From: Paraglomus brasilianum
Taxonomy: Eukaryota
Length of the DNA stretch: 40,781 nucleotides
Direction: 5' to 3'
NCBI GenBank assembly: GCA_910592345.1
Contig: CAJVPI010000231.1
Span: 1 to 40,781 of the forward strand
Every line of letters starts with the position of its first letter. Positions within the stretch are counted from its first letter, which is position 1. Of this stretch, positions 1 through 40,781 are shown in pieces. The position numbers were made by a program, and so were the translations under genes. The notes beneath the pieces are model-generated. The model did not search any database and was not told the DNA's origin. It saw nothing but the letters and a program-made list of their open reading frames with translations.

Positions 1-1882
1 GAACGAATCAATTATTAATAAAATATGTTTTTTATACTGGTAAAAACCTTGCTTTCTAGCTTTCAAACAAGCCATTCCATGTTAAGATTGAAGCAATTTC
101 TATGAAGTTATTGTAAAAAAAGCAGAGGCCAATTTTTTTCTTAACACACTGTATGTGTGATAAGTCGCATCATTCGTATAATTCACCCGTTAATGCAGTA
201 ACGATACACAGCTGGCACCGGATGTCAAACTATATGCTACGTAAACCTCTCCCGTGTAATTACATTCAGTGAAAATTAAACACTGCCAAAAGACAAGTTG
301 AATAACTACTTTATCGCCGTCATCTTCCACGACTATTGTCGCTTTGGTCACTATCGCCCTTCGACTCCAGTTGATTCGTCGCCATCCAATAAAAATAAAC
401 TGTTCAAGAACGAACATTGCGACGGCGCGGTTAAACCTCTCCTCTTTCGAATTATGATTTCCTATATCATTACAGTTAAACTAGTTTTACAGTTACTATC
501 AGGTGAGTAATGGATCGTGTCTACTTGTGTGTTTTCGTAAGATATAAATAAAGAGAAATGTGCTGAATTTAATAATTAAGTTCCTACTACACCACAAATT
601 CTTTGATATCCTCAATCAAGAAATGCAACAGTCGATTGCAATATCATGCAAAACTCACGAGTATACGACACATAAAACTATTAGTTAAACTATTTACTTG
701 TTTCCATATACAAAGTGTCAGAAGATGATGTCAGAAATTCAGAGCGATTACTAAAATCACGATACAGTCTCATGAAATAATTGACCCCCTTTACATCATT
801 TTGTATAACAGTCTACATAATAGTTGTTTTGTATGTCATATCATAGATTTCTGTAGACATATAATGTAAAGTATGCTTCATGTCCGTTGATTGTCAGTCA
901 TTTACAAAACAAATACTGAAGTCGAAATACACGTCTAAATTGTTGCAAAGAAGATTAAACTTGAACATTCATGGTCAGAATTTCGGCTTCGAAGGCGTTC
1001 AAAAAATCTCTAAAAAAAATAATAAATAAAATAAAAACTGCCACTTATTACGAGAAATGGCAAGTAAAGTTGAAGCATAATAATAACGGATGGCCAACCA
1101 AATATAATAGTTACCAGAAAGTTTCTTAGATGTTGCTTATTCTACTGTACAAATTAAAAGAAAAGGGCGTCCGATACCTGTTTTTCAGGAGATTGTACAG
1201 TATGTGCCATTGCTTATATTATCTCCAACTGCCAGTCTCATGGGTGCCCAATAATGGATGCCAATTAACCATTATTGATTATAGACGTAGGTTAAAAATG
1301 ACGTTGAAGAATTTCTTTTTGACTTCCGACACATTACAGTGTTTCTTTAGTAATATAATTTATTACGATATTCCAGATGCAACCATTCACACACGTTTGT
1401 GTTGGATAAACGTAACCTCCTTTCCATAAACGTTTAGTTAGGAGCGTTTTTACAGCGAGATGGATTGTATTTATCTTATGCCTACAACTTCCATGCAAGA
1501 ATCTACTGTACTTGATAGAAATTTGTTCTTTTTTTCCTGGAAACCGCATTATTTAGTATACCACCCATTGTGAAATATTATTCTGTTTATCAAATCTTGC
1601 GTCTCTGTTCCGGCATGCTGAACACTTGATAATCGTTGTATCGTTCTTCACATATACAATGCGTACATTGCTTAAATCAGAGAATCTGCCAATTATAATA
1701 AATAAAGACTATCAAGGAATTATTTATACCAAATTTTAATTTACCGTATTGCGTGCGTATATCGATATGGTTACAATATTTTTATGTGATTGTACGAGGT
1801 TTGACTGTATTACGTATTAGTATTACACACATCTGTGCGATTGTCATTTGTGCACTGCAGCATTAAGTGATTCTCCCAAAAT

Positions 1883-4800
1883 ATGTCCCAAGGTCAATCG
1901 ACAAACAGCACGTATGAGTGGTTAGTTAAGAGTGTCCGGGAAGGTTTTATCAAACGCTATTCGGAAGATGACCTCATAGATCGTACACCGATCGGTCATG
2001 GTGGATATGGTGTCGTATACAAGGCCAAGATAAAGCATTCTGGAAAACCAGTCACAATGAAAGCCTTGTTGCTAAATCGACATGGAGGTGAAGAATCATA
2101 TAAAGACTTTGTCAAAGAGGTTGTCAACGGTTACCTATTTTTTAATTATTGCATAGCGATAGCTTAAGGGCTGTGTAAACTGAATTATTTTACAATCCAT
2201 AACATAATAGCTGAGAACTCATAAACAGGTGGATGACCATCCAAATATTATTCGATTCTTAGGAATATCTCAAGGTGCACTAATTAATGCTAGATGTTAT
2301 GGTTTCTGTACATAAGTGATTGTAACTTATTCTACTCTACAACATAAAACAGATTTATCTGGCCCTTATTATATGGTGATTGAATATGCAGATGGCCAAA
2401 CTTTGTGTGAACACTTGCAGAAACATTTCTCTGAGCTGACATGGAAGGACAAGTACAAACTGGCTTTGGGGGTTACTGATGGGCTGTTGTATTTACATAA
2501 ACTCGAAATAGTTCACAAGAACTTGGTATGTATTGATGTTGCATGGTTTGTTTGCATATTAATATTGTAAAATATATATAGAATCATAATTTAATGCTTA
2601 CAACAACTATATATATATTAATTGTTACTATTATATAGTCTTCAACAAATATTCTCATCCAAGAAGGCATCACAAAAATAACAGACTTTGGATTGTCTAG
2701 TGCTCTCAAACAGACTATGTCCACATCAAAAGGTGAAAGAAATATGGCATATATTGATCCATTATCTTTTAAAAACAAATCTTATAAACGTGGAAAACAA
2801 TCAGACATCTTCAGTCTTGGGGTGATACTCTGGGAGATTTCAAGTGGAAAACTTCCATGTAAAGGGGCTACCACAAGTTATGAAGTTTTCTTATACAGAT
2901 TGAATGATTTCCATGATTCTCCTTTTCTTGGAACATCTGAATATTATATTGATCTATATTCTAAATGCTGGGATGAAGACCCTAACAAACGCCCATTGAT
3001 TCAAACAGTAAACAAACTACTCAAATCATTGATTACTCAATCACCATTTCATACATTAGATCTGAGTGATTGTCAAATTGGATATACAGAAGCAATAGCT
3101 TTAGCAAAGGTTGTTGAACTGAATTTCTCTGCACATTCTTTAAGTTTAGTTTGTAATAAGATTACACATACAAGAGCAATAACTGCTTTGGAAAAGGCTC
3201 TAAGAGATTCTTTTTCTGTGATATCCCTAAACCTTCAGGGTAATCAGATAGGAGATACAGGAGCAACAGCTTTGGCAAAGGCTTTGGAATTAAATTCTTC
3301 TTTAATATCTTTAAATCTTCAGAGCAATAAGATAAGAGATATAGGAGCAAAAGCTTTGGCAAAGGCCCTGGAATCAAATTCTTCTTTAACATCTCTAAAC
3401 CTTCAGTATAATCAGATAGGAGATACAGGAGCAACAGCATTGGCAAAGGCTCTGGAATCAAATTCTTCCTTAACATCTCTAAATCTCCAGTATGATCAGA
3501 TAAGAGATACAGGGGCAATAGCTTTAGCAAAGGCTCTGGAATCAAATTCTTCCTTAACATCTATAGATCTCCAGTATAATAACATAGGAGATACGGGGGC
3601 AATAGCTTTGGCAAAGGCTCTGGAATCAAATTCTTTTTTAACATCTCTAGATCTTCAGTATAATCACATTGGAGATACAGGAGTAATAGCTTTGGCAAAG
3701 GCTCTGGAATCAAATTTTTCTTTAACATCTCTAGATTTTCAGTATAATCAGATAGGAGATACAGGAGCAACAGCTCTAGCAAAGGCTCTGGAAGTAAATT
3801 CTTTTTTAACATCTCTAGATCTTCAGTATAATCACATAGGAGATATAGGAGCAACAACTTTGGCAAGGGCTCTGGAATCAAATTCTTCTTTAATATCTCT
3901 AAACCTTCAGTATAATAAAATAGGAGATATAGGAGCAACAGCTTTGGCAAAGGCTCTGGAATCAAATTCTTCTTTACTGTCTCTAAATTTGCATAATAAT
4001 CAGATAAGACAAACAGGAGCAACAGCTTTGGCAAAGGTTCTGAAATCAAAATTTTCTTTAATATCTCTAAACCTTCAGTATAATCAGATAGAAGGTACAG
4101 GAGTAACAGCTTTGACAAAGGCTCTGGAATCAAAAATTTTTTTAACATCTCTAAACCTTCAGAGTAATAATATTGGAGATGCAGGAGCAATAGCTCTGGC
4201 AAAGGTTCTAAAATCAAATTCTTTAACATATCTAAATCTTCCAGGTAATAAGATAGGAGATACAGGAGCAACAGCTCTAGCAAAGGCTCTGGAATCAAAT
4301 TCTTCTTTAACATCTCTAGATCTTTCAAGAAATAAGATAGGATATACAGGAGCTACAGCTTTGGCAAAAGCTCTGGAATCAAATTCTTCTTTAATATTTT
4401 TAAACCTTCAGCATAATCAGATAGGAGATACAGGAGCAACAGCTTTGGCAAGGACTCTGGAAGTAAATTCTTTTTTAACATATCTAGATCTTCAGTATAA
4501 TAAAATAAGTGCCACAGGAGCAACAGCATTGGCAAAGGCTCTGGAATCAAATTCTTCTTTAACATCTCTAAACCTTCAAAAGAATCAGATAGGAGCTGCA
4601 GGAGCAACAGCTTTGGCAAAAGCTCTAGAATCAAATGTTTCTTTAACATCTCTAAACCTTAAACGGAATCAGATAGGAGAAATAGGAATGGGAGCAACAG
4701 CATTGGCAAAGGCTTTGGAAGTAAACTCTTCTTTAACATCTCTAAACCTTCAGTATAATAGGATAGGAGATACAGGAGCAACAGCTTTAGCAAAGGCTCT

Positions 4801-5968
4801 GGAATCAAATTCTTCTTTAGCACTTCTAAACCTTCATTATAATAAGATAGGAGGTACAGGAGCAACAGCATTGGCAAAGGCTCTGGAATCAAGTTTTTCT
4901 TTAACATCTCTAGATCTTCAAGGGAATCAAATAGGAGCTACAGGAGCAACAGCATTGGCAAAGGTTCTGGAATTAAATTCTTCTTTAACATCTTTAAACT
5001 TTCAGTGTAATGAAATAGGAGATATAGGAGCAACAGCTTTGGCAAAGGCTTTGGAAGTAAATTCTTCTTTAACATTTCTAAACCTTCAGCATAATAATAT
5101 AGGAGATACTGGAGCAACAGCTTTGGCAAGGGCTCTGGAATTAAACTCTTTTTTAACATCTCTAGTTTTAGGATGGAATAGGATAGGAGATACAGGAGCA
5201 ACAGCATTGGCAAAGGCTCTGGAATCAAATTCTTCCTTAACATCTCTAAATCTCCAGTATTATCAGATAAGAGATACAGGGGCAATAGCTTTGGCAAAGG
5301 CTCTGGAATCAAATTCTTCCTTAACATCTATAGATCTCCAGTATAATAACATAGGAGATACAGGGGCAATAGCTTTGGCAAAGGCTCTGGAATCAAATTC
5401 TTCTTTAACATCTCTAAACCTTTGGAATAATAGGATAGGAGGTACAGGAGCAACAGCATTGGCAAAGGCTCTGGAATCAAATTCTTCTTTAACATCTCTA
5501 GATCTTTCAAGAAATAAGATAGGATATACAGGAACAATAGCTTTGGCAAAGGCTTTGGAATCAAATTCTTCTTTAACATCTCTAGTTCTAGGATGGAATA
5601 GTATAGAAGATACAGGAGCAATAGCCTTGGCAAAGGTTCTGGAATCAAATTCTTCTTTAACATCTCTAGATTTTCAGTATAATCAGATAGGAGATACAGG
5701 AGCAATAGCTTTGGCAAAGGTTCTGGAATTAAATTCCCCTATAACATCTCTAGATATTCAGTATAATAAAATAGGAGATACAGGAGCAACAGCTTTGGCA
5801 AAGGCTCTGGAATCAAATTCTTCTTTAATATTTTTAAACCTTCAGCATAATATGATAGGAGATACAGGAGCAACAGCTTTGGCAAAAGCTCTGGAATTAA
5901 ATTCTTTCCTTAAATCTTTAAACCTTCAGAGTAATATGATAAGATATACAGGAGCAATACTGCAATAG
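1883..5968 (+). CDS. TKL-type (pseudo)kinase fused to about 34 RI-like leucine-rich repeats; exons 1883-2119, 2211-2274, 2353-2525, 2639-5968
   Basis: Spliced frame gives GHGGYGVVYKA (G-loop), VTMK, HPNIIRFLG, HKNL|SSTN, DFG, AYIDP, SDIFSLGVILWEI, CWDEDPNKRP, then 28-aa units LTSLNLQYNQIGDTGATALAKALESNSS. All introns are GT-AG and frame-consistent. Confidence 0.92.
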
Positions 5969-6080
5969 CTTTGGCAAAGGCTCTGTAATCAAATTCTTCT
6001 TTAATATCTTCAGAGTAATCAGATAGGAGATACAGGAGCAGATTTTGGCAAAGGCTCTGGAATCAAAGTTACTCTTAACA
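3050..6080 (+). repeat. 84-bp tandem coding repeat (28-aa LRR), about 34 in-frame units plus 1-2 decayed units past the stop
   Basis: Recurring GGAGATACAGGAGCAACAGCTTTGGCAAAGGCTCTGGAATCAAATTCTTCTTTAACATCTCTA at an 84-nt period. Confidence 0.97.
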
Positions 6081-7884
6081 TGTGATAGTGATAGTTCACA
6101 TTATTTATTATTTATTATTTATTATTTATCTTTATTAAATACACATTTGAAAACCTGTTTATAAACTTATATACTCTTATTTTTGTACTTACAAGAACAG
6201 TGGTTAATATTAATATTCAACTGTGGACATTCAAAATATGTTTGTGAGCAGTTACTGCCCAAGGGATTTATTTAATTAATCAAGACTTTTAATAACTACA
6301 AAAGCATCTGTTTGAGTTTTTCTTTTCTGTCAACATCTGAATTTGACTAAATATTAACAACTGAATAAAGCATGCTCAAATATTATAATGTCTGAAACAT
6401 ATTACTAATATTTATAAGTTATAAGGCATGTAAAGTTCTAAGAAAGTATGATAATATTTTTCTAGTGAATAGAATGTAATTTTTCCCCATGTTGTTGTTG
6501 GATATCCAAGTCCAGAGTGATGGAAGTATTTAATAATAGGTAATTTGTATGTATTTATTATTTGATATAGACCAATTATTTTTGTGTAAACAAAAGCATC
6601 TCGTTTATTGCTAGTAATAAAAGTCTAAAGAGGAAAAGGGGCTGTTTAATTAGGTATTATTCTACTTCGTTATACGATGTAGGATCTAAATTAGTCGTTG
6701 TTAAGTCGAAAATTTTTCGCTGTATTAGATGACGTAATTCTTGCTTTACGGATTGTTTTCGAAGACTCAGTAGTAGATTTATTTTTTTTTTGGTCAAGTT
6801 GAGATTGATCTGTTGGGGAGACGTATTTTTATCACGTTGACTTATATTTTTATCGATGATGATCTGATCAACGTAACTGCTTTTGTGTGGCAGAAGATTA
6901 GGAAGATGGTCATATACCATCAATCGGGCTTTTATATATTTACCATACACGAAGGAATTAGACTTTAGCGGTAATCGCTCGCGTTATGAAATCAGGCATA
7001 TAAAACCAGATTCAGGAAATCAAAAAAAAAAGTATGTAATACATGTTTGCGCACAAAAAAAAAGGGTTGAAGTCATAGAAAACAAGTTGAAGTATCGACA
7101 AGCTAATTAAGAGGAAACTTTTCAACAAAGGAGGCAAACACCAAGTTGCAAAAAAAAAAAAAAAAAACTACAAGTTTTCTGATTGGGTGAGTTGTTTTAA
7201 AACTATTGTGGTAGTTGATACAAGTTAGAAAATATCGAGATTACACTTCAGTTAATAAATTTACGATGTATTTTAATTTATCATTCAAAAATATTACTAT
7301 CTTTGGGGTTCATTGTATAGATGACCACCGTCAACCTTTGGTATCTTAGATCAAAACAAATCGTCATTTTATATAGTTTGTTCAGCCATCCCTAAACGTT
7401 CGATACATCTTATTTCCAAGTAAACACACCAGCAATCATAATCGTTTTTCAATAAATTGAAATTCTACTAGGATGTCACGGATATAAGAGACGAACAAGC
7501 TTCTCGGTTTTCATCCTGTTTTGAAATAATGTAAACACAAATTATTTTAGTATCCGTTGCCCCATATCAATTTAATGGCAAGTCTTAAATGGTGCTAGTT
7601 TTTAATTATTGGTGCAGTGATTGGTAAATGGGACCCGTTACGCCAAATTATCTTTATATAGTAAATCTGATAACAATGATGTAGTACAATTAAATTGTAA
7701 TGAGATTATTCTATAGATTATCTGTCACGTTCTACAAGTTATTGTTTATACCGACAGTTGTTACATGTTCCGTATACTAATACGGTAATAGCGGTGAGAG
7801 CCGAAGATCTTTATCTGCAGGATCCTGCAAACATAAAAAAACGTATGCAACCTAGTTATTTCTTTTATCTCCCATACGCGGAAC

Positions 7885-10252
7885 ATGTCCAAGTATGCGC
7901 ACAAAGAGTGGCTAAATGAGAGCCTGAGAGAAGGTTTAATCGAGTGTTGTTCAGATGAAGACATCATTATCCACCCTATGCCTATAGGTCGTGGTGCATA
8001 TGGTGTAGTCTATAAGGCCAAAATGAAGGCTTCTGGAACGACCGTTGCAATGAAAACTTTGTTTTTTGAGGAGGGCAGTTGTAAAGAAGATTTAATTAAA
8101 GAGCTTGTCAAAGAGGTTAGTTAGCATTACGTGTCTACATTGTTTATTGTTTAAAGTTTAAACCAACAAGTTCTAAAATTCCGTACGCATATAATAATAG
8201 TTGAAAAATCACAAGCGAATGAACAATCATCCCAACATCATTCGTTTTTTTTGTTTGTGCAAAGGTGTGTTTGACAATGTTCGACAGTATCAAGTGTTTA
8301 CCAAAAAAAATACCATAGTTTAACAATAACGTTTATAGATGGGCATGGCAATTACAATATGATATGTGAATATGCCGACGGTGGGACCTTGCATAAACAC
8401 CTTGTGACGCACTTTGATAGTCTATCCTGGAGAAACAAATACCAGCTGGGTTTGGAGATTACCAATGGCCTAAGATATTTACATGAGCTCAACATCATTC
8501 ACAAGGACTTGGTATTGTGGTTTTTTTTCTTTATTGTTTTCTGTACACTGTCATGTGATGCAATCTAATAATGTATGTCATTGTATCTAGTCTTCCACGA
8601 ATGTCCTTATCCAGAATGGCGTCGCGAAGATAGCCGATTTCGGTTTATCCACCGTATTAGAACAGATCACGTCTACATCAAAGGGTAAGGGCAACGCAGC
8701 ATATGTTGATCCGGTATCGATAAAGAGTGCTTCCATCAAGAATGTTTCCTATCGGCGTGGAAAGAGATCCGACATTTTTAGCCTGGGAGTAATACTATGG
8801 GAAATCTCTAGTGGAAAATTTCCATGCGAAGGCTGCACTCAAAGTTTCGAAATTGTTATATACAGACTGAATGGTTTTCGCGACCCACCCGTTTTTGGAA
8901 CGCCTGAAGAGTATATCTTGCTGTATTCGGAATGTTGGGACGAGAACCCTAACAGACGACCATTATGTGAAGAAGTATACGAAAGGCTTAAACTATTGTT
9001 GAAATTGATCGATCTCGACAAGTCATTGGAAACTGATTCTAACAATGCTAGGGCATTGGGACAAAGAGGGGAAGCTTATTACACGCTTAAAAAGTATGAC
9101 GACGCCTTACATGATTTTAATAAATTGTTGAACATGGAACCAAATAACGAATGGGCTTTGAGTAGAAGAGGGGCCATATATTGCATGTTTGATCAGTATG
9201 ATGACGCATTGAAAGATTTTAATAAATCATTGGAGACTGAACCGAACGATGCGTGGACGTTAAACAGAAGAGGATACGTCAACTACATGCTTGGACAGTA
9301 TGACGACGCATTGAACGACCTCAATAGATCGTTAGAGATTGAACCAAATAACGCATGGGCATTGGGTAGAAGAGGAGAAATCTACTGCATGCTCGGTCAG
9401 AATGAGAATGCATTAAATGATCTCAACAAGTCGCTCGAAATTGAACCCAACGATGCATGGACATTGAGTAGAAGGGGAGAAATCTATTGCACGCTTTGTC
9501 AATATGACGATGCACTAAACGACTTTAACAAGTCGCTGGAGATGGAACCAGATAGCACATTTGCCTTGAAGGGAAGGGGAGAAGTCTATTGCATGCTCTA
9601 TCAATATAACAACGCACTAAATGATTTCAACAAATCGTTGGATATCGAACCAAACGATGCGTGGGCATTAAGCAGAAGGGGAAACTGCTATTGCGTGCTT
9701 CGCCAGTATGACAATGCATTGAACGATCTCAACAAATCGTTAGAGTTTGAACCAGATGATGAATGGGCTTTGAGCAGAAGAGGGAGAGTCTACTATACGC
9801 TCCATCAGTTTGGCAATGCGTTGAATGATTTTGATAAGGCCTTGGAGATTGAACCCAATTATGTATGGGCATTAAGCAGAAGAGGAGAAGTCTATCGTTT
9901 ACTTGAACATTATGACAGTGCGCTGAACGATCTCAACAAGTCATTGGAAATTCAACCAGATGATACGTGGGCACTGAGAATACGAGGGAACATTAATTGC
10001 ATGCTTTATCGATTTGAAAACGCGTTGAGCGATCTTAGTAAATTATTAGAGATTGAACCAAATAATACGTGGGCATTGAGAACACGAGCAGCTATCTATC
10101 ACCAGCTTCATCAATATGATAATGCATTACACGATCTGAATAAGTCGATGGAAATCGATCCGCACAACACATGGGCTTTGAATAAAAGGGGAGAAGTTTG
10201 TTACTGGCTTAATCAGTACGATAATTCATCGAGATCGCAACTACTTTATTAG
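7885..10252 (+). CDS. TKL-type kinase fused to 11 complete plus 1 partial TPR; exons 7885-8115, 8201-8264, 8339-8511, 8591-10252
   Basis: GRGAYGVVYKA, VAMK, HPNIIRF, HKDL|SSTN, IADFG, AYVDP, SDIFSLGVILWEI, CWDENPNRRP, followed by 34-aa units such as NAWALGRRGEIYCMLGQNENALNDLNKSLEIEPN. Confidence 0.92.
9040..10245 (+). repeat. 102-bp tandem coding repeat (34-aa TPR)
   Basis: 34-aa periodic motif W-A-L-x-x-R-G...A-L-N-D-L/F-N-K-S-L-E-I-E-P; nucleotide identity between units is visibly lower than in the LRR and SEL1 arrays. Confidence 0.93.
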
Positions 10253-10781
10253 AACGGTTTTGGCGCTCGCCGTGATGATGTAATGATATACATCTTAGTC
10301 GGCATTTTGCTTCTACCATTTTACTTGAAAGGGTTGGCATATATATAGATTATACATTTTGTATTGCAGGACTTTTTAATCAACATCGGTTCTGCTTCTG
10401 TTAATTGACAAACTCGAGAATGTTTCTTCTTTCAATTATTATTATTATTAATTTATTATTCCAGTTTAGCTTCTTGCTTAGTATTTAAATATATCGTTTT
10501 TAACATTAGTATATTTAGTAATATAATTATTACATTTCAATCAATTCTTAACAGTCATTGAGAATGCTGTAAATGCAGTGACTCTGACACAAATTCTTTA
10601 CTTGTACAAATAAATACTAAAAACTATTATACGCAAAAAAAAACAAACAAACAAATAAGTAATACAAAAAAGTAATACAAAAAAGTCACCGCGATTCTCG
10701 TATCATTGTGTATATAAATTAATGAAAATGAAATCTAACAAATCACTGTAAACGCAACCTCGTTTTCTTTCCCACCCATTA

Positions 10782-13700
10782 TTAATCGTCTTCAATGTCG
10801 CTTAAAGCCGCCCCACCGAACAATTCACTCGGCAAATTTAAGCTCAACCCATCTCCGGGTTGCCAAGTTGCTCGATGTAATAGTTTAATGCTTTCCCTAT
10901 TCCTAGCCCTTTGTTCTGCCCTTCTTCTTGCTTTTTCTTCTTCCTCATCCTCTGGAGTTGTTAATGTCGGAACCTTATCGCGCTCTGCTTCTTTTATTCT
11001 CCTCATCTCTTGTCTGATAGACATTGAATTCTCAAGACATTCGACGTATGTAGAATATTTTACTATTTCGTGTAGTAGCCATTGTGATTTCCTCTCCCAG
11101 TTTGAAGTGACTTTCGCATTGTTTGTCGATCGAGACGGGAACTGTTTGTGAGGCGAGTTGTGTGAAGTCGGTTTTAATTGGGTTAGATTGTGAATGAAAA
11201 TACAAAAGCCAATCCAAAAAAGTCTCACGAAAATCTCGTTTTATAAGAAACATACCATTTTGAGCATTGGTTCACGATAATGTTTGTGTTCTTCCAATTC
11301 GCTCTCGAGATCTATCATGTGTTTCTTTAGAGCTGCTAATTGAGATTCCTATAAAGTGGTCAAAAATTATCAATTAATTAACCTTTACATTTCCCGTCTA
11401 TCAATACACCCTACCAATGCTCCACTACCCCGTACTCACCTCATCAAGCGTACTAGAAACTAACGGTGGCATCGGAGCTTTCCATTCGCTGATAAGAATC
11501 TTATCGCTCGAAAATCCAGACCCTCCAGAAAGCACACTCCGCACATCACTTCTCGAATCACTCATTATGCTCCTCCGATCCTCCGTATCAATCATACTGC
11601 CATCCAAATACGGCTCTATGCATCTTCCCCAGCCATATTCCATATTACTAACACCACCAGTCAAAGGTTCTTTCGACGACCGCGCCGCCCAATAGTTACA
11701 CGTTGCTACCCATTCGTCAACTAGCTCTGCAGTGCCACATTGGAAGAAATATAGACCGCCTTGCGAAAGTGAGAGTGCCAAGACGTATGGACGAGTGCGA
11801 TTGTAACCGGGTGGAGGCAGTGCGCTGGAGATTGTGTGGCGAAGACTTAACTCTCCTAAAAGAGTGGCGTTATCCTAGAAAGTAAAGTGCAAAAATAATT
11901 AATTGGAAAGGTTAAACGTTGGATTAAAGATAGATAATTATGTATAAACGTATGTTATACTTGGTATGGTAATATAACCAAACGTATTATAAGCTACTGG
12001 ATGCAATCTCTAACACGCCTCTTTAACGTAACTTTGACTTACCATCCAATTTCCACCACCGACAATTTTATTTCTGCCTTTTTCCCCATTACTTGTTCCG
12101 AAAGACTCAAGTTTATACATTCTCAATTCGCCTTTTTCCACCGCCACAAACGTCTCTCTCCACTTATTATCCTTTGCTCTCTTATTCGCTGCCTCCCAGT
12201 AATGCTTCTTTACCAACAACCCTTCCTTTGCAAACGGAGCACCCGAGAGGTAGAGTTCGAGCGATTCGGACGTTGACGTGGAATCCGCCACAGAGACCGA
12301 GTCATCTTCCATGCCGGTCAAGTTTTGGTCTGAATTGGTTTCGCCATTTTCTGTCGATGTACTGTGGTGATGGTTGTTCGAACCAGATAAAGCCGCCTGG
12401 AGGGTTTGATAGCTTGAGCGGCGGGACATGTTATTCTGCTAATAGATATTTGTGGACGCAGTCATTTAATATAAGAACGTTAGTATCACGTATTCATGGG
12501 AGAAAATGCTTGAGGCTCGATGCACTTACATCATATTCACTTCCATTTCCAGAACTCGACGACGAATTTCTTCCGTTTATACGCGACTTTAAACTCGCCG
12601 CACTCAATCCTTTCCTTAATACGTTTATTCTTGTGTTTGGATGTCCTAAATGGCTCATACTTCTATTTAATGACGGAGTCAATCTTGTAGTATCTTGTGG
12701 CGTTTCCGAATCGGTTGATAGACGTGGCTGTTGTATCATATTCGACTTTATCGCCGAATACATTTCTTTTAATAAAGATTCCATTTCTGTATCCCATTGC
12801 CGCGAATAACCTGGCGATGTGGAAGATCCAAAATGTACGAGACTCGTGAAACTGGCATTAGGGTTACTCATCCAGCTTCGTATTGATGCGCTGCGGCGTG
12901 GTCGGGCAGTTGCCGATGTGCCGGTAGTGGTTGTTTCTATCGAGGCTATGGTCGATTGATCGTCTTCGTAATCGGGCGAACTTGGTTGGGATAAAGCAAT
13001 CGTAGCTTGTGCATGTACTGTGGCCATCGTGTTGCGTATGAATTGTTTTTGAGACATTTTTTTGGGTACTTCAGCAATGTGAAGATCTGTATTTAGTAAG
13101 AGAATTGAATATGCTATTGCATGGACCGTGTCTAGAAAGACGTAGAATGAGACCAGATGTTAGGAATTTATGTAATTGTCGTATTATCAAAGCTCCCTGC
13201 TTGATTATCCAAATTTACCTCCACTCCCATATACAGTCTTTGGATTACATTCCCAATATCTTTGTGAGAAAGCTTCTAATACTCTATCTACTTGTTGTGT
13301 TTCTCCTTTTATATACAAGTTAGCACACAATCGTCTGCATACGAGCATAATCACAATTTTTTTTCAGTTAATAACGTCGATGATGATAATATGTTCGTTA
13401 ACCAAACCAAAACTCTTACCGAAATGCATTATCTAGTCTTAAACCAGTAAAGTCAAAGTATTCCATATAACACTTCAATGCACGACGACTAATGTCCTTA
13501 CTTGAATTTAAAAAAAAAAGAAAAAAGAAAAGGCTTAGTATATATACACGCGCATCTTGCAAGACATATGAACGGGCCCTATTGACAATTACATCACTTT
13601 TGCCCGCTCTTCATTCCACCCGTCTCCCTAATACTTACGTTCCGCCTAAAAATTCTGTAACTTTTTCTTTCTTCATAGACGTTTCGTTATCGTCAAAACA

Positions 13701-15311
13701 CCGCTTGGCTGCATTCCTTGCCTGAGCCCACCTAAACTCTTCCTCATCCCTCTCCTCTGGTACGCCTGGTACCGTATCGATGCTCTCTACCGGACTTGCC
13801 AACATGGCCTCATCCACATGTATCTTGGGCGTAGACTCATCATTCAAGTCAAACTTTTCAGTCAGAGCCGATATAGTTAACTCGATCGTTGGACTCCCAA
13901 CTATAGTCCCATCAATTTCAGTTGTCGGCGATGGTGGAGCCGTATGAAGAGTTGCAGTAGAACCGCTGGCTGTTTCGTAGCAAGAACTGGCTATACTCGA
14001 TGATTGGCGCCCGCGGTCAGTTGACGTTGTAGATACGAACGTTAGCGGAGGAGAAGAGGGCGGAGAGGTAGTCCTGGGAAGTTCAGGTAATCTCTTATCC
14101 GGACGTTTTGGAGATCTTAGATTTACGGAATCACTTGCGGACTCTATATCGGACCGGGATGATTTGTTGAATAAACCCTTCTCCTCAGCCGCCGCCATTA
14201 ACGACCCTACGGAAAATGTCATTTCTGTTTCTTCCTGCGGCTCGTTCTTGCTTCTCTGTGTTGTCAATACATTTCTCCTCTCGGCTAATACTTGTGCAGT
14301 TGTCGACATTCCCTTTTCCTCTGCCTCCGCCATAAGCGAACCGGGTGAAAATAGTGAATTTTGTGATTTGTTGTCGGATGTGCCAATACTTGTTGGGCGA
14401 GATGGGGTAGGTGAAGTGAATGACGGGAAAACCGGATTTGTAGTCGATAGAAACGATGTGGGTTTGTCGTCATCGGACGAAGAGAATGGACCCGGTGATG
14501 CAGGGTTTAATTGTAGCCCTAAAGGAACGTCTTCGAGTTTTGCTACTGGGATATTTTCTTCAGAGTCTTTGTTAGAAGGAATTGGTGTGTAGAGAATGAG
14601 AATTAGATTGACACTTAATCGATAATATAACATACGCTCCGATTTAATGTACAGTTTTGCATAAATTGAGATTCATTAGTTCCACACACACGTTGCATAT
14701 TTCTTATGAAACACACGTAGACTCTCCTCCTTCCCTCCAATTCATTCACCCTCTCATTTGTTGTTACCTGTTCGTCGGCCTTTAGTCACTTTTCGCACAT
14801 TATGTTTTTTACTTTCTCCAAGACTAGACTCAAACATTGTACTCCTTTTTTCTACGATTTGTTTATCGAAAGTTTCTCTTTTCATATCACTAACCCCATC
14901 CAGATTGAAATATTCAAGTCGACCTATGTAGTCGGGCATGCTTTTGTTAGCATTAAGCTTCATTTTATACATGTTTGATCGTCTCTTTTCTTTGTTGTTA
15001 CTGCTATCAGTAAAGTCTAGATCTAATTGATCTAATTGCAAACATGCATACACAGGTGCAAAATCATTTAATGTTCTTTGGAGATTTTCATGCTCGTCGT
15101 TTGATTTGGGATAGGATGTACGTTTGGTGGGTGATTTTGGGGGGAGTGGTGGTGGTGGTGATGGTGAGGGAAATGCGCCCTCCTGTGAAGTGTGTATGGA
15201 TTGTATCGTGAGTTCATCTGCAAAGTTGGGTAGCGGTGGCCGTGTGCGGGTTTGTAATTGATCCGAAGAGGATTGCTGGAGCACGGAAAGCATGGACGTG
15301 CAAATAGGCAT
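10782..15311 (-). CDS. SYT1: Sec7 + PH domain Arf guanine-nucleotide exchange factor (SYT1/EFA6-like), multi-exon
   Basis: Spliced minus-strand exons give YMEYFDFTGLRLDNAFR, IKGETQQVDRVLEAFSQRYWECN (glutamate finger), AYSILLLNTDLH, then PH segments KEGLLVKKHYW...WRETFVAVEKGELRMY and FFQCGTAELVDEWVATCNYWAARSSKEP. Long S/P/T-rich N-terminus. Start codon uncertain. Confidence 0.85.
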
Positions 15312-17787
15312 TGGATAGGGTGTGAGTCGAACAGAAAGGAGGAGGAATGGTCAATATGTGTGTGAGAGTTGATAGCGATGTTACATTACGTAAGCGTGAA
15401 TTGGACGCTTGTTATTAACATAAATGATTTAATGACAGATTGTATGAAAAATAAAAGCTAGCCGTTATCATTTAAGTTCAAATTTATCGGGAATTGACGA
15501 ATAAACTATGTAATTGACTCTGATCATAATAGAGCATGTTCTCTTTCTAATCCATATTGTCTCGTTACTATTAAATTGTTTCAAGCGTGACAGATCTCCC
15601 AGTAATTTTTAACTATAGCCAAGAATAATAAACCGTTCCCAAATAATCTTCATCGTAACCCGGTAATGGAACAAGTATTTACCTTGTTGCCTAGCTTCCT
15701 AAAGAAGGTAGAAGTCTTTTTCATAGTCTTCTTCATGGCGACCGAATGTTGGTGTCAATTGTATATGGATACGACGTGAATGAATGTTTATGGACTCGAA
15801 TAACCCACAGGCATAGGCAAAGCGAGGCAAAGCGAGAGGACAATTATGGATAGAAGGAAGACGGAACTATTGTCACCAATGAATGAATGATGGATATCGA
15901 GTTGTACAGCGACATGCAGTGGGACATGAATCGACGTAATCAGCCGGGCCTAGCAATATTAGGGTAAAGGGAGAGCAAGGACGGGTAAACTTGCATGATA
16001 AATAACGCTCCATGTGTGAATACGCTGGATATGGTATACAGAGCCATATCGATAGGGCAATGTAAACACCGCAACAAAAAAATTTCGGGGTTCAAACGCT
16101 ATTTTCTGGACCTTACTTTTGGAAGAGGGTGGAAAATCAGCAGTCACATGTAGCATTCCTCGCTCATTCAGACCATTTAGGAAAATTAAAATTAAGTATG
16201 TCTACCAATGGATCAATATTGGGTAGGAACAATAAGTGCATGTCTCCCTTTCAGTATTCATTCGAAAGACTATAGAAATATAAAGATTCGTGCAACTATC
16301 AAGTTTACTATGAACTCTAATGCTACGGCGCAATCAATATGCAAGAAAAGCGTGGTGACTGCTGTGAATGCATCAGTAAAAAGGGTTGATCAAGAGCGGA
16401 GAGAAACGAAAACGAATAGGACATAGAGTTGACAGTTTAAGTTTATAGTAAATTATGATGAAGTTGAAACATAACATAGGCTATTACTGAAGAGAGTAAT
16501 AATGATGGATTTACAAAAGTCTATCACTATTACATAATTATAGTATATGCATAAGTAATAAATACCAAAGTAAAGATGATATCAATAAATTTAATGAGAA
16601 TAAAAATTACGTATCATCAATCATCAATATTAAAACTTTGATAAACATTATTAGAAGGATGAACTATTTCCATCCTATCTGGCAAAATTAACTACCCTCC
16701 CTTTCATGTCACATTATCAGAACGATAAGACAAGCGCGCGAATAATAATTATTGTCACAACGTCGATAAATCTAAGATATATCGACATAACATGTACAAA
16801 TACCCCAACATACCAGGCGCTTCCAATAATTGGTTTGTTACGATATTATTTATTATTGGCCAACTAAAACCGAAAAATGTAGTGTAACTGATGTGTAAAA
16901 TTGAGATAGCTACACAAAAAGTGTGGCGAGGCATGGCAGAGAAGTAGATTCGGTTGTTAAAGATGTGGGCGATAGATAGCATTGCGGTAAATGTGTAAAC
17001 ACTAAATATCAAATACATATAACTACAACTCAAAATAGTATTATGGTCCATATTAACCGTTCTACCAGTTACTTGAAACAGTGACTCGTTCGCTCATTAG
17101 AACGAGATGTATGAAAGATGTCCGAAAGTATTTGCCCTTATCTAGTTTACAATTTTTTCATCAAAGATCATTATTGGTTGTTGTTCCAGTAAGGTTCTAG
17201 TCTATGCATCGTAGCTGCTGATCTATTGCCTCAAACAACTTTTTTAGCCAATAATTCGATTGGTATCAATTATTGCACAAACGGTTTAGCATGGCGTATT
17301 GGCAAGTAAGAGAAATTAGCTACGCCTTAATTGATGCGGAAGACCACGTTTTTAGAGTTTAAGTTTGAGAATATTTTCGAAATTCGATGCATTATAGTGG
17401 TTATTCGTGTTGCACACTTGTTTATTTATCTGGATCCAGAACCAGCATTTACGTTTCCTTTCGGGACATTATTTAAGGAGTAAATAATTAAACGATATAT
17501 TGCTTATGTAATAGTAATTGTCATAGACATTTGGATTAAAAACAGGTTTACAATCAAGAGATCGAAATCGTACTGCCTGATTGGTTGGTTGAAATATAAA
17601 TTCTCTTGGTTACATACGAAGTCTTGAGACATCAAATTCCTCAGAGTGGGAAAACAATCCAACTATTAGCTTGTTCTTAGCAGATAGACACAAAAACATT
17701 TACAAGTGAGTCTCGACAATCTTGTTATACAGACAGAAACCGTAGAACAAAACATCAATATTACTTAGTTGTTATTATAAAATTAAT

Positions 17788-17862
17788 TCTCGATATAAGG
17801 ACATACTCGATATAGTGACCATTTGTGTTGGAATTGAGCATGTCGTTATATCGAGATTCACT
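17788..17862. mobile_element. Short inverted-repeat element, pogo/Tigger-like MITE or transposon end
   Basis: TCTCGATATAAGGACA (17788) pairs 15/16 with the reverse complement of TGTCGTTATATCGAGA (17841-17856); internal third copy CTCGATATAGTGAC. Family assignment is by recalled resemblance only. Confidence 0.5.
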
Positions 17863-19399
17863 ATCACTTGTATAAACATTATGCTCTGACTAGTTTTGCG
17901 ACAAGTAATAATTAATGTATGATTGGCTTATTGGTACAATAAATCATTGAAGAGACATGGCTATAATAATAACATTTTCGCAATATTTAATTTGTTTCCA
18001 ATTACTAATCGTCTGACAGTAAACCTGCTTGAAAGCTAAGTTAAACTCTTAAAATGCTGGTAGAATTGTCAGACCTCAAAATGAAACCAATGCTTGTTTA
18101 TACTTAGAACATGATTCTCATGTAAATTGGCAAGCAAATTTGGATCAGAAAAACTAAATTTATTTAATTTTATTCGAAAGTTAGTGTACAAATTCTCTTT
18201 ACTCACAGTTTACTAATTCGTCTAATTATCACCATTCTAAGCAAAATGTAACGACAGTTTAAATTATGGAAAAGCAGCAACTAAGGAAACGAGGTTATTC
18301 GCATAGTCGAAATATACGGTATCTTACAAATGTCATAGGAGAGTTTCCGTTATAGTTATATTTTTATCTAACTATTGATATGATTTAAAAACAGGCTTAC
18401 TTATTTAAAGTAAATATAATATTTCCCAAGGGTGAACGTGGTAGGCAGATTACGAAGATTCTTTTCGCTACCACTTTATTACGATTGATTAATACTCTTG
18501 TATTTAGTGAACATGTTATCACATCATACGGTATTAATCAATGTCTAGACGAATATTCCCGAAGCATAATTCTTTATAGACATACTCTATGTAGCATCGA
18601 ATAGTAAATTGCCTAATAATTACAATTGTGCGCTCTCTCAAACGGTAGAATGAGTGAAAATAATTCAATTTCACTTCGATATCAACCTTTGCTATTGACG
18701 TGAGTTGTCGCCTAGGTACGACGTTCATCCATACTCAGAAGCCTATAGACGATGACTAAGTCTTTATTCGAGTCATTTTTTTCAGTGATGATAATTTCAT
18801 CGTAAGCATAAACAGCCTGCTCCGTCGTTCCAACTGTGTAGACTTCGTCGTGCCGCATATCCATTAACTAACATATCTTCTTTTATCACTCACTAGAACC
18901 ATCAATTCAAGCATACTAGTCGAATAAGTTGTTTAGTAATCGTTTGCCGCGAAAAATAAGACTTTATTCAGAGTTGACAAAGAACTAGTTCTTTATTGAA
19001 ACGAATAGTAATATCATAGCATGACTTTTATAATAATAAAGAAATAAATAAAATCGACGTTGACAATGAATGCGAGTATTAATGCGTTTTTAATAAGTCA
19101 TTAATTGTATTCCAAGTCGTTGTATTTTCAGTCGTGCCGAATTCACCATTTTGGTTAGCTAGATTCAATTAAATTAAGCCAATATTACCAGTACATTTTC
19201 AAGGCCTACAACTTATTTCTACTAGCACCAAATAATAACAGAATAATAATTGCCAACATGTAAAAAAGTCAATAATAATTAATATTATTGGTTCGCTTAA
19301 ATGTATTACACAGGACATGTACGTATACTAGTGACGTAAATAAATATTGCAGAATAACTATTCCGCAGTAGCAATTTAGATAAAACTCGAATAGGTTAT

Positions 19400-19483
19400 A
19401 CACCTTTTCTGTATAGGATTTTGGTCGAAGGCTCCAACGGAACAATGGAATAACTCTTACGATAGAATAAAACCTATAGGATT
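19400..19483 (+). repeat. Dispersed repeat, inverted copy of 36310-36392
   Basis: ACACCTTTTCTGTATAGGATTTTGGTCGAAGGCTCCAACGGAACAATGGAATAACTCTTACG aligns by eye at roughly 80% with the reverse complement of 36310-36392. Confidence 0.75.
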
Positions 19484-19699
19484 GAATACACGTAATACGA
19501 TGAAAACAACTAATAACTTACAATCAATGGCGAAATCCTAGCAATGTTCTTAGTAATACGATTATACCTAATAACTGCAACAACAATACCGCGCTCGTAC
19601 AACACCATAATAATAAGTAAATTAACCATTTAACCAAAACGGTTCTATTTATTATGCATATTATTAAATAGGCATGAGTCATTTAAATAGTAATTAATA

Positions 19700-21030
19700 A
19701 ATCTCATATCTTAAGACTGTTTTGTGCCGATGTATTTCCATGTTAGCTGTCTTTTGATACCTAATAAGTTTATTATTATGTATGTTCCTTCCATTCCTGT
19801 TCCATTCTCATAGCAAACACTGAGATTTTGTAAACAGACATTCTCTTGCTCAGGTGCTCTTGTCTACTTCCCACTTGCATAGTAAAAACCAAGGCCAACT
19901 TGTGCATAAGAATGTCCTTGTTCAGCAGCCTTTTGATACAAATCAATTGCTTTTTGTATATCTTTTACAACACCAATTCCATTCTTATAGGAAAGAGCAA
20001 GATTGTATTGTGCATTAGCATTTCCTTGTTCAGCTGCCTTCTGATACAACTCAACTGCTTTTTGTGTGTCTTTTCCCACTCCTATTCCCTCCTCATAACA
20101 AATACCAAGGTTACATTGTGCAACAGCATTCCCTTGTTCAGCTGCTTTCTCATACAGCTCAACTGCTTTTTGTATGTCTTTTCCCACTCCTGTCCCCTCC
20201 TGATAACAAATACCAAGGTTGCATTGTGCAACAGCATCCCCTTGTTCAGCTGCTTTCTCATACAGCTCAACTGCTTTTTGTATGTCTTTTCCCACTCCTG
20301 TCCCCTTCTCATAACAAATACCAAGGTTGTTTTGTGCAACAGCATTCCCTTGTTCAGCTGCTTTCTCATACAGCTCAACTGCTTTTTGTATGTCTTTTCC
20401 CACTCCTGTCCCCTCCTGATAACAAATACCAAGGTTGCATTGTGCAACAGCATCCCCTTGTTCAGCTGCTTTCTCATACAGCTCAACTGCTTTTTGCATG
20501 TCTTTTCCCACTCCTATCCCCTCCTCATAACAAACACCAAGGTTGTATTGTGCTTGAGCATTTCCTTGTTCAGCTGCATTCTGAAACAACTCAACTGCTT
20601 TTTGTATGTTTTTTCCCACTCCTGCTCCCTCCCCATAGCAAATACCAAGGCTAATTTGTGCACTAGTATTTCCTTGTTCAGCTGCTTTCTCATACAGCTC
20701 AACTGCTTTTTGTATGTCTTTTCCCACTCCTGTCCCCTCCTCATAACAAACACCAAGCTTGTATTGTGCAACAGCATTTCCTTGTTCAGCTGCTTTCTGA
20801 TACAGCCCAACTGCTTTTTGTATGTTCTTTTCCACTCCTATTCCCTCCTTATAAAAAACACCAAGGTTGTATTGTGCAACAGCATTTCCTTGTTCAGCTG
20901 CTTTCTCATACAGCTCAACTGCTTTCTGCATGTTAATGTTCTTTTCAATTTCAATTCCATTCTCATTATTATTGTCATAGTGATAACTAAGACTAACTTG
21001 TGCAACAGTATTTCCTTGCTCAGCTACCTT
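19700..21030 (-). repeat. 108-bp tandem coding repeat (36-aa SEL1), including decayed copies past the stop
   Basis: 108-nt period; units 20131-20238 and 20347-20454 are identical. Confidence 0.95.
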
Positions 21031-22194
21031 TTGCATGTTCATTTTCATTCCTGTCTTATTATTATAAAAATGCTGGTTAATATCAAATTCTGGTAGCTGG
21101 TTCTGGTTTTCCATTATATTTTTTAACCTATTATAGCATTGTTCACTGTTTGGTCTTTTTTCTGAGTCATTGTTCCAGCATTCTGTGTATAAATTTTTAT
21201 ACTCTTCTGGTGTGCCTGGAACTACATCATGGCGACCACCCTTCAATCTGTAAAGTTGAATGTCATTGTTGCTGTTGAATTCACTGCATGGATATTCTCT
21301 GCTGGATATTTCCCATAGGATGATCCCAAAGCTAAAAATATCTGATTTTTCATCACGTTTACTGTAATTATCATTAAAGCATTTAGGATCAAGGTATGCA
21401 TAAGTTCCTCCATGATCTGAGTAAGTCTTTTGTTGCAATATTTCTTCAGATATCCCAAAATCCGCAATCTTAGCTGTTTTCCCGTGAATTAGTACATTGT
21501 TTGAAGACTTGTGACAGCATAGAAGCAATAGATCAATACAATTTACATTGAATAAAATGGTACTAATGAGATATACTTACTAAATCTTTATGCAAGATTC
21601 CTACTCGATGAATATACATCAATCCATTGATGATATCCAACCCAAGTTGACAGTTAGCAGGCCAATCTAGTTTGATACCTGGCGTTGATAAGTATTCCCG
21701 TAACGAACCCTTGTCGGCATAATCAAAGACCATCAAGTATCTTCCCTTGATATCTATTTGAACAATTTGGAAGATGTTATACTCATGCTCATTTTTCTAA
21801 TACATGAATTTTTGTCATCACTTACCTTTGCTAACGCCAAGAAATCGGATTATGTTGGGATGGTCATCTACTCTACGATGGATCTTGAGCTAGATATAAT
21901 GCCATGAAACAAATTAAATATAAGAACCAAGTTTTTAGACTCCAGTGCAGTTCCACCATGTTCAATACAGACCTCTTTTACAAAGTATTTCAAGAACTTG
22001 TCTTCGTTCGAATATTTGATCATCTTGAAGGCAACCGTAATGCCCGATGTTGCTACCGTTGCTCTGAAAACTACACCGAATGCACCATGGCCTATGCAGT
22101 CTTTACCTATTAAGCCATCATAAGAATAGAATCGAATGTATTCACTTTCAATGCTCTTTTCTAACCACTCTTTATCTGAGGCAATTGATGTCAT
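19864..22194 (-). CDS. TKL-type kinase fused to SEL1-like repeats (1 degenerate + 9 complete + 1 partial); exons 22194-21973, 21889-21826, 21753-21581, 21507-19864
   Basis: GHGAFGVVFRA, VAFK, HPNIIRFLG, HKDL|SSNN, IADFG, AYLDP, SDIFSFGIILWEI, CWNNDSEKRP, then 36-aa units AQCNLGICYQEGTGVGKDIQKAVELYEKAAEQG. Confidence 0.92.
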
Positions 22195-23764
22195 AACTGT
22201 TTGTTACTGTTGGGTTGAAGTTCTGCGCATTTTCGAATATTGTTACATTCCGTAACACACACACACAATTGGATTGTATTACATTTCCGCTTTTTGCGAC
22301 TACGTTAATTAACCAATACAACCTCTTTTAGTTATTCTTTAAACAAAACTATTGTTTGCTCGCATGTAGACACTCAATTAGTAACAACGAGATTTGTTTC
22401 GAAAAAATAACACCGTGAAGCTGTCTGTATTGTATCTATGTTTACAAATAGATTTGCTTTCTTATTTCTTTTTATTCTAAAATAGCTTTCTAACTGGTAA
22501 TACTCATACGTCTGTCAAAGCCGCTAGAACATATTATTATTTCTTTGAATTGAAATTTCTTTTACTTTGAAACTTTCATTTAATTCTTGTTCGTGAGATT
22601 CTATTCTCTCACTCGCAATTGCCTTCTTTACAAAATAAATATATAGCCAAATAAAAACTAAGCATCTAGTAAATATGGAGAAACTTTCCGATATTGTCTT
22701 GTTTGCCCAGAATAATATTCTGTAATTTAGGGAAAAAATAGATTGAGAAACTATATTAAATCGTTGCATTTATTCAAACATGCTGCGCTGTACACTAACT
22801 GCAAAAAGACTTTTCCAGAAAGCGACTTAAAAAATTTAATTCTCTCTCCACAACATGTATTCAGTGTCTCGATTAAAGAATGAAAAGACACACTATTCAT
22901 TAAATTTATCAGAATTGATTAGAAGATAGCCTACAGAATATGGACCGAAGCTGCTGACATTCAAACAGATAACGCTGAAGATGATAAAGAAGTCATAGTC
23001 ATATTAATTAATTATCTCAACTAGTTTTTTAGCTACAAATTAGTGGATGGAGACAATTTGCTTGGAATTTAGTTCTTTCAATCGAGGCTTGGCTAACTCC
23101 TAATTGCTAATACAGTTAGTGACCTTTAATTTGGGCTTATATACTCAAGATTCATACGCTCGGTCTTGTATACGCAGATTCTCACTGCAGTTATAACCCT
23201 ACCCTACTGTAGGACGTTCGGAGAACAAAATAATACTGTCTACTAGTAAATATCACCGACTATTTACTGTATATTATACCAGACAATATTAAATATTTTG
23301 AGTGATGTTTAAACAGCCCAACTCATTACCAAAAAATACTAATGTTCAATACCAATAGTTTTCCTCTAAAACAACATGACTTATTACCTACATCCAATGA
23401 GTTTCTGACGATGCTGTATATGATATTCCAGATGATGACCAACTTATCAGAGACTTAAAGAAGAAATTTACGAGTGCTGCTTGCAAATACCGAAAAAAAT
23501 GAGAGGTGACTTGTCAATACTAGTATGGGTTAAATTTACGACAAATAAAAGACGCAGTGAACAGATAAATGTTAACGGGAAAAAAAAAGCAGTCAGATGA
23601 AACAAACGACTATTTTTCTAAACAGGAAACTTTACGGACTTTTTCTCAGCGGATCCGGATCCCGAACTTATTAGCTTAGTTCGATTTACATGGGGATGGG
23701 AATATATGAATGGTGTATGTCGACCAGTTACAAAGTGCGGTGCTATTAGTAAAAAATACTGGAA

Positions 23765-23852
23765 AATTCGGTTTAACGGGGTAAAATCATTATTGCTGGT
23801 TTTGACCCTATCTTCGGTATAACAAGGTTCGTTATAACGGGTTGCCTTTGTA
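23765..23852 (-). mobile_element. Possible pogo/Tigger-like transposon terminus (relic)
   Basis: Three copies of a TTCG(G/T)T(A/T)TAAC motif (23767, 23813, 23828) ending near ...TTTGTA, the layout typical of Tc1/pogo ends. No transposase ORF or partner end identified. Confidence 0.35.
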
Positions 23853-24940
23853 TTTAGCACTAATTCAAACTAATCTGCGGAGTTGTGTGAACAATGAGAT
23901 AATCCTAATGTCATACTGATGTACAAGTGGAATGGTGTTAAACAATATGTTATCTTTCCGTATCTATACATTATAAATTCAGAGATTGTATATATACTTT
24001 ATTGGCATATATTTTGCCTCGACTACTTGTTACTTCCGAGTCTACAAAACAGTTTCAAATTAGATCTATAATTAGGTTTTAGTTATAATTGTACATCAGA
24101 CATGATAAAGAGGACTTTTGTAAGCTAACGGTATAGAACTCACACACAATTCGATATTGCGGAATAAAAGCTGGTTGTTATATCGACTTTCATTGTGTAT
24201 ACTGGTATACTTACATAAAATACTAGTTTCCTAAATGCTCATTCGCTATACATTGTCTGGGACCAGTAATTTGTGAATCGACAAAATTAGGTTGGGAAAT
24301 TAAAGTACGAAGAATAACGTTTAAGAGTTCAATGGAGATAATGTCGATAGCGAAATCAATTCAATTGCGTTAGAATTCAATCTTATCGTTATCGACCATC
24401 CACGTCTAGTAATTTATCGAACTATCCTTTTCAACGTTTGACTCAACATCCTTTTCCTATTATCAAAACTACAGCCTTAATTCCTAAGTTTGTTGCGTTC
24501 ATAATATAACGATAACGACTTGTGGTCTCTTTGGTAATCTAACCGTTTTAGTATTATCATTTGTTAATAAATCTAATTTAGGTTTGATGTCGAGAATTTT
24601 ACTGCTAAAAATAGTTGTTGAGCAACAAATAGGAGTTATACTGTTATATTGGTAAAGTTTAAACAGCACATTGCGATTATTAGTTTCGAGAAAGTCACTG
24701 CGCATTCAACCTCCAACGAATTAACTTTTAAAATTCTGGATCTAACATAAATTGGGGATTGCCGTATTGGTATCAATGTACCCCTGGAACCTTCTTGTTG
24801 TTGTCGGCATTACTTCCTTATAAACTCTTTCCCCCGTTTGTGCATAATGCTATCTTGTACAAATATTAATTATAATACGCGCTATCATGTGATGCTGTCG
24901 TTAGTGACACTAAACAAAACAAAATCAATCTTTTGGTATG

Positions 24941-24980
24941 TAATAAATTGCCATCAAATCTAATAAATTGCCATCAAATC
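24941..24980 (+). repeat. Perfect 20-bp tandem duplication upstream of bioF
   Basis: TAATAAATTGCCATCAAATC x2. Confidence 0.95.
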
Positions 24981-25019
24981 AAATCAATCTCAAAGACTTT
25001 CTCCACAGACGTTGCTTAA

Positions 25020-26660
25020 ATGTCACTAAAAGATCAATTAGAATCTGCCCTAAAATTGCGCCAACAAAAATCACTCCTGCGTTCGCTCACAACCTTTCCT
25101 TCATCCTCTGCAGACTTTTCGTCCAACGACTTTTTAGGTCTATCTGTAAACGCTGCTCTCCACTCTCTTTTTCTTCATCATATAAACACATTCCCCCGTC
25201 CACCTCTAGGTTCAACTGGATCCAGATTGCTAGATGGAAACTCAACATATGCAGATGAATTGGATATATTTTTAGCTGATTTTCATAATGCTGAGAGCGC
25301 ATTGACATTTACGTCTGGGTTCGACGCCAATGTGGGATTTTTTTCATGCGTGCCTCAACGTGGGGATGCGGTTATAATAGACGAATATGTGCATGCTAGC
25401 GTGCATGATGGAATCAGGGCTTCCAGAGCAAATTTAGTAGTAAAATTTAAACATAACGATTTAATCGATCTGAAGAAAAGATTGGACGAGGTTGAGAGGA
25501 ATATTGGGAAAGGGAATAACATTTTTGTGTCTGTTGAGAGCTTGTATTCCATGGAAGGTGATATTGCTCCATTGACCGAGATTGTTGAAATATTGGATGG
25601 ATACAATGCATATCTTATAGTTGATGAGGTAATATGTAAATTACACTACGAACGATTGAGTTATTTCTATCCTGAAAAGTCCTAATGTCAGGAGATAACA
25701 ACCAAACGAGTGTAAGAATTCAAACATTATTTTTTTTCTGCCATAAGATGCCCTACTGAAAACAACTTGTAACATAATAGGCGCATGCAACAGGTGTATT
25801 TGGACCACAAGGACGTGGACTAACCTCTGAGATGGGATTAGAGAATAGAGTGTTTGCGCGTCTACATACATTTGGCAAGGCATTGGCAAGCAATGGAGGT
25901 GAGTAGACATTGACAATGTCAATTCCGGTTGCTCATCGTAACTATAACTGACTGACGCGAAAACCCCATTCTTGATGTTCTTCATGCAGCCGCAATAGTG
26001 GGGCCTCGATATCTTTGCTCTTATCTCGTCAATTACGCCAGACCGCTTATATATAGCACGTTTTTACCATACTCGAGCCTTATAAGCGTTAGATGTGCTT
26101 ATGAAGTTATGTCGGGCGGTGTTGGTGATAAGGTATGATAACTAGTAATCATAATAATATTAGTAATAACGCAAAAGTAACGAGTGCGTCGTTATCAAGT
26201 TTACCAATAGAATATCTTACATATAACGGTCGTGCTATTCTGTAGCTCCGACGGCATTTAAGAAAGTTGATACACTTGTTTAGATCGTCGCTTAGAATTC
26301 CACCCGACATGCTGCTGCCATCAACGAGTCCCATACAGGGAGTCATCATACCAGGTGAGTCCAAACGACCGTTGCTTTTTCAATTGGCCAGCATTACGTT
26401 AAAATGAAATTCTAACGCTATTATTTATAGGAAACGACAAAGTGGTAGAAATGTGCAAACTAATACAAAGTGCGGGGTATAACGTGAAGCCAATTAGATC
26501 ACCAACGGTTCCAAAAGGGAGAGAGAGGATAAGAATATGCATTCACGCAAGCAATACGGAAGAACAAATTAAAGGACTCTTACGAGTTATTGAAGACTGT
26601 GTTAACAAACACATACTCTATAGTGCGAACGTGACCAATCTTCAAAGGCCAAAATTGTAA
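25020..26660 (+). CDS. bioF: 8-amino-7-oxononanoate (KAPA) synthase, PLP-dependent, multi-exon
   Basis: DFSSNDFLGLS, GSTGSRLLDGN, SGFDANVG, HASVHDG, FKHND, ESLYSMEGD, spliced DE|AH, HTFGKA (PLP lysine), ARPLIYST, IRSPTVPKGRERIRICIH; ends in PKL. Confidence 0.93.
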
Positions 26661-26737
26661 TAAACAAAACGAATTAAATTATTTAACTTCAAATCAGGTG
26701 ATTTGCACCGATCAAAAAAATCGGAATATAATAATAA

Positions 26738-29644
26738 ATGTTTGTATCTGCGCATTCTTTCAGTTGCTTCTCCCCAACCTGTCATTATCCCGCATTGAGA
26801 TACCCGACGCAGATACATTTATTACTTCGCGCCTTTCTCCCACGCTATCTCTCGCGAATGTCTCGATCTACATCCGTTTCATCTGATTCGTTAGATACGT
26901 CCAAATATAATATCATTTCCGAGGGCAAAGCAAAAATACTTTTCCCAAAAGATAATGAGGTCTTTTATAACAATGTTCAGGAATTTAATAGAGACATTTC
27001 GATAGCTGTGATTAAGACATGGAGCGACATATTCTCGGAAGAAAAAGAAGTAAAATTAAGGAAGAGACGCGGTGAAGGTAGGAGTTTGGAAGGGGGTTAG
27101 CTTAAATCTTGCATCGGAAATAGGTCTAAGTATGATCATCTGATACCCGGCTAGGAATCGATATACAGGTTACGATAGCTTTCTTATCGTCTATTTTTCC
27201 ATAATCTCCCTCTCTTGTTTTTTCTATTCTTCTCTTGACTAAAAATCAATAAAACTTTATTTCTTTTTCGTAGCCCTACAAATTCACAGCTATCGAAGCT
27301 TTGGCTGCTAGTGGACTTCGGTCAATTCGTTACGCGAAAGAGATACCGAACTTGCGTCATATTGTCGCAAATGACCTCGAGTCTGAAGCAGTGAATTCTA
27401 TTAAAAGGAATTTAGAATATAATGGAATTAGTGAAGATATTGTTAGGCCTTGTCAAGCTGATGCGAGGTATTTATTGTATGGCAAAGCTAAAGAATAATA
27501 GGATGAGGAAACGAGCATGAGTTGAAGTTTGTTGTCAAGTTAACGAAGAGAAAATGGATCATGATTCTCCTATTAACGTTAATTAATTAAATATATTATA
27601 TGAAAAAGCGCGATGCTATACCAACATCGGACGCCCGATCTTAGATTTGACATGATTGATGTTGACCCTTATGGCACTTGTTCGCCGTTTCTTGATGGTG
27701 CCGTGCAGGCAGTTGTAGATGGAGGTAAGCTGATAAAGAGAAGGGGTACCAACGTAGAGATAACAGGGACTCGGTTACTCAATATCTCTTGTTTCTCCCA
27801 GGTTTACTCTGTATTACGTCCACGGATGTTGCTGTTCTTAGTGGATCGACCTATCCCGAGAAGTGGTACTTTTCTATTAATATATCTGGTCCATATTTGC
27901 ATCTTAATTAAGTAGTGACAATAATACTGATCCCAATTTCTATCTTACCAATGGACTTTGAATGAATGAAGCTTTTCTAATTATGGAGCAATGCCAGTTA
28001 GAGGCGAATTTATGCACGAACAGGTTTGATTTCTAGTTTGATATTTGCTTACTGTTTTTCCTCCCGCAAGATATTTATTGATTGACGGCTTGACGAAAGG
28101 CTCTCCGGATTCTACTCCACGCGATATCTACATCAGCATCTCGATACCAAAGATATATCCAACCACTGGTTTCTCTGAGCATCGATTTCTACGTTCGTGT
28201 ATTTCTACGCGTTTATTCTTCTCCCATTACTGTCAAGAAAGCTTGTTGGTAAGTACTATGGAATCAGGGTTTTCCCCCCCCGTTAAAAGTCAAAAATTTT
28301 AACCGTGTCTTATTTACAAATAGCAAGACATTACAAGCCTACACCTGTTCAGGATGTAAAAGTTTTCATACTCGCCCACTCGGCAGGATGACCGAGAAGA
28401 ACTCTTTTCTCTCAACGACTGGGCCTCCAGTTAATTCTTCGTGTGAATTTTGCGATGGGAAATTTCATGTATGCTGAAAAGAAAACGTGTTCTACTGTAA
28501 TATAGTTAATAGTACTTACCCGCTAATCAATGTGTGCATGTAATTTGTACGATGATTTAGATCGGTGGTCCAATGTGGGGCGCAAACTTACATGACCGGG
28601 AGTTTGTTAAAAGATTACTAGAAGACGTTCGAAATGCGACCACCGATGATTACAAGACACATTCGAGGATGTTAGGAATGCTGACTTTGGTTTCCGAGGT
28701 TAGTCTGCATTTGTAATAATGAATTTGTTGCAAGCTGAACTGCAAAAAGTCATGATGCAATAATTATGTTTAGGAAATAGATTTCCCATTTTACTATACA
28801 CCATCAGGACTATCGGGAATTATACACTGCACAGTGCCACCATTGAAAACCTTTTGGTATGTATCAATGGTTTTATTTAACAACTGCTCTCAAATCAAAT
28901 CACTAATGTTGGCAACATTTACTATCAGTTCAGCTCTCTTAAATGCCAACTATCAAGTCTCTGCGTCACATGCGCTAGCTGGATCGGTGAAAACTAATGC
29001 CCAACCTGGAGTTATCTGGGACATTATGCGAGGATGGGTTAGAAGCAGATAATAATTTTTTTTGTCCTATCAAAACATGTGCGAACACGTAGTAAGCTGA
29101 GAGTTTTTCGTGTAACCCATTACAGGTCAAGCGCGAACCTGTTGTTCAAAAGAATATTACTGCAAACTCACCCTCAAAAAAAATCCTAGCAGTGGAACCC
29201 ACGTAAGTTTTGTTCTCAATGCATTCAGATTGACCAAGTTTGGAGCATGAGATTCTGACTGAGGTTTTCCGTTTTATAGTCTTGAAGTAGATTTCACTTA
29301 TAATAAAGAGGCTGAGCCACCGTCAAGGAAGATAAAACTTGTGAGATATCAGATGAACCCCGAAAAAAATTGGGGACCCAAACCACGCGCAGGTCAGAGG
29401 AAACGCAAAATGTAAGCATGGAGCTTGTTCAACTTTTTCACTTCGTCATTTTATGAAATGGATCCAACTTATTAAATCTATATTTTATAGCAAAGATAAG
29501 AAGGACGGCGAACAAGTAGTGAAAAAAGTAGCGTTGGATGGGAATAAGGATGACGAATCGGTAGCTACGGGGACAGTGTTAGATGAGAAGGATAATGAAC
29601 TGGTAGTGGATAAGAAAGGGCAGTCGGATGAAATTACGACATGA
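26738..29644 (+). CDS. TRM1: tRNA (guanine-26-N2)-dimethyltransferase, multi-exon
   Basis: [60 protein letters not shown]...CEFC zinc motif, [24 protein letters not shown]. Confidence 0.92.
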
Positions 29645-29819
29645 ATGTCAATGTGATAACTTGTATACATCCCGTATTGATTAGGCATATCGCTGATGAT
29701 AAATTTAATTGGGTCTGCATGTATAGTTGCAATTTTCACGTCAACAATGACAATTAACATGTAGTTCGCCATTTGTTTTTAAAGTGACTTTTGCAATAAT
29801 AATTTATATAACTCTAAAA

Positions 29820-31712
29820 TTACGATGCTGTAAATGCTTGATGACCTGTTATTGCTTTTCCAATAATTAAAGAATGAATGTCATGTGTTCCTGTTATAAG
29901 CGTAAATGAAGATTAGATGCCCGTTCTACGACCAACAATTCTCAACAATTTTCTATTAATATTACCTTCATAAGTATTAGTGGTAACCAAGTTCTGCTCG
30001 TGTCTAATTATATGATACTCGTCGCTGATACCATTTCCACCTAAAACTTCTCGCATTGTTCGTGCAATTTCAAGCGCTTTCCCACACGAATTACGCTTTA
30101 TCAGGGATATCATCTCGGGCGCTATTTTGTCCTCATCTTTCAATCTACCGACACGAAGACATCCTTGTAGACCGAGTGCTATTTCAGTGTTTGCATCAGC
30201 GAACTTCTTCTGAACTAACTGAAACCTGGCCAACGGTACTCCAAATTGACGACGATCAAGTGCATATTGACGCGCTTGGGCAAGACAGAATTCCGCAGCG
30301 CCAAGAACACCCCATGCGATTCCATATCTTGCATTGTTCAGGCAACTGAATGGGCCCTATTAAAAATACATAAATGTAATATTAAGCTTAGTATGCATCT
30401 TAGTTTGAAATAAATTCAAGTCCTGCACGGCTACATACCTTAAGGCCCTCGACATGAGGAAGTATGTTTTCCTCGGGAATTTCAACACCATCCATCATTA
30501 TCATTCCGGTGATAGATGCTCGAAGGGATAACTTACCCTCAATCGTGGGTGTAAATAGACCTTTCATCCCCTATAGCAAAAATTTAATAAATTATTAGAC
30601 AGGCTATGTTATATATACTTGCAAAAACATTGAAGTTTCCATACTTTTTCAAGTATGAATCCACGTATTTTGTTATCCTCTTTGCACTTTGCCCAAACAA
30701 TCAAGATATCGGCAATGGGTGAATTCGTGATCCACGTCTTTGCCCCATTGAGAATATAAGTATGGCCTATCTTTTGAGCATAGGTCTCCATGCCAGATGG
30801 ATCTGAGCCATGGTTAGGTTCGGTTAATCCGAATGCGCCCACCATTTCACCTTTAGCTTTATAAAATACGAAAATTATTGAGCGAGCAATTTCACTTGAG
30901 AAACGCTACCCATACAATGATCATTAGATACCTAGTTTGGGTAAATATTTATCTTTTTGCTCTTGTGATCCAAACTCATAAATCGGATGCATAACTAATG
31001 AAGACTGAACGCTCATGGCAGATCTATAGCCACTGTCGATCCTATTAGTTAATGATAGATTCACGTCAGCGATTTGTGAAAAATCTTTGAACACAGTGGG
31101 TTTACAATATGTAAGATCTATTGAACGATATGCATTTACGATTACCTTTCAATCTCACGTGCAATAAGACCGTATGCGACCGATGATACACCAGCACATC
31201 CATATCCTTTTATCGTTGAACCGAGCAGACCCAATGCTCCCATTTCGTGTAGCACATCGCGGTCAAATTCTATAGCAAACAAGTACTGGTTCATTTGTTA
31301 TTCATATTTCTCTTCTCCCCATTAATAATTGTATGTGCGTCACTGCATTACTTACGTTCATGACGATATGCTTCTAATATTCTCGGAAAGAGTTTACCAT
31401 TACTGTATGCACGAGCAGTTTCACTATAGATAACAAGACAATATTAAATAATGATCAACTTGTCATGTAACATATAAATTAAATATTTTTACCGAACAGC
31501 TAATTCTTCGTCTGTCAGCTGCTTCTCCAACAATAATGGGTCCTCCCAATTATAAGTTGCTGCAAAAATGTCATATTGGCGAACCTCAAATAGTCGCATA
31601 CAGTTGTATTATTAAAACTATATTCACCTAAAGACGATTTCCACCTTCTACATTCTCGGAAGTGTTTGGCAGGAAACAAGCGCCTTAAAGTGTTAATAGG
31701 AGTGCGAATCAT
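29820..31712 (-). CDS. GCDH: Glutaryl-CoA dehydrogenase, mitochondrial, multi-exon
   Basis: Arg-rich presequence [109 protein letters not shown]. Confidence 0.93.
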
Positions 31713-31884
31713 GGGATAATCGAGGAAGAAGAAGAAGAAGAAGTTATCACAGAATTGGGGTAAAAACGGCTTGCTGGCAACCCCTTAACGTTAACAAAGA
31801 ATTTCAAAAATTTAAAGTATTTCTCAGGGTCATGTGAATTATAATCATCTGACACGGACAAATTTCCTTTTTTTGACTCGAGTT

Positions 31885-34800
31885 TTATTTTATTTTCTTA
31901 TTTTTATTCCTCAAATCTTCTGTTGCTTTTGTATGTTTGATACCTAGCAATGATGAGTTATCTACAAAATGTAATAATAATATCAACACATGGATCCCAC
32001 AAGATAGCGTCTTAATAAATCACAACTTACGCGTCTTCTCATCTAACAATCGATCAGCCAAATCCCTCACGACGCCACTTGTGATGTATTTTGTTGATAT
32101 ACCTCTTGGAATTACTGGCTGCGATAAGAGGGATTTCAACTGAGCTTTAAGTGACTTGATACGTTGCTTCTTCTCTTTCGTTTCGGAAATATCCGTATCG
32201 TTTAGTCTACATACAAAAGACTTGTTAGAGCAAATAATTAATTGAGCCCGATCAAGTCAATAATACGTACAAATCTTCATCAATATCAATTTCAAGTTCT
32301 TTGGCAGCTTGCTTATACCAGTCATCATCATGACCAACCTAAAGAGGAGAATGTTAAAAACAAAGACCATGTATTTCATTTCAAGATGAACATGTGTCTA
32401 GAGAATGCACCTTCTGCAGACGATGCTCCTCGGCGTCGATCTGTTTCGCTAGATTTATGCGTTGCTTGAGTTTCTTTACAATACCATGTTCCACAGGGAA
32501 ATCGGGCAGTCCATCAGCTGAGCAAATTGAACTATGTCAGGATGTATACACGCAGTTAAAAATAATCTACATATACTCAACCTTTCTTGAGCTTATAACA
32601 TATCTTTTTATATAAGCTCTGTTCTTCAGGGCTGCAAAGCATTAAACTTATTCCTGATTTATGTGCTCTTGCAGTCCTTCCACTTCTGTGGACATATATC
32701 TAAATGCACATCATAGACTTTTGTTAAACTGGTGTAAGATGTTGAACACATTTATTACAACTTACATCTCCCGAGCGAGGTAATTGGTAGTGAATTACGT
32801 GTTCTACCATAGGAATATCTAGACCTCTGGCTGCAACGTCGCTAGCTACCATCACTGCTTTGATGTTCGCCTTAAATCTATATATTTAATGTCATATGAA
32901 GATAAGACAATACATACAATTCGAATCATTTAATCTTTTTTATACCCACCGGTCCAAATTCTTTAAGCGTTGCTTCTGTTGCATCTGAGCGTGTAGTCCA
33001 AGCACTTCAACACCCAAAAGTCTCATCACAGGAACCAACCGACGGATAGCGTCAATACTATTAACAAATATTAAAGTACGACCTGGGTATCGAAGAACGA
33101 AATAGTATACATAGGCGTCCTACAAACAGATAATCAATTAATTATTCGTTCCTAAATCTTGTGCATATCGAAACCCACGCCGTTGTACATGTTACTAAGC
33201 TTACCTTATCATTAACGGTACAATCAACCTTTGATTCCTCAAGCGATTCCGGAACTATATCATCGGAAGTCACATCCACAAATGCTGGTTGTTCATCTTG
33301 AAACTCTAACCTCCCCATCAGCTCTTCCATCGTACCGCTTTTCCCATCTTTATCTTTTTCCCCGTCTCCACTCTTACTCTTCCACCTCTTCTTCTTCAAA
33401 TCCTCTTTCAAACTAGCATCTAATGTAGCAGAAAACACAAATGTCTGTCTCGGAGGTAAATCAATATTGGCGACTTTTACTTCTGCTCCCCATTCATCTG
33501 TATGTACGCGCTTGCGAGAAAGAACCGTCAATATTTGCGAAAGCTCGTTGAAATGATTCTTTTCCAACATGCGATCGGCTTCATCTAAAACGAGAAAACG
33601 GATCGAACGGAGACGGTTTAGAAAAGTAGAATCGGCGGAAATTATATCCCATAAGCGTCCCGGTGTGGCAACTATTATATTAGGTTTTTGCAATAGCAGG
33701 CGATTTTGCTTCTGAACTGACATGCCACCTACTATTATCATCATCTAAGGGGGAAAAAAGAGAAAGAAACAAACAGGATAAAGTCACTGAGGATGCTAAA
33801 CAATTGGCAATAAAACTGTGCAGGACTTACCTTCAGACGCGCATGCTTGCCAATATCCTTGAGATGGTCTTTAACTTGGATTGCCAATTCTCTCGTAGGC
33901 GCCAGAATCAACCCCGCCAACTCACACTCCCTCTCCTTTTCATTCATTGCTAGTAAATACTGTAGGATGGGAATGCCGAAAGCTAAAGTCTTCCCAGACC
34001 CTGTTTCGGCGGTGCCTATGACATCGCGTCCGGATAACCCAAAAGGCAGCGCCTTCTCTTGAATAGGAGTTGGTTTGGTAAAGTTTAGAGACTCTAAAGC
34101 TTCCAATATCGCGGGGAAGAGGTTAAAAGTCGACCAAGGAGACTTGTTGGAATCTGCATAAAAGAATAAGGTAAAGGAGGCGTCCGATAGAGTCACAAAA
34201 ATACAAAAAAGCGATAATCGCCAACTTAACGTGATTCATTAGTTACCTTTCAAGGGAATGTTTTGCTCTTTTGCATTTTGCGTTTTTCCCTTCGCCATCA
34301 GTTCGTTGTTTTTGTTTTTTTGTTTTTTTTGAGGTGTCTCTTGCACACTTTCCGACGTCTTCAACTCTCCGTCAGTGTCAGAATCACCGACAGTCTCCCG
34401 ATCATCATCGTCATTGACTTCTTCAGGTCCGCTTTCATTCATAAGTCTGTCCTCTTGTTTATCCGGATTTTTGCTTTTGCCCGCAGCGCCACTCGATGCA
34501 TCATCCTGCTCTCCTGCATCCTCCAATTTTGCTAGCTCTTCATTGAACTCATCAAGATCATAGTATTTCTGTGTCTCTTCGACGGATAAGGGTTCCTCGG
34601 GCTTTGCAGAGTCTCTTTTATTAGAATTTTTTTGCTTCCAGCCCTTCACTTTCTGATATTGGAAAAAAATTTAAATTTTTTAATAAACTCACTTCTTTAT
34701 GACCAAGACCGTCTGTCATTCGTGATACAGTCTGACGGACTTACTTTGAATTTTACCACTTTCCCCACTTTATCATTTCCCTTATATTCGATATCAACCC

Positions 34801-35107
34801 CATCGATCTCTTCAAGACATAAAAATCCACCAAGGTCATCGCCGAGAAATACCGAATCAGGACAAACAACCTCAGACCAGCCCAGATTGCCAATCTCAAC
34901 AAATTCTTGCTCATCCGTTGATGAGTTTGGGCGACTGTGCTTAGCGAGCTTCGGATTCGAGTCAGACTTTCCACGCTTACGTTTTTTTTGTAAAGATGAA
35001 GGATTGGTCGGAGTTGATTCTGTTTTTGTCTTTTTACTAGGTCGAGATGTTTGAAGAGGCTTTGATTCTGAATTTGCCGTCAACGGTTTCTTTCTATATT
35101 TTCCCAT
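31885..35107 (-). CDS. MAK5: DEAD-box RNA helicase of the MAK5/DDX24 type, multi-exon
   Basis: [13 protein letters not shown]-terminal motif, Q motif [68 protein letters not shown]. Confidence 0.9.
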
Positions 35108-35369
35108 TATATATAAACTGAGAGAAATTTTGCTGGGTGATCGACACAAAACCTGAACTTTATGTTCGTGTAACTGCGTACTTGGCGCAGTTTTCACACG
35201 CGTGAGAAATGGAGTATGACAATACAGTCACGCACGACGTACAGAACGTTCAGTTGTAGATTATATATTTGGTTGGGAACATAGATTGATAAAGTTCAAA
35301 GAATCATACGAGTTGAAAGTATAATAAAATACACGTATACGATAAAAATATTTATTCTTGATTTATTAG

Positions 35370-36385
35370 CTACAAATGTCAGTCAAGTTTATTATGTTCG
35401 TCTTTACTAGAGATCTCGTCGCTATCCTCGTTATCTTTTCAAGCAACAACCTCACTCGCGCACGTCTTCAGCCTGTTTCAGCTTCAGCTCCCACAAATGA
35501 TTATATTTAACCATAGATTTCATAAGAATATAAAGAACTATTCTAAGCAAGAGCTATTATCGAAATAAAAGAATCGCATATACTAAAGATAATGTTCGCC
35601 AAAGAAATTTTGACTACTTAAATAACTATTATTTCACTAAACTAACAGGGATTTTCGATAAATCGGGACTCCGTCACTGATTGTGTATGTGTAACTGGTT
35701 AAATATCGCAGCTTTTGTGCACCAACGGAAATCATGGATATTAATACGTTATTACCGTTAGACTTGACCTTGACACCAACATGCTGGCCTTCTATTTCTG
35801 AATGCTTGCATTTTTCTTTTAGTAATGTGGATCTGAATGAGAGCCTGAGCCATACCCTGATTGAAAAGTTTATTTTTTATTTCAACAAGACTGACAACTG
35901 CGTCATACAAGTCCAATGACCCGCGACCGTATTTGCCTTCAATATAATGCTGAACACTTTCCATCAAAAAATATCGCAGTTTTGTGCGTCAAATATTTGC
36001 TGTACGCTCTATAAGATGGCTCATTGACATTCACAAATATTGGCTTGTTTCGAAACTTTAGGTCGTCAAAAAAATATTTATTGTATTCTTTCGAATCACG
36101 AAGGCCGTAATGCCTACAAAGGTCACGATCAATTTTTGCTTTTATGTGAGATGATAACAAATACCGCATTCAAACTTGGACAAAACTTGGTATACACCAG
36201 GTAGTCCAAACAGTTCGCAGACTCCATTCCGCAAACGAAAGCTTAGCAAGAAATCTGATGTTAACATGCGTGTCTTCACGAAATTCATTGTCTTTGATTG
36301 TATTTATTTAATCCTACGGTATTATTCCACCGTAAGAGTTATTCAGTTGTTCTGTTGGAACCTTTGACCACATCCTATATAGAGA
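35370..36385 (-). pseudogene. Fragmented relic of a Crinkler-associated restriction-endonuclease-fold-like gene
   Basis: Across frameshifts: KLSFAEW / VCELFGLP...LSKFECG / NVNEPSYRAY / YIEGKYGRGSLDL...LVEIKNKLFNQGMAQALIQI..KRK / VRLLLEKITRI. The D...ExK...QGxAQ order resembles PD-(D/E)xK-like families expanded in these fungi (from memory, not searched). Confidence 0.4.
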
Positions 36386-36871
36386 AAGGTGTCGACTTTT
36401 GGTTGTTTATATAGCTATTCTAAAATTTACATTTAGTGATCATGATATTAATATTTAAAGCTTCACGTTTACCATATTAATATAGTTCCGAAAACAAGCA
36501 CCCCCAAATTTTTACCGACGAAAATAAGCTTATTTTCGTATACGGTATTGCTAATAATTAGTGCAACACAAGTAGCTTACATGTTATGTTATTAACATCA
36601 ACTCTGAAGCAGCCGGACTGTTTACCAGTTTGATAGTTTATAAGTGCCTTGAAGGACTGTCAAATGGAAGCTTATAATAAGTAAATTTTATTAACTTGTA
36701 GCGTGGCTTTGATACGATGATCATATGTTTACATTGTCGATATTAATATGCAAATTTTATTGGTTGTACACGGATAATACACCACTAACATGAAATTAAT
36801 GTATGGTCTAAATTTCTCATAATAAATGGAAACATGTTAATAATAATAATAGTCCCAAAAGTTCTCTAACT

Positions 36872-37259
36872 TTATGAACATATTAATCTAGTAGACTTGG
36901 TTTGCAACGGAGGAGTAAAGCTGTTGACACCAGAGCCAGTGAAAATAAGTCCTTTACAGTTTTCGCCACTGTAAAATTTGTAAACAACGTTGCTAGGAGC
37001 ACTGGCCATACTTATGGGATCTGTAGGATCAGTTCCAAAACAGCCAGATTGTCCACTACCGGTCGTATGAGTAAATTTACCTTTGAGAACTAACGTGAAA
37101 AAATTTTTATTAGTACGAAAAATACCTTTACATCATAAACAAACTTTATTAATGTTTAATATTAAACTTACCGATTTCACATGGTGTTTTAGCAGGAGCA
37201 GCATAGGTTCCAGCAGCCAAACTGGCAACCAAGAATACGAGGATTGAATGGAATTTCAT
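36872..37259 (-). CDS. Small secreted 4-cysteine protein, 101 aa; exons 37259-37172 and 37089-36872
   Basis: MKFHSILVFLVASLAAGTYA|APAKTPCEIVLKGKFTHTTGSGQSGCFGTDPTDPISMASAPSNVVYKFYSGENCKGLIFTGSGVNSFTPPLQTKSTRLICS*. Classical signal peptide, 82-nt GTAAGT...TAG intron, total 306 nt in frame. Confidence 0.85.
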
Positions 37260-37367
37260 TTTCTCTGTTGTTTTTGCTTGTGAATATGAGTTTAATGATG
37301 TACTTGATTGTCCACGACAAGATGTGTGAGCTTGCTGATGATTCCTACGAAGGGTGAGGCAGGTCTT

Positions 37368-37377
37368 CTTTTTATAA
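37368..37377 (-). promoter_or_regulatory. Putative TATA box of the small secreted protein gene
   Basis: TATAAAAAG on the minus strand about 110 nt upstream of ATG 37259. Confidence 0.45.
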
Positions 37378-38903
37378 GAATTTGGATGCTATAAAAATAG
37401 AAAGTTTTGTAGAAAAGAATTTATAGCACATATCTATTTTTCAAGTTTTCCGTCCAAAATCACAGTAATCGCTAAGCCATAATGGCCTACATGTAATTAT
37501 AGCGCGCATGTGTTGGCGTTTACTATTTAATTGTCTCTTATACGGTAAAAATTTGCACAGGAGTCAAGATGGCGATTTTTTTTTAAAAATAGGTACCTGC
37601 ATAATTGATCATTATTAGTAATGAAAGGTTGGGCATCGTAATCTATTTCAAGCAACAGCATATTTCTGATAGTGATCACCAGGGATAAAGTTACACAGGT
37701 ATATATATATGCACTGATTGGATGATTTTAAATAACGGCACAATTTCTTATTAGGAAACTGGGACCCAAACTTACTCTGTTTAGACTAGCTTTTGGTATA
37801 TAGCCCATTGTATTGTCTCACTGTTATTTTTATCAGCGTATCTCTCTAATAACTCCAGCAAGCCGACATCACATGATAACAGCGCTTGTTGCAATACGAA
37901 TTGCCCGGCCAATTCATTACTCACACAGCAAGGCATAATAATAAGACAAAACAAAACGACACAGCTTACATTTTAGCTCAATAATATATCTTATCACGTG
38001 ATATACACACTTAGAAGATTTATGGAAAATCGCATTTAATATTAAAGGGTGTATGCGATTAAAATCCAAGCTAACAACAAACATTGCTCGTAAAATCAGC
38101 GTAACTGTTCATGCACATGCGTCAAAGCGTTGGTTGGGTATATAGTAAAGCCAAATGTGCGGCAATATAGAGAGGGAATTAAGAAAAAAGAACGAATTTT
38201 ATATGTCGCATATCTTGCTATCCAGAAAGACTGTTACTATCGCTAAGGATTACCTAATTCAGAAGACACCCTAGCTTGTATTTCTATGTAAAATGGACAG
38301 GGTTATCTGTATGATAAAGTCATATATCCAGAATGTATTTATTGCGCTTGATAGTGATCGCAAGGTTACTATATACTTTATTTGACTACAACATTGAGTA
38401 CTTGGATAAAGGTTTAAATATAACACATCGTTTTTTACGAAATCGAGCGGGGAGTTACAACAAACTCCGTCTTTAGATATATTCGTCCAAAATGTTTATA
38501 TATTCCTGATGTCAGTTTACATAGAAATTAAAAGTCTGTGTTATTTTTATAAAACAAAGGCAGAACGGACATTTATTGAATGCGACCAAGTCTTCCACTT
38601 GCAAGATGTATCCATTGACGTCCTTCTAATTTAAGGCATAACCATATTAATATTACTGATTAGTATTAGTATCAAGTAGAAAACAACATGATGGAATTAC
38701 ACGTGCAATCATTAAGAAGTCCGCTATAACAAATCATACATACTATTATGGAACTCGTGCTATAATAGAGTTCATCGGTTTTGCCTACTGTTGATCTGTC
38801 ATGGTTTAGGAAATTGCGCACAATTGCTTTTCGTGCAACAGTGGTTAGGATGTGAGACTGCTTACAGAAGTGAGTGCGAGGCATTGTAATAGCAACAACA
38901 AAC

Positions 38904-40572
38904 ATGGCCTCAAGCCAGTCTGCTAAGGAATGGTTAAGAAAAAACATTGAAGACGGAAACATTCGGTTTTATTCTTTCGATGACTTTATTAACCAGTTGT
39001 GTATCGGTGGCGGAGGATATGGAATAGTTTCAAAGCCAAAGCGAAGTCACTTGGTAGAACGGTGGCATACAAGCTTTTGCATTCACAAAATGAAGATGAG
39101 ATGATCGAAAACTTTGTCAAGGAGGTTGGTAATATAATGGCGACTTTATATTTGGATTTATTACTTTACTTAAACCACCCAAACAATACTTCTAGCTTAA
39201 GATTCATCGCAACGTTAGTGATCATCCTAACATAATTCGATTCCTTGGCGTGAGTAAAGGTAATAGTAAGCATTGAGGTGTCATTATGGGATACACTTAT
39301 CGTTATTACTATATGACATTAACAGAGACTTAATGATTAGATACGATTAACAGATATGTAATGGTCTTCAAGTACGCCGACAGTGGTTCGTTACAATCTT
39401 ACTTATCAGACCCATCTGTTGAATTGGACTGGCCTAAGAGATGCAAACTTGGTATCAATATCGCTAATGGCCTGAGGTATCTTCACGAGCGCCGTATTAT
39501 ACATAAAGATTTGGTAATTATAGATGTACAGAAATCAATATTATACGTTCAGAACGCTCTATAATATAATAATTGACGATTTTATTATCATTTAGTCTTC
39601 ACATAATATAATAATAATGTATTGATTCATGCTGGCGTGGCAAAGATAACAGACTTTGGTTTGTCTGACCTGATCTTACAACAAAAAAGCCATTCAAACA
39701 TTAAAGGAACCCTTCCATATCTTGACCCCAGATGCTTAATTGACCCTTCTACTAAACGTGATGAAAAGTCAGATATATTTAGCTTTGGAGTGGTATTATG
39801 GGAAATCTCTGGTGGAAAAAGACCATGTGATGGCCTCCAGTATCATAATGACATTGTAAATTATAGACTAAATGGTGGCCGAGATACTCCAGTTTCAGGA
39901 ACTCCTGAAGTATATATCACAATATATTCAGAATGTTGGGATGATGCTCCTGAGAAAAGACCATCTTGTGAGCAGATTTTTGATAGATTAAGCATAATAG
40001 GTCAAATAGCAACAGTTTCATTTTCTGATGAGTTGTCAAGCAAATACCAAGGAAATGCTACTGCACAGTATAATCTTGCTGTTTCTTATCTACATGGAAT
40101 TGGAGTAGAGAAAGATGCTAAGAAGACAGTTGAATTATATCAAAAAGCAGTTGAACAAGGATATGCTACTGCACAAAATGGTCTTGGTTACTGCTATGAA
40201 AATGGGATTGGAGTAGAGAAAGATGCTAAAAAGGCAGTTAAATTATATCAAAAGGCAGTTGAACAAGGAGATGCTAGTGCACAAAATAGTCTTGCTAATT
40301 GTTATCTACATGGAACTGGAGTAGAGAAAGATGCTAAGAAGGCAGTTGAATTATATCAAAAGGCAGCTGAACAAGGAGATACTAGTGCACAAAATAATCT
40401 TGCTAATTGTTATCTAGATGGAATTGGAGTAGAGAAAAATGTTAAGAAAGCAGTTAAATTATATCAAAAAGCAGTTGAACAAGGAAATGTTGATGCACAG
40501 AGCTATCTTGAAGGCTATTATAATAAGAAAAAGAGTATAGGAAAAATGATTAAAAATTGGTTCACACAATAG
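38904..40572 (+). pseudogene. TKL kinase-SEL1 gene (4 complete + 1 partial repeat) with two frameshifts; exons 38904-39124, 39196-39259, 39341-39513, 39596-40572
   Basis: Same exon layout and motifs as the paralogs (GGGGYG, VAYK, HPNIIRFLG, HKDL, ITDFG, PYLDP), but one T is missing at 39028-39030 and there is an 11-nt ATAATAATAAT insertion at 39608-39618. Confidence 0.8.
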
Positions 40573-40606
40573 TAATAGTCACAAACTACTTTTATATTAT
40601 TATTAT

Positions 40607-40781
40607 GGGCCTCCTTAACGTACACCCCGGGTGTACGGCAAATTCGTACACCCCCGGGGTGTACGATAAAAGATACACCCGGGGGTGTAAGTTAAATGGA
40701 TACACCCGGGGGTGTAAGTTAAATGGATACACCCGGGGGTGTAAGTTAAATTGGTACACCCCCCACGTACGGTTAATGTGA
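40607..40781. repeat. GC-rich array of six palindromic units at a 26-27 bp period; possible DNA-transposon subterminal region
   Basis: TACAC starts at 40621, 40647, 40674, 40701, 40728 and 40755; core TACACCC(C/G)GGGGTGTA. Confidence 0.85.

What the first reader, a model, noticed from the sequence alone, without database searches (positions are those of the whole stretch)
3200..5960. LRR array with near-invariant scaffold but hypervariable concave-face codons
The helix part (GATALAKALESNSSL) is almost identical at DNA level across about 33 units. The residues flanking LxLxxNxI vary radically: the pair after the second Leu is QG, QS, QY, HN, PG, SR, QH, QK, KR, HY, QC, GW or WN, and the residue after Asn is Q, K, N, H, R, E, S or M. 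Many need multi-base changes (CAG TAT versus TCA AGA versus GGA TGG). These positions form the ligand-binding beta-face in RI-type LRRs. The pattern mirrors concerted evolution with diversifying selection in Podospora HET-E WD40 arrays and lamprey VLRs. LRR sensors are not typical of described fungal NLRs.
Basis: partly seen in the sequence, partly recalled or inferred. Interest (0 to 1): 0.78.

Follow-up and report, generated by a model that had tools for sequence, protein, structure and literature searches.

The report
Fungal kinase with shuffled LRR sensor
A gene, likely from a mycorrhizal fungus, joins a predicted inactive kinase to 33 look-alike leucine-rich repeats that differ mainly at three loop positions, which makes it a likely variable sensor of a type that the fungal immune surveys read here did not find.

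Summary
It is the tail of a four-exon gene (1883-5968, 1267 aa): a tyrosine-kinase-like domain with His-Lys-Asn in place of His-Arg-Asp (predicted pseudokinase), then 32 complete 28-residue RI-type LRRs and one cut short. There is no NACHT/NB-ARC, so it is not an NLR. Codons 7, 8 and 10 change 4-6 times faster than the rest. M2a beats M1a by 2dL 41.6, and 0 of 83 neutral recombining simulations reach that. Omega is about 6 in the plain model and 2-3 once the local synonymous rate is freed, so a mutation hot spot is weakened but not excluded. Corrections: the helix is 88% alike, not near-identical, and the sites sit in the loop after the strand. Units are shuffled mosaics, and soil contigs show many more unit variants. 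New here: CpG is almost erased over this array and the window's two uniform Sel1 arrays, but not over the diverged TPR array. Gigaspora kinase-LRR proteins show the same pattern. Best reading: a NOD-less variable sensor. Ligand, expression and allele polymorphism are untested.

The parts
1883..2119 (+). Exon 1 of the kinase-LRR gene: start codon, glycine-rich loop GHGGYG, VTMK lysine, alphaC glutamate
   Evidence: GT-AG gene model with a single stop; Pkinase hit E 9e-4; CpG o/e 0.96, not depleted
2211..2274 (+). Exon 2 (kinase N-lobe)
   Evidence: GT-AG introns of 91 and 78 nt on either side
2353..2525 (+). Exon 3, ending in the catalytic loop HKNL (Asn in place of the catalytic Asp)
   Evidence: the same HKNL in soil loci L001 and L009
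2639..3040 (+). Exon 4, kinase C-lobe with DFG
   Evidence: Pfam PK_Tyr_Ser-Thr E 1e-15; dN/dS 0.29 against L001
3041..3217 (+). Linker with degenerate LRR-like repeats (likely N-cap)
   Evidence: translation; a similar stretch in L001-L004
3218..5908 (+). 32 complete 28-residue RI-type LRR units, one with a 1-codon loss and one with a 2-codon gain; codons 7, 8 and 10 hypervariable
   Evidence: model pLDDT 95, best fold match NOD2 LRR, TM 0.91
5909..5968 (+). 33rd unit, cut short by an 8-nt insertion that brings a stop at 5966-5968
   Evidence: sequence; identical in soil contig L010
5969..6070 (+). Decayed remains of about 1.5 further units, outside the reading frame
   Evidence: identical in L010
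2161..6600 (.). CpG-depleted domain over the array and its flanks: 7 CpG in 2161-6649, against 3.4-3.9 per 100 bp in the three control stretches

Best explanation
This is an intact fungal gene for a predicted cytosolic pseudokinase fused to a long RI-type LRR array, and it likely works as a variable non-self sensor whose binding surface is renewed by shuffling of repeats and by selection on three loop residues. Shown: the gene structure, the open array, the mosaic of units, the rate excess at codons 7, 8 and 10, purifying selection on core residues, and the loss of CpG over the array. Inferred: (1) unequal exchange or gene conversion, within the array and probably between paralogs, keeps the scaffold uniform and deals out variants of the 7/8/10 triplet; (2) these residues line the edge of the concave face and set ligand specificity; (3) binding would open or cluster the protein, and the kinase-like domain would signal as a scaffold or through an active partner, such as a paralog that keeps the Asp; (4) repeat-directed cytosine methylation erased CpG over the uniform arrays. 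The ligand is unknown; endobacterial or fungal non-self proteins are the leading guess.
For: Selection: M1a vs M2a 2dL 41.6, omega 5.9 on 10.7% of sites, posterior 0.98-1.0 for codons 7, 8 and 10 and 0.0 for the other 25. It stays at 39.7 with CpG codons down-weighted and at 49.8 after dropping 4 near-duplicate units of 32. 0 of 83 neutral simulations with recombination reached 41; the highest was 28.8. With a free regional rate over codons 5-11, omega stays 2.7-3.0 and beats the hot-spot-only model by 2dL 11.4 and 13.6. Constraint: core omega 0.08-0.17; no stop in 32 units where about 3 are expected (P 0.047); kinase C-lobe dN/dS 0.29 against L001. Shuffling: units 5/26 and 6/27 are 97.6% identical and 15/29 94%; identity does not fall with distance, and a site-incompatibility test gives p 0.003. 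Family: one LRR unit draws summed contig depths of 2,039-24,622 against at most 146 over the kinase in 4 soil runs of 2 studies (not a copy number); loose ends show unit heads that the window lacks; related soil proteins vary at 7 and 8. The same kinase type carries TPR or Sel1 arrays three more times in the window. Of 12 kinase proteins picked as Gigaspora-like, 4 had six or more regular units, with scaffold identity 0.73-0.89 and 7 and 8 among their four most variable sites. No transmembrane stretch (highest 19-residue hydropathy 1.26) and no P-loop.
Against: The nominal p of 1e-9 is not valid: 36-58% of neutral recombining simulations passed the 5% cut. With ordinary codon frequencies, a hot spot exactly on codons 7, 8 and 10 with omega 1 fits as well as selection (lnL -949.4 vs -949.7), and freeing both gives omega 2.1, 2dL 3.3, p about 0.07; with CpG down-weighting it is 2.7 and 2dL 5.7. 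Pairwise piN/piS within the three codons is only 0.85-1.24. Star-like neutral simulations reached the observed amino-acid count in 3 of 80 and 19 of 80 runs. Variation at these positions is general in uniform RI-type arrays: position 8 was among the top three in 27 of 34 proteins, and that set was chosen by identity at the other positions. The last four units and the broken end are identical in soil contig L010 (0 differences over 5627-6099), so that part is not polymorphic between those two samples. CpG loss may mean silencing. The catalytic Asp is lost and the end is truncated, which also fits a fading paralog.
Confidence: 0.57

Rival explanations
1. Codons 7, 8 and 10 are merely tolerant and lie in a local hot spot of mutation, or in a gap in conversion; homogenisation of the rest makes neutral drift look like hypervariability.
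For: The codon-exact hot-spot model ties with selection under ordinary frequencies. The fitted rate multiplier over codons 5-11 is 1.65-1.9 even when omega is free. 6 of 28 minimum steps at the three codons are synonymous. Recombination inflates the test.
Against: Codon 9, between two variable codons, shows no synonymous change in 32 units, and codon 11 has only two codons. Regional hot-spot models lose by 2dL 11-14. With CpG down-weighting, selection beats the codon hot spot. Other tolerant surface codons (2, 3, 17, 22, 25) evolve at omega 0.6-0.75.
Confidence: 0.2
2. The gene is a methylated, silenced and fading member of a birth-and-death kinase family; the pattern is left over from an earlier working copy.
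For: Catalytic Asp lost, end frameshifted with decayed units behind it, CpG erased. Kinase and Sel1-like families are more methylated than core genes in Rhizophagus (PMC8647823, passages).
Against: A 3.8-kb open frame with only in-frame indels inside the array; core omega 0.08-0.17; kinase dN/dS 0.29; HKN also in a haplotype about 7% diverged; exon 1 and the upstream region keep their CpG.
Confidence: 0.13
3. It is a variable binding protein with a non-defence role, such as partner or nucleus recognition at hyphal fusion, or signalling with the plant host.
For: Sequence alone cannot name the ligand; expanded kinase families of these fungi have been proposed to serve perception of the environment (PMC8647823, passage).
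Against: Uniform arrays with a few hypervariable sites are enriched in NLR-like proteins (22% vs 5.6%; PMC13449251 section 12). No death-effector domain was found either way.
Confidence: 0.07
4. The order of units in the window is partly an assembly mosaic of paralogous arrays.
For: The unit family is highly multi-copy; such arrays are said to need long reads (PMC13449251, passage).
Against: The longest exact internal repeat is 79 nt. L010 repeats the last four units and the flank, and L001 repeats the order 25-26-27-28. A mosaic would not create the site pattern.
Confidence: 0.03

Closest known systems
Podospora HET-E/HNWD and other fungal NLRs with high internal conservation (WD40, TPR, ANK)
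   Same: Repeats 80-100% alike with a few hypervariable, positively selected positions and shuffling of repeats (PMC4986451 and PMC13449251, passages).
   Different: Here the repeats are LRRs, which those surveys did not find in fungal NLRs. There is no NACHT or NB-ARC; a kinase-like domain is fused directly to the array.
Ectocarpus ROCO and LRR-kinase candidate immune receptors
   Same: LRR units with positively selected sites on the concave side, joined to a signalling domain without a NOD (PMC3341825, passages).
   Different: There each repeat is an exon and exon shuffling drives change; here the whole array lies in one exon, and the repeat is the 28-residue RI type.
Glomeromycotina TKL kinase-Sel1/TPR expansions; Gigaspora kinase-LRR_6 proteins (P0025, P0096, P0106, P0147)
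   Same: Same kinase type at the N-terminus and a C-terminal repeat array; the Gigaspora proteins share the uniform scaffold and variable 7/8. The best named kinase matches by identity include Paraglomus occultum proteins (58, 54, 48%).
   Different: The Gigaspora proteins keep HRD and have 6-8 regular units by my scan; this one has HKN and 33 units.
NOD2, NLRC3 and ribonuclease inhibitor (RI-type LRR)
   Same: Fold: TM 0.91 to NOD2 (5irm) and 0.90 to RI (1a4y); NLRC3-like proteins fill the sequence search.
   Different: Vertebrate NLRC3 repeats are only 39-49% alike and sit behind a NACHT; coral NLRC3-like proteins are uniform like this array but also carry NACHT.
Lamprey variable lymphocyte receptors
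   Same: Variable residues on a constant LRR frame (PMC3341825, passage; otherwise recalled).
   Different: VLRs are extracellular, built somatically from cassettes, with shorter repeats (recalled); no somatic assembly was shown here.
MLKL and plant ZRK/RKS1 pseudokinases
   Same: A kinase fold without the catalytic Asp, used in immune signalling (recalled); MLKL is a weak hit (6vc0, E 3e-9), below many receptor tyrosine kinases.
   Different: No four-helix-bundle or HeLo domain precedes the kinase; DFG and the lysine are kept.

Membership tests
NLR / STAND receptor | Central NACHT or NB-ARC ATPase with a P-loop | tested here: not met
   No such Pfam hit in exon 4; no GxxxxGK[ST] in the 1267-aa model.
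NLR / STAND receptor | C-terminal superstructure-forming sensor repeats | tested here: met
   LRR_6 E 1e-200; model and fold match.
High-internal-conservation (HIC) sensor array | Repeats about 80-100% identical (85% over 100 aa in PMC4986451) | tested here: inconclusive
   Mean DNA identity 83%, helix 88%; mean protein identity 72%, 79% without the six x positions. Meets an 80% DNA cut, not an 85% protein cut over the whole array; T-REKS was not run.
High-internal-conservation (HIC) sensor array | A few hypervariable codons under positive selection | tested here: met
   Codons 7, 8, 10; size of omega depends on the model.
High-internal-conservation (HIC) sensor array | Repeat shuffling within the array | tested here: met
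   Distant near-duplicates and incompatibility test p 0.003.
High-internal-conservation (HIC) sensor array | Repeat number or order differs between isolates | tested here: inconclusive
   L001 joins a unit-2-like head to units 26-28 (0 of 252 differences) but may be a chimera; L010 is identical over the last four units.
RI-like LRR subfamily | 28-29 residue repeat, short strand plus long helix | tested here: met
Active TKL protein kinase | Catalytic Asp of HRD | tested here: not met
   HKNL; the TPR and second Sel1 kinases of the window have HKDL.
Active TKL protein kinase | Gly-rich loop, VAxK lysine, alphaC Glu, DFG | tested here: met
   GHGG 38, TMK 58, KE 78, DFG 174.
LRR receptor kinase (plant type) | Signal peptide, extracellular LRR, transmembrane helix, C-terminal kinase | tested here: not met
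   Kinase is N-terminal; highest hydropathy window 1.26, first 40 windows at most -0.09.
Lamprey VLR | Somatic assembly from flanking LRR cassettes | not testable with these tools
   Only assembled contigs were listed for this DNA.
Allorecognition or immune receptor (function) | Ligand-dependent signalling or cell death | not testable with these tools
   Needs bench work.

The most novel reading that the evidence does not exclude
Mycorrhizal fungi of this lineage carry a NOD-less immune receptor family: one kinase or pseudokinase chassis with interchangeable sensor arrays (LRR, Sel1, TPR). Actively diversifying arrays are marked by repeat-directed methylation and trade units across a genome-wide pool of paralogs. 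This would be the missing LRR-based recognition system of fungi, likely aimed at endobacteria (which carry kinase and LRR genes of fungal origin) or at non-self nuclei.
Probability: 0.3. Interest if true: 0.86.

Novelty: new variant of a known kind. Interest (0 to 1): 0.63.

Why it matters
The surveys read here report no LRR sensors among fungal NLRs (PMC4986451, PMC12881547) and almost no LRR receptors in fungi (PMC2939053, 49 fungal genomes; 'Glomus' does not occur in its text). A kinase-LRR family with the sequence signature of Podospora incompatibility receptors would fill that gap in an early-diverging lineage and give the large kinase expansion of mycorrhizal fungi a testable job. The match between uniform arrays and CpG loss (3 uniform arrays depleted, 1 diverged array not) offers a cheap genome-wide marker for such arrays and a lead on how they are kept uniform. 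Ten paper searches listed no paper on hypervariable kinase-LRR arrays in these fungi. The library lacks most subscription journals, two relevant papers were not held, and one supplement on HIC repeats across taxa could not be read.

Tried and rejected
No whole genome is held for this window, so paralogs could not be counted. No RNA holder was listed, which says nothing on expression. Earlier findings of the scan: none in three look-ups. A first gene model had the intron 2 acceptor one base off and broke the frame; corrected. Bacterial or endosymbiont origin rejected: three GT-AG introns and eukaryotic neighbours. RIP-like mutation not supported: C>T variants occur at 7 of 8 CpA, 4 of 5 CpC and 11 of 14 CpT sites, with no CpA preference. 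The same site test on neighbours: TPR array 2dL 0.13 (11 units), first Sel1 array 14.9 (8 units; inside the range of the neutral simulations made for the LRR array, so not counted), second Sel1 array 0 (3 units). Kinase dN/dS was obtained only for L001; the script stopped before L002-L008. The simulations had too little diversity (identity 0.85-0.89) and were repeated at 0.81-0.82. The depth drop along one unit is partly technical and was not used as evidence. Solvent exposure could not be computed because no model coordinates were available (file list).
Full report
What is there. Tandem Repeats Finder gives an 84-bp array at 3223-6067 with 33.9 copies. It lies in a 1109-codon open frame, 2639-5968, that Pfam reads as a kinase C-lobe followed by LRR_6 repeats. 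Three GT-AG introns join this to a start codon at 1883, giving a 1267-residue protein with one stop. The kinase keeps its glycine loop, lysine, alphaC glutamate and DFG, but its catalytic loop reads HKNL, so it is a predicted pseudokinase. There is no P-loop, signal peptide or membrane helix. The array has 32 complete units (numbered 2-33) and a 33rd cut by an 8-nt insertion; decayed units follow.

Source. No genome is held. Named kinase homologs are almost all from Glomeromycotina, and Paraglomus occultum proteins give the highest identities among the named ones (58, 54 and 48%). The lineage is therefore inferred to be an arbuscular mycorrhizal fungus. The window holds three more kinases of this type, one with a TPR array and two with Sel1 arrays.

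Checking the observation. Codons 7, 8 and 10 of the unit carry 7, 9 and 8 amino acids and are 55% identical in DNA between units; the helix part is 88% and the whole unit 83%. An AlphaFold model of ten units (pLDDT 95) puts the strand at positions 3-5 and the helix at 13-25, and matches NOD2 and ribonuclease inhibitor (TM 0.91, 0.90). The variable residues thus lie in the loop after the strand. That this loop edges the ligand-binding face of RI-type proteins is established knowledge, recalled and not computed here.

Is it selection? My own GY94 site models on an IQ-TREE tree give M0 omega 0.6, M1a vs M2a 2dL 41.6 and M8a vs M8 36.5, with omega 5-6 on codons 7, 8 and 10 only. Units recombine (p 0.003), which inflates such tests: 36-58% of neutral recombining simulations passed the nominal cut, but 0 of 83 reached 41 and the highest was 28.8. 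A tree-free count was less sharp: at matched diversity the summed amino-acid count of the top three codons was reached in 0, 3 and 19 of 80 runs, and its ratio to the middle codons in 5, 0 and 0 of 80. The harder rival is a local rise in mutation. Fixed-site models, whose sites were chosen after seeing the data, tie selection with a codon-exact hot spot (lnL -949.7 vs -949.4); with both free, omega is 2.1 (p about 0.07); with a regional rate over codons 5-11, omega is 2.7 (2dL 11.4). With CpG codons down-weighted, selection leads and omega is 2.7-4.5. So the 4-6-fold rate excess is firm, and positive selection is likely but of uncertain size. Core residues are conserved (omega 0.08-0.17), and no stop occurs where about 3 are expected (P 0.047).

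Shuffling and relatives. Units 26, 27 and 29 are near copies of 5, 6 and 15 (97.6, 97.6 and 94%), and identity does not fall with distance. Of 17 metagenome loci, ten are close relatives. L010 matches the last four units, the frameshift and the decayed tail without a difference, so the broken end is no artefact of one assembly. L001 has a kinase region about 93% identical (dN/dS 0.29 on the C-lobe, HKN kept), then a unit-2-like head joined to exact copies of units 26-28. That is either a shorter or reshuffled haplotype or an assembly chimera; the longest exact repeat in the array, 79 nt, lies at this junction. L009 is identical to the window over 1719-2199 and then diverges. More distant loci keep HKD. 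In four soil runs of two studies, one LRR unit draws far more contig depth than the kinase, and loose ends in these and in two runs of the likely source sample show unit heads absent from the window. The unit family is thus large, though these depths are not copy numbers.

Breadth. Among 235 proteins then held, 34 had eight or more regular units and a scaffold at least 65% alike; their three most variable positions included 8 in 27, 7 in 18, 10 in 18 and 5 in 17 (the filter favours these positions). They include Gigaspora kinase-LRR proteins with intact HRD, Mortierellaceae LRR proteins, coral NLRC3-like NLRs and many unnamed proteins. Vertebrate NLRC3 repeats are only 39-49% alike. The pattern is therefore recurrent, and not peculiar to this gene.

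An unexpected mark. CpG o/e is about 1 across the window but 0.02 in the LRR array and 0.00 in both Sel1 arrays; the diverged TPR array (68% alike) has 0.96. The loss spreads into the adjoining kinase exons (2 seen, 14 expected; 4 vs 16; 3 vs 18) and spares exon 1 and the upstream region. A uniform array is not many independent sites, so its own count overstates the case; the three arrays and their non-repeated flanks carry the argument. Long-term CpG methylation of repeats is the likely cause; kinase and Sel1-like genes are more methylated in Rhizophagus (PMC8647823, passages). It could mean silencing, or gene-body methylation of a working gene.

Mechanism and comparison. The best reading is a cytosolic sensor: a shuffled LRR surface on a kinase-like signalling domain. 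It works like the Podospora receptors with high internal conservation (PMC4986451, passages; PMC13449251, passages and section 12) and the Ectocarpus ROCO and LRR-kinase candidates (PMC3341825, passages), but it is not an NLR. The surveys found no LRRs in fungal NLRs, and a 2010 survey listed only nine fungal LRR-kinase genes, in a chytrid and in ascomycetes (PMC2939053, passages; its Table S8 not read). Endobacteria of these fungi carry kinase and LRR genes taken from their hosts (PMC10507103, passages), which makes them a candidate counterpart; this is a guess. PMC10197012 and PMC11291939 were seen as passages and describe no such family in those passages. The supplement of PMC13449251, which surveys uniform LRR proteins in non-Dikarya fungi, could not be read and may bear on novelty.

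Verdict. Real; a new variant of a known kind. Interest 0.63. The specialist surprise is an LRR version of the fungal hypervariable sensor, without a NOD, within a modular kinase family and marked by CpG loss. Function, expression and allele polymorphism remain untested.

Noticed in passing
window 2161-6600, 19731-21230, 39881-40618: CpG is nearly absent over the three uniform repeat arrays (7, 0 and 0 sites) while the control stretches have 3.4-3.9 per 100 bp; the diverged TPR array is not depleted.
   Followed up: partly
window about 7870-10252 (+): Neighbouring kinase (HKD) with an 11-unit TPR array, 68% alike, no selection signal.
   Followed up: partly
window 19864-about 21960 (-): Kinase (HKD) with a Sel1 array, 8 scored units 90% alike; variable at Sel1 positions 7, 10, 11, 17 and 20; 2dL 14.9, not beyond the neutral range.
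   Followed up: partly
window about 38900-40572 (+): Second kinase (HKD) with a short Sel1 array of about 4 units.
   Followed up: partly
all four kinases of the window; L001-L009: The catalytic loop has Lys in place of the Arg of HRD (HKD or HKN), whereas Gigaspora relatives keep HRD. Non-RD kinases are linked to immune receptors in plants and animals (recalled); whether Lys counts is unclear.
   Followed up: no
protein P0293: An unnamed related protein joins TPR repeats directly to LRR units of this family, a hybrid of two sensor types.
   Followed up: no
L009:1-1171: Identical to the window over 1719-2199, then about 5-10% diverged: recombinant haplotype, conversion from a paralog, or chimera.
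   Followed up: partly
window 40647-40761: A 27-bp tandem repeat, 4.3 copies, 91% matches, just after the second Sel1 gene.
   Followed up: no
window 11400-34300: Ordinary intron-bearing genes between the kinases: Sec7-PH, class I/II aminotransferase, TRM1 tRNA methyltransferase, acyl-CoA dehydrogenase, DEAD helicase.
   Followed up: no
proteins P0002, P0006, P0015, P0030, P0045, P0108: Mortierellaceae proteins with uniform RI-type arrays behind an N-terminal region without kinase or NACHT annotation; a second fungal family with the same variable sites.
   Followed up: partly
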